From the NCBI RefSeq assembly GCF_046105845.1, contig NZ_CP151004.1: a stretch of DNA of 64,000 nt. One strand, written 5' to 3'. A program made the position numbers and the translations under genes. Origin of the DNA: Escherichia coli. Its GTDB lineage: Bacteria > Pseudomonadota > Gammaproteobacteria > Enterobacterales > Enterobacteriaceae. Of the stretch, positions 1-64,000 are shown piece after piece (positions within the stretch are counted from its first letter, which is position 1; each line of letters starts with the position of its first letter). The notes below the pieces were generated by a model. The model was not told the origin of the DNA. It searched no databases and was given only the letters and a program-made list of their open reading frames with translations.

Positions 1-1
1 C

Positions 2-862
2 CCTCGTGCCTTCGAACGTATTGGCGGTACGGTGTTGGGGTCGATTTTAGGTCTTATCGCTCTGCAACTGGAGTTAATCTCGTTACCGCTGATGTTAGTC
101 TGGTGCGCGGCGGCGATGTTTCTTTGCGGTTGGCTGGCGCTGGGCAAGAAACCGTATCAAGGTTTATTGATTGGGGTGACGCTGGCAATTGTTGTTGGTT
201 CCCCGACAGGTGAAATTGATACGGCGTTATGGCGAAGCGGCGATGTGATCCTCGGCTCTTTACTGGCAATGTTGTTTACCGGTATCTGGCCACAACGAGC
301 GTTCATCCACTGGCGCATTCAACTGGCAAAAAGTCTGACCGAGTATAATCGGGTCTATCAATCTGCATTCTCACCGAACTTACTCGAACGCCCACGTCTG
401 GAAAGCCATCTACAAAAACTCCTGACCGATGCCGTGAAAATGCGTGGGCTGATTGCGCCCGCCAGCAAAGAAACCCGTATTCCAAAATCGATATATGAAG
501 GTATCCAGACCATTAACCGCAATCTGGTTTGTATGCTGGAGTTGCAAATCAATGCGTACTGGGCCACGCGCCCCAGCCATTTCGTGTTATTGAACGCGCA
601 AAAACTTCGTGATACCCAGCACATGATGCAGCAAATACTGCTGAGCCTTGTTCATGCGTTGTATGAAGGTAATCCGCAGCCGGTTTTTGCCAATACGGAA
701 AAATTGAACGATGCTGTGGAAGAGCTGCGTCAGTTGCTCAATAACCACCATGACCTGAAGGTTGTGGAAACACCAATCTATGGTTATGTGTGGCTGAACA
801 TGGAAACGGCACATCAGCTTGAGTTGCTATCGAATCTGATTTGCCGGGCCTTGCGCAAATAA
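2..862 (+). CDS. yeeA: YeeA-like inner membrane protein, C-terminal part (5' end lies outside the window)
   Basis: Open frame runs from window edge to stop at 862; hydrophobic N-terminal segment; position immediately upstream of yeeX matches backbone gene order. Sequence identity not recalled, call is by synteny. Confidence 0.65.
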   Translation, partial: PRAFERIGGTVLGSILGLIALQLELISLPLMLVWCAAAMFLCGWLALGKKPYQGLLIGVTLAIVVGSPTGEIDTALWRSGDVILGSLLAMLFTGIWPQRAFIHWRIQLAKSLTEYNRVYQSAFSPNLLERPRLESHLQKLLTDAVKMRGLIAPASKETRIPKSIYEGIQTINRNLVCMLELQINAYWATRPSHFVLLNAQKLRDTQHMMQQILLSLVHALYEGNPQPVFANTEKLNDAVEELRQLLNNHHDLKVVETPIYGYVWLNMETAHQLELLSNLICRALRK

Positions 863-1033
863 TTCCTGAACTTCAGAATCATCTTGCTGCTGCTTCGATT
901 CAGCAAGGATAAAGGGTATGATAGTGAAAAGGGATAAAAGCATTGTCATCTGCGGCAGCTATGAGTAATGTTGGCCCTAACGAATAGCGGTTGCTTAAAC
1001 GAATCCGACTCTCACATTATCAGGGGTATAAAA

Positions 1034-1363
1034 ATGGAAACTACCAAGCCTTCATTCCAGGACGTACTGGAATTTGTTCGTCTGTTCCGTCGTAAGAACA
1101 AACTGCAACGTGAAATTCAGGACGTTGAGAAAAAGATCCGTGACAACCAGAAGCGCGTCCTGCTGCTGGACAACCTGAGCGATTACATCAAGCCGGGGAT
1201 GAGCGTTGAAGCAATCCAGGGCATCATCGCCAGCATGAAAGGTGACTATGAAGATCGCGTTGACGATTACATCATCAAAAATGCCGAGCTCTCCAAAGAA
1301 CGCCGCGATATCTCCAAAAAGCTGAAAGCTATGGGCGAAATGAAAAACGGCGAAGCGAAGTAA
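1034..1363 (+). CDS. yeeX: YeeX (DUF496 family) protein, 109 aa
   Basis: Translation from internal ATG begins [29 protein letters not shown], matching remembered YeeX; the supplied ORF has an upstream in-frame extension that is probably not used. Confidence 0.9.
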
Positions 1364-1376
1364 TTCCTGTTTTATT

Positions 1377-1405
1377 CAATGAGGGTTGCCCGGCAACCCT
1401 CATTG
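1377..1405. terminator. Hairpin terminator between convergent yeeX and pduV
   Basis: Inverted repeat aatgagggttgc...gcaaccctcatt directly after the yeeX stop, followed by a T-rich tract on the plus strand. Confidence 0.6.
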
Positions 1406-1463
1406 CTCATTGATTCTTTTCTGTGCATCACCGTCATCATTCTCATCTGAGAACCTGTCGAAA

Positions 1464-1907
1464 TTAGCGACAGCCTTCTTCTGTATGCAGCAAGGCTAAA
1501 AGTTCTGCAACTCCATTGTTATTAACCACACTGGTTACTAACACGTTGTGCGCTCCAGCTTCCCGTAACCAACATTTCACCAAAGATAGTTGTTCCATGT
1601 TGGCTAAATCTGCTTTGGTTACTACTCCAATGACCGGGCGATTCATTGACGAGGTAAAGCCTGGCGAAAAAGGTGACCACGGTGCGTCCGCATTAAGCAC
1701 CAGCGCGATAATGTCCGCTTCGCAGGCACTGACCAACAGTGCACTGTAGAGGCTGCGGTTTTCGAGGTATTCGCCTGGTGTATCAATGGTGGTCGGGGAC
1801 CAGACGATTGCCTGCGTTTTCTGATAATGAATATTTTCGCCACGCAGACATTGCGTGAGTGACGTTTTTCCGCACTGGCTGGGGCCGATGAGCATCATAC
1901 GTTGCAT
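1464..1907 (-). CDS. pduV: PduV, EutP/PduV family GTPase
   Basis: 147 aa; P-loop [10 protein letters not shown] near the N-terminus; last gene of the pdu array. Confidence 0.9.
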
Positions 1908-1911
1908 AACG

Positions 1912-2262
1912 TCAGGTTCGCGTAATGGGGCAGGCGGTAAAGCGCATCATTTCACCCAGCGTACGGGTAACCTGGCTAAGTGCATATTCGATCGCAGAAA
2001 CATCACCAGTCAGCACTACGGCACCGGTAAAACGATCAAGAAAACCGATCTCTACAGAGCCTGATTTTGTGGCGATATCACATGCGATGATAGATGCTTC
2101 GCTGGGGGTAATTGTAAGAATACCAATAGCGGAAATGGTGTCTGGTAAACCCAATTTCTTAAACAGATCCTTCCCTGGATTGGCGATGACATGTGCCAGC
2201 GTGACCTGCTTACCAGGGACATATTCCTGAATCATCCGTTCAGTTGTGTGCTGAGTTGTCAT
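1912..2262 (-). CDS. pduU: PduU microcompartment shell protein (circularly permuted BMC domain)
   Basis: Internal start gives about 116 aa beginning [33 protein letters not shown], matching PduU; the supplied ORF has a short upstream extension. Confidence 0.85.
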
Positions 2263-2816
2263 TATCCCTCCACCATCTGACGCCACATGGCTCCATGTGG
2301 ACGGGCAATCACTGACCGATAGACCAACAAACCTTTTTCCCCCGCACGCTCGCTGGCGACAGAGACCGCGTTATTAACATCTGAAATATCGCCAGCAACC
2401 ACCATGTAGCATTTACCACCAATGCCAAAAGCCATATGTACGCGAACGAGAATGACATTCGCAGCTTTGACAGCACAATCGGCAGCGTCAATGCAGGCGG
2501 CGACACCCCAGGTTTCGACTACGCCGACAGCCCGGTGCTGTTCAACATGGTTAAGTCCGCTGATTGCAGAAAGGAGGCTGGGATGAATATTCGGCAGGAC
2601 AAGACTGTCGACCAGCATTTCACCAGCAAGGGACGCTCCGCTGTTGATGGCCTGTTGCACCGCGCCCACATCGCCACCGAGCATCAGCAGAAATTTTCCG
2701 GGGCATAGCGTTTTGCTGACCAGTAACTCAACGTTGGCGCTTTTCAGCATGGCGTCGCCGGTTTCCATCCCTTTCGCGATACTGCTAAGTTCTAAAATAC
2801 CTACCGCTTTCGACAT
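2262..2816 (-). CDS. pduT: PduT microcompartment shell protein (tandem BMC domains)
   Basis: 184 aa beginning [32 protein letters not shown] and ending [13 protein letters not shown]; two BMC-like halves. Confidence 0.9.
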
Positions 2817-2818
2817 CG

Positions 2819-4162
2819 TTAACCTCTCACAAGCGTAATCGCGTTTTCTGTCACATCGCTGACCATGCCATCAATACTGGCATGAATGGGGGCACCTAAT
2901 GTGCCGTGTGGAATTTGACCTACATATTGCCCATGAACGACGCGATCGCCTTTTTGTACACACGCAATTGCGCTGGCACCGATGTGCTGGCGTAACAATA
3001 ACGTCACTTTTTCGGGTTGAGGCACCTGTTCAGACAATGGCGCATCCTGATACCACGGGATTAGGCCCAGTCTGGTTACCAGCCGTTTTACGGGAATCAG
3101 TCGATAATTTGCCATGGGATCAGCAGGATTTAAGGCACCTTCGTAGCGGAGATTTTGTGCGCGTAATTCCTGCTTAAGCAGACGGTTTATGCGCATTGGT
3201 GAAATTCCTACCGGACAGGCGACGCTGGCGCAGACGTTGCACTCCGAACAGGTGAGCGCCGTCAGTAACAGTTGTGGCGTAGCGAGCTGTTGGTAGTTAA
3301 CCGCACGTACTAATAAATGGGGGGCCAGTTCGTGACCGACTAAATGACGTGGGCAGAGATCGGTACACAAGCGGCATTGCTCACAAACAGTTTTCGCGAC
3401 GGCAAGTACGCTGCGGTCATTCTGCATTCGACGTTGGATCAGTGAATGAGAGTTGGGTAAAACCAGCAAGCCGCCAGTGGTTTTGCTGACTGGTGTGTCG
3501 AGCGATGTGATCAAACTTCCCATCATCGGCCCGCCATTGATAAAACCAGGAGCATCCACTGTTGCGCCGCCCGCCAGCGCCAGGACTTCACGTAAAGACA
3601 TGCCGATGGGGACGGTTACCGTTATTGGTTTCGCCACTGCACCATTAACGGTGAGTGTGCGGCGCGTCACTGGATACTGTTGCTCGACGGCTCTGGCAAT
3701 ATTAAGTACGGTTTGAACATTATTGACCACCACACCGACGCTAACGGGTAATGCAGCGGGTGGAACGCGGCGACCAGTTGCCATCCAGATGGTCAGCACT
3801 TCGTCTCCTGCGGGGTAAACATCGGGAAAAATATGCAGGCGGATATCCGGTGGTAATAGGGGTGTGAGTGCGTTTATTGCCAGTTGATATTTCTCTTTCA
3901 GCGCGATGATTCCGCTACTGGCCCCGGTGGCTTTCATCGCATAGTGAACACCGCGAAGCAGGCGGCTGGCTTGCTGCGCCATTAACTGTTGATCCACTTT
4001 CAACATGGGTTCGCATTCCGCCGCATTCACCAGGAACGTGTCAACACGCGCTTGTAGCTTAATATGGGTTGGGAAACCTGCGCCGCCAGCACCCACGACA
4101 CCTGCTGCCTGTACTCGCTCGCGGATGGTCTGGTCGTCGCAGGAGGTTAACTCGACGTTCAT
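2819..4162 (-). CDS. pduS: PduS cobalamin reductase (Fe-S flavoprotein)
   Basis: 447 aa; glycine-rich [13 protein letters not shown] motif and cysteine clusters [12 protein letters not shown] / [13 protein letters not shown] typical of the RnfC-like PduS. Confidence 0.9.
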
Positions 4163-5271
4163 AACAACTCCTCGAGCAGTTCTGCAATAGCGGTGGCATC
4201 AGCCGCACGCGGGTTGGTACGCAACGTTGCATCCGCCAGTGCCGCCTGAACCATATCTGGTATGCGTATTGACCATTCTGCTTTTTTTTCTTTCAGCACA
4301 TTGGTAAGAGTCGGTAGCTTACAGGTTGTTTTAAGCTGTTCAATATGTTGAATAAGTGCATTCAGGCTGGCGGTGTCATTGGCGTTGTCCGGGCATAAAT
4401 GGCACGTTTTCGCCAGCCGGGCGTAGCGTTTGGCAGCGCGCGGATCGCCAGCATTAAAGCGGATAACTGCCGTGAGCAGGAGCGCATTCGCCAGGCCGTG
4501 TGGCAGATGAAACTGTCCGCCGAGTTGATGAGCAATTGCATGGTTTAAACCGAGTCCGGCCTGGCTAAAGGCCATTCCTGCAAGCGTCGATGCATTATGC
4601 ATTTTGCCACGGGTGGCAAGACAATTGCCTTTTTTCACTGCAGTGGGCAGGTATTGAAAAACAATTTGCACGGCTTTTTCGACCAGTGCATCCGTGAAGT
4701 CGCTGGCGCGAGGAGAAACATAAGCTTCAAGCGCATGGGTTAAAACATCCATCCCGGTATTGGCCGTTATCGCCGGTGGCACGCTGACGATCAGAGATGG
4801 ATCAAGGATCGCGATATCCGGATAAAGTGCATTATCGAAAAGGGGATATTTAATCCCTTTCTCAGGATCGCTGATGACACAAGCACTGGTCACTTCGGAA
4901 CCGGTACCGCTGGTGGTAGGAATGGCTACGCAGGTTTCAATTTCAATGCCACACTGGCGACCGAACCAGACAATCGCTTTTGCGGCGTCCAGGGCAGAAC
5001 CGCCGCCAAAACCGATAACCACATCCGGGCGTAAAGTCTGCATTTGCGCAATGCCTTTCACCACGGTCTGGATAGTTGGGTCGGGCGTTATTTCGCTAAA
5101 AATACTAAGACGATTACTGTCGGGCAGCGCCTGATGCAACGTGTCAATAAGTGGTGAGCGTGCCAGAAAGGCATCGCAAATAATCCAGATGTGTCTATGA
5201 GAGAAACGGCTAAGTACCTTGAGACTTCCTGGTCCGCTGTATAAACGCGTCTGCAGTGAAAAAGTATTCAT
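4159..5271 (-). CDS. pduQ: PduQ 1-propanol dehydrogenase (iron-containing alcohol dehydrogenase family)
   Basis: 370 aa; GGGS motif and histidine-rich metal site typical of Fe-ADH; position between pduP and pduS. Confidence 0.9.
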   Translation of the reverse strand: MNTFSLQTRLYSGPGSLKVLSRFSHRHIWIICDAFLARSPLIDTLHQALPDSNRLSIFSEITPDPTIQTVVKGIAQMQTLRPDVVIGFGGGSALDAAKAIVWFGRQCGIEIETCVAIPTTSGTGSEVTSACVISDPEKGIKYPLFDNALYPDIAILDPSLIVSVPPAITANTGMDVLTHALEAYVSPRASDFTDALVEKAVQIVFQYLPTAVKKGNCLATRGKMHNASTLAGMAFSQAGLGLNHAIAHQLGGQFHLPHGLANALLLTAVIRFNAGDPRAAKRYARLAKTCHLCPDNANDTASLNALIQHIEQLKTTCKLPTLTNVLKEKKAEWSIRIPDMVQAALADATLRTNPRAADATAIAELLEELL

Positions 5272-5281
5272 TTCCGTTTCT

Positions 5282-6667
5282 CTAGCGAATTGAAAAGCCG
5301 CTGGTTAACACGCAGCGTCGTGAGCGGGCAAAAGTCCGTGCTGACGTTGTCCCTTCTCCGGTCGGTGTTGCAATGGTAAAGGTCGTAAAGCCTTCGCCGC
5401 CGACGCCAATACCCGCCCAGGAGGGGCCGTTTTTGACAAAGATTGAGGTTTGCATAACGCGTGCGGCAAGGTTGAGCCGTGAGACGTTCTGCGAGTGCAT
5501 AATTGCCGTGTGGTGCAAGCCGTCTTCCACTTTCAGCGCCAGGGTGAGAGCGCTATCAAAATCGTTGACCTTCACAATGGGCAGCATTGGCATCAGTTGT
5601 TCACAAGTAACCCAACTATCATTGGCGTCGACAACAGCAATCAGTAGGCGCGGCGCTTTTGCGGGCAAAGGGAGGCCTGCCGCTTCCAGCAAGGCTGATG
5701 GGCTTTTCCCAACCAGTTTTTTGTTGGCGCTACCGTCTGGCAGGCAAATTGCACGCAATTTCTCCGTTTGCTCATAGTTAAGAAGAAGCGCGCCAAAACT
5801 TTGCATCTGCTGAATTAAATACTCTGCCACTGATGCTACGACAATCAGGCTTTTTTCAGCGATACACGGCAGGTTGTAATCAAATGAAGCGCCGTTGATG
5901 ATATCTTCGGCGGCTTTCACAATATCCGCCGTTTCATCGACGATACACGGAGGGTTACCCGCTCCGGCACCAATCACTTTCTTGCCACTTTTCATTCCCA
6001 TGGCGACGATCCCCGGACCGCCGGTAATCGCCAGAACGCTGATTTTAGGGTGCGCCATCATCTGTTCGGTAGCAGCAAAGGTCGGTTCAGATACGGTAAC
6101 GATCAGGTTATGAATGCCACTACAGCGAAACGCGATGTCTTCGATTATGGTAATCAGTTTTAACGAAACGTTTTTGGCTCCCGGGTGTGGACTGAAGTAG
6201 ACGCTATTACCTGCTGCCAGCATGCTGATGCTGTTGTTAATGATGGTTTCCGTGGGGTTGGTGCTTGGCGTGACCGAGCCAATCACCCCAAACGGAGAGT
6301 ATTCAAACAAAACCATGCCACCATCACCGGTCAGTGCTGTGGTGGTTAAATCTTCAATTCCAGGCGTGTTATCAAGTGCCGCTTTGTTTTTTAGGTACTT
6401 ATCTTCTTTATTTCCCATCCCCGTTTCTTTGGCGCTTTCTTCTGCCAGTTCGGTCAGGCGGGGCATTAATTCTTCGCGAATGGCGCTGATAATGGCGCTA
6501 CGGGTTTTAAGCGGGCACTGTTGAAAGCGTAAAAAGGCCTGGTGTGCTGCGCAGACCGCTTCATCAACAGTCTGGAAAATAGCGTTTCTTTGCGCTCGTT
6601 GCGTAGCGGGGGCAAGCTGCTCACGCAGAATATTGCGGATCAGTGTTTCTAATTCAGAGTTATTCAT
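5282..6667 (-). CDS. pduP: PduP CoA-acylating propionaldehyde dehydrogenase
   Basis: 461 aa; begins MNNSELETLIRNILREQL and ends SARTFARSRRCVLTSGFSIR, matching the aldehyde dehydrogenase PduP family. Confidence 0.9.
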   Translation of the reverse strand: MNNSELETLIRNILREQLAPATQRAQRNAIFQTVDEAVCAAHQAFLRFQQCPLKTRSAIISAIREELMPRLTELAEESAKETGMGNKEDKYLKNKAALDNTPGIEDLTTTALTGDGGMVLFEYSPFGVIGSVTPSTNPTETIINNSISMLAAGNSVYFSPHPGAKNVSLKLITIIEDIAFRCSGIHNLIVTVSEPTFAATEQMMAHPKISVLAITGGPGIVAMGMKSGKKVIGAGAGNPPCIVDETADIVKAAEDIINGASFDYNLPCIAEKSLIVVASVAEYLIQQMQSFGALLLNYEQTEKLRAICLPDGSANKKLVGKSPSALLEAAGLPLPAKAPRLLIAVVDANDSWVTCEQLMPMLPIVKVNDFDSALTLALKVEDGLHHTAIMHSQNVSRLNLAARVMQTSIFVKNGPSWAGIGVGGEGFTTFTIATPTGEGTTSARTFARSRRCVLTSGFSIR

Positions 6668-7671
6668 TGGTTTACTCCCACGTTAATTGCCGCCATTGCG
6701 CTTTGGGCAATATCCATGTCTTGTTCAACGCTACCACCGCTGATGCCAAGCCCCCCGAGCAATATTCCGTCACGCCAGAGGGGGAAGCCGCCACCAAAGG
6801 TGACGACTTTGCCTTGCATATGGCTTTCGAGCCCATAAAGCGGCGCGCCGGGTTGCACGGTATCAGCAAGCTTGTGGGTTGCTGTTTTCATCGCCACGGC
6901 GGTCCAGGCTTTTTTCGGTGCCAGTTCACTGCTGACCAACAGGGCATCAGGCATCCGCCAGGTAACACTTTCTGTTCCGTTGGCATCAACAATGCTGATG
7001 ACAACGGGAATATGCAGTTCATCCGCGCGCATTGCCGCACTACGAATGAGCTGGTGAAGATCCTGAAATGTGAGCGGCATTGTGCGTTCCTTCAATGCTG
7101 GTGTGTGGTTGGCTTCGTGATAACGTTTTGTGATTTCCTGAATCATCAGGTTTTGATGAGCAACGTTGTCTTCCACTCGGGCGAGGGCATACAGGCAATC
7201 GGAAAGTCGGTTGATATAGTGCAGCAAAACATTCCGGACGTTGGTTTCCGTTGTCAGTTCAACCAGACGTCTTTCAGCCCGTCGAGCCACTGTGCGGGCG
7301 AAATGCATGTGGCTTGCGGCTTCAGATCGACCAGGCAGAATGAAGCTGTGAACTGGGGGGACGGCGTTCATTGCGCTATCGATCGCGTTTTCCAGCGCAG
7401 CAATTTCTTCCGTACTGATGTAACGCTGCTTCGCTGACGGCTGTTCGCTTTCACTCGCGAGTTCGGCGCTAAACCAAAATATCTGTTGTTGAATGGCTTC
7501 CAGTAAGATGCGATGGCTTTCGATGGCGGTGGCGCAATAACACAGACTGAGTGTCGCGTTCAGTTCATCCAGCGTGCCATAGGTTTCGACACGTAGATGA
7601 GTTTTGCTGACGCGCTGTCCGGTAAATAAAGACGTACTTCCTGAATCACCTGTTCGGGTATAAATTGCCAT
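6664..7671 (-). CDS. pduO: PduO ATP:cob(I)alamin adenosyltransferase (with C-terminal DUF336-like domain)
   Basis: 335 aa beginning MAIYTRTGDSGSTSLFTGQRVSK, the characteristic PduO-type adenosyltransferase N-terminus. Confidence 0.9.
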   Translation of the reverse strand: MAIYTRTGDSGSTSLFTGQRVSKTHLRVETYGTLDELNATLSLCYCATAIESHRILLEAIQQQIFWFSAELASESEQPSAKQRYISTEEIAALENAIDSAMNAVPPVHSFILPGRSEAASHMHFARTVARRAERRLVELTTETNVRNVLLHYINRLSDCLYALARVEDNVAHQNLMIQEITKRYHEANHTPALKERTMPLTFQDLHQLIRSAAMRADELHIPVVISIVDANGTESVTWRMPDALLVSSELAPKKAWTAVAMKTATHKLADTVQPGAPLYGLESHMQGKVVTFGGGFPLWRDGILLGGLGISGGSVEQDMDIAQSAMAAINVGVNQ

Positions 7672-7682
7672 CTTTCAGCTCC

Positions 7683-7958
7683 TTAGCGCGAAAGCGTATC
7701 GACAATGCCGACCACTGCCAGGTCGATGGCTTCGTTAGGGCCGGAAAACACATGTCTGGCGCTGGAACCACTGCTGAGGAGTACCAACTCACCAACGCCT
7801 GCGCCGACGGAATCAACGGCAACTTCGTCGCCAGTTAATGGCGTGAGAGGCAGTTCGCCGTCAGCACTGACCCGGCGAACCAGCAGCAGTTTTTTCCCGA
7901 TCAGAGAAGGTGATTTTTGCGTGGATACTACCGCGCCAGTGACTCGAGCCAGATGCAT
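7683..7958 (-). CDS. pduN: PduN microcompartment vertex protein (EutN/CcmL family)
   Basis: 91 aa; [17 protein letters not shown] start typical of EutN/PduN pentamer proteins. Confidence 0.85.
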
Positions 7959-7961
7959 AGG

Positions 7962-8453
7962 TTACTCCTGCCTGATTAACTGAATATTTCGGGTAATTGC
8001 CGCTTCACGAGCCAGTGCGGTCACACAACATTTCCGCTGTAACACCAATATTCCCGAGCTTAACTGTGCGATATCGACATAACTTAAAAGTCGATCATGA
8101 TGTAGGTAGATCGGTTGCCCTTGTTCGTCGCACCAGCTTAGCGGTAGACGGGCGAGAGTCTTCAATTCAATGGCGTTCAGGAAATGACGCTGCAACGCCA
8201 ATTGAATGTGCATTCCCCAGGCTAACGCTTCGTGTATCTGGATTGCTGCTCGATCTGACGTTTCGTTCTCCGCAAGTTGTCGCAGCAGCGGCAGATCGAC
8301 ATATCGGATTTGTAATGACGCATACTGATGAACGCTCTCTTGAACGCTGGCGTCTCGCAGTTGAAAAACAGTCAGCACGAGTGTTTTTCCCGCACGTTGT
8401 TTAAGGCGAAAAACCACTTCGTCAACAATACGTTGCATCAGTATGTTATTCAT
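7962..8453 (-). CDS. pduM: PduM microcompartment-associated protein
   Basis: 163 aa ORF in the conserved pduL-pduM-pduN position; no enzymatic motifs. Confidence 0.8.
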   Translation of the reverse strand: MNNILMQRIVDEVVFRLKQRAGKTLVLTVFQLRDASVQESVHQYASLQIRYVDLPLLRQLAENETSDRAAIQIHEALAWGMHIQLALQRHFLNAIELKTLARLPLSWCDEQGQPIYLHHDRLLSYVDIAQLSSGILVLQRKCCVTALAREAAITRNIQLIRQE

Positions 8454-9082
8454 GGCATTGACACCAGTGTGGCAAAAACGTCAGGGCTATCAGCCCCTGC
8501 GGCGTTGGCCTCATCGGTATCAATATGCATTTCAAGACGCATATCCGGAGAGACGCGAACAGCGACGTTTTCGAATATCAGTCGTCGCTCATCACCTTCA
8601 ATGGCAACCGCCACTTTTTCGCCATGCGTAACGCCATAAATCAGGGCATCCAGCGGAGACATATGAATATGCCGTTGCGCGACAATGACGCCAGATGTGA
8701 TCTCCAGTTCCGCAAATGGACTTATCAAACGAATCCCCGGAGTGCCGCTGAGATCGCCTGACATGCGTAGCGGGGCGGTGATCCCTAACGTTCTGGCGTC
8801 CGTCCGGGAAATTTCCACCTGACTTGCATTGCGTAGCGGCCCCAACAAGCGAACGTTGTGCAATTTACCTTTTGGTCCCTCCAGCGTAACAACCTGTTCA
8901 GCAGCGAATTGGCCAGGTTGCATTAACGGCTTTTTCTCGCTAATCGGTTGTTCAGGAAAAAGACGCAAATAATCCGCTGTTGAAAGATGAATATGACGAC
9001 TGGAAACACCCAGAGGGATAGGGCGCTCACGCATCTCATCCAGAATCTGGCTCACTGTTTCCTGCAAGGTTTGTTTATCCAC
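8450..9082 (-). CDS. pduL: PduL phosphate propanoyltransferase
   Basis: 210 aa; position and size match PduL; 4-nt overlap with pduM. Confidence 0.85.
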   Translation of the reverse strand: MDKQTLQETVSQILDEMRERPIPLGVSSRHIHLSTADYLRLFPEQPISEKKPLMQPGQFAAEQVVTLEGPKGKLHNVRLLGPLRNASQVEISRTDARTLGITAPLRMSGDLSGTPGIRLISPFAELEITSGVIVAQRHIHMSPLDALIYGVTHGEKVAVAIEGDERRLIFENVAVRVSPDMRLEMHIDTDEANAAGADSPDVFATLVSMP

Positions 9083-9084
9083 TG

Positions 9085-9507
9085 CTACTCCCCTCGCTTA
9101 TTGGTGTGCAGGCAAAGTGAGCGGGGCTCACCTTTTTGCCGCTGACATGCCGGGTCAAGACACAAATTACAACTGATAATCTCTGAGGTGACGGTTGTTG
9201 CTGGTGTTTCGCTTGTTTCAACCGTCCCAGTCAATGCTTCAGTTGTGTGGGGCAGAATGCCGTCTCCCGGGCGGGCAATTACTTTGTGTGCGACAAGGCT
9301 ATTTCGCTGTCCGGCGAAACTGGCTCCCGTCGCGATCGCCGCATTAACCGAGGCGACGTCACCGGTGATTTTGATGAGCGTCCAGCCTGAGCCATTGGTC
9401 TTCTCAAGGCCAACCAGCATGATAGACGCGGCTTTTGCCATAGCGTCTGCGCAACTGATGGCGAGAGCCAGACCACTGACTTCAAGTAATCCCAGTGATT
9501 GCTTCAC
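9085..9507 (-). CDS. pduK: PduK microcompartment shell protein with C-terminal cysteine motif
   Basis: 140 aa; N-terminal BMC domain (LGLLEVSGLALAISCADAMAKAA) and C-terminal CNLCLDPAC motif. Confidence 0.85.
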   Translation of the reverse strand: MKQSLGLLEVSGLALAISCADAMAKAASIMLVGLEKTNGSGWTLIKITGDVASVNAAIATGASFAGQRNSLVAHKVIARPGDGILPHTTEALTGTVETSETPATTVTSEIISCNLCLDPACQRQKGEPRSLCLHTNKRGE

Positions 9508-9530
9508 GCTGTGCTCCTTAGCAAATGGGG

Positions 9531-9806
9531 TTATGCCGATTTAGGTAAAATAGCCTCAACATCACTGTGTGGGCGCGGGATGACATGGCAGGATTTCACT
9601 TCGCCAACTGCGCTTGCCGCAGCGCTCCCCGCATCCACGGCGGCCTTTACTGCACCAACATCACCGCGGACCATCACCGTAATCAGACCCGAACCAATCT
9701 TTTCATAGCCAACCAGTTGCACGTTGGCGGATTTAACCATGGCATCTGCAGCTTCAATTGCGCCAACTAACCCTTTTGTTTCAACCAGTCCTAGTGCGTT
9801 GTTCAT
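9531..9806 (-). CDS. pduJ: PduJ microcompartment shell protein (BMC domain)
   Basis: 91 aa; [41 protein letters not shown] is a canonical BMC hexamer sequence. Confidence 0.9.
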
Positions 9807-9825
9807 ACTGCTTTTCTCCTGTGGA

Positions 9826-10176
9826 TTATGAGTGGAGTTCCCGGAAGGGAATCCCTTTTACCAGGCGGGCAGCGTTAGAGCCAATGCTGCGCCGGGCATG
9901 GTTATCTTGTTGATACATCAGCGTAAACAGTGGCGCTGATGCCGGTAAGTTTTTGTAATGCACAATCAGTTTTTCCTGATCGCAGGCAATGCCAACCAAC
10001 AGGGGAGATTGACGAGCAGCCAGCCAGGCGCTATCGATAACTTCACCTGACGGAATGTGTTGAATGCGAAAGGGAATACCTTCCTCTTCAATGCCAAGAA
10101 GCACCTCATCCCATATAGTGATGCAGTTACCGATCTCCATGACGACGATGGCTGGTGCTCGCTCTTTACTTTCCAT
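9826..10176 (-). CDS. pduH: PduH diol dehydratase reactivase small subunit
   Basis: 116 aa following pduG with 11-nt overlap; conserved position and size. Confidence 0.85.
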
Positions 10177-11998
10177 GAATCGACTCCTTGTGCCAGGCGA
10201 TGAGTAGCCCAGTAGCTACCGCGTTGCGCGGACCTTCGCTACCACGGATATTCCCCCGTCCGGCGACCAATCGATAATGCGCCAATGCATCGGTGACTAA
10301 CTGCGGTACTTCGAAATCCAGCGAAGAACCGCCCACCAGAACGACGAACGGAATATCGCGAATATTTCCTGCAGGGCTTACCTGACGTAGCGCGCGCAGG
10401 GCATTGGTTACGAAGACACGCTCTTTCGCACTGCGACGGACAGCGCGTACTTTTTCCAGCGTCAAATCACCGGGAATAGGCACCAGTTCGTCGGGTTTCA
10501 CTACACAGACGCGGGCAAATACATGGGGGGATAGGGGAGTAGGGAAGAACTGAACGCTGCCATCTTCATGGCGTAAGTGGAACAGGCTTTCTACTTTTGC
10601 CAACGGGTACTTTTTGATTTCTTCTGCCAGATAACGATCATTTAAGCCCAGCTCACGAACGATAATCATCGTTACCATGTCGCCCGCACCCGCAAGGTGA
10701 GTGGCAACAATTTCCCCTTTCTGATTGATGATGGAGGCATCGGTAGAGCCTGCACCTAAGTCCAGAATTGCCAGTGGACGTGTGGTTCCAGGGGTAGTCA
10801 AGGCCCCCTGAATGGCGGCTTCTGCTTCTGCGCCTCCTACCTGAACATCAACATGCAGTTTTTGCTTAATTTCACTGGCGATCATTGCCATTTGCAGACG
10901 GTCGGATTTCACCATAGAGGCAATACCCACAGCCTGTTCCAGTGAAAATTCACCTGCCAGACCGCCGGTTACGCTGACGGGGACAGAGGTATCTATCGCC
11001 AGCAAATCCTGAATAAAAATTTCGTTGCTGGGTTTGTTGGTCAGTTCCGCCATGGTCTGGCGAACATGTTCCAGCATTCCGCCGATGTTGGTGCCTGGTT
11101 CTCCCGTCACGTTTTCCAGTTTTGGGCACTCACCGACCGCTTTCATAATGGCATCGGCACCAGCAGCTACATCAACGCGCGTTGTGCGCCCGGCAGAAAG
11201 CAGTTCGATATTTCCGGCGGGTATCGAACGGGCTTTAACGTCGCCAGAAGGCGTTTTCACTACCACTGCTGAACGGTTGCCGATTAGCGCCCGCGCGACA
11301 GGAACAATATTTTTAGTCTCTTCAGCATTGAGGGCGAAAACGGTGGCAATCCCATACGGGTTAGATAGGGTTTCGATAACTTTCCCGGGAACGGCAACTT
11401 CAATTGCAGCCAGCATGCCGAGCGGAATACGATCGATGTAGAGGACTTCATCAACAATAGGTAGAGGAATTTCCAGGCGGTTATTGACCAGTACGCCATC
11501 GTCGCGTTGCAGAATAACGCCAGTCAGCTGATATCCGGCGCGTACGGAGGCGTTTATCATCGTCGCGATATCGGCAAAATCAAATGCCGATGACACCACC
11601 AGGATGTAAGGTGTGTCCGCCGGGCGTGTTAATAACTCTTGCGGAGTGATGGTGAGCCCTACGCCCAGCCCCACTCCGCCCGGAGTTTTCGGGTTGTGAC
11701 CGATCATGGTTGATTCGGTGATGATGGTTTCAGTGATGGTTTCCATCGCCACATCACCAATGACCGGAGTTGCTTCGTTGATACGAATAAGCGAAATATC
11801 GCTAACATTGATGCCGACTTTTTTCGTTGCCTGTGCGAGCGCCTCCTGAATACCATGGACGTTACGCAACGTACCTTTAATTCCGGTGGTTTCCGCCAGG
11901 GCGCTACTTACGAACGACAACTCTCCAGTTGCACTGAGCGTTGCCAGCGCAATCTCTGTTGATGAGTTACCGATATCAATGCCTGCTATATATCGCAT
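10166..11998 (-). CDS. pduG: PduG diol dehydratase reactivase large subunit
   Basis: 610 aa beginning MRYIAGIDIGNSSTEIALA, the actin-like ATPase fold of DhaF/PduG reactivases. Confidence 0.9.
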   Translation of the reverse strand: MRYIAGIDIGNSSTEIALATLSATGELSFVSSALAETTGIKGTLRNVHGIQEALAQATKKVGINVSDISLIRINEATPVIGDVAMETITETIITESTMIGHNPKTPGGVGLGVGLTITPQELLTRPADTPYILVVSSAFDFADIATMINASVRAGYQLTGVILQRDDGVLVNNRLEIPLPIVDEVLYIDRIPLGMLAAIEVAVPGKVIETLSNPYGIATVFALNAEETKNIVPVARALIGNRSAVVVKTPSGDVKARSIPAGNIELLSAGRTTRVDVAAGADAIMKAVGECPKLENVTGEPGTNIGGMLEHVRQTMAELTNKPSNEIFIQDLLAIDTSVPVSVTGGLAGEFSLEQAVGIASMVKSDRLQMAMIASEIKQKLHVDVQVGGAEAEAAIQGALTTPGTTRPLAILDLGAGSTDASIINQKGEIVATHLAGAGDMVTMIIVRELGLNDRYLAEEIKKYPLAKVESLFHLRHEDGSVQFFPTPLSPHVFARVCVVKPDELVPIPGDLTLEKVRAVRRSAKERVFVTNALRALRQVSPAGNIRDIPFVVLVGGSSLDFEVPQLVTDALAHYRLVAGRGNIRGSEGPRNAVATGLLIAWHKESIHGK

Positions 11999-12007
11999 AG
12001 TTCGTCC

Positions 12008-12526
12008 TTAATCGTCGCCTTTCAGTTTTTTGCGCTCGACATAAAGCTCCGCAGCTTCACGGACAAATGCAGCACAAATTTTGGCCTGATAACGCCGTTC
12101 AAGATCGTCAGCAATGGCAATGAGTTCTTGCTTAGTCGAACGATAAGGGCGTAACGCATTGTAGATTTCGAGGATACGATCATCCGGTACTGAGGTAAGC
12201 TCAGCGGCGCGTTCAAAATTCATCGCCAGACGATCGCGACCAGCATCTCTGGCAATCGCAGCCTGAATACGCAATGTTTCAGGGGTAATGCGCATATCCT
12301 GGGCGGTGACGTTATCGCTTAGCACATTTTCCAGAGTGAAATCGTCGAGCGTTTTATTGGTTGCTGTTTTAACCCATTCCGGATGTTTATTTGCCAGCGG
12401 ATAATCCGTCACTTTGGCGCTCTGTATTGACGCGCTGGGGACCGCAGAAACAGGAGCTGCATCCTGTAAACTGTTCATGCGATTCAACACGTCCCTGACC
12501 ATCGACTCAATTGCATCGGTATTCAT
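12008..12526 (-). CDS. pduE: PduE diol dehydratase small (gamma) subunit
   Basis: 172 aa; position after pduD. Confidence 0.9.
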   Translation of the reverse strand: MNTDAIESMVRDVLNRMNSLQDAAPVSAVPSASIQSAKVTDYPLANKHPEWVKTATNKTLDDFTLENVLSDNVTAQDMRITPETLRIQAAIARDAGRDRLAMNFERAAELTSVPDDRILEIYNALRPYRSTKQELIAIADDLERRYQAKICAAFVREAAELYVERKKLKGDD

Positions 12527-12540
12527 GAAGATTTCCTTTG

Positions 12541-13209
12541 TTAAAACGTCACGCGCAGTTCTTGCGGTTTTTTGCCAGTGACCACGTACTTCGTCTCTTT
12601 GATATGCAAAATGGCAGATTTAGCCTGGTATTTCGGCCGCGCCATTTGATCGTTGAGGGTCGGCACCGGTTGTGGAGACTCACGCTTTGCATAACGCGCG
12701 GCGTTTTTGCCAATCTGACGATAAGTTTCCAGCGTCAACAAAGGCGCTTGTGGGAATAGTTCCAGGTTAGACAAGGGAGGAAGACCCTGCTGGTGGATAA
12801 CCGTTGTGCCTTTCGACTGAATACCGATAGCAATACCTGAACCACTAAGACGATCGCCTTCGACTGCTACGAATGCGACATCGGACGATTTAAAGCAGCG
12901 AATCACACGGGCTTTAATGCCTTCTTCTTCAATACCAGCAATCACTTCGCGCAAGATGTTTTTATGCGGAATACCGATGATATTGACGGTTTGCGCCAGG
13001 CCGAACGCCGGGCCTACAGCAATAATGACTTCATCTTGCTGAGTGCCTTGTTGGGCTTCGCCAATTTCGGTCAGAAAATTTCCGGTATCTGGCGCGGAAG
13101 AGGCAGTTGCAGAGACAGGTGCGCGAAATGAAACGGGCTTGTCGCTGGTTTGCATTTCTGCCAGCACGTCTTCGATAATCTGACGCAGTAATTTTTCGTT
13201 AATTTCCAT
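12541..13209 (-). CDS. pduD: PduD diol dehydratase medium (beta) subunit
   Basis: 222 aa; position between pduC and pduE. Confidence 0.9.
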
Positions 13210-13218
13210 GTCTCACCC

Positions 13219-14883
13219 TTAGTCAATTTCGTTGGGATCAAGTGCACCGGGAATATTTTTGATCTCTTCCCAGCGTTCCCCTTGCAGGCGGTAACCTGTA
13301 GCCGGTCCGGCGTAATCATTGACGTCATTGACCGCAGAGAGCACTTGTCCGTCATCGACGATGATGGCTGAGGTATGGAGATAATCGCCGGTCAGTTTTG
13401 CTTTTTGCATGTTGAGCATGTCCTGGGCGACATCGGTAAAACCGCCTTGCGCCAGGGCTTTCACCACTTCCAGGCTGTTCCGGTTTTTATTGATAATCTC
13501 CTGGGCGAACTTGATGTCTTCCACAATATTGCGCTCAGGCATATCTTTTGAACCGTGGGCATAGGTTGCCGCTTCGACTTCTTCATCGGTAATAGGCGGT
13601 AGTCCCATACCGGCAAAGACAGCCTGTAAAGCGCGAGCGGCTTTATTGCGGATAGCGATAACATCTTCTTCGCGTACTGGTCGCAGGCCGCCATCAACCT
13701 TCAGGTCACGCTGAATGACGTTGTAATCATCGAAGTCTTCAGCATCTTCGTTTGAACCAGCAAACATGTTGTCATAGTTCGGCACAGCGGAAAAACCGGA
13801 AGAGATAAAGTCGGTACCTGGCAGAAACTGCATCAGGAAACGTGCGGTACGGCGCATATCCGAGTGGGTAAAGGTCTGGTCATTACTGGAGGCGCATTCC
13901 AGATCCAGCGATGAGCAAATTAAGTTTTCCGCTAATACTGCGCGGATGCCTGATGGCACAGCTGATGGAACACCGATGCAGCTTACCGAACCATTCTGCA
14001 GGCCCTGAACGCCTGCGGCTTTGGTGATGTAAATGCAACGAGCCTCGAGATAAAGCATTGATTTGCCTTCCGCGTAACCCATCTGTACTTCAGAGCCGGA
14101 GCCGGAAGTAAAGCGCATTTTTAAGCCGCGAGACGCATAGGATGACGCGAGAAATCCTTTTGACCACGGGGTGTCATCGCCATCGGTGAAAACAGGTTCT
14201 GTACCATAGACAGAAATTGTTTCGGCGTAACAGGTGTGGCCTAACATACCGAGTTTCAGTTCGGTGGCTTCTTCCAGTGAACACTGGGTCAAGACGCCCG
14301 GACGTCCCACCTGTGAGCCGACCAGCAGGGCGATGGCGTTGAACGGGGCATAGCGAGCAACGGCAACGGTGGTTTCCTGTTCATCAAACCCGCGCCATGC
14401 GCCTTCAGCTGCGTCGGCGGCAATTTGTACCGGGTTATCTTTGACGTTGGTGACGTGAGCCTGTTGTGATGGTGTTCGACGGGCGCGCATTTTCTGCATC
14501 GCCATCATCATCTCTACCACGTTCATCAGCGAAACAACTTCGACGATTTTTGCAGGCGTCATTGCTGTGGTAAGGGGAACGATATTGCTACGTTTGACAT
14601 TTGGATCGCACAACATATTGGCAAGTTTTACCGAATCCATCGCGATGACTTCTTCTGCGCGCGCGAGATTGATGCCGTAGCGGGCGATAAAGTGGTCGAT
14701 CAGGTCAAACTGGCTGGCGGGTTTTCCATCCAGTTCGGTAACGACGCCGTTAACAATTTTGATTGATGGTTTAGGATCGTTCGGGCTTTCCATCGCAATG
14801 AAGCCTTCTTCAATCCACTCTTTAACGAAACCGTCCTGGTTGACCGGGCGTTTTGCCAGTGCTTCAAATCTTTTCGATCTCAT
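13219..14883 (-). CDS. pduC: PduC B12-dependent diol dehydratase large (alpha) subunit
   Basis: 554 aa beginning MRSKRFEALAKRPVNQDGFVKEWIEEGFIAMESPNDPKPSIKIVNG, matching the diol/glycerol dehydratase alpha family. Confidence 0.92.
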   Translation of the reverse strand: MRSKRFEALAKRPVNQDGFVKEWIEEGFIAMESPNDPKPSIKIVNGVVTELDGKPASQFDLIDHFIARYGINLARAEEVIAMDSVKLANMLCDPNVKRSNIVPLTTAMTPAKIVEVVSLMNVVEMMMAMQKMRARRTPSQQAHVTNVKDNPVQIAADAAEGAWRGFDEQETTVAVARYAPFNAIALLVGSQVGRPGVLTQCSLEEATELKLGMLGHTCYAETISVYGTEPVFTDGDDTPWSKGFLASSYASRGLKMRFTSGSGSEVQMGYAEGKSMLYLEARCIYITKAAGVQGLQNGSVSCIGVPSAVPSGIRAVLAENLICSSLDLECASSNDQTFTHSDMRRTARFLMQFLPGTDFISSGFSAVPNYDNMFAGSNEDAEDFDDYNVIQRDLKVDGGLRPVREEDVIAIRNKAARALQAVFAGMGLPPITDEEVEAATYAHGSKDMPERNIVEDIKFAQEIINKNRNSLEVVKALAQGGFTDVAQDMLNMQKAKLTGDYLHTSAIIVDDGQVLSAVNDVNDYAGPATGYRLQGERWEEIKNIPGALDPNEID

Positions 14884-14901
14884 AAATCTGCCTCAGAGAA
14901 T

Positions 14902-15714
14902 TCAGATGTAGGAAGGGCGATCGTTTTTCGGTGTATCGCCGAGAGTCGAAAGCACGGTTTTACCGATTTCGCGTGCAGAGATGACCGCCTGGCGGACTGC
15001 GCCGGAGTCACCCGAGATAATCAGAATGACTTCATTGCTGTAGCTGGTGCCTTGAGCGGGGGAGCTGTATGCCACAACATCCACATTGGCGGACTTCAGC
15101 GCGGTGTCGGCCATCAGAACACCCACAGCAGCCGGAGCGCCGACAATAACGCCGCAAGCCCGTCCCAATGGTGCACCAAACGCTTTTTCCAGTGCATAGC
15201 TGGCGCGGGCGGTATATTGCAGCTCAAGATGTCCGGCTTCGTTGGCATAGACATCGCCAAAGGTCCGATCGAGTTCTTTCAGGGCGACTTCAATACCGCG
15301 TTTCACGTCGGAAACATCGTTGCCACCTAAGAGGATCAATGAGCCATGTCCGGCACCGCCTTTAGTATCCCGAGGAAGTTCAATGCTAATAACTTCAGTG
15401 TTGGTGGCTTTTACCGCTTCATCAGCGGCCATAATGTGTGGCCCTGCGCCAATACGCGCACCCAGAATGCCAATGGAACGATAGCGTTTTTCAAGTTTCA
15501 TTGCGTCCAACAGGGCGCTATCAACGTTCGCAATGACCAGACCTACAGTGTCGCCAATAGCGGTGCCAACAAATTCTGTTAACGTGCAGCTTTTTTCTGC
15601 CATAGCCGTCTCTCGTATTTGATGAGTGGTTTTCGGGAGAACCTCATGCTCTGGCGTCGCTACGCGAGCGATGACCTGCGCCATGATCTGTTTGACCAGT
15701 TCATTGCTGCTCAT
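14902..15714 (-). CDS. pduB: PduB microcompartment shell protein (tandem BMC, trimer type)
   Basis: 270 aa; position between pduA and pduC. Confidence 0.9.
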
Positions 15715-15995
15715 GGGTTAATTCCCTTTGGTAAGATTTTTTCGACATCGGTATGTGGGCGGGGAATAATGTGCACGGCTTTTACTTCGCCGACGTTACG
15801 CGCAGCTGCGGCACCTGCGTCTGTTGCCGCTTTTACCGCCCCGACATCACCACGAACGATGACGGTCACCAGCCCGGAACCTATTTTTTCGTAGCCGACC
15901 AGCAAAACATTTGCCGACTTCACCATGGCGTCTGCGGCCTCTATGGCGGCAGTTAAGCCTTTGGTTTCTACCATTCCTAACGCTTCTTGTTGCAT
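15711..15995 (-). CDS. pduA: PduA major microcompartment shell protein
   Basis: 94 aa; [57 protein letters not shown] is a canonical BMC domain; first gene of the minus-strand operon. Confidence 0.92.
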
Positions 15996-16506
15996 AAAGA
16001 CCTCGCCTGGATTTTTTTGACGATATGACTATAAAAAAAAACGAGGAAAAAGAATGGCTGACTTAATCGGCTAATCAGAAAAATTAATAGAGAACAAATA
16101 TTATAAAATTGCTTTTATGAACTATATGTTGTTAATTTATTAGTTGTTTTGTGGATATTTCAATGTGAATTAATTGCGTTGGCTAGTGAGTTTAATCGCG
16201 AGTAATATTTCGTTGAGTTTGGTTCGAGGAAGGAACTGTGATATTTGTTTCAATTTTATTATGTCATGATGGCAATTTTTTACTGTAAAAGTTTGGTGGA
16301 AATTATTACTTTCAACACTGATTAACGCTGTGTTGCATGATTCGGCAATGACAATAATTTGTTATGTTAGCACGATTTTTACACGAGTCTGTCATGCATG
16401 TTAGCAATATTTTCTGCAGAGCAATTTTTTATAGTTGCGCTCGATATACACAACAATCAGCGCATAGTTGGCTGATAAAGAAAAACTCCGTAAAGAAGGT
16501 GTCACT
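15996..16506. promoter_or_regulatory. Divergent AT-rich control region between pduA (minus) and pduF-pocR (plus)
   Basis: About 510 bp without coding potential, strongly AT-rich, between two divergently oriented gene starts; corresponds to the PocR-controlled pdu promoter region in Salmonella. Confidence 0.6.
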
Positions 16507-17316
16507 ATGAATGATTCACTCAAGGCGCAATGCGTTGCCGAGTTTTTGGGCACCGGACTGTTCCTCTTTTTTGGCATTGGTTGTTTGTGCGCCCTGAAAC
16601 TTGCCGGGGCAAGTCTGGGACTGTGGGAAATTTGTATCATTTGGGGGTTAGGGATTTCGCTTGCTGTTTACCTTACGGCAGGTATTTCCGGCGCTCATCT
16701 CAACCCGGCTGTTACCATTGCTCTGTGGCTGTTTGCCTCTTTCCCTGCCCGTAAAGTGCTGCCATTTTGTGTGGCGCAATTAGCGGGTGCCTTTGGTGGT
16801 GCGGTTCTGGCATATTTTCTCTACAGCAGTTTGTTTACCGATTTTGAATCTGCTCACAATATGGTGCGTGGTAGTGCAGAAAGTTTACAACTCGCCAGTA
16901 TCTTCAGTACTTATCCGGCAGCGGCGATTAATGTATGGCAAGCTGCGTTGGTCGAAGTGGTCATAACGTCCATGTTAATGGGGTTGATTATGGCGTTGAC
17001 CGATGACGGTAATGGCGTACCCAAAGGACCGCTTGCGCCTTTACTTATTGGTATTCTGGTTGCTGTTATTGGTGCTTCTACCGGACCATTAACCGGTTTT
17101 GCCATGAATCCAGCGCGTGATTTTGGACCTAAAATTTTCACCTGGCTTGCGGGTTGGGGGGAAATTGCGATGACTGGTGGACGCAATATTCCTTATTTCA
17201 TTGTACCCATTATTGCACCGATCATTGGCGCATGTGTTGGTGCGGCGATTTATCGCTATCTCATTGCAAAGAATTTACCTGTCAATAGTGTAACGCCTAA
17301 AGAAATTAGCGAATAA
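16507..17316 (+). CDS. pduF: PduF propanediol diffusion facilitator (MIP/aquaglyceroporin family)
   Basis: Internal ATG gives MNDSLKAQCVAEFLGTGLFLFFG; NPA motifs (HLNPAV and MNPARD) present; the supplied ORF carries an upstream extension. Confidence 0.9.
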   Translation: MNDSLKAQCVAEFLGTGLFLFFGIGCLCALKLAGASLGLWEICIIWGLGISLAVYLTAGISGAHLNPAVTIALWLFASFPARKVLPFCVAQLAGAFGGAVLAYFLYSSLFTDFESAHNMVRGSAESLQLASIFSTYPAAAINVWQAALVEVVITSMLMGLIMALTDDGNGVPKGPLAPLLIGILVAVIGASTGPLTGFAMNPARDFGPKIFTWLAGWGEIAMTGGRNIPYFIVPIIAPIIGACVGAAIYRYLIAKNLPVNSVTPKEISE

Positions 17317-17518
17317 CGAAATAATCTGGCAGTTATAAACGTTTATTTTTTTACTGTTTGTGATCTGCTTTCCGAACTTATTAAAAAGTCTCCCGCTTCA
17401 CGGAGGCTTTTGTTATTGTCCTTTGTGCTTCTCGTCAGTAAATCATCAGGGATGATGTGAAGATTAAATGTAAAACAATTGTTTTGCTATAACAATAAAT
17501 TAACTGGGAGGTTTTATC

Positions 17519-18433
17519 ATGATTTCTGCGGCGACACTTAATTCAGAACTCATTAATAAAATCGCGCAGGATTTTGCGCAGGCGACCAGCCTTGCGGTTG
17601 TCGTGGTCAATATTCACGGCGATGAAATTTCCGAGCTGTTTAACTTCACTCCATTTTGTCAGATGATGCGGCAACACCCTCAGCTAAGCACTCGATGTCG
17701 CATGAGCGATCGTTGTGGGGGCTTGGAAGCCTCTAAATCCGATCAGCCTTGTATTTATCGCTGTCATGCCGGATTAACCGATTTCTCTATTCCACTGGTA
17801 ATCGCCGGGCATTTAGTCGGTTTTGTATTGTGCGGGCAAGTTCGTCTGCGTAATGATGATGTCGATTTGGTCGATATTCTGAATGTCGATGATTGCTGGC
17901 AGGCAGATCCCGAATTACTTAATGAATTCCGCAAAGTTCCTGAGATGGATTACTCAAGAGTTATGGCCTCTGCTGATTTGTTGAAGTTGATTGTGGAAAA
18001 TTGCCTCAAAAAACAACTCAATTTTGTGGTTATTAAAGAGAACAAATCTCAGTCAGATTCGGTGCGCCAGACTCGTGCGCCTAATCCCCACGACAATAAA
18101 ATGAAAAAAGCTTTACGCTATATTGATGCGCATTTATCAGACGATTTGCGTCTGGAAGATGTCGCCTCACACGTTTATCTAAGCCCTTATTATTTCAGTA
18201 AGTTATTTAAGAAATACCATGGAATCGGGTTTAATGCGTGGGTAAACCAACAACGGATGGCCAGCGCTCGTGAGTTACTGTGCCATAGTGACTGGAGCAT
18301 CGCCAGCATTGCGCGTAATTTAGGTTTTTCACAAACAAGTTATTTTTGCAAAGTTTTCCGTCAGACTTATCAGGTTACGCCGCAGGTGTATCGACAGCAA
18401 GTGAGTGATAATGCGGCGATGGAAACGGTATAG
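17519..18433 (+). CDS. pocR: PocR, AraC-family activator of pdu/cob genes
   Basis: 304 aa; C-terminal AraC-type HTH region (LRYIDAHLSDDLRLEDVASHVYLSPYYFSKLFK); position after pduF. Confidence 0.9.
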   Translation: MISAATLNSELINKIAQDFAQATSLAVVVVNIHGDEISELFNFTPFCQMMRQHPQLSTRCRMSDRCGGLEASKSDQPCIYRCHAGLTDFSIPLVIAGHLVGFVLCGQVRLRNDDVDLVDILNVDDCWQADPELLNEFRKVPEMDYSRVMASADLLKLIVENCLKKQLNFVVIKENKSQSDSVRQTRAPNPHDNKMKKALRYIDAHLSDDLRLEDVASHVYLSPYYFSKLFKKYHGIGFNAWVNQQRMASARELLCHSDWSIASIARNLGFSQTSYFCKVFRQTYQVTPQVYRQQVSDNAAMETV

Positions 18434-18534
18434 AGTAAATGCCCCAAAAAAAGAGGACGGTTTAAATAAACTCTGCAATGAATAATTAACGTTATTTACC
18501 TGTTATGGGAAAAGTGAAATCAGCTCATAACATA

Positions 18535-18790
18535 CGCTGACAGGTGTGGCACATTTGTGCCTGGGAAGAGGGTGAAAATCCCTCGCAGCCCCCGCTGCTG
18601 TAATGCTGACAAACCCGAAAATGCCACTGATCGCGAGATTGGGAAGGTCGGGAGAGGATGACGCTAAGCCAGAAGACCAGCCAGTCAGTCAATACCAACA
18701 ACTTCGGTGGGAAGTGGGTTGCCCGGAAGCGTCCGGTAGAGTACCGGCGCGTCTTTATACCCCTACCACCCTGAAAGGATCAGGGTATGG
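18535..18790 (+). promoter_or_regulatory. Cobalamin (AdoCbl) riboswitch, leader of the former cbi operon
   Basis: Conserved aptamer core ggtgtggc...gcctgggaagagggtgaaaatccctcgcagcccccgctgctgtaatg...gccactg and B12-box-like taagccagaagaccagcc at 18666-18683; downstream stem accctga/tcagggt can sequester the aagga ribosome-binding site before the ATG at 18787. Confidence 0.8.
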
Positions 18791-18921
18791 CGGCATCATT
18801 TAGTTCTTTCATCGCAGTGCCGACAGGCACCAGGGCTGCACTTAAGGTGTGGCAATCTTGTTTCATGGCTCATCAACCAGACCGCCATTACAGGAAACTA
18901 AGTGGAGGGCGAGAGGCATGA
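18787..18921 (+). pseudogene. 44-codon mini-ORF, possible decayed 5' end of cbiA
   Basis: Starts MAA directly after the riboswitch, as cbiA does in Salmonella, but diverges after a few residues; stop TGA overlaps the next ATG (ATGA). Confidence 0.3.
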
Positions 18922-19355
18922 AAACGATAAAACCCGAATCGATAGCTCTTTTTTGCCTCTTATCTGGAGATGTGGATCTGGCGAAATATCTGGCTGAAAT
19001 ATTGCCAATAACCTGTTTTGTTGGTGAGGACTGGCAGCAAGATTTCCAGCCTCTTGATGGTGGGTCTGTGCAATCGTTATCAGATGTGTATGGCGATTAT
19101 TCAGTGCTGCTATTGATAGCAGCTGAAAGCGAGATATCCGTACCAGAATGGCTCGCTCATTCTGAAGGAACGACGGTAATTGTGATTGCAGAACACAATG
19201 CCCGTTTGCTGACTGGTCCGGCTGGTGGGGCTGTAGCATTGATCCATTATCTGAATGAAATCTGTCATTCCAGAGAAACCGCTGTCAATGACGCATTTTG
19301 TCGTACGTTAACACGAGGAAGTCTGGCTATTCCGCAATGCCATCTTCTTTCGTAA
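18918..19355 (+). CDS. Hypothetical protein, 145 aa, no family recognised
   Basis: ORF with ggaggg ribosome-binding site 8 nt upstream of ATG 18918; start overlaps the stop of the preceding mini-ORF; lies between the riboswitch and cobU. Confidence 0.4.
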   Translation: MKTIKPESIALFCLLSGDVDLAKYLAEILPITCFVGEDWQQDFQPLDGGSVQSLSDVYGDYSVLLLIAAESEISVPEWLAHSEGTTVIVIAEHNARLLTGPAGGAVALIHYLNEICHSRETAVNDAFCRTLTRGSLAIPQCHLLS

Positions 19356-19488
19356 TGGATTGAGAATGCTGGATTTTTAATTATATTACGCGCAGTATTA
19401 ATCGCGTAAATGTTTTGCGGTCAGCAACGGTGGGGGATCCATTGTTCTGTTCAATGAATACCATCATACAATTGAATCAGGAGTCGGT

Positions 19489-20034
19489 ATGATGATTTTG
19501 GTGACAGGTGGAGCACGGAGCGGGAAGAGTCGCCATGCAGAGGCGCTTATTGGGGACTCTTCACAGGTTCTGTATATCGCCACCTCGCAAATCCTTGATG
19601 ATGAGATGGCTGCACGGATAGAACATCATCGGAAAGGCCGCCCGGCGCACTGGCGCACGGTGGAGCGTTGGCAACATCTTGATGAATTAATTCATGCAGA
19701 CATTAACCCGCATGAAGCTGTGTTGCTGGAATGCGTTACCACAATGGTGACTAATCTGTTGTTTGATTATGGCGGAGATAAAGACCCTGATGAATGGGAT
19801 TATCAGGCGATGGAACAGGCAATTAATGCTGAGATTCAGTCGTTGATTGCTGCCTGCCAACGTTGCCCCGCGAAGATTGTATTAGTGACTAACGAAGTGG
19901 GAATGGGGATTGTGCCGGAGAGTCGTCTGGCACGACATTTTCGTGATATTGCCGGGCGGGTAAATCAGCAACTGGCCGCTGCGGCAAATGAAGTGTGGCT
20001 GGTGGTTTCGGGTATTGGAGTAAAAATCAAATGA
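19489..20034 (+). CDS. cobU: CobU adenosylcobinamide kinase / adenosylcobinamide-phosphate guanylyltransferase
   Basis: 181 aa beginning [22 protein letters not shown] (P-loop) and ending [10 protein letters not shown]. Confidence 0.95.
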
Positions 20035-20774
20035 GTAAATTATTTTGGGCGATGCTCTCTTTTATTACGCGTCTGCCTGTGCCGCGTCGCTGGTCCCAGG
20101 GACTGGATTTCGAGCATTATTCTCGCGGTATTATTACTTTTCCTTTAATTGGTTTATTGCTTGGCGCGATTAGCGGGCTGGTCTTCATGGCGTTGCAGGC
20201 ATGGTTTGGCGTACCACTGGCGGCACTGTTTAGCGTGCTGGTGCTGGCGCTGATGACCGGGGGATTCCACCTGGACGGCCTCGCCGATACCTGTGATGGC
20301 GTATTTTCTGCACGTAGCCGCGATCGCATGTTGGAAATCATGCGTGATAGTCGTTTAGGCACCCACGGCGGTCTGGCATTGATTTTTGTTGTACTGGCAA
20401 AGATTCTGGTGTTAAGCGAATTGGCTCTGCGTGGCGAACCGATCCTTGCATCGCTGGCGGCAGCATGCGCGGTTAGCCGCGGGACTGCCGCATTATTGAT
20501 GTATCGTCATCGTTATGCCCGGGAAGAAGGGCTTGGCAATGTGTTCATTGGCAAAATTGATGGGCGACAAACCTGCGTCACACTCGGCTTAGCCGCTATT
20601 TTTGCTGCCGTATTATTGCCGGGTATGCATGGTGTGGCTGCTATGGTGGTGACGATGGTGGCGATTTTCATCCTCGGTCAGCTTCTCAAACGTACGCTGG
20701 GCGGGCAAACCGGCGATACGCTGGGAGCAGCCATAGAGCTTGGTGAACTGGTCTTCCTGCTGGCACTGCTATAA
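20031..20774 (+). CDS. cobS: CobS adenosylcobinamide-GDP ribazoletransferase (cobalamin synthase)
   Basis: Internal start [18 protein letters not shown] overlaps the cobU stop (ATGA); polytopic membrane protein of 247 aa. Confidence 0.95.
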
Positions 20775-20785
20775 AGAGACGTGAC

Positions 20786-21865
20786 ATGCAAACACTTGCC
20801 AATTTACTGAATACGATCCCTGCCATCGATCCTGCCACTATGTCGCGTGCACAACGGCATATTGACGGGTTACTCAAACCTGTTGGTAGCCTGGGAAGGC
20901 TGGAGGCGCTTGGCGTACAACTGGCGGGAATGCCGGGGTTGAATGGCATACCGCATGTGGGCAAAAAAGCGGTACTGGTTATGTGTGCCGATCACGGCGT
21001 CTGGGAGGAAGGGGTCGCTATTTCCCCAAAAGAAGTCACAGCCATTCAGGCTGAAAATATGACCCGCGGAACAACCGGCGTGTGTGTGCTGGCAGCACAA
21101 GCGGGCGCTAACGTCCACGTAATTGATGTTGGTATTGATACTGCTGAGCCTATCCCCGGGCTTATCAACATGCGTGTCGCACGAGGTAGCGGCAATATTG
21201 CTTCAGCTCCGGCAATGAGTCGCCGTCAGGCTGAAACGTTGCTTTTGGACGTCATATGCTATACGCGGGAGCTGGCAAAAAACGGTGTCACGCTGTTTGG
21301 TGTAGGTGAACTGGGGATGGCAAACACGACACCGGCAGCGGCGATAGTGAGCACAATCACTGGCCTGGATCCTGAAGAAGTGGTTGGGATTGGCGCAAAC
21401 CTGCCGACAGATAAACTGGCTAATAAAATTGATGTTGTGCGACGGGCGATTACGTTGAATCAACCAAATCCGCAGGATGGCGTTGATGTCCTGGCAAAAG
21501 TGGGTGGATTTGATTTGGTCGGAATGGCTGGCGTGATGTTAGGCGCTGCGTCCTGCGGTTTACCGGTGTTGCTGGATGGATTTCTTTCTTATGCTGCCGC
21601 GCTCGCAGCCTGCCAGATGTCTCCTGCAATCAAACCGTATCTCATTCCTTCTCACCTGTCGGCAGAAAAAGGGGCGCGTATAGCGCTGTCGCATTTGGGG
21701 CTGGAGCCTTATCTCAATATGGATATGCGTTTAGGTGAGGGAAGTGGCGCAGCTCTGGCGATGCCCATCATCGAAGCTGCCTGTGCGATATACAACAGCA
21801 TGGGCGAACTTGCTGCCAGTAATATTGTTCTACCGGGGAATACGACTTCTGATTTGAACAGTTAA
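20786..21865 (+). CDS. cobT: CobT nicotinate-nucleotide:dimethylbenzimidazole phosphoribosyltransferase
   Basis: 359 aa beginning [40 protein letters not shown]. Confidence 0.95.
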
Positions 21866-21926
21866 AAACGAAAAGTCTGATAAAAGCTATACTTAACTGA
21901 TAGCTTTCGCGACTTAGGAAAGGGAC

Positions 21927-22853
21927 ATGATGCGTCGTGTAAATATTTTTTGGTCATTTGCTCTACTTTTTGCCAGCCATAATAGCCTGGCGGTAACTTA
22001 TCCATTACCTCCAGAGGGTAGCCGTTTAGTGGGACAGTCGCTTACTGTAACTGTTCCTGATCACAATACCCAGCCGCTGGAGACTTTTGCCGCACAATAC
22101 GGGCAAGGGTTAAGTAACATGCTGGAAGCGAATCCGGGCGCTGATGTTTTCTTGCCGAAGTCAGGCTCGCAACTCACCATTCCGCAGCAACTGATTTTGC
22201 CCGCCACTGTTCGTAAAGGGATTGTGATTAACGTCGCTGAGATGCGTCTTTATTACTACCCACCAGACAGTAATACTGTGGAGGTTTTTCCTATTGGTAT
22301 CGGCCAGGCTGGGCGAGAAACCCCGCGTAACTGGGTGACTACCGTTGAACGTAAACAAGAAGCACCAACCTGGACGCCAACGCCGAACACCCGGCGCGAA
22401 TATGCGAAACGAGGGGAGAGTTTGCCCGCATTTGTTCCTGCGGGGCCCGATAATCCCATGGGGCTGTACGCGATTTATATTGGCAGGCTATATGCCATCC
22501 ACGGTACCAATGCCAATTTTGGTATTGGGCTCCGGGTAAGTCAGGGCTGTATTCGTCTGCGCAATGACGATATCAAATATCTGTTTGATAATGTTCCTGT
22601 AGGTACTCGTGTTCAAATTATTGATCAGCCAGTGAAATACACAATGGAACCGGATGGTTCAAAGTGGCTGGAAGTTCATGAGCCGCTGTCGCGCAATCGT
22701 GCAGAATATGATTCTGACCGAAAAGTGCCATTGCCGGTAACCCCATCTTTGCGGGCGTTTATCAACGGGCAAGAAGTTGATGTAAATCGCGCAAATGTTG
22801 CGTTGCAACGTCGATCGGGAATGCCTGTGAATATCAACCGTAACGGATTTTGA
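21927..22853 (+). CDS. ldtA: L,D-transpeptidase LdtA (ErfK)
   Basis: 308 aa with signal peptide; YkuD-type catalytic motif [20 protein letters not shown]. Confidence 0.92.
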
Positions 22854-23014
22854 CATTCAAAACGTCTGGTTTGTCGGTCTGTGTAAGCATTCCGTCATGC
22901 AGAACAGGTTGTTTCGAATCATACAAATGATAATTTTCTTCTCATATGCGCATCTCTTATGAGCATAAACGTTATACTCTTCTGATTTATACATGTTTGC
23001 GGATGACATGATCA

Positions 23015-23992
23015 ATGGAAAAGAGAATGACGAAACAGAATAAAAACAGCCGTTGGCAGGGTTACGATCCTCGTTACATATACTCGCTCGTGGTCAGACG
23101 CTATTTTGCGGATATGAAAACCAAGATTGAGATTGCTGAGGAGCTTGGCGTTTCCCGCTTTAAAGTTGCCAGATTGATCGATGAGGCGATCGAACAGGAT
23201 TACGTGAGGTTTATCTTCCCTAAGCAGCAAGCGATGGATGAAGAAATCGCCAATAATCTACGGAAAAAATTTCATCTGGAAGATGCAATTGTTCTTTCAG
23301 TTGCTGAATCATGGACGACGCAAGAAGAACTCAATCACAAATTGGGTGAAGTCACCGCTGAATATCTTACGCAATCTCTTCATGAAGGTATGAAAGTGGG
23401 GATCGCCTGGGGACGTGTATTATCAAGTACGGTCAGTAAGTTGAGCAAGCTGCCTCCTTTAGACGTTGTGCAGTTATCTGGCGTACATCCGGGGATTGAG
23501 TTTAGTCAAGGGCCAATAGATCTTATTCATAAGATCGCTGCCATTTCGCAGGGAAAAGCGCACCCAATGTACGTGCCGATGTGGGTCGATGACGAAGAGC
23601 TTGCTGCCAGACTGGCAGGTGATCCTGCGGTATTAGATACACAGCAATATTACTCACAGTTGGATGTGGTTATCACCGGGATAGGTGACTGGAAATCAGG
23701 TTCTTCAAGCTTGTGTAAAATATTTCCGGATACCTGGTGCGAAGCTTTGTTTCAACAAGATATCGCTGCGGATGTGTGTATCTCGTTGGTCAGCAGGGAA
23801 GGGAAGATTCTTCATAGTCCTATTGAACGTCTGGGATTTGGCATTTCGACGGATCAACTACAAAAAGCCAAAAAAGTGATTGGTGTCGCCGGAGGGGAAG
23901 AGAAATATGAAGGCATTCTTGCTTCGCTGAAATCTGGACTTTTGAATGTCTTAATTACTGATTTTGATACGGCCATTAAACTTCTGGATTAA
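23015..23992 (+). CDS. SorC/DeoR-type sugar-binding transcriptional regulator
   Basis: 325 aa; N-terminal HTH (KIEIAEELGVSRFKVARLIDEA) and C-terminal sugar-phosphate-binding domain (VGIAWGRVL...VIGVAGGEEK). Confidence 0.8.
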   Translation: MEKRMTKQNKNSRWQGYDPRYIYSLVVRRYFADMKTKIEIAEELGVSRFKVARLIDEAIEQDYVRFIFPKQQAMDEEIANNLRKKFHLEDAIVLSVAESWTTQEELNHKLGEVTAEYLTQSLHEGMKVGIAWGRVLSSTVSKLSKLPPLDVVQLSGVHPGIEFSQGPIDLIHKIAAISQGKAHPMYVPMWVDDEELAARLAGDPAVLDTQQYYSQLDVVITGIGDWKSGSSSLCKIFPDTWCEALFQQDIAADVCISLVSREGKILHSPIERLGFGISTDQLQKAKKVIGVAGGEEKYEGILASLKSGLLNVLITDFDTAIKLLD

Positions 23993-24009
23993 TAGCCGTA
24001 TCTGTGAAG

Positions 24010-24038
24010 AAAGGGCAGTACCGCTGATTCTGCCCTTT
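24010..24038. terminator. Bidirectional hairpin between convergent regulator and PTS IIA gene
   Basis: Inverted repeat aagggcag...ctgccctt followed by tttaattt. Confidence 0.55.
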
Positions 24039-24043
24039 TAATT

Positions 24044-24502
24044 TCAGGATGCTGCGAGCGTATCCTCTACATATTTAGCCACGCGCGTTGCAGGTAAATT
24101 GCGGCAAGTCTCAACAAAGGCGTTATCCTGAAACAGTGTGAATAAACGACGCAATATCGACATATGTTGATCACTGGTGGCAAATGCCAGGTTAAACATA
24201 ATGCTACAATCAACTGTTAAAGCAGCATCTTCCATCTGTCCGAAAGTGACATCATTGGAGAAACGAACAATACTGATGCTGTTTACATTTACCAGCGTGT
24301 AATCGGCATGGGGAATGGCGATACCCTGACCGTTTGCCATCATTAATCCTGTCGGATAGCTTTTTTCACGTTCCAGACAGGCGTCAATGTATTCTGCAGT
24401 GATGTAGCCTTTTTCCAATAATTGCGTACCAGCAAAGGTGATCGCCGTTTGATAGTCGTTGATGCTGTTATCAACATCATTTACCAGAATTTCAAATTTC
24501 AT
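24044..24502 (-). CDS. PTS EIIA component (fructose/mannitol/galactitol type 2 family)
   Basis: 152 aa; conserved histidine context GQGIAIPHADYT typical of EIIA-2 domains. Confidence 0.8.
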   Translation of the reverse strand: MKFEILVNDVDNSINDYQTAITFAGTQLLEKGYITAEYIDACLEREKSYPTGLMMANGQGIAIPHADYTLVNVNSISIVRFSNDVTFGQMEDAALTVDCSIMFNLAFATSDQHMSILRRLFTLFQDNAFVETCRNLPATRVAKYVEDTLAAS

Positions 24503-24512
24503 TGCACACCTG

Positions 24513-24797
24513 TTATTTCAGTATCTCTTCTTTAACTGCAGCGAAAATCTCATCTTCGCCCAGACCAGTCAGTAATCCAGCGCCAACGATGACACGAGTA
24601 GTAATGGCCGGGTTATCGAGTTTGGTCGATGAAACCACCAGGTCATAGCTGTTGAAGGTATCGCTGGTGCATGCCATTAACGAAGATTTATCGACTTGCG
24701 CTTCAATTTTCTCTTCTTTCAGTAAGTCCTGCAGTACAGAGACCATGATGGAAGATGAGGCAATTCCGTTTCCGCAAACTACTAAGATTTTTTTCAT
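24513..24797 (-). CDS. PTS EIIB component (galactitol/lactose-type)
   Basis: 94 aa; N-terminal MKKILVVCGNGIASSS with phosphorylatable cysteine. Confidence 0.8.
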   Translation of the reverse strand: MKKILVVCGNGIASSSIMVSVLQDLLKEEKIEAQVDKSSLMACTSDTFNSYDLVVSSTKLDNPAITTRVIVGAGLLTGLGEDEIFAAVKEEILK

Positions 24798-24820
24798 TTG
24801 ATTATTCCTCTGTAAAAGAT

Positions 24821-26191
24821 TTAAAGCGCTTTTTCTAAATCCGTTTCAATCTGGCGACGTGATTTTTGTTTAATTAAGTATCCAATAGATAACAAAAGGA
24901 TACCTGCCATCACATAGCCAATGATTCCAACATGGCTCAGGGCGGCAAACAGACCAGTAAATGGATTCGCAGACGGGTTAAGCGAAGAGTACATCACGCT
25001 GGCATCCGGGTTTGTACCAAACTTCTGGAAGACTTCGTTGGTAGCCGGTGCCATCCACGATGCAATATACAGACCACCACCGAACAAAATGATCGAGGTC
25101 ACCCAGGTGCGAATAATGTTGCCATTGAAAACAGGCACCATGCAGGCAATGAAAAACACAAACTGAGAGAGGTCACCCAGTGGCATAACGCGGTTGCCGG
25201 GCAAGATCACTGCGAGGATCACAATCACCGGGATCAGTAATAATGCCGGGGCGATAACTGACGGATGACCCACAATCAGGGCAGTGTCCATTCCAACAGT
25301 GATTTGACGATCCGGGAAACGTTTGACCAGTTTTTTGCGTGCCACGTTGGAAAGCGGAACAAGCCCTTCCATCATGATAGAGGTCATACGTGGCAACAGA
25401 AGCATGACTGCAGCCAGATACATCCCTAACTGTAGGCTGGCAATTATGGTGTGGTAGGGGGATTTCCAGCCATAACCACAAAAGCCCAACAAAATACCAA
25501 TAATAAAACCAACCATAGTTGGATCGCCCAGAATGCCAAACCGTTTTTGAATAGTTTCGGCGGTCACATTCAGATTACGGAAGCCTGGGATGCGATCATA
25601 AATCCAGTTGAATGGATAAGCGAAAAGTAAGTAGGTATTGGCAACCGGGTGAGAGATCGCAACACCTTTTGGCAGGTTAAAGAATTTTTCGTTATTTTTA
25701 GCACCGAGATCGGCAGCGATCAGCGCCCAGACATGGAATAGCGCGGCGGTCAATGCGCCATACAGGAAGCTACCAGAATAGACGCCAACAATTGCCCCCA
25801 TTGACGCATTTTGATGAAGGTTGAAAACATCAACGTTAACACAGTCAGTCAGGCGGGCGACCAGCATTGCAATATTTACCGCAACACAGAGGGGAATAAT
25901 GATAGCGCCCATGCTGGAGCCAAATCCCATCACTGCAGTCGCTGCGCCACCAACATCGATGGCACTGAGCGAGGAACCTGTTGCTTCTGCTAATCCGGTG
26001 ACTGCCGGTTGCATTTTTTCCAGCATCAGTTTGATGGTCATGGTTAGCGCAATGAAACCAATGCCGACTTTGATGGCGGAGGAGATACATTCTGAAAGAG
26101 GACGGCCAAGTATCTTCATCAGTACCAGAAAGATGACCGGGATAAATATAAAATTTCCCAGATCGTTTATAAATTGCGTGATCAGTTCCAT
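24821..26191 (-). CDS. PTS EIIC permease, galactitol (GatC) family
   Basis: 456 aa polytopic membrane protein; resembles GatC/SgcC-type EIIC. Confidence 0.8.
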   Translation of the reverse strand: MELITQFINDLGNFIFIPVIFLVLMKILGRPLSECISSAIKVGIGFIALTMTIKLMLEKMQPAVTGLAEATGSSLSAIDVGGAATAVMGFGSSMGAIIIPLCVAVNIAMLVARLTDCVNVDVFNLHQNASMGAIVGVYSGSFLYGALTAALFHVWALIAADLGAKNNEKFFNLPKGVAISHPVANTYLLFAYPFNWIYDRIPGFRNLNVTAETIQKRFGILGDPTMVGFIIGILLGFCGYGWKSPYHTIIASLQLGMYLAAVMLLLPRMTSIMMEGLVPLSNVARKKLVKRFPDRQITVGMDTALIVGHPSVIAPALLLIPVIVILAVILPGNRVMPLGDLSQFVFFIACMVPVFNGNIIRTWVTSIILFGGGLYIASWMAPATNEVFQKFGTNPDASVMYSSLNPSANPFTGLFAALSHVGIIGYVMAGILLLSIGYLIKQKSRRQIETDLEKAL

Positions 26192-26194
26192 ACA

Positions 26195-26731
26195 TTAACC
26201 CTCAGATTTTTCATCATCTGGTCGGAAACCCATATTCCAGCGTACATCAGCGGGCTTAACCAGCAATGCATTATCGTTACGTTCAGCTTCTAGTAAGTTC
26301 TTTTTAGAATTTTCTCTGGCGGTGGTGAAGTCGAATGGGTTATCCAACCATGCATCGACAATCATTTTGCTGTATTCGAGATCGTTGACCCGGCAACCCA
26401 GTCCAATAACTTGTGCGTTATTGCTGAGTCGCGCCCGCTTTGCGGAGTAGGGGTTAGTAACCGCAACGGCTCTTATGCCCCAGTGTTTGTTGATCTGACA
26501 AGTAAAGCCAATGCCAGTCCCACAAATGTAAATTCCCAGACGGCACTCATCGCGTTGAATAATGCCTGCCATTTCGTCGGCTAGACGCGCGAAGTTATTG
26601 ACACCTTGTTCCTTACATGTGACGGGATCGTACACGATCTCCATGTTTTTCTCTTCTATGAGGTATTTTTTTATCTCCTCTTTACGTGCAAAACCTACAT
26701 CATCGCTTGCGATAGCAATCTTCGTTTTCAT
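26195..26731 (-). CDS. RpiB/LacAB-family sugar-phosphate isomerase with C-terminal extension
   Basis: 178 aa; motif GIYICGTGIGFTCQINKHWGIRAVAV resembles the RpiB active-site region; first gene of the minus-strand PTS operon. Confidence 0.75.
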   Translation of the reverse strand: MKTKIAIASDDVGFARKEEIKKYLIEEKNMEIVYDPVTCKEQGVNNFARLADEMAGIIQRDECRLGIYICGTGIGFTCQINKHWGIRAVAVTNPYSAKRARLSNNAQVIGLGCRVNDLEYSKMIVDAWLDNPFDFTTARENSKKNLLEAERNDNALLVKPADVRWNMGFRPDDEKSEG

Positions 26732-27079
26732 TTCATTTTGCCTGTCGTTAAGTAACTAAAGCCAAGTATGCTGTTGGTAAATATTGGTTGTCAATTGAGA
26801 TCTAAATCACAAAATTTATAACTGATTGATTTTTATGATAAAAAAAACCAATAAAAACAAATAAAAAATAAATTAAGCCAATTGAGACAAATTGGGATTG
26901 TACAGTGGCGTTGTAATGAATAATAAAAACTCATTTATTATCAATCGGATATATGGTTTTTGAACTATTGTCTTTATTGGGTTTATTTGTACTTTCCACT
27001 GTTAGTGTTTGTTTTTGTTTGCATCATCTGTGCTATGCTTGGCGTTTTCTAAGATGGGTAATAGATTTCAGGAGGAAGG
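26732..27079. promoter_or_regulatory. AT-rich divergent control region between the minus-strand PTS operon and the DeoR-family regulator gene
   Basis: About 350 bp, very AT-rich, no coding potential, flanked by divergent gene starts. Confidence 0.5.
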
Positions 27080-27835
27080 ATGTATCTGGTTGATGAAAGG
27101 CGAAAGTTAATACTTGAAGACTTAATGTCGGCAGGTACGGTCTATGTCAGTGATCTTGCACGAAAGTATGAAGTAACGTATGAGACCATCAGGAAAGATT
27201 TGACCCATCTTGAACAAAAAGGGCTGCTGATCAAAAGCCATGGTGGGGCGACTTTAAAGCAAAGGGCCATAGAGCATCCCTTTCAGGTCAGGGAAAAAGA
27301 AAATAACTCTTATAAGAAGGCGATAGCTCGTAAAGCGCTTGATTTCATTCCGCCTAATAGTTCGATGATTATCGGTACGGGCAGTACCACTTTTGAGCTG
27401 GCTAACCTGTTATGTATGAAGTCTGGGTTTAAAATCTTCACAGATTCGCTCCCCGTTGCCAGTGTGTTGATTGAATCTGACAATCAGGTTTTTCTCTTTG
27501 GCGGCGAACTGCGTAGAAAGAGTTCCTCAGTGTTTGGGGGGTGGGCGGTATCTATGATCAACGATATACATGTTGATCTCTGTTTCATTGGAACCGACGG
27601 TTTTAGTAACATGACTGGTCCATCGACGCCTTCTTCTTCTGATGCGTTTTTGGATCGCACGATAATTTCGCACTCAGACAAAAAATATATCCTCGGTGAT
27701 TACACCAAGTTTGAGCGCAGCAGTTTGTTTAAGATCTGCGACTGGTCGGAGATCACCGCCCTTATTACCAACGATCATGCCGACAAAGAGGGGATTGCCG
27801 AAGTCGCAAAATACACGTCAGTAATAACCTGTTAG
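27080..27835 (+). CDS. DeoR-family transcriptional regulator
   Basis: 251 aa; N-terminal HTH (VYVSDLARKYEVTYETIRKDLTHLEQKGLL) and C-terminal DeoR sugar-binding domain. Confidence 0.85.
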   Translation: MYLVDERRKLILEDLMSAGTVYVSDLARKYEVTYETIRKDLTHLEQKGLLIKSHGGATLKQRAIEHPFQVREKENNSYKKAIARKALDFIPPNSSMIIGTGSTTFELANLLCMKSGFKIFTDSLPVASVLIESDNQVFLFGGELRRKSSSVFGGWAVSMINDIHVDLCFIGTDGFSNMTGPSTPSSSDAFLDRTIISHSDKKYILGDYTKFERSSLFKICDWSEITALITNDHADKEGIAEVAKYTSVITC

Positions 27836-28010
27836 AACTCACTACGACACGCCTTCTCTCTTCGAATCAGCTTTGCCAAATGTAATCATTTCATAATTAT
27901 CAAGTGAGCATCCATGGCGATGCTTGCTTAGCGCCCTCTATTGAATACATCCTCTACATATTGCCAGTTTCACTTCATTTTTAGCGACGAAATCATTTTT
28001 TGAATCACGA

Positions 28011-28152
28011 TTTGCTCATATGAGCGTAAATAGTGTCGCCATTATGTGATTTTTTGTGATCTGGATTTAATTTCTCAGATCTCGTCATTTGTCCACAGGA
28101 TCGTTGTGCTATAACTGCTCATATGAAGGTTGTTCAATGCTCATGTGAGCAT
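28011..28152. promoter_or_regulatory. Three palindromic operator-like sites upstream of the plus-strand PTS operon
   Basis: tgctcatatgagcg (28013-28026), gctcatatga (28117-28126) and aatgctcatgtgagcatt (28137-28152) share the inverted-repeat core GCTCAT-ATGAGC. Confidence 0.5.
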
Positions 28153-28172
28153 TGGGGGTGAGGGGGAAGGAT

Positions 28173-28616
28173 ATGATATCGATCAGTGTTGCCGATGGTG
28201 CGGGACTACAGAACTACGATGCCGTGCTTGAACATATTTATAACACGCATCGTGAAACGAATACGGTGAAAGAGAGCTGGCTCAATGCTATGCGTAAACG
28301 CGAAGCGGAATATCCGACAGGAATAGAACTGGAAGGTTATTCTATCGCTATACCACACTGTGATAGTGAACATGCGAATCAACCGGCTATTTACATCATC
28401 CGTCTGCCAGACGCAATACCTGTGAACAGGGCTGATGAAGATGGAATATTGTGGGTCAGACTGGTCGTTAATATCATTGTTACGGATCCTGCTGACCAGC
28501 TTCGATTGTTAAAGTCATTATTTAACCATCTCCAAAATGAAGAATTCTACCAAAACTTACTGACACTTCCCGTCGAGGATGCAAAAGCACTTTTTGTATC
28601 CAGGATAATCCAATAG
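28173..28616 (+). CDS. PTS EIIA component (type 2 family)
   Basis: Probable start at second ATG (ggaagga ribosome-binding site); conserved histidine context YSIAIPHCDSE. Confidence 0.8.
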   Translation: MISISVADGAGLQNYDAVLEHIYNTHRETNTVKESWLNAMRKREAEYPTGIELEGYSIAIPHCDSEHANQPAIYIIRLPDAIPVNRADEDGILWVRLVVNIIVTDPADQLRLLKSLFNHLQNEEFYQNLLTLPVEDAKALFVSRIIQ

Positions 28617-28634
28617 TAAAAACTGGAGTTTATT

Positions 28635-28928
28635 ATGATTAATATTCTTGTTGCTTGTGGTAGCGGTGTCGCTACATCTACGCTTGCTGCTGATGAAGTG
28701 AAGTCAGTATGTGCTGAATATGGTATTACGGCATTTAAAATCAACAAATGCAGTATGGCTGAACTTTCTTCTGAGATGGCTCATGCAGATATTGTACTCA
28801 CAACTAATAATTATAAAGGTGATATTGGGAAACCACATATGAGCGTTGCAGGTTTTGTAACGGGTATTAATGAAGGAGCATTACGCAAGAAATTAGGAGA
28901 GTTATTAACTGAATTAGCAAATAGCTAA
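28635..28928 (+). CDS. PTS EIIB component (galactitol-type)
   Basis: 97 aa; MINILVACGSGVATST with phosphorylatable cysteine. Confidence 0.8.
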   Translation: MINILVACGSGVATSTLAADEVKSVCAEYGITAFKINKCSMAELSSEMAHADIVLTTNNYKGDIGKPHMSVAGFVTGINEGALRKKLGELLTELANS

Positions 28929-28948
28929 ACCTGACAGGAATAATAAAA

Positions 28949-30202
28949 ATGGAAATGTTGAAAAATTTAATGGAAACAATCACCGGAATGGGGGCGACTG
29001 CAATACTGCCGCTGGTGATATTTATTTTAGGTCTGGTGTTCAGAATGAAACCAGGTGCCGCGATCAAGTCGGGCATCACCGTCGGTATTGGTTTTATTGG
29101 TTTAGGTTTAGTTGTTGGTTTATTAAATAGTTCATTACAGCCAGCTATCGAGTATTACTCAAAAGTAGGCAGTGGTTTTACGGTTGCAGATATTGGTTGG
29201 CCAGCAGTCGGTGCGGCTGCATGGGTAGCACCTTTTGCCGCATTAGTGATACCAGTTGGCATCGTACTTAACCTGATTCTGGTGCGCCTGAAATTAACCA
29301 AAACGTTAAATGTTGATATCTGGAACTATATGCATTTTTTAGTTCCGGGCGCTCTGGCATATTTTGTGTTCGACAGTTTTATCATCGGCTTCTCTGTCGC
29401 GGTGGCTTTGAGTATTGCGGCCCTGTTTATTGGCGATTTGATTGCGCCCAGATGGCAAAAATATTATGGACTCGAGGGAACAACCTGTACCACGATGATT
29501 CATATCGGCTGGACTCTACCGTTCGCCTGGGTAGTAAATAAAATCATTGATTACATCCCTGGGTTAAATAAGTTAGATGTTGACTTAAACAGTGTGCAAA
29601 AACGCCTGGGTGTCTTTGGTGAACCTGCAATTATCGGTGTTATCGTTGGCGCATTACTCGGAGTTTTAACGAAACAGGCAATTACCACAATTGTTCCCAT
29701 GGCGATGGGGGTTGCTGGTGTAATGGTATTGTTACCTAAAGTGGTCGGTGTGCTGATGGAAGGTCTTAACCCGATTGGGAAAAGTGCCAAAGAAATCATG
29801 CAAAAACAGATGGGTAAAGATGCTGAATTAAACATCGGTATGGATTGTGCACTGGCGTTGGGGGATCCGGCGACGGTCACCGTGACAGTCATTACCATTC
29901 CTTTAACTATGCTATGTGCTCTGGTATTGCCTGATATTAAGATCTTCCCAATTGGCGTATTGATGTCAATTATTTATATGACCACCATGACCGTAATGGC
30001 GAGCAACGGTAACGTGATTCGTTCGATTATCTCGACCTTGTTATTCTGCGTTGTAGTGATGTATTTAGGCGGTTATGTCGCACCAGGGGCAACGCAATTT
30101 TTAGCTGGAGCCGGTGTAGGCTTGCAAGGACAAGGTACTGATTTTGTATTAACCGGCCCGTGGGAAATTTTAACCTATTGGTTGAGCACCGTATTACATT
30201 GA
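28949..30202 (+). CDS. PTS EIIC permease, galactitol (GatC) family
   Basis: 417 aa polytopic membrane protein of GatC/SgcC type. Confidence 0.8.
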   Translation: MEMLKNLMETITGMGATAILPLVIFILGLVFRMKPGAAIKSGITVGIGFIGLGLVVGLLNSSLQPAIEYYSKVGSGFTVADIGWPAVGAAAWVAPFAALVIPVGIVLNLILVRLKLTKTLNVDIWNYMHFLVPGALAYFVFDSFIIGFSVAVALSIAALFIGDLIAPRWQKYYGLEGTTCTTMIHIGWTLPFAWVVNKIIDYIPGLNKLDVDLNSVQKRLGVFGEPAIIGVIVGALLGVLTKQAITTIVPMAMGVAGVMVLLPKVVGVLMEGLNPIGKSAKEIMQKQMGKDAELNIGMDCALALGDPATVTVTVITIPLTMLCALVLPDIKIFPIGVLMSIIYMTTMTVMASNGNVIRSIISTLLFCVVVMYLGGYVAPGATQFLAGAGVGLQGQGTDFVLTGPWEILTYWLSTVLH

Positions 30203-30224
30203 TTTAATAATCTGGAGTTTTAAC

Positions 30225-30869
30225 ATGGCAAAAATATTACCTTCTATATTTGGCGCGGATATTTTACGCCTGAAAGATGAAATTCATTTTCTGGAAGAGG
30301 AACAAACCGAAATATTGCACGTTGATTTAATGGATGGCACTTACGTCAGTAATATTGCCTTTGGCCCAAATCAAATTGCAGCAATGAAAAAAGCCAGTTC
30401 GATGATCTTTGACGTGCATATGATGCTGGCAAATCCTGAGCGACATATTGATGATGTAATCAATACCGGGGCGGAGATGATTTCTGTACATTATGAGTCG
30501 ACGCCACATGTGCATTATATTATTCAAAAAATCAAAAAAGCGGGGCGCAAAGCAGGTGTTGTGCTTAATCCTGGGACACCTGAATCTGTCATCGAGTATT
30601 TATTAGATGATATTGATTATATATTGTTAATGACAATTAATCCGGGGCAACTAGGCCAGACATTTATTCATAAAAGCCTGGAGAAAATCCGTAACACCAA
30701 AAAATTGATATCTGGCAGAGATATTCAAATTGAAGTGGATGGTGGCGTTAATCTTGATAATGTGAAACAAGTTAAAGAAGCGGGGGCTGACCTTATTGTT
30801 GTTGGCGGTGCATTATTTAACAAACAGCCTCATGAAAGTTATCAGGCATTAAAAATCGCTGTTCAGTGA
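30225..30869 (+). CDS. Ribulose-phosphate 3-epimerase family protein (ketose-phosphate 3-epimerase)
   Basis: 214 aa; N-terminal LPSIFGADILRLKDE matches the RPE SILSAD signature region; metal-binding His/Asp residues present. Confidence 0.8.
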   Translation: MAKILPSIFGADILRLKDEIHFLEEEQTEILHVDLMDGTYVSNIAFGPNQIAAMKKASSMIFDVHMMLANPERHIDDVINTGAEMISVHYESTPHVHYIIQKIKKAGRKAGVVLNPGTPESVIEYLLDDIDYILLMTINPGQLGQTFIHKSLEKIRNTKKLISGRDIQIEVDGGVNLDNVKQVKEAGADLIVVGGALFNKQPHESYQALKIAVQ

Positions 30870-30964
30870 TCATAATCTAAAAATTTTACATCCAGCTAAG
30901 TGAGGTTTTCGATTTCATATCGGGAGGAAAACCCCAACTAAAAAGTCTTTAATGGAGAAAAGTA

Positions 30965-31717
30965 ATGAGTAATTTTGCAGGTAAAGTGGTTTTAGTTACC
31001 GGAGGTGCTCACGGTATTGGCAAAGGGATAGCTAAACAATTTGCTGATCGTGGTGCACATACTGTTATTGTTGACTATAACGAAGAGAACGGCAAGGCCA
31101 CTGCAGCAGAGTTAACTTTTGGCGATGTTAAATCGCTGTTTGTTAAAACAGATGTCTCCGATCCACAGGCATTAGTGGATGTACGGGAAAAAGTATTTGC
31201 TACCTTTGGTCGTATTGATGTGTTGATATTAAATGCCGGTGTGGCATTTGCCAATAAAGTTAACAATATTTCTTTTGAGGAATGGAATAAGACTATCGCA
31301 ATTAACTTATCGGGATTATTTAATACCGTTAAGGCATTTTATGATGATTTCCTGACAAATAAGGGATCTATTGTTTATATCTCATCGGGATCAGCGCTTT
31401 CGGGGACTGGGGGCGGCGTGAGCTATCCTGCCAGTAAAGCGGGAGGCGAAGGATTGATTCGTGGTCTGGCAAAAGAGTTAGGACCAAAAGGCGTAAATGT
31501 TAATGCGATTGCTCCCCGCTTAATAGACACCGGAGATATGATGCGGGTCAACTATCCAACACAAGCCGATTTAGACGCTGTCCTGGAAAAAATACCCGTC
31601 CGTCGTCTGGGGACTATCGATGATGTGGCTAACCTGGCAATATTTTTGGCAGATAAAGATAACTCTTATATTCAGGGACAAACCATTTTAATGGATGGTG
31701 GCCGGACTATTGCTTAA
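30965..31717 (+). CDS. Short-chain dehydrogenase/reductase (SDR) family oxidoreductase
   Basis: 250 aa; Rossmann motif VTGGAHGIGKG and catalytic YPASK. Confidence 0.85.
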   Translation: MSNFAGKVVLVTGGAHGIGKGIAKQFADRGAHTVIVDYNEENGKATAAELTFGDVKSLFVKTDVSDPQALVDVREKVFATFGRIDVLILNAGVAFANKVNNISFEEWNKTIAINLSGLFNTVKAFYDDFLTNKGSIVYISSGSALSGTGGGVSYPASKAGGEGLIRGLAKELGPKGVNVNAIAPRLIDTGDMMRVNYPTQADLDAVLEKIPVRRLGTIDDVANLAIFLADKDNSYIQGQTILMDGGRTIA

Positions 31718-31732
31718 AAAGGGAGAGGAAAA

Positions 31733-32293
31733 ATGAGTGTTCAGGAAAATACTCTTAATATTCTGCATGAATTAGAGAGTAATGCACTGAAGATTGACGA
31801 TGCTCAGGCTGCACAGTTTATTTCGCAAATCAGAAATGCCCGGCATATTTTTTTGCAGGGAGCTGGGCGCAGTGGCATTGCTATTCGCGCTTTTGCTAAT
31901 CGCTTGCTGCATTTAGGTTTTTCAGTAAGCGTTGTGGGAGAAATATCATCACCGCATACCCAACCTGGAGATCTATTAATTATTGGGTCAGGCAGTGGTG
32001 AAACTACCAGTTTAAAAAGTCTGGCACAAAAAGCAGTTGATAGCGGAGTAAACGTAGCTCTGGTAACTATGAAAGCAGATTCGACGATCGGTAAATTAGC
32101 TCAATCTGTGTTGGTACTACCAGGAAGTGTGAAAGACGATAACAATCGTGTTGCAGGCGCTTTCGCACAACCAATGGGATCGGCTTTTGAGCAGCTCTGC
32201 TTTATTACTTATGATGCAATTGTTCTGGAGTTGATGTCTGAACTGGGTGAAAGCAGTGCCACAATGTTTACCCGACACGCTGATCTGGAATGA
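31733..32293 (+). CDS. SIS-domain sugar-phosphate isomerase (6-phospho-3-hexuloisomerase-like)
   Basis: 186 aa; SIS-domain features (FLQGAGRSG ... LLIIGSGSGETT) and size typical of PHI-type isomerases. Confidence 0.7.
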   Translation: MSVQENTLNILHELESNALKIDDAQAAQFISQIRNARHIFLQGAGRSGIAIRAFANRLLHLGFSVSVVGEISSPHTQPGDLLIIGSGSGETTSLKSLAQKAVDSGVNVALVTMKADSTIGKLAQSVLVLPGSVKDDNNRVAGAFAQPMGSAFEQLCFITYDAIVLELMSELGESSATMFTRHADLE

Positions 32294-32317
32294 CCAAAGA
32301 GTTGGTAATTAGAAAGT

Positions 32318-32346
32318 AAAAAGCCTGCTTGAAAGCAGGCTTTTTT
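32318..32346. terminator. Bidirectional rho-independent terminator between the SIS gene and tRNA-Asn
   Basis: aaaagcctgcttgaaagcaggctttttt: perfect hairpin flanked by A-run and T-run. Confidence 0.8.
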
Positions 32347-32351
32347 GAATT

Positions 32352-32427
32352 TGGCTCCTCTGACTGGACTCGAACCAGTGACATACGGATTAACAGTCCG
32401 CCGTTCTACCGACTGAACTACAGAGGA
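32352..32427 (-). tRNA. asnV: tRNA-Asn (anticodon GUU)
   Basis: Reverse complement is the 76-nt E. coli tRNA-Asn TCCTCTGTAGTTCAGTCGGTAGAACGGCGGACTGTTAATCCG...GAGGAGCCA. Confidence 0.95.
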
Positions 32428-32752
32428 ATCGTGTGAACGGGGCGCATATTAATGGCAGTGCATGGTGATGTCAAAGGGTGAAATGCATTTTTTTGTTTGT
32501 TTGCTGTCAATTTCAACAAAGTGGTGAGCTTTCAATCTTATTGGTAATGAACCATCGTGGTGCATACCCTCCTTTTATGGGGCAGGGGAACGCGACAGCT
32601 GATAAAAAGAGCCAATGACGAACCTATCATAATCTCTTATTTGACAGTTGGTTAGCTTGTACATCAACGCCAAAATAAAACTGGCAAGCATCTTGCAATC
32701 TGGTTGTAAGTAATGGCGGCACTTGGGCCGATTCTTAAAAACCGGAGGCAAC

Positions 32753-33670
32753 ATGAACTTCAGACGCCTGAAATACTTCGTAAAAATTGTAGATATTGGT
32801 AGCCTGACCCAGGCTGCTGAAGTATTGCATATCGCACAACCAGCGCTCAGTCAGCAGGTTGCCACACTGGAAGGTGAGTTAAATCAACAACTTTTGATTC
32901 GCACAAAACGGGGCGTTACGCCAACTGACGCCGGAAAAATTCTCTATACCCATGCGCGGGCCATTTTACGTCAGTGTGAGCAGGCCCAACTGGCGGTGCA
33001 TAACGTTGGTCAGGCATTATCGGGGCAAGTCTCGATTGGCTTTGCGCCAGGAACCGCTGCGTCATCCATCACCATGCCCTTATTACAGGCGGTTCGCGCT
33101 GAATTCCCGGAGGTCGTTATCTATCTTCATGAAAATAGCGGTGCAGTACTTAACGAAAAACTGATAAATCATCAACTCGATATGGCGGTGATTTATGAGC
33201 ATTCCCCTGTGGCTGGTGTATCCAGCCAGGCTTTGCTGAAAGAAGATCTTTTCCTGGTAGGAACTCAAGATTGCCCGGGGCAAAGCGTTGATGTTAATGC
33301 TATTGCGCAAATGAACCTCTTTCTCCCCAGTGATTACAGTGCTATTAGACTTCGTGTTGATGAGGCTTTTTCCCTACGGCGACTCACGGCAAAAGTCATT
33401 GGTGAAATTGAGTCTATTGCCACGCTTACCGCAGCGATTGCTAGCGGCATGGGCGTTGCAGTATTACCCGAATCGGCCGCGCGTTCGTTATGTGGCGCAG
33501 TAAATGGTTGGATGTCACGCATTACCACTCCTTCCATGAGTCTCTCTTTGTCATTAAATTTACCCGCCAGAGCGAACTTATCGCCACAGGCACAGGCAGT
33601 GAAAGAGTTGTTAATGTCAGTGATGAGTTCTCCAGTGATGGAAAAAAGGCAGTGGCAATTGGTGAGCTAA
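32753..33670 (+). CDS. nac: Nitrogen assimilation control protein Nac (LysR family)
   Basis: Internal start MNFRRLKYFVKIVDIGSLTQAAEVLHIAQPALSQQV (LysR HTH); 305 aa. Confidence 0.92.
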   Translation: MNFRRLKYFVKIVDIGSLTQAAEVLHIAQPALSQQVATLEGELNQQLLIRTKRGVTPTDAGKILYTHARAILRQCEQAQLAVHNVGQALSGQVSIGFAPGTAASSITMPLLQAVRAEFPEVVIYLHENSGAVLNEKLINHQLDMAVIYEHSPVAGVSSQALLKEDLFLVGTQDCPGQSVDVNAIAQMNLFLPSDYSAIRLRVDEAFSLRRLTAKVIGEIESIATLTAAIASGMGVAVLPESAARSLCGAVNGWMSRITTPSMSLSLSLNLPARANLSPQAQAVKELLMSVMSSPVMEKRQWQLVS

Positions 33671-33771
33671 GCGTTATATCGGGATGGAATAAGATGCGGG
33701 TTTTTATTATTTGTTATGCCGGGCATTAGACTTTAACAATAACGGGAAATCTGAACTGCCCGGAGTTTACC

Positions 33772-34722
33772 GTGAATTTCCAACAAATAAAGATAATCCG
33801 CGAGGCTGCACGTCAGGATTACAACCTGACAGAGGTTGCGAATATGCTTTTTACCTCACAGTCCGGCGTCAGCCGTCATATTCGGGAACTGGAGGATGAA
33901 CTTGGCATCGAAATATTTGTTCGACGAGGTAAGCGACTGCTGGGCATGACTGAACCGGGCAAAGCATTACTGGTCATTGCAGAACGTATTCTGAATGAAG
34001 CCAGTAATGTTCGTCGGCTTGCAGACCTGTTTACCAACGATACGTCTGGCGTTCTCACTATTGCAACGACGCATACTCAGGCACGTTATAGCTTGCCAGA
34101 GGTCATTAAAGCTTTTCGCGAACTTTTCCCGGAGGTTCGGCTGGAGCTAATCCAGGGTACGCCACAGGAAATTGCGACGTTGTTGCAAAATGGCGAAGCT
34201 GATATTGGTATCGCCAGCGAGCGTTTGAGTAATGACCCGCAGCTCGTCGCCTTCCCGTGGTTTCGTTGGCACCATAGTTTGCTTGTTCCACTCGATCATC
34301 CCTTGACGCAAATTACACCGTTGACGCTGGAATCAATAGCGAAGTGGCCGTTAATTACTTACCGACAGGGGATTACGGGGCGCTCACGTATTGATGACGC
34401 ATTTGTCCGCAAAGGTTTGCTGGTAGATATTGTATTAAGTGCGCAGGATTCTGATGTCATTAAAACCTATGTTGCTCTTGGGTTGGGGATTGGATTAGTT
34501 GCCGAACAATCCAGCGGCGAACAAGAGGAAGAGAATTTAATCCGTCTTGATACGCGGCATCTTTTCGATGCCAATACTGTATGGTTGGGACTGAAGCGAG
34601 GGCAACTTCAACGTAACTATGTCTGGCGCTTTCTGGAACTTTGTAATGCAGGACTGTCAGTTGAGGATATCAAGCGCCAGGTGATGGAGAACAGTGAAGA
34701 GGAAATTGATTATCAGATATAG
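33772..34722 (+). CDS. cbl: Cbl, LysR-family regulator of sulfonate-sulfur utilisation
   Basis: 316 aa beginning MNFQQIKIIREAARQDYNLTEVANMLFTSQSGVSRHIRELE. Confidence 0.92.
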   Translation: MNFQQIKIIREAARQDYNLTEVANMLFTSQSGVSRHIRELEDELGIEIFVRRGKRLLGMTEPGKALLVIAERILNEASNVRRLADLFTNDTSGVLTIATTHTQARYSLPEVIKAFRELFPEVRLELIQGTPQEIATLLQNGEADIGIASERLSNDPQLVAFPWFRWHHSLLVPLDHPLTQITPLTLESIAKWPLITYRQGITGRSRIDDAFVRKGLLVDIVLSAQDSDVIKTYVALGLGIGLVAEQSSGEQEEENLIRLDTRHLFDANTVWLGLKRGQLQRNYVWRFLELCNAGLSVEDIKRQVMENSEEEIDYQI

Positions 34723-34723
34723 C

Positions 34724-34752
34724 AAAAAGCCCGCTATAAAAGCGGGCTTTTC
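34724..34752. terminator. Bidirectional rho-independent terminator between cbl and tRNA-Asn
   Basis: aaaagcccgctataaaagcgggcttttc hairpin. Confidence 0.75.
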
Positions 34753-34759
34753 AGAAATT

Positions 34760-34835
34760 TGGCTCCTCTGACTGGACTCGAACCAGTGACATACGGATTA
34801 ACAGTCCGCCGTTCTACCGACTGAACTACAGAGGA
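34760..34835 (-). tRNA. asnU: tRNA-Asn (anticodon GUU)
   Basis: Identical 76-nt tRNA-Asn sequence on the minus strand. Confidence 0.95.
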
Positions 34836-34995
34836 ATCGCTGTTGAGGCACATCTTAACGGCGAAAAATCTTTTGTCAAACCCGATTTTTAAATTTCCCA
34901 ACTGTTTGCCGTTTCTATCAACAGTTTGTTGCATTTGCAGACAATTTGTTGGCGAAAATCTTTGCAGCTTTGCTGATTCTCCCTCATTATTTGAA

Positions 34996-36483
34996 ATGTG
35001 GTTTCACTTTCTGCAATTAAGGTCGGCTTTGAATATCTCCTCTGCTTTACGCCAGGTTGTTCACGGCACTCGCTGGCACGCTAAACGCAAGAGCTACAAA
35101 GTGTTGTTCTGGCGCGAGATAACCCCGCTTGCTGTTCCTATCTTCATGGAGAACGCCTGTGTCCTGTTGATGGGTGTTCTGAGCACTTTTCTGGTCAGCT
35201 GGCTGGGAAAAGATGCGATGGCCGGCGTGGGATTGGCCGACAGCTTCAATATGGTCATTATGGCTTTTTTTGCAGCTATCGATCTTGGTACCACTGTCGT
35301 TGTGGCATTTAGTCTCGGTAAGCGGGATCGACGACGAGCGAGGGTGGCGACGCGGCAGTCATTGGTGATCATGACGTTGTTTGCCGTACTGTTGGCAACG
35401 CTTATTCATCATTTTGGCGAACAAATTATTGATTTCGTCGCGGGTGATGCCACGACAGAAGTTAAAGCACTGGCGTTGACTTATCTGGAGCTGACGGTAC
35501 TCAGTTATCCAGCAGCTGCCATCACTTTGATTGGTAGTGGGGCACTTCGTGGTGCAGGGAATACGAAAATACCGCTACTGATTAACGGTAGCCTGAATAT
35601 TCTTAATATTATTATTAGCGGCATATTGATTTACGGCCTTTTCTCCTGGCCGGGACTGGGATTTGTCGGGGCTGGGTTGGGTTTAACCATTTCTCGTTAT
35701 ATTGGCGCAGTGGCAATTTTGTGGGTGCTGGCGATTGGTTTTAATCCTGCGCTAAGGATTTCGTTAAAGAGCTATTTTAAACCGCTGAATTTTAGCATTA
35801 TCTGGGAAGTCATGGGGATTGGTATTCCAGCAAGTGTCGAATCAGTATTATTTACCAGTGGTCGGTTATTAACCCAAATGTTCGTTGCCGGGATGGGGAC
35901 CAGTGTTATTGCCGGAAATTTTATCGCGTTTTCAATTGCGGCTCTTATCAACTTACCCGGAAGTGCGCTCGGCTCTGCTTCTACGATCATTACAGGCCGA
36001 AGGTTGGGAGTAGGGCAGATAGCGCAAGCAGAGATTCAGTTGCGGCATGTGTTCTGGCTGTCCACTCTTGGATTAACGGCCATCGCCTGGCTAACGGCTC
36101 CCTTTGCCGGGGTTATGGCATCGTTTTACACCCAGGATCCACAGGTTAAACATGTCGTTGTGATTCTGATTTGGCTAAATGCTTTATTTATGCCTATTTG
36201 GTCTGCCTCATGGGTGCTACCCGCTGGATTTAAGGGTGCTCGCGATGCACGTTACGCCATGTGGGTTTCTATGTTGAGCATGTGGGGTTGCCGGGTTGTA
36301 GTCGGTTATGTGCTGGGAATCATGCTTGGCTGGGGGGTGGTTGGTGTCTGGATGGGAATGTTTGCCGACTGGGCTGTGCGGGCCGTGCTGTTTTACTGGC
36401 GAATGGTTACTGGACGTTGGCTGTGGAAATATCCTCGATCTGAGCCGCAAAAGTGTGAAAAAAAGCCAGTTGTGTCGGAATAA
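34996..36483 (+). CDS. yeeO: YeeO MATE-family efflux transporter
   Basis: Internal start MWFHFLQLRSALNISSALRQ gives 495 aa; 12-TM MATE-like protein; the supplied ORF has a 51-codon upstream extension. Confidence 0.88.
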   Translation: MWFHFLQLRSALNISSALRQVVHGTRWHAKRKSYKVLFWREITPLAVPIFMENACVLLMGVLSTFLVSWLGKDAMAGVGLADSFNMVIMAFFAAIDLGTTVVVAFSLGKRDRRRARVATRQSLVIMTLFAVLLATLIHHFGEQIIDFVAGDATTEVKALALTYLELTVLSYPAAAITLIGSGALRGAGNTKIPLLINGSLNILNIIISGILIYGLFSWPGLGFVGAGLGLTISRYIGAVAILWVLAIGFNPALRISLKSYFKPLNFSIIWEVMGIGIPASVESVLFTSGRLLTQMFVAGMGTSVIAGNFIAFSIAALINLPGSALGSASTIITGRRLGVGQIAQAEIQLRHVFWLSTLGLTAIAWLTAPFAGVMASFYTQDPQVKHVVVILIWLNALFMPIWSASWVLPAGFKGARDARYAMWVSMLSMWGCRVVVGYVLGIMLGWGVVGVWMGMFADWAVRAVLFYWRMVTGRWLWKYPRSEPQKCEKKPVVSE

Positions 36484-36583
36484 ACGACAAAGTGCAGATT
36501 ATTTCAGCAAACGATTTCAAATTTAAAAAACAGGCTTTGACATTGTGGATGGGCATCGCTAATATTCGCCTCGTTCTCACGAT

Positions 36584-36659
36584 TCCTCTGTAGTTCAGTC
36601 GGTAGAACGGCGGACTGTTAATCCGTATGTCACTGGTTCGAGTCCAGTCAGAGGAGCCA
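36584..36659 (+). tRNA. asnW: tRNA-Asn (anticodon GUU)
   Basis: Plus-strand copy of the same 76-nt tRNA-Asn sequence. Confidence 0.95.
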
Positions 36660-36720
36660 AATTTTAGTTTTGAGACATCTCTATAAGTCTCAAAACAGTT
36701 AAAAAATAAAAATTATTTTT

Positions 36721-36757
36721 ACCCGGTTACTTGTAAAAAAGTTACCGGGTTTTTTGA
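36721..36757 (+). terminator. Rho-independent terminator after tRNA-Asn
   Basis: acccggttacttgtaaaaaagttaccgggtttttt hairpin plus T-run; preceded by a second hairpin at 36667-36694. Confidence 0.75.
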
Positions 36758-37112
36758 TTTCTGTGTTTCGTGCGCTTAATCGAGTCTCACGCTTCAGTGA
36801 GCAAATTGCCCCTCCCCAACAGACATCACGATTCGCAAGGTCAAAAACTCTGTTCCATGAAGTACCGTACAAAGATAAAGAGAAAAATGCCTTATGCGGG
36901 ATGTCGCTATCGCGTCTTTATCGGGAAACTATGCGTAATTGCCACTTTGCCTTCTGTAATCAGAAAAAGAAGAACTGGAATTTTAATAAATATTATTTCT
37001 CTGGGAATGGGTTTTTTTTATAATCAATATGACGAGTTGAACATTATATTTTTATAATGATTATATGAGATTAAAGAAATCTGCCATAAAGACAGATTTC
37101 TTTAAAATATAA

Positions 37113-37829
37113 TTAGAGATTTGCGACGTTATGATAAACTTTTTGTACATCGTCGTCATCTTCAAGGGCATCAACAAGCCCTTCAAAGATTTCTAAATCT
37201 TCTGGGGAAAGCTCAACTTCAGATTGAGCAATCATTTCTAATTCTGTTGTTGAGAACTCAGTGATTCCAGCTGCTTTTAGAGCCGCGATTCCTTTATGAA
37301 GGTCAGTAGGTTCGGTATAAATAACAATGTTACCTTCTTCTTCAGTCACATCACGAACATCAACTTCAGCTTCAAGTAAAATTTCAAAAATATGGTCAGG
37401 GTCTGTTCCTTTAAATACAATCACACCCGTATTGTCAAACATATAGCTGACAGAACCTGCCGCTCCGATATTGCCGCCTTTTTTATTGAAAATTGTGCGA
37501 ACGTTAGCAATCGTACGGTTAACATTGGAAGTCAAGGTTTCAGCGATAATCATTGAGCCATTAGGACCAAAGCCTTCATAACGGCCCTGCACGAACGTTT
37601 CATCTCCGCCGCCTTTGGCTTTATCAATTGCTTTATCAATAACATGCTTTGGAACTTGTGCCTGCTTTGCTCGTTCAATAACGAATTTTAAAGATGTGTT
37701 TAATTCTGGATCGGGTTCACCTTGTTTGGCAGCGGCATAGATTTCTACACCGAATTTTGCATAAATTTTAGACGTCGCACCGTCTTTAGCCGTTTTTTTA
37801 GCAACAATATTGGCCCATTTACGTCCCAC
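37113..37829 (-). CDS. yeeN: YeeN, YebC/PmpR-family transcriptional regulator
   Basis: 238 aa beginning [27 protein letters not shown]. Confidence 0.92.
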
Positions 37830-38171
37830 TGGAATGATCTCCTCGAAAATTTATTTACATTACTGGTAAATCGTTAACATGTGTTAGTTCGGCATATTAT
37901 ATCATAACAGGAAAAATCTCGTCTATTAGAAATAAAAATATTCTAAAGCCATAATATTATATTTAATCTCATAAAAACTAATGTTGTTGGCGGATTTTTT
38001 TATAATTCTTTTTTGAAAGCATACTTGCTTTTAATATGTGGAAATCATTAAGACGATAATAAAACTCGTATCCGCCCAAGGAAGCAAACAGCCCGCGTTT
38101 ATTGCGGGCTATTTGCCAGATGTCTTACTTAATCCTTCACATCTATTTTTGATAAGAAGGTTCAGAACTTA

Positions 38172-39626
38172 TTATCGGAACGGCGGCTCATTAAAGGTTC
38201 GTAATTTACGTGAATGCAGTCGGTCGCCTTCTGCGCGCAGCAAATCGATCGCCCGAATGCCAATTTGCAGGTGTTCGGAAATAGCGCCTTCATAAAAACG
38301 GTTAGCCTGACCGGGAAGTTTAATCTCACCATGCAACGGTTTATCTGAAACACACAGTAGTGTCCCGTATGGCACGCGGAAACGATATCCTTGCGCAGCG
38401 ATGGTTGCACTTTCCATATCAATTGCTACGGCCCGGCTTAAGTTAAAACGAAGTGCAGAAGCTGAGTAACGTAATTCCCAATTCCTGTCATCTGTGGTTA
38501 CCACAGTGCCAGTACGTAGCCGCTGTTTAACTTCCTCACCGGGCCTGCCGCTGACTAACTTGGTAGCGTCATAAAGCGCACGTTGCACTTCAGCAATGCT
38601 CGGAATAGGAATATCGGGCGGCAGTACCGCATCAAGAACGTGGTCATCGCGTAAATAAGCGTGTGCAAGTACATAATCTCCAATGGCCTGGCTTTCACGT
38701 AAGCCACCACAGTGACCAATCATCAACCAGACATCCGGGCGTAGCACCGCCAGATGATCGCAGATGGTTTTTGCATTTGACGGTCCCACGCCAATATTCA
38801 CCAGAGTAATACCCTGACCATCGACGGTAATTAAATGCCATGCTGGCATCTGGTGTTTTTTCCATGCAAGGTCGGAAATGGCTTCTTCTGGCGCTTCGGT
38901 TTCGGCGGTGATCCAGTTCCCGCCAGCACAAGAAAGGGCAATGTAGGGACTATCAGGGTCGAGGATCTGGCTGCATCCCCAACGAACGAATTCATCCACA
39001 TAACGTGTGTAGTTGGTAAACAAGACGAACGGCTGAAAATGTTCAACTGGCGTACCGGTATAATGGCGCAACCGCGCGAGGGAAAAATCGACGCGGCGCG
39101 CATCAAAATGCGATAGCGGGGAGAATTCCGTTGGATGATAAATGCCGTCTGCAGTTTCATCGCCAATTTGCGCCAGTTCTGTTGTCGGGAAGTAGCGAGT
39201 TAGCCCAGCGCTCATTGAGCGATCAAGTGTCAATTCAGAGCCATCGATGACATAAGGATAAGGGATTTCATGCTGCGAGGGTTGCATCGAGATATGCGCA
39301 CCATAATCCTGATACAGCAACGTAAGTTGTTCATTGAGATACGAACGAAAGAGAGTAGGGCGAGTAATCGTGGTGGTGTAGCTGCCTGCGTGGGTAAAAC
39401 GACCAAATGCGCGCGTTTTGGGGGGATTGGTTGTGCTACCGTCCCAGGTTACGGTCAGTGATGGATAGACAAAAAGACCTTGTTTGCGGGCGTTTTCATC
39501 AGGTAATTCGCCACTTGTAATATATTTGCCAATGGCGTTGCGTAAAGCGACTACAGATTGCTCATACAGCGCGTCGAGTTTATCCAGTGCCTGAGCTGGG
39601 GTCAGACCGGAGCCCTTATTATTCAT
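38172..39626 (-). CDS. amn: AMP nucleosidase
   Basis: Internal start MNNKGSGLTPAQALDKLDALYEQ gives 484 aa; the supplied ORF has an upstream extension. Confidence 0.92.
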   Translation of the reverse strand: MNNKGSGLTPAQALDKLDALYEQSVVALRNAIGKYITSGELPDENARKQGLFVYPSLTVTWDGSTTNPPKTRAFGRFTHAGSYTTTITRPTLFRSYLNEQLTLLYQDYGAHISMQPSQHEIPYPYVIDGSELTLDRSMSAGLTRYFPTTELAQIGDETADGIYHPTEFSPLSHFDARRVDFSLARLRHYTGTPVEHFQPFVLFTNYTRYVDEFVRWGCSQILDPDSPYIALSCAGGNWITAETEAPEEAISDLAWKKHQMPAWHLITVDGQGITLVNIGVGPSNAKTICDHLAVLRPDVWLMIGHCGGLRESQAIGDYVLAHAYLRDDHVLDAVLPPDIPIPSIAEVQRALYDATKLVSGRPGEEVKQRLRTGTVVTTDDRNWELRYSASALRFNLSRAVAIDMESATIAAQGYRFRVPYGTLLCVSDKPLHGEIKLPGQANRFYEGAISEHLQIGIRAIDLLRAEGDRLHSRKLRTFNEPPFR

Positions 39627-39727
39627 GTGTGTCTCCTGTTCCATACAATTACCGCACATCCGATAGTATGTCACAGAAATGTGAAACAAAAGTGTAAGGC
39701 GAAGATCGGATGATCTTCGCCAGACTA

Positions 39728-41044
39728 TCAAGCGCGTTGATTATCTTTCATCAACAAAGCGGTCATTGCGGAAATCAGGCATCCAGCCAGCAAATAAATG
39801 GCGACGCTATGCCAGTTCCCGGCAAAGTAAGTGATGAGTGCAGCGGCAATAAAAGGTGTAAATCCACCGCCAACCACACTGGCAACCTGATAACCGACTC
39901 CAGCGCCACTATAGCGATAACTGGCACCAAACATTTCGGTAAACATCGGTTGTTGCACACACACCACCATGTCATGCGCAATGTTTGCCAGCATTATGGA
40001 GAAGAAAACTATCCAGAAAATAGATTGTGCTTCAAGCGCCATAAAGAAAGGAAATGCGCTCAACGTTCCGATTAACGCACCTGTGATATAAACCCTGCGG
40101 CGACCAAAACGATCGGCAAGCCAGGCAAAACAGGGAATTGTCAGGCAGCTTAATCCACCTACCAGCAAACCAATATTGAGGAAAAGTTCGCGCGGTAACC
40201 CCATATTCTGGGTTGAATAATTAAGTGCGAAGGCGGTAACGATGTACATCGTCAGCAACTCGCACAGTCGTAGCGCAATAATCTTCAGGAAAGCACCAGG
40301 ATGCCGTAATAGTGCTTCGATAACCGGAATGCGTTTTTTCGCGGCCGCTTGATTATGTTGCTGTTGTTCGAATTCCGCGGACTCCTCCATGCCATTGCGC
40401 ACCCACAATGCTCCCAGTACCAGTACGATGCTAAACAGGAAAGGAATGCGCCAGCCCCAGCTTAAAAACTGTTCGTCAGTCGTCATCATACTGATCAATG
40501 AAACCAGTCCGGTTGAAAGCAGTAAACCTACACCGTAGCCAACTTGTACACCGCTACTATAAAAGGCTTTTTTATTTTTCGGCGCACTTTCAACGGAAAG
40601 TAACGCCGCGCCTCCCCATTCGCCGCCGACGGCAAATCCCTGTATGGCACGCAGCGTCACCAGTAAAATGGGGGCCCACCACCCAATGGTCGAGAAGGAA
40701 GGAAGAATACCAATCAAGGCTGTCGCGATGCCCATCATCCAGACGGTCAGCATTAACATGCGTTTACGTCCCAGTCGGTCGCCAAAGTGACCGAAAATGA
40801 CACCGCCGAGCGGACGGAACAGGAATCCGACACCAAAGGTGGCAAATGCGGCGAGCGTTCCCATAGCCGGGCTTACTTGCGGGAAAAACTCGCGATTAAA
40901 CACCAGTGCGGCGGTAATGCCATAGAGTAAAAAATCATACCAGTCGACGACGGCACCGGCAAAACTGCCTAACGCAGCTCGTCGGGCGCGACTTAACGAA
41001 AGCGTCCCTTCATCGGGACGAGTGGAGATGAGCGTGGAGTCCAT
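39728..41044 (-). CDS. shiA: Shikimate:H+ symporter ShiA (MFS)
   Basis: 438 aa MFS transporter in the conserved position next to amn. Confidence 0.9.
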   Translation of the reverse strand: MDSTLISTRPDEGTLSLSRARRAALGSFAGAVVDWYDFLLYGITAALVFNREFFPQVSPAMGTLAAFATFGVGFLFRPLGGVIFGHFGDRLGRKRMLMLTVWMMGIATALIGILPSFSTIGWWAPILLVTLRAIQGFAVGGEWGGAALLSVESAPKNKKAFYSSGVQVGYGVGLLLSTGLVSLISMMTTDEQFLSWGWRIPFLFSIVLVLGALWVRNGMEESAEFEQQQHNQAAAKKRIPVIEALLRHPGAFLKIIALRLCELLTMYIVTAFALNYSTQNMGLPRELFLNIGLLVGGLSCLTIPCFAWLADRFGRRRVYITGALIGTLSAFPFFMALEAQSIFWIVFFSIMLANIAHDMVVCVQQPMFTEMFGASYRYSGAGVGYQVASVVGGGFTPFIAAALITYFAGNWHSVAIYLLAGCLISAMTALLMKDNQRA

Positions 41045-41358
41045 AATGATCCTGTTTGTACTGTCTTTTTATAATTAGTATGGAAAAGGTAACTCACATT
41101 GCCGTCGATCTATAAACGAACCTTATGAGACTACCTCGACAGAGCGCATCTGCAAATGATTTTATGGCTGATGAGCAACAACACGAAAAATTCGCTGGAA
41201 GATGAAAGCGCAGGAGTTGCTGGTGTTGTTTAAGGATTAAGCAGAGGCCCCACAGGTTCGAGATATGAAACATAAAAGTCCGCATATGTACAAAATAGCA
41301 CCCTGATGAGTCTGATAGACTGCATTGCATTATAACCAGTAGGGAGGCGAGGTTAGGT

Positions 41359-42411
41359 ATGTTTTTAGCATCATTGTTGAGACGTATTGCATTTAGTTAC
41401 TACGATTATAAAGCTAATAATTTCAATATTGGAAAAACAGACTTTGTTGTCATCCATATTCCCGATCAAATTGGCGATGCTATGGCCATCTTTCCAGTTA
41501 TTCGGGCGATTGAAATGCATAAAATAAAGCATCTTTTAATTGTTACTTCGACTATTAATTTAGAAGTCTTTAATGCGCTCAAACTTGAACAGACTAAATT
41601 AACATTAGTCACAATGACTATGCAGGATCACGCAACATTAAAAGAAATAAAAGATTTAGCGAAGAACATAACACAGCAATACGGTACGCCGGATCTTTGT
41701 ATAGAGGCGATGCGTAAAAAGAACCTGAAAACGATGTTATTTATCAGTCAGTTGAAAGCAAAAACGAATTTTCAGGTTGTCGGTTTAACCATGAAGTGCT
41801 ATTCCCCTTTGTGTAAGAACGCGTCCCGGATGGATCAGAATCTCAGGGCTCCCGTACCCATGACATGGGCGTTTATGATGCGTGAAGCGGGTTTTCCTGC
41901 AGTCAGGCCAATATATGAATTGCCATTAAGCGAGGATGTACTCGATGAGGTGCGCGAGGAAATGCGATCGTTAGGATCTTACATTGCGCTTAATTTAGAA
42001 GGTAGCTCGCAGGAGCGTACATTTTCATTATCGATTGCAGAAAATCTAATAGCAAAAATTCAAAGTGAAACAGATATACCAATAGTGATCGTTCATGGAC
42101 CCAAAGGGGAAGATAAAGCCAGGGAACTAGTGAATAGTTATAATAATGTCTACCGTTTATCCTTGTCACCCTCGATTAAACGTTCAGCAGCAATCATAAA
42201 AGATGCTTATATCGCAATAACACCTGACACCTCAATATTACATATGGCAAGTGCCTATAATACCCCCGTTGTTGCAATTTATGCTGATTACAAAACGCGA
42301 TGGCCCGCAATGGCCGATGTCTCGGAGTCAGTCGTCGTTGGGCAAAAAATTGACAATATAAGTCTGGATGAATTCGCAAAGGCATTAAAAAGTGTTTTGG
42401 CGAGAATTTGA
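41359..42411 (+). CDS. yeeL: YeeL, glycosyltransferase family 9 (heptosyltransferase-like) protein, intact
   Basis: 350 aa uninterrupted ORF in the shiA-yeeJ interval. Confidence 0.75.
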   Translation: MFLASLLRRIAFSYYDYKANNFNIGKTDFVVIHIPDQIGDAMAIFPVIRAIEMHKIKHLLIVTSTINLEVFNALKLEQTKLTLVTMTMQDHATLKEIKDLAKNITQQYGTPDLCIEAMRKKNLKTMLFISQLKAKTNFQVVGLTMKCYSPLCKNASRMDQNLRAPVPMTWAFMMREAGFPAVRPIYELPLSEDVLDEVREEMRSLGSYIALNLEGSSQERTFSLSIAENLIAKIQSETDIPIVIVHGPKGEDKARELVNSYNNVYRLSLSPSIKRSAAIIKDAYIAITPDTSILHMASAYNTPVVAIYADYKTRWPAMADVSESVVVGQKIDNISLDEFAKALKSVLARI

Positions 42412-42982
42412 GGCAGTACTTATGCATAGTAATGCCGATCTGTTATGAACGGTAGTGTCATCAATGCTCTGAGGCTGGTCAATCATCACAGAAAACCAGC
42501 CTTTGGATCAAAGCAGTACTCACCGAAAATGCTCATAGTCACACCGAACGCGATTCAGGTGGAACTAAAACATTCACCATCATAAATAAGACAGCCTGAA
42601 CTTAAATCCCCGTTAACAGGCATACATTATAATGAGTGGTACTGATGTAATTTGTAATATTGAAATATGAACTGATATTGTTTGTTCGTCCTGACATATC
42701 TTCCTCCTTGATGTAATTAGCTAAACATTAACGTAATTTGACTGCATAGCAACAATGATAGCTATCAATAATAGCTCATGTACTTCGTTTCCCGCTGGCG
42801 TGGAACAGGTGGTTATACCATGTGTGAAAGCGTTTATTAAAAAAGAAAGGAGGCTCGACTATCTTCAGACTAACAGGGATGTATGGGAAAATGCAGGTAT
42901 ATTAATGGAGCGTTTGACAGCAAACGAATGTAAAAGTAGAGCGCCCCGAATGGAGCACTCTGTAAGAAAATATAGCGAAAAA

Positions 42983-51595
<8,613 letters not shown>

Positions 51596-51907
51596 GCTTA
51601 CCTTCCCTGAACGAGCTAACATAAATGCGCCCTTTCTAGCACAGCGAAAAAATGTAAATCCTGATAGCAATATGATTGAAAATTAATAAATTTTCGTTAA
51701 GCAGTTTTGGGTGTGGGTTGCAAGAGGGGAGACTACTGAATTACTCAAGTTTTGTAATCGAGGGGAAAATGGTGATGGCGTTCATAGCAAAACGCCCTCA
51801 ACCATAAAGGTCGAGGGCGCTTAAGATGTCAAAAACCCGCTATCCGTTAAAAAGCAATGCTCAACTAAGGTCAGTGACATTGCGCTAAAAAGCGAATTTT
51901 TAGAATT

Positions 51908-51983
51908 TGGCTCCTCTGACTGGACTCGAACCAGTGACATACGGATTAACAGTCCGCCGTTCTACCGACTGAACTACAGAGGA
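51908..51983 (-). tRNA. asnT: tRNA-Asn (anticodon GUU)
   Basis: Fourth copy of the same 76-nt tRNA-Asn sequence, minus strand, between yeeJ and mtfA. Confidence 0.95.
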
Positions 51984-52083
51984 ATCGTGTGAACGGGGCG
52001 CATATTACTTAGCGGTACCTTGTCTGTCAACACTAAATTTCATAAGTCATTTCAATTGGTTAATTAATCCGCAAAGTTGTTAA

Positions 52084-52881
52084 TTAATGAACATTCGTCG
52101 CCGAAAACGAGTCTGTATCATTAGCGTGATGCAGTCTCTGCAAAGGATCTTGTTGATAAAATTGGCAGAAACGTTGCCACAATGAAGGGAAACGAGGAGC
52201 AAAAAGTTCTGGGGCGCTAAAGAAATATTCAGAAAGTACGGCAAAACATTCAGCAGGATCACTGGCAGCATAAGCATCGATGCTCGCCGCATTCTCGCCA
52301 ACTAATTCGATTTCTTCCTGAATATTGTTCATTGCAGCATGAAGATCGTGTTCCCAGCCAGCAACCTCACGCAACGGAATAAAGGGAACTCCGCTGGCGC
52401 GATCGCCATTACGGGTGTCCAGCTTATGAGCGACTTCATGAATAATCAGGTTAAAACCAGAAGCATCAAAAGAATCTTGTATATCCAACCAGTTCAAAAC
52501 GATAGGCCCTTGCTGCCAGCTCTGACCTGACTGAACAATACGTTGGTTATGCACCAAACCGATATCGTCTTCCCATTCGTCATCGACCACAAATGGCGCA
52601 GGATAAATTAAGACTTCATGAAAACCATCCAGCCATTCCAGTCCTAACTCCAGAACGGGAAGGCAAAATAGAAGTGCTATCCGGCAGCTTCTTAATGAAT
52701 CCAGTTCAAAGCCCTGTAAAGGAACAAGCCGCTTTTGCTGTAAAAAACGTTCGGCAAGAGTGACTAATTTGCTTTGTTCCTGTTCCGTCAGACACGTTAA
52801 AAGGGGGATCGATAGTGCTTCCTGCCAGGGCAGGGCAGTTTGATGTGCTGATTCTTGTACTTTCCAGGGCCACTTAATCAT
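52084..52881 (-). CDS. mtfA: MtfA, Mlc titration factor A (zinc peptidase-like)
   Basis: Internal start [23 protein letters not shown] gives 265 aa; HEVAH metalloprotease motif. Confidence 0.92.
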
Positions 52882-52974
52882 CGTTTTGCTCGCAAACTCG
52901 TCACTTGAACAAAATTGCACGGACAGGGACTGTTAAAATGCCAAATTTCCTGGCATCATGGCAACCATCTGAAC

Positions 52975-53064
52975 GGAGAGATGCCGGAGCGGCTGAACGG
53001 ACCGGTCTCGAAAACCGGAGTAGGGGCAACTCTACCGGGGGTTCAAATCCCCCTCTCTCCGCCA
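52975..53064 (+). tRNA. serU: tRNA-Ser (anticodon CGA), long variable arm
   Basis: GGAGAGATGCCGGAGCGGCTGAACGGACCGGTCTCGAAAACCGG...CCCCCTCTCTCCGCCA: class II tRNA with CGA anticodon and encoded CCA. Confidence 0.9.
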
Positions 53065-53611
53065 CTTTATCAATGACTTATCTCCCGACTTCCCGCCTTG
53101 CTTTTCCTAAACAGAACAATCGTAGAATATTCTTGAAGGGTTAGATCGTCACTGTTTTCTGTTCGATACTGTGACATTCAGCACTTGATTCGCTATGGAT
53201 CTGACAGGAAGGTTTCGAGCGAAAATGTGCAGTTATTCAGTCGTTTTCTTATCGGTCACCATTATTCTTTTAGACATTGATCCTACAAAGCTGCCGCAAA
53301 GTTGGTGGTGGGAACTGAAGTTGCGTAGAGAAGGGGTCAATAATTGAGCAAAAAAAGGAACGCGGCCGTCAGATTAAAGCCGCGGGACAAAGTCCATAAT
53401 TTCCAAGAGTTGTTGAATTTCCCAGCTTTTTTGAAAGCCTTTGTATCATACTAACAAGTAAAAAAGGTTTAAATACCAAAATTAACCTATATTTCTGGTT
53501 AGCTTTACCATGACAGATGACTTGCTCCTGGAGACATTGGCGCAGCCAGTCTGTATTGGTGAGTTGTGTATTTATTGTTCGCCGTTTTCTCAGTTTTTTC
53601 TACAGACATAA

Positions 53612-53645
53612 TAAAAAAGACACGTCTCAAGCATGAGCGTGTCTG
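53612..53645 (-). terminator. Rho-independent terminator downstream of zinT
   Basis: On the minus strand, hairpin agacacgctcatgcttgagacgtgtct followed by a T-run. Confidence 0.7.
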
Positions 53646-53732
53646 AGTTTGTCTTATTTATTTGTCTTGGTAAATTATTGTCGTTACTACCAGGCACTGT
53701 TCTGTTAAATAATTGAAGTCAGCGCAAAAAAA

Positions 53733-54383
53733 TCAATGAGACATCATCTCCTCGACCACTTCTTCGCTACTCAACTGATATGGATAATACGTTGGCCAGT
53801 TTTCCATTTCATTTAATAAAGATTGCTGTGAATCATTACCCATAAAAATGTGAAAATGAGATGATTTTCGTGGTGCAATTATATGATCGCTAAATTGAAT
53901 ATATTTAGGGGCTTTGCTTTCAGGATCTTTACATTCGAATAAGTAACGAACGCCTTTCTTGCCTGATTTATAGGTGAGTATTTTGTATCCATCGTAATCA
54001 TATTTACAGGATGTTGTTTCATTATTTCTATGGAATTCAACAATGCCGTCCTCAATGCCAATCATCTCGATATCTGTCACATAACCTTTGCGATAATAAT
54101 CTTTAATTTCAGCAAATGTTTTGGTTTTATCTGCATCCGCTTTCTTCTGAAAGACGGGGTCAAGTTTGCCACTTTGCAGTAAAGGATAAACGGATTGCCA
54201 GACTCCATCCCAGTCACTGAGCGTTCGGTTTTGTACATTGGCATCATCAAAAACACCATTAGCAGCTTTTTGTTCGACCTCTGTTAAGGGTTTGCCGTGT
54301 GAGTGATGACCATGCGAAAAGGCAGGAGCGCTAACAATAAAGACACCTAAAGCAACAGCCAGTTTATGAAGACGAATCGCCAA
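53733..54383 (-). CDS. zinT: ZinT (YodA) periplasmic zinc/cadmium-binding protein
   Basis: 216 aa with signal peptide and His-rich SHGHHSHGK segment. Confidence 0.93.
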
Positions 54384-54570
54384 AACAGTTTCCTCCAGAG
54401 TTAATGTATATGATGTGTAATGTTATATTGTAACATATAACAAAATGCAACAACTCTTAGGAGACAAGAGAATAGTTCTCTCAGGTGTGCTTATCTATCT
54501 TATTGAAATAAAATAAATTATGTCGATGATTTGAGGTTGATGACAAACGAAACATAACTTGATGTGATCT

Positions 54571-54609
54571 GCGTAGGCCGGATAGGGCGCTCGCGCCGCA
54601 TCCGGCAGG
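54571..54609. repeat. REP (repetitive extragenic palindromic) element
   Basis: gcgtaggccggatagggcgctcgcgccgcatccggcagg matches the enterobacterial REP consensus (CGTAGGCCGGATAAGGCG...GCCGCATCCGGCA). Confidence 0.75.
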
Positions 54610-54639
54610 GATAACGCGTACTTTGTCGGCAATATGAAG

Positions 54640-55275
54640 TTATACAGATAATTTGTTGTGAACCTGCTTGCGTAACCGGTTAAAAAGGGAACGCAACTTC
54701 TTATACCGTAAGGCTAAAAGCAGTACAGCCAGCCCAGCGTAGATGAGCGGCTGCGGTGAAATAATCTTCACTGACCACAGATAATGTATTGGGGCCAGGA
54801 TCGCGACAAGATAGACGAAATTATGCAACTGTTGCCAGTGCTTGCCGAGTTTTCGCTGCATCGCCTGGGTTGAAGTAAACGCTAAAGCAAGCAAAATAAC
54901 CCAGCTGATAATTCCTAACGTTAAATAAGGCCGGGTAATTAACTCCTTGCCTAATAACGCCAGATTATTCACGCCCAGCTCCAGTAATGCGTAACTGGTT
55001 AAATGCAGTGTCGCCCAGGCAAAGCACCATAAGCCTAACAGGCGGCGAGTGCGTATCAATAACGGCTGTTTTGCGTAGCGTGCCAGAGGTGTGATTAACA
55101 AGGTCGCCAGCAAAAATTTCAGTGCAGTGCGGCCAGTAAAATGCTGAATATCTTTCACCGGATCGGCACCCAATCCACCGTGATTAATCGCCCAGACCAG
55201 CCAGAGAAACGGCAACAATCCGGCAAGATGCAGGCAAACTTTCAGCCATGTCACCTGTTTTGCTGTCAGACGCAT
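54640..55275 (-). CDS. msrQ: MsrQ (YedZ) heme-binding membrane subunit of the periplasmic methionine sulfoxide reductase system
   Basis: 211 aa polytopic membrane protein immediately downstream of msrP. Confidence 0.9.
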
Positions 55276-56286
<1,011 letters not shown>

Positions 56287-56388
56287 TCACACTTTTTTGT
56301 CGTTAGCCAGCAAGAGCCGTTTACTGTTAATCTGTCAGGGAGTGTCCTCCCTAACAGTAGCAGAGATCTGCTTTTACATATTTATGCA

Positions 56389-56802
56389 TTAACTGCCACG
56401 ATAGGTTGAATACCCATATTGGCTAAGTAATAAAGGCACATGATAATGCTCGTTCACTTTATTAATATGAAATTCAACGGGGATCTCAGGGAAGAAACTT
56501 TCAAGATTTTGTTTCTTGAAATAGTCCCCGGTTTTAAATACGACACGGTAATCGCCAGTAGTAGCAGTTTGCTCGGGCCACAGTGCCTTAATTCGTCCAT
56601 CCTTATCTGTTTTGGCGGTATTAAGTTGTAACCAGCCGTTGTCCGCTTTCTTTTCAAGAGTGACTGTCACGTCGGCAGCGGGTTTTCCTGTTTGCTGGTT
56701 CAAAATGTGCACGCTAAGAATGTTTTGTTGTGCAGCATAGACCAAAGAAGGTAATGAAAATGCAGCCGTTACTACGGAGAGAACTAAATAACGCTTTAAC
56801 AT
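56389..56802 (-). CDS. hiuH: HiuH (YedX) 5-hydroxyisourate hydrolase, transthyretin-like
   Basis: 137 aa with signal peptide and C-terminal YRGS signature. Confidence 0.9.
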
Positions 56803-56934
56803 GTTTATATCCTTGTCATGTGAATGAGTTTTGAGGATAGCGAAAAAACGTCCAGGGTAACCTTACAGCAGCATTACAATTTTGTAATGAACCAGGCTGT
56901 TTCTATAACATATGATTTATGGCATATTATTTTC

Positions 56935-57606
56935 ATGAAGATTCTACTTATTGAAGATAATCAAAGGACCCAGGAATGGGTAACGCAGGGGCTTTCCGAA
57001 GCGGGTTATGTCATTGATGCCGTTTCTGATGGCAGAGATGGGCTTTATCTTGCGCTGAAGGATGATTATGCATTGATCATTCTGGATATTATGCTTCCGG
57101 GTATGGATGGCTGGCAGATCTTACAAACGTTAAGAACAGCAAAGCAAACCCCTGTTATTTGCCTTACTGCAAGAGATTCTGTCGATGACAGAGTCAGAGG
57201 GCTGGACAGTGGAGCAAATGATTATCTGGTAAAACCTTTTTCATTTTCTGAGTTGCTGGCAAGGGTTCGGGCACAATTAAGGCAACATCACGCTTTGAAT
57301 TCAACATTAGAAATCAGCGGCTTAAGAATGGACTCTGTTAGTCAAAGTGTGAGCAGGGACAATATCAATATTACACTGACGCGCAAGGAGTTTCAGTTAC
57401 TTTGGCTACTGGCCTCCAGAGCTGGCGAAATTATACCCAGAACGGTTATTGCGAGTGAAATTTGGGGAATCAACTTTGATAGTGATACCAATACGGTGGA
57501 TGTCGCCATTCGCAGGCTCCGCGCAAAAGTTGATGATCCTTTTCCTGAAAAGCTAATCGCCACAATCCGGGGGATGGGCTATTCATTCGTAGCGGTAAAA
57601 AAATAA
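56935..57606 (+). CDS. hprR: HprR (YedW) two-component response regulator, OmpR family
   Basis: Internal start MKILLIEDNQRTQEWVTQGL; receiver domain plus winged-helix output domain; 223 aa. Confidence 0.9.
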   Translation: MKILLIEDNQRTQEWVTQGLSEAGYVIDAVSDGRDGLYLALKDDYALIILDIMLPGMDGWQILQTLRTAKQTPVICLTARDSVDDRVRGLDSGANDYLVKPFSFSELLARVRAQLRQHHALNSTLEISGLRMDSVSQSVSRDNINITLTRKEFQLLWLLASRAGEIIPRTVIASEIWGINFDSDTNTVDVAIRRLRAKVDDPFPEKLIATIRGMGYSFVAVKK

Positions 57607-58964
57607 TGAAAAGATTATCTATAACCGTCCGTTTAACCTTGCTTTTTATATTGCTGCTGTCTGTTGCTGGCGCTGGAATTGTATGGACTCTCTATAATGG
57701 CCTGGCAAGTGAGTTGAAATGGCGCGATGATACAACACTCATTAACCGGACAGCGCAGATCAAGCAGTTGTTAATTGATGGGGTAAATCCAGATACGTTA
57801 CCTGTGTACTTTAACCGGATGATGGATGTTAGTCAGGATATCTTGATCATTCATGGTGATAGCATCAACAAGATTGTTAACCGGACGAATGTCAGTGATG
57901 ACATGTTAAATAACATACCTGCTACTGAGACAATCAGCGCAGCTGGCATTTACAGAAGCATTATTAATGACACAGAGATAGATGCTTTACGAATTAATAT
58001 TGATGAAGTTTCGCCATCATTAACGGTTACTGTGGCTAAATTGGCTTCAGCCAGATATAACATGCTTGAACAGTATAAAATTAATAGCATTATAATTTGC
58101 ATTGTCGCCATTATACTGTGCTCAGTATTAAGTCCGTTGTTAATCAGAACGGGGTTACGAGAGATCAAAAAGTTGAGTGGTGTAACGGAAGCGCTGAATT
58201 ATAACGATAGCCGAGAACCTGTTGAGATTAGTGCATTACCGAGAGAACTAAAACCTCTTGGGCAGGCGTTGAATAAAATGCACCAAGCCTTAGTCAAAGA
58301 TTTTGAACGCCTAAGTCAATTTGCTGACGATCTCGCTCATGAACTTAGAACGCCAATTAATGCATTACTGGGTCAGAATCAGGTTACGCTCAGTCAAACC
58401 AGAAGTATCGCTGAATATCAAAAAACAATTGCCGGAAACATTGAAGAGCTGGAAAATATTTCGCGGTTAACAGAGAACATACTGTTTCTTGCCAGGGCAG
58501 ATAAAAACAATGTTTTGGTGAAATTGGATTCGCTTTCTCTCAATAAGGAAGTTGAAAATCTTTTGGACTATCTTGAATATCTTTCAGACGAGAAAGAGAT
58601 TCGTTTTAAGGTGGAGTGCAATCAGCAAATTTTTGCGGATAAAATTTTACTGCAACGAATGTTATCGAATCTTATTGTTAACGCCATTCGATATTCGCCA
58701 GAAAAATCGCGTATTCATATAACCAGTTTTCTTGATACCAACGGCTCTCTTAATATTGATATCGCCAGCCCTGGAACGAAAATTCATGAGCCTGAAAAAC
58801 TCTTCCGGAGATTTTGGCGGGGAGATAATTCGCGTCATTCCGTAGGTCAGGGACTTGGTCTTTCTTTAGTCAAAGCGATTGCCGAATTGCATGGGGGAAG
58901 TGCTACGTATCACTATCTCAATAAGCATAATGTATTCCGGATTACGTTACCGCAAAGAAATTAA
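57606..58964 (+). CDS. hprS: HprS (YedV) sensor histidine kinase
   Basis: 452 aa; two TM segments, H-box LAHELRTPINALLG, ATPase G-box GQGLGLSLVKAI; start overlaps the hprR stop. Confidence 0.9.
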   Translation: MKRLSITVRLTLLFILLLSVAGAGIVWTLYNGLASELKWRDDTTLINRTAQIKQLLIDGVNPDTLPVYFNRMMDVSQDILIIHGDSINKIVNRTNVSDDMLNNIPATETISAAGIYRSIINDTEIDALRINIDEVSPSLTVTVAKLASARYNMLEQYKINSIIICIVAIILCSVLSPLLIRTGLREIKKLSGVTEALNYNDSREPVEISALPRELKPLGQALNKMHQALVKDFERLSQFADDLAHELRTPINALLGQNQVTLSQTRSIAEYQKTIAGNIEELENISRLTENILFLARADKNNVLVKLDSLSLNKEVENLLDYLEYLSDEKEIRFKVECNQQIFADKILLQRMLSNLIVNAIRYSPEKSRIHITSFLDTNGSLNIDIASPGTKIHEPEKLFRRFWRGDNSRHSVGQGLGLSLVKAIAELHGGSATYHYLNKHNVFRITLPQRN

Positions 58965-59071
58965 CATAGGGCTTCAGTACGCCATAAATTAACCGTGAAA
59001 ACACGCAGCCACGTCGTGAGTACTAACGCGGCTGCGATTGATTATGCGCTTACATTCAAACGTAACAGGGA

Positions 59072-59923
59072 TTAACCCGCGTAAGCTGCCAGCATTTCCT
59101 GCGCCGCCAGTTTACCCAACGCATTCGCTGCGAAAGGACTGTCGCCGGTGAGAACTTTACGGTCCTTATGTACTCGCCCGGTGATGTCGTCATTAATGAT
59201 GTTCATGCCCATTTTCTTCAGCTCTTCGCCGAAGTACCAGGTGAGATGACCCGGCATATAGCCTATCTCTGGCGTTTGTTTGTCTGCGGCGTCTGGGAAT
59301 GCGCAAATGGAATAACCATTCAGTGGGTTATCGCCGTGGCGAAGCGCCAGAAATGCCGCCGGGCCGTGGCAAAGGGAGATAACAAAACGGTCATTTTTGA
59401 TTGCCCACTGTAAAGCGGCAGCCACGTCCTGGCTTTCTGGTAAACCAATAAGTGCGCCATGACCACCAGGAACAAAGATTGCTGCATATTCGCTGTCAGC
59501 GTTGAGGCTGGCGACAACATCCGCGAGTTTCTTCGGATTGCGGAACAACGATTTATGCTGCTCAAAGAATGGCATTACTTTTTCATCTTTGTGTGGCATA
59601 GCCCAGTATTCAAACTTGGTCATCAGACCGGAAATGGTCGCCACTTCGAATTCGAAACCTGCAGCATGGAGATGATACAACGGCAGCAACGTTTCAATCG
59701 GATGGTTACCGGTCGAGAACAGTTTCCCGTTATCGGTCGGCAAATAACGTTCGTCCGCGGCGATCACCAGAATTTTATGTTTACCGCGATACGGTTTTGG
59801 ATAGTCCACGCCATCAAGATCAGAGACAGGACTGGTATATTGGCTAAGCGAATATTCTGAAGGGAAGAATGCATTATCTTCAGCAATATCGACCTGCGGA
59901 TTTTTACTTGTTTGAACAGTCAT
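59072..59923 (-). CDS. hchA: HchA (Hsp31) glyoxalase/chaperone, DJ-1/PfpI family
   Basis: 283 aa beginning MTVQTSKNPQVDIAEDNAFFPSEYSLSQYTSP. Confidence 0.92.
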   Translation of the reverse strand: MTVQTSKNPQVDIAEDNAFFPSEYSLSQYTSPVSDLDGVDYPKPYRGKHKILVIAADERYLPTDNGKLFSTGNHPIETLLPLYHLHAAGFEFEVATISGLMTKFEYWAMPHKDEKVMPFFEQHKSLFRNPKKLADVVASLNADSEYAAIFVPGGHGALIGLPESQDVAAALQWAIKNDRFVISLCHGPAAFLALRHGDNPLNGYSICAFPDAADKQTPEIGYMPGHLTWYFGEELKKMGMNIINDDITGRVHKDRKVLTGDSPFAANALGKLAAQEMLAAYAG

Positions 59924-60432
59924 AGTGTATTCCTTATTGTTGCTTAGTTAGGGTAGTCACTATATTTGCGACTGAGCTGGTCGCTATTTTTAACCAGTCT
60001 GGAAAATTGAGTCAATATATCGAAAGCGGTAGTCGGCGGGTGTAAGTATGTAATGATGATGCTGCACTGGTGTTGAATATTATTCACGCCAAATTTTCCT
60101 TATTGAACAACGTCGTCGCAAGTGGCCTCAATGATTTTAGACCATTATCAGAGGTCCGGGGCGGCAGGGAGAGATTTAGTGCTGTGGAATATTGTGGTGC
60201 TGATGAATATTTATATCGCGGATTGGTAGAGAAAAAGCTTTTTTCATGCACTATTTTTGCAAATATTCCTATATGGACGGCGGTTTTGTTGCGGATTAAT
60301 TCATAAAGAAATGCATTTGGGTGTTGGCTGGAAGAGACGCTGGTAGATTTTATTGAGCCAGGGGGGCGGGGTAAGGTGCTGTATCGATATGCTTTGGCAA
60401 TTGCGTGTGCCGCAGATGGAGATGAAATGCCA

Positions 60433-60471
60433 ATAAAAAAGCCTGAGTTCGATGAGGGACGAACTCAGGCT
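60433..60471 (-). terminator. Rho-independent terminator downstream of the porin gene
   Basis: Minus-strand hairpin (cctgagttcg / cgaactcagg) followed by a T-run. Confidence 0.7.
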
Positions 60472-60513
60472 GGTGTTAAGTTTTACAGTAACACGCCGCG
60501 GCGCGTTGGCTGA

Positions 60514-61707
60514 TTAGAACTGGTAGACTAAGCCCACAGCAACGATATCATCGGTAGCGATGCCGTTAGCTTCGTAGAAGTCGTCGTCGTTGTCCAGCAG
60601 GTTGATTTTGTAATCAACATAGGTGGACATATTTTTGTTGAAGTAGTAGGTCGCACCGACTTCAACGTATTTAACCAGATCTTTATTGGTGTAACGCGGA
60701 TCGCCATTACCGTCATGAGCCCAACCGCCTAAATCCTTCCCTTTAGATTGCAGGTAAGCGATGGACGGGCGCAGGCCGAAGTCGAACTGATACTGAGCAA
60801 CAACTTCAAAGTTTTGGGTTTTGTTCGCAATACCACCTCTGTCAATGTCGTTATTGTCTTTTCCGCTGCCATATGCAGTCATATTACGTGTTTCTGCATA
60901 CATTGCCGCTAAATAGACATTATTCGCATCATATTTAGCACCGACTGTCCATGCTTCAGCTGTTTCACCACCAGCATATTTATTCGAGCGTTGCTCACCT
61001 AAACCAGTAGCACGTTGGTTATCAGTACGGTCAGAGTTTGAATATGCAGCCCCGAGGCTTAACCCGAAGTCAAAGTCATAGGAAGTGGACATACCGAAAC
61101 CGTCACCATTTTCTTTAGACAGTTTACGATTATTACCATTACCAGAACCTTCTTGATCCCAAAGCCCACCCGATCCTTCATTATTACCCTGATATTGCAG
61201 AGCAAAGTTCAGGCCATCGACCTGACCAAAGAAGCCATTGTTACGGTAGGTTGCAACACCATTAGCACGACCGTTCAGGAAGTTGTCGGCACCAGCATAG
61301 GTATCGCCACCAAATTCTGGCAGCATATCGGTCCATGCTTCGATGTCATATACGACACCGTAGTTACGACCATAGTCGAAAGTACCATTCTGACCAAAGC
61401 CTAAACCTGCAAATGCCAGACGCGTTGCGGTATTACCTTTGTCGCTTTCAGGACCGTTTGCGCCAATGTTAAATTCCCACTGACCATAACCAGTGAATTG
61501 GTCAGCGATCTGAGTTTCACCTTTGAAACCGATACGGGCATATGACATGTCGCCATCGCTGCCAGCATCATCAGAGAAGTAGTGCAGGCCCGCTACTTTT
61601 CCGTACAAATCCAGTTTATTACCATCTTTATTATAGACTTCAGCCGCATTTGCTGCGCCAGCAACTAATAACGCCGGGACCAGCATTGCCAGAACTTTTC
61701 TTTTCAT
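60514..61707 (-). CDS. yedS: YedS, OmpC/OmpF-family general porin, intact
   Basis: Start placed at [21 protein letters not shown] (porin-type signal peptide); ends with the C-terminal LVYQF beta-barrel signature. Confidence 0.85.
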
Positions 61708-61965
61708 TATGTATTCCCTTGTGATTATAATCTTCATGAATATATCAATAAGTGCCGTTATCCAAAAAAAAGCACATTTGGATACTATTCTATGAAGTTC
61801 ATTTTATTTTAAAGATTACATGTAACAAATGTATTTAAAAGATTTCAAAATGTTTCTAATCTATTTAATATAATTCAAAATTATGAATTCTAAATATAAA
61901 TATTCATGAAAATTATAAATGTATATCAATATGTTATGAGTTGAGCGGAAACATAGGAGGTATCA

Positions 61966-62055
61966 ATGATTGTTGCGCCAAACGGCTGGTGTGATCACGC
62001 GCACATTAATGAAGACATAAAAAAAGCCGGCATCATGCCGGCCCAAAAAATATAA
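61966..62055 (+). CDS. Candidate 29-codon small ORF with strong Shine-Dalgarno
   Basis: aggagg at 61955-61960, 5-nt spacer, ATG at 61966; encodes MIVAPNGWCDHAHINEDIKKAGIMPAQKI; contains hairpin gccggcatcatgccggc at 62027-62043. Confidence 0.3.
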   Translation: MIVAPNGWCDHAHINEDIKKAGIMPAQKI

Positions 62056-62254
62056 ACAAGACGATAAAAGGCTAATAACGGAGGCATCATGACACAGAAT
62101 AATAAAAAGGTATAATTGTAATCAGTGCTAATATATTGATTGAATGAATTAATAAAGCCGATATCAAAGATAAATAAAATCGCTCAAAACGATTTATCCT
62201 GTACTCACTGCCGTTGCGCAAAAATTATCTATTTGTTCAAAAAATGATTGAGTC

Positions 62255-62638
62255 TTGACTGGCTCATCCAATGTGGAAAAATGTGACTTTTATCACATAA
62301 TAGTACTAAGTCTGAATTTTCCGGGTTATCTCAAAATGGAATACGGTTCGACAAAGATGGAAGAGAGACTCTCTCGCAGCCCTGGTGGCAAATTGGCTTT
62401 GTGGGCTTTCTATACATGGTGTGGCTATTTCGTCTGGGCAATGGCGCGTTACATCTGGGTGATGAGCCGGATCCCCGATGCCCCCGTGTCGGGATTTGAA
62501 AGCGATTTAGGCTCTACCGCGGGAAAGTGGTTAGGGGCACTGGTCGGCTTTTTATTTATGGCTCTGGTCGGGGCATTGTTAGGCAGCATTGCCTGGTACA
62601 CCCGACCTCGTCCCGCACGTAGCAGACGCTATGAATAA
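62255..62638 (+). CDS. yedR: YedR-like small inner membrane protein
   Basis: 127-aa ORF with two hydrophobic segments, upstream of yedJ; exact start uncertain. Confidence 0.6.
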   Translation: MTGSSNVEKCDFYHIIVLSLNFPGYLKMEYGSTKMEERLSRSPGGKLALWAFYTWCGYFVWAMARYIWVMSRIPDAPVSGFESDLGSTAGKWLGALVGFLFMALVGALLGSIAWYTRPRPARSRRYE

Positions 62639-62677
62639 AAACTGCTAAGGTTGCGACTCTTTGGCAACGGAGCGCGT

Positions 62678-63373
62678 ATGGACTTACAACACTGGCAGGC
62701 ACAGTTCGAAAACTGGTTGAAAAACCATCATCAGCATCAGGACGCGGCCCATGACGTATGTCATTTTCGCCGCGTCTGGGCTACGGCACAGAAGCTGGCG
62801 GCAGATGACGATGTCGATATGCTGGTGATTTTAACCGCCTGTTATTTTCACGATATTGTGAGCCTGGCGAAAAATCATCCGCAACGGCAGCGTTCTTCAA
62901 TCCTGGCGGCAGAAGAGACGCGTCGCCTGCTCCGTGAAGAGTTCGTGCAATTTCCGGCGGAGAAAATTGAGGCCGTTTGTCATGCCATTGCCGCGCACAG
63001 TTTCAGCGCGCAAATCGCCCCCTTAACAACGGAAGCTAAAATCGTCCAGGATGCGGATCGGCTGGAAGCCCTGGGGGCGATTGGCCTGGCGCGCGTGTTT
63101 GCCGTTTCAGGGGCATTGGGCGTGGCGCTGTTTGATGGTGAAGATCCGTTCGCACAGCATCGCCCGCTTGATGATAAACGCTACGCGCTGGATCATTTCC
63201 AGACTAAGTTGCTGAAGCTACCGCAAACCATGCAAACCGCAAGAGGCAAGCAGCTGGCGCAGCACAACGCGCAATTTTTAGTCGAGTTTATGGCGAAGCT
63301 CAGTGCCGAACTGGCGGGGGAGAATGAAGGTGTCGATCACAAGGTGATAGATGCGTTTTCACCCGCGGGCTGA
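62678..63373 (+). CDS. yedJ: YedJ HD-domain phosphohydrolase
   Basis: Internal start [35 protein letters not shown] motif (YFHDIV); 231 aa. Confidence 0.9.
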
Positions 63374-63439
63374 GCGCGTGGCCCTAAATGGCTGTAATTA
63401 TGTTAACCTGTCGGCCATCTCAGATGGCCGGTTAAATCT

Positions 63440-64000
63440 ATGCAGGAAAATATATCAGTAACCGATTCATACAGCACCGGGAATGCCGCACAGGCAATGC
63501 TGGAGAAACTGCTGCAAATTTATGATGTTAAAACGCTGGTGGCGCAGCTTAATGGTGTGGGTGAGAATCACTGGAGCGCGGCAATTTTAAAACGTGCGCT
63601 GGCGAATGACTCGGCATGGCACCGTTTAAGTGAGAAAGAGTTCGCCCATCTGCAAACGTTGTTACCCAAACCACCGGCACATCATCCGCATTATGCGTTT
63701 CGCTTTATCGATCTATTTGCCGGAATTGGCGGCATCCGTCGCGGTTTTGAATCGATTGGCGGACAGTGCGTCTTTACCAGCGAATGGAACAAACATGCGG
63801 TACGCACTTATAAAGCCAACCATTATTGCGATCCGGCGACGCATCATTTTAATGAAGATATCCGCGACATCACCCTCAGCCATAAAGACGGCGTGAGTGA
63901 TGAGGCGGCAGCGGAACATATTCGTCAACACATTCCTGAACACGATGTATTACTGGCGGGTTTTCCTTGTCAGCCATTTTCGCTGGCTGGCGTATCGAAA
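63440..64000 (+). CDS. dcm: Dcm DNA-cytosine methyltransferase, N-terminal 187 codons (3' end outside window)
   Basis: Translation MQENISVTDSYSTGNAAQAMLEKLLQIYDVKTLVAQLNGVGENHWS...FIDLFAGIGGIRRGFE...GFPCQPFSLAG contains C5-MTase motifs I (FAGIGG) and IV (PCQ); open to the window edge. Confidence 0.93.
   Translation, partial: MQENISVTDSYSTGNAAQAMLEKLLQIYDVKTLVAQLNGVGENHWSAAILKRALANDSAWHRLSEKEFAHLQTLLPKPPAHHPHYAFRFIDLFAGIGGIRRGFESIGGQCVFTSEWNKHAVRTYKANHYCDPATHHFNEDIRDITLSHKDGVSDEAAAEHIRQHIPEHDVLLAGFPCQPFSLAGVSK

Follow-up and report, generated by a model that had tools for sequence, protein, structure and literature searches.

Organization of the yedS locus

The stretch of Escherichia coli DNA analysed here (contig NZ_CP151004.1, assembly GCF_046105845.1; 64,000 nucleotides, hereafter the window) contains the porin gene yedS at 60514..61707 on the minus strand. 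The coding sequence consists of 397 codons followed by TAA, and it specifies a general porin precursor of the OmpS1 type. No internal stop codon or frameshift was found in this frame in the six-frame list of open reading frames or in the alignment to K-12 yedS, and the encoded protein is identical to RefSeq WP_000824406.1. The frame remains open in the 5' direction up to a second ATG at 61737, which would give 407 residues. The ATG at 61707 is preferred as the start because a Shine-Dalgarno sequence, AAGGGA (61715..61720, minus strand; also kept in K-12), stands 7 nt before it, because a canonical signal peptide follows, and because this start and its Shine-Dalgarno sequence are kept in Salmonella, where the upstream ATG reads ATA.

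The first 21 residues (61645..61707, minus strand) form, by alignment to OmpC, a Sec signal peptide with an AXA cleavage site and a predicted cut between ANA and AE. The mature N-terminus, AEVYNK, matches that of OmpC in the alignment. The signal peptide is identical in all nine translated yedS alleles, including representatives of four deeply diverged types described below. At the other end, the protein terminates in GLVYQF, with the aromatic residue of a C-terminal beta-signal. Beyond the stop codon by 43 nt, the terminator scan placed an intrinsic terminator (60430..60471, minus strand) with a 12-bp stem containing 7 GC pairs, an 8-nt loop and a T-run; the stem lies at 60471..60440 and is followed by TTTTTATTGG. 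This region is 93-100% identical among the seven loci compared.

On one flank, yedS is neighboured by hchA (59072-59923, minus strand). Directly upstream lies the small RNA gene rseX (62019..62108, minus strand; Rfam RF01401, 99 bits against a gathering score of 50), for which the terminator scan gave a terminator of its own at 62044..62024 on the minus strand. The interval between the rseX terminator and the yedS start (61708..62018, minus strand, 311 bp) is AT-rich and presumably holds the promoter, the leader and an H-NS target; its GC content is 26.7%, and that of positions 61700-61899 is 21%, compared to 47% for the window. The gene order as a whole is hprRS-hchA-yedS-rseX-drpB-yedJ-dcm-vsr and is the same in K-12 MG1655, drpB being another name of yedR. 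The first-pass annotation of this DNA had described a full-length 397-residue porin with a signal peptide, a terminal aromatic residue, its own terminator and an AT-rich upstream region, and all of these features were recovered in the present analysis.

Protein family, fold and pore residues

The Pfam profile PF00267 (Porin_1) is matched over its entire length (1-337 of 337) with an E value of 2.3e-143; with the full profile covered at such an E value, the match is not a product of chance. Of the NCBIfam models, the 'porin OmpC' model, which is of the subfamily and not the equivalog kind, is exceeded at 543.8 bits against a cut-off of 484, and the equivalog models for OmpF and PhoE score under their cut-offs. 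The best match among solved structures is Klebsiella OmpK37 (6v78, E 4e-147), followed by OmpK36, OmpC, PhoE and OmpF. Compared to the K-12 paralogues (proteins taken from NC_000913.3), the YedS of the window is about 71% identical to OmpN (70.6-71.4%), about 66% to OmpC (66.2-66.5%), 62-63% to OmpF and about 62% to PhoE.

An AF2 model calculated from a 16-sequence alignment displays 16 long strands, with moderate confidence (pLDDT 64, pTM 0.66) and with loops L3-L5 at pLDDT below 50. In a Foldseek search with this model, OmpK37 ranked first (TM 0.75/0.83), followed by OmpK36, OmpC and OmpF, at a probability of 1.00 and TM values of 0.70-0.85. The model and the search together indicate a 16-stranded beta-barrel, within the moderate confidence of the model. 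All six constriction residues, K16, R37, R74, R124, D105 and E109 in OmpC numbering, are identical in the alignment, and the loop-3 motif LPEFGGD is present. In the OmpC and OmpF structures, the eyelet consists of the PEFGGD loop 3, with D105 and E109 facing the basic cluster K16/R37/R74/R124. YedS is thus shown to be a member of the general porin family with conserved pore residues. The surplus of length over OmpC falls in L4, L5, L6 and L7, which in the model would be extracellular segments between strands.

Relationship to OmpS1 and to other porins

A Salmonella record annotated as 'ompS1: porin OmpS1' shows the genes ompS1-rseX-drpB-yedJ-dcm-vsr in this order; rseX lies on the strand of ompS1, at a distance of about 300 nt upstream. 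Accordingly, the adjacency of the porin gene to rseX-drpB(yedR)-yedJ-dcm-vsr is seen in the window, from open reading frames and Rfam, as well as in K-12 and in Salmonella. The identity between the YedS of the window and Salmonella OmpS1 is 79.7%, the highest of all comparisons. Because the neighbours are the same and this identity is greater than that to any E. coli paralogue, the gene of the window is yedS, the positional orthologue of Salmonella ompS1; the two names have also been equated previously (PMC2731931). The likeness extends to the tandem arrangement with rseX, to a nearly equal length (397 residues in YedS, 398 in OmpS1), and to the start with its Shine-Dalgarno sequence and an upstream block with an OmpR motif. 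The other flank differs: hchA adjoins yedS there, and the Salmonella record shows genes of cold-shock and umuDC-like type. In addition, loops L1, L4, L5, L6 and L7 of the two proteins are unlike in both sequence and length.

The earlier description of the protein as OmpC-like therefore stands as far as a porin is meant, but not as to its closest kin, which is OmpS1, followed by OmpN and OmpK37, with OmpC at only 66%. The same source had counted it as a third general porin, which does not hold since K-12 already encodes OmpF, OmpC, PhoE and OmpN at other loci. Among the paralogues OmpN is the nearest to YedS, and among solved structures OmpK37 is the nearest. OmpN and OmpK37 are quiescent OmpC-like porins with L4-L7 loops shorter than those of YedS, and ompN occupies a different locus. 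Like yedS, ompN adjoins a small RNA gene, micC, whose RNA modulates OmpC (PMC5745476); these two genes point away from each other, in contrast to the tandem of rseX and yedS. OmpC, OmpF and PhoE share with YedS the Pfam family, the type of signal peptide, the PEFGGD eyelet, the basic cluster and the YQF end. They differ in locus and in sequence (62-66% identity), and the YedS precursor is longer by 30-46 residues.

Upstream control region

The region upstream of yedS is 95-100% identical among the alleles compared, and alignment of E. coli and Salmonella shows a conserved block of about 85 nt within it. Inside this block lies a candidate OmpR-binding region (61814..61856, minus strand), composed of four GAAACA/GTTACA-like units in 10-bp phase. 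A TGTWACAW motif occurs at 61820-61828 on both strands; in the whole window this motif is not more frequent than expected by chance (4 found, 9.7 expected). In S. Typhi, an OmpR ChIP peak upstream of ompS1 has been reported to cover two copies of TGTWACAW (PMC3586657). A candidate sigma-70 promoter, TTGTTA-16 nt-TAAAAT (61801..61828, minus strand), agrees with the consensus at 9 of 12 positions, would produce a leader about 90 nt long, and overlaps the block of TGTWACAW and phased repeats. Sigma-70-like sites are not enriched in the AT-rich region (8 found, 5.6 expected from shuffles). Because they lie inside the block conserved in Salmonella, the promoter and the OmpR motif are retained as candidates, and the evidence for the promoter is weak.

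Further upstream, just 3' of the rseX terminator, there is a CRP-like palindrome, TGTGATCACGCGCACA (61990..62005, not assigned to a strand). Its K-12 equivalent, TGTGAtcaggcGCACA at coordinate 2033766, appears with yedS in an entry of a published site table (PMC12871828). On account of their TGTGA...TCACA form we take the sites in the passage concerned, which does not name the protein, to be CRP footprints.

In Salmonella, ompS1 is repressed by H-NS and StpA and derepressed by LeuO (PMC4264507), and its expression is OmpR-dependent (PMC4264507; PMC3586657). The neighbouring rseX is silenced by H-NS and StpA, being undetectable in wild-type K-12 and visible in hns mutants (PMC8313858). By analogy with ompS1 and rseX, expression of yedS is probably silenced as well.

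Four porin types at one locus

The nine translated alleles fall into four groups, and mature proteins of different groups are 59-73% identical, so that most of the distances between types are about those among OmpC, OmpF, PhoE and OmpN. Type A comprises the alleles of the window, CB7286, RIVM_C037166 and 20-20 (392-404 residues), and the K-12 and O157:H7 genes match it at the DNA level. Type B is represented by STEC1585 (387 residues), type C by JNE112863 and 1438 (357-371 residues), and type D by 23CRST030 and SCU-122 (352 residues). When counted among 5,426 genomes at a cover of at least 80% of the DNA of the mature domain, type A was found in 1661 genomes (31%), type B in 366 (7%), type C in 1729 (32%) and type D in 1144 (21%). 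The four counts total 4900, and 4895 genomes match the locus at all. The allele of the window itself is a minor one, matched by 39 records when at least 99% identity is required and by 101 when the limit is set to 95%.

In a sliding comparison with 60-nt windows, the flanks, namely hchA, the spacer, the terminator, the leader, rseX and drpB, are 87-100% identical and mostly 95-100%. The divergence is sharply limited to about 60509-61640, the part coding for the mature protein, and within type A it is found in five loop-coding patches. Synonymous divergence (dS) amounts to 0.28-0.54 within type A. Type A and type B alleles are separated by a saturated dS of about 2.2, a higher value than the 1.7 calculated against Salmonella ompS1. 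In the searchable part of the literature mentioning yedS, no description of these four types was found; the yedS-yedR intergenic region has been used as a marker of host source (PMC11267920).

A bolder reading of this pattern, which we consider speculative and rather doubtful, is that the locus is a bounded site of exchange among four ancient porin types and forms, together with RseX, a silenced 'porin-swap' module. RseX has been reported to repress OmpC and OmpA. Derepression of such a module would replace the major porins with one specific to the strain, and frequency-dependent selection exerted by phages, colicins or antibodies might maintain the types.

Intact alleles, disrupted alleles and selective constraint

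Two independent MG1655 records list the yedS gene of K-12 (b4496) as a pseudogene. Alignment places two disabling differences in this gene, an amber codon at Q162 (CAG to TAG) and a 1-nt deletion of a T at codon 222. The statement of the first-pass annotation that yedS is interrupted in K-12 is thus correct, and both lesions are absent from the gene of the window. As a result of the lesions, the K-12 gene is split into three fragments. Its coding sequence is 90% identical to that of the window, with the differences concentrated in loop-coding patches. The locus and its neighbours are as in the window, with 93-100% identity over the 5' region, the signal peptide and the terminator.

Intact full-length forms of 395-397 residues are abundant. 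One 395-residue form is present on at least 1000 contigs, and a 397-residue form at 99% identity on 106. In strain WP8-S17-ESBL-12 the coding sequence differs from that of the window by one synonymous base and the protein is again WP_000824406.1. This strain, which has the closest yedS allele, is not collinear with the window overall, and a yersiniabactin island is present there. Among 20 alleles inspected, 14 are intact, a proportion that comes from a non-random sample and does not represent a population frequency. Disruptions of several kinds make up the remainder. The K-12 frameshift is shared by the wild duck isolate SF10, which does not have the amber codon. Another 1-nt deletion, at nt 606, is common to O157:H7 TT12A and cattle strain 123. 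An insertion of the IS3 family interrupts the gene in PEC411, and an IS2 insertion that in JS316. At least 4 independent inactivations therefore occurred in the 20-allele sample. Because the locus has been lost repeatedly in other lineages, yedS is dispensable in many settings. The intact gene is nevertheless the common state in E. coli and a feature that was known already, with this exact protein present in RefSeq.

Between the gene of the window and other intact type A alleles, dN/dS (Nei-Gojobori) is 0.06-0.22 overall. Restricted to the modelled strands, the ratio is 0.03-0.10, while the surface loops give values as high as 0.38, and the comparison to Salmonella ompS1 yields 0.09. These values show that yedS is under purifying selection, with relaxed or diversifying pressure on the exposed loops. 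The low ratios, lowest of all in the strands, argue that the protein has been kept functional. Together with the retention of all six constriction residues, the overall ratio of 0.06-0.22 suggests that the YedS of the window is probably a working general porin when expressed.

Alternatively, the open frame may be a cryptic relic that is never usefully expressed, drifts toward a pseudogene and has no present function. The repeated inactivations are in agreement with such a fate, as is the absence of detectable expression of the neighbouring rseX in wild-type K-12 (PMC8313858), and antibodies to YedS were detected in only 1 of 141 healthy people (PMC11242715). Against it stand the dN/dS ratios given above, which were obtained at dS values of up to 0.5, and the conservation of the constriction residues, the signal peptide and the beta-signal. 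Moreover, Salmonella ompS1 mutants are attenuated in mice (PMC4264507), and, as far as can be gathered from citing papers (PMC4048246; PMC11267920), a clinical isolate was reported to possess a functional YedS. A relic is therefore improbable, and an intact porin under constraint remains the preferred reading.

Proposed function and origin

The features of the locus are best explained, with a high degree of likelihood, if yedS is an intact allele of the ompS1 orthologue whose product is an exported general porin, silenced until derepressed, that provides an alternative route of solute entry. The precursor would be exported by the Sec pathway and lose its signal peptide by a cut behind ANA, and its C-terminal YQF would direct insertion into the outer membrane. 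The product would be a general-diffusion barrel of 16 strands, presumably assembled as a trimer, with an OmpC-like eyelet in which D105 and E109 of the PEFGGD loop 3 stand opposite K16, R37, R74 and R124, and with surface loops L4-L7 predicted to be longer than those of OmpC. Under laboratory conditions the gene may be largely silenced by H-NS and StpA at the upstream region of 27% GC, and it could be turned on through OmpR and LeuO-type antagonists, as is the case for ompS1. Once made, YedS would offer an additional route for small hydrophilic solutes, including beta-lactams, as well as a strain-specific surface structure.

The lambdoid porins Lc and NmpC provide a model for a different origin, in which the gene would be a horizontally acquired porin borne by a phage or another mobile element. 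The AT-rich upstream region, which by analogy may be silenced by H-NS, and the extreme divergence of alleles (dS from 0.3 to more than 2) could be read in this direction, and a possible Salmonella origin of the region has been remarked upon (PMC8313858). In the window, however, no phage or transposon genes adjoin yedS, nearly all E. coli carry identical flanks, and the gene order on the rseX-drpB-dcm side is shared with Salmonella. Such an acquisition is consequently very unlikely. The E. coli genome collection contains 32-33 places labelled as plasmid; the plasmid-labelled records that were inspected or are listed by size proved to be chromosome-sized (4.9 Mb 'plasmids') or fragments bearing chromosomal genes; plasmid mobility of yedS was rejected on these grounds. 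That the gene is the ompC of the strain, as the PGAP label 'ompC: porin OmpC' at this locus in many genomes and the score above the cut-off of the NCBIfam OmpC model might imply, deserves even less credence and is refuted by position, since the true ompC adjoins micF and rcsD while this gene lies between hchA and rseX-drpB, the identity to K-12 OmpC is only 66% and not nearly complete, and the model is of the subfamily kind.

As to the silenced ompS1-type porin favoured here, a connection with antibiotic permeability is of most practical interest. In the work of Warner et al. (2013), a clinical isolate without OmpF and OmpC reportedly expressed a translatable yedS, and the level of YedS is said to depend on MicF through MarA. 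Duplex calculations with MicF nt 1-40 and the yedS region from -70 to +45 did not support direct pairing at the yedS start (-12.6 kcal/mol, z +0.36 relative to shuffles), and the positive control ompF was clearly recovered (-27.4 kcal/mol, z -4.5). Direct control by MicF is not claimed here because the yedS duplex is no better than shuffled sequences. This calculated result is at odds with, or at least leaves unexplained, the MicF dependence mentioned above. When full-length RseX was used in place of MicF, not even ompC, a known target of RseX, stood out (z -0.6), so the method carries no information on a pairing of RseX with yedS.

In papers citing Warner et al. (2013), a mode of carbapenem resistance is summarized as inactive marR together with active yedS (PMC4048246; PMC11267920). 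The carbapenem-resistant clinical E. coli of that work is described in these summaries as having an intact, translatable yedS with a proposed role in carbapenem entry, and the yedS of the window is likewise an intact gene in a strain other than K-12. The effect on antibiotic permeability that had been proposed for this gene in the first-pass annotation matches what these citing papers convey; a role as a phage receptor, suggested in the same place, is a plausible conjecture. As the gene, its K-12 lesions, the Salmonella counterpart and the carbapenem link are already in the literature, the intact gene adds little as a discovery, and the four-type structure together with the recurrent loss would be the more useful lead for studies of porin evolution and of phage or immune pressure; apart from the allele types, only the pairing of the locus with rseX might merit more study. 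For this strain, yedS represents a further potential path by which small hydrophilic antibiotics could cross the outer membrane, as well as a further surface protein of variable sequence. Its relevance would arise on loss of ompF and ompC during drug selection or on relief of silencing by H-NS.

Porin types at the yedS locus

As seen in the alignment of translated alleles, the single E. coli locus yedS, which encodes an OmpS1-type porin, holds four deeply diverged porin types (A-D) that share 59-73% protein identity. Comparison with other E. coli loci (L004, L009 and L013-L017) indicates that the divergence between types spans window 60509-61640, the mature-protein part of the gene, and that its boundaries are sharp. 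The promoter, the leader, the signal peptide and the terminator are near-identical across the types. Synonymous divergence is 0.28-0.54 among alleles of type A, the type of the window allele, and is saturated, at about 2.2, in comparisons of type A to type B. Types A to D occur in 1661, 366, 1729 and 1144, respectively, of 5,426 complete genomes.

Additionally, searches of the E. coli genome collection with the yedS locus returned 32-33 matching places on plasmid-labelled records. In a search of PLSDB, the best plasmid-labelled records were either 4.9 Mb in size or bore chromosomal genes, which suggests that they are mislabelled pieces of chromosome.

Inactivation of yedS

Across the compared strains, yedS was lost repeatedly, in independent events. 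K-12 (L004) and the wild duck isolate SF10 (L022) have in common the loss of one nucleotide at codon 222. K-12 carries an additional amber codon at codon 162, which is not present in SF10 despite the same allele. In the O157:H7 lineage, represented by TT12A and strain 123 (L021 and L010), the gene is disrupted by a 1-nt deletion differing from that of K-12. Insertions of an IS3-family element and of IS2 were found in the yedS genes of PEC411 (L012) and JS316 (L018), respectively.

Upstream region of yedS

The small RNA gene rseX (window 62019-62108) immediately precedes yedS, and both genes are on the minus strand. The tandem of rseX and a porin gene also exists in Salmonella, where rseX lies upstream of ompS1, and the position of rseX beside yedS parallels those of micF beside ompC and micC beside ompN. 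Repression of ompC and ompA by RseX is reported in PMC8313858. The sequence at window 61990-62005 is a CRP-like palindrome, TGTGATCACGCGCACA, which lies 14 nt beyond the 3' end of rseX and precedes the start of yedS by about 285 nt. Its K-12 counterpart appears with yedS in a site table of PMC12871828, which is read here, from the form of the sites, as a table of CRP footprints.

Other regions of the window

Four identical tRNA-Asn genes (32352-32427, 34760-34835, 36584-36659 and 51908-51983) and one tRNA-Ser(CGA) gene (52975-53064) are present in the window. At the corresponding place, the strain whose yedS allele is most similar to that of the window carries the yersiniabactin island. Judged by their 15-kb spacing, the third and fourth tRNA-Asn genes of the window would leave no space for a complete island.

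Window 8000-32000 holds propanediol-utilisation (pdu) genes, PTS genes and cobT. Coverage of this stretch reaches 80% or more in only 146 of the 5,426 complete E. coli genomes, and among complete RefSeq E. coli genomes none matched its 24 kb at 99% identity or more, the best reaching 98.5%. Unlike this stretch, the yedS allele of the window is 99.9% identical to alleles of a few strains. Two RNA features were also found here: a cobalamin riboswitch at 18525-18699 on the plus strand, a strong match of 109 bits, and the enterobacterial small RNA STnc230 at 17375-17458 on the minus strand, with an Rfam score of 74.8 bits against a gathering score of 50.
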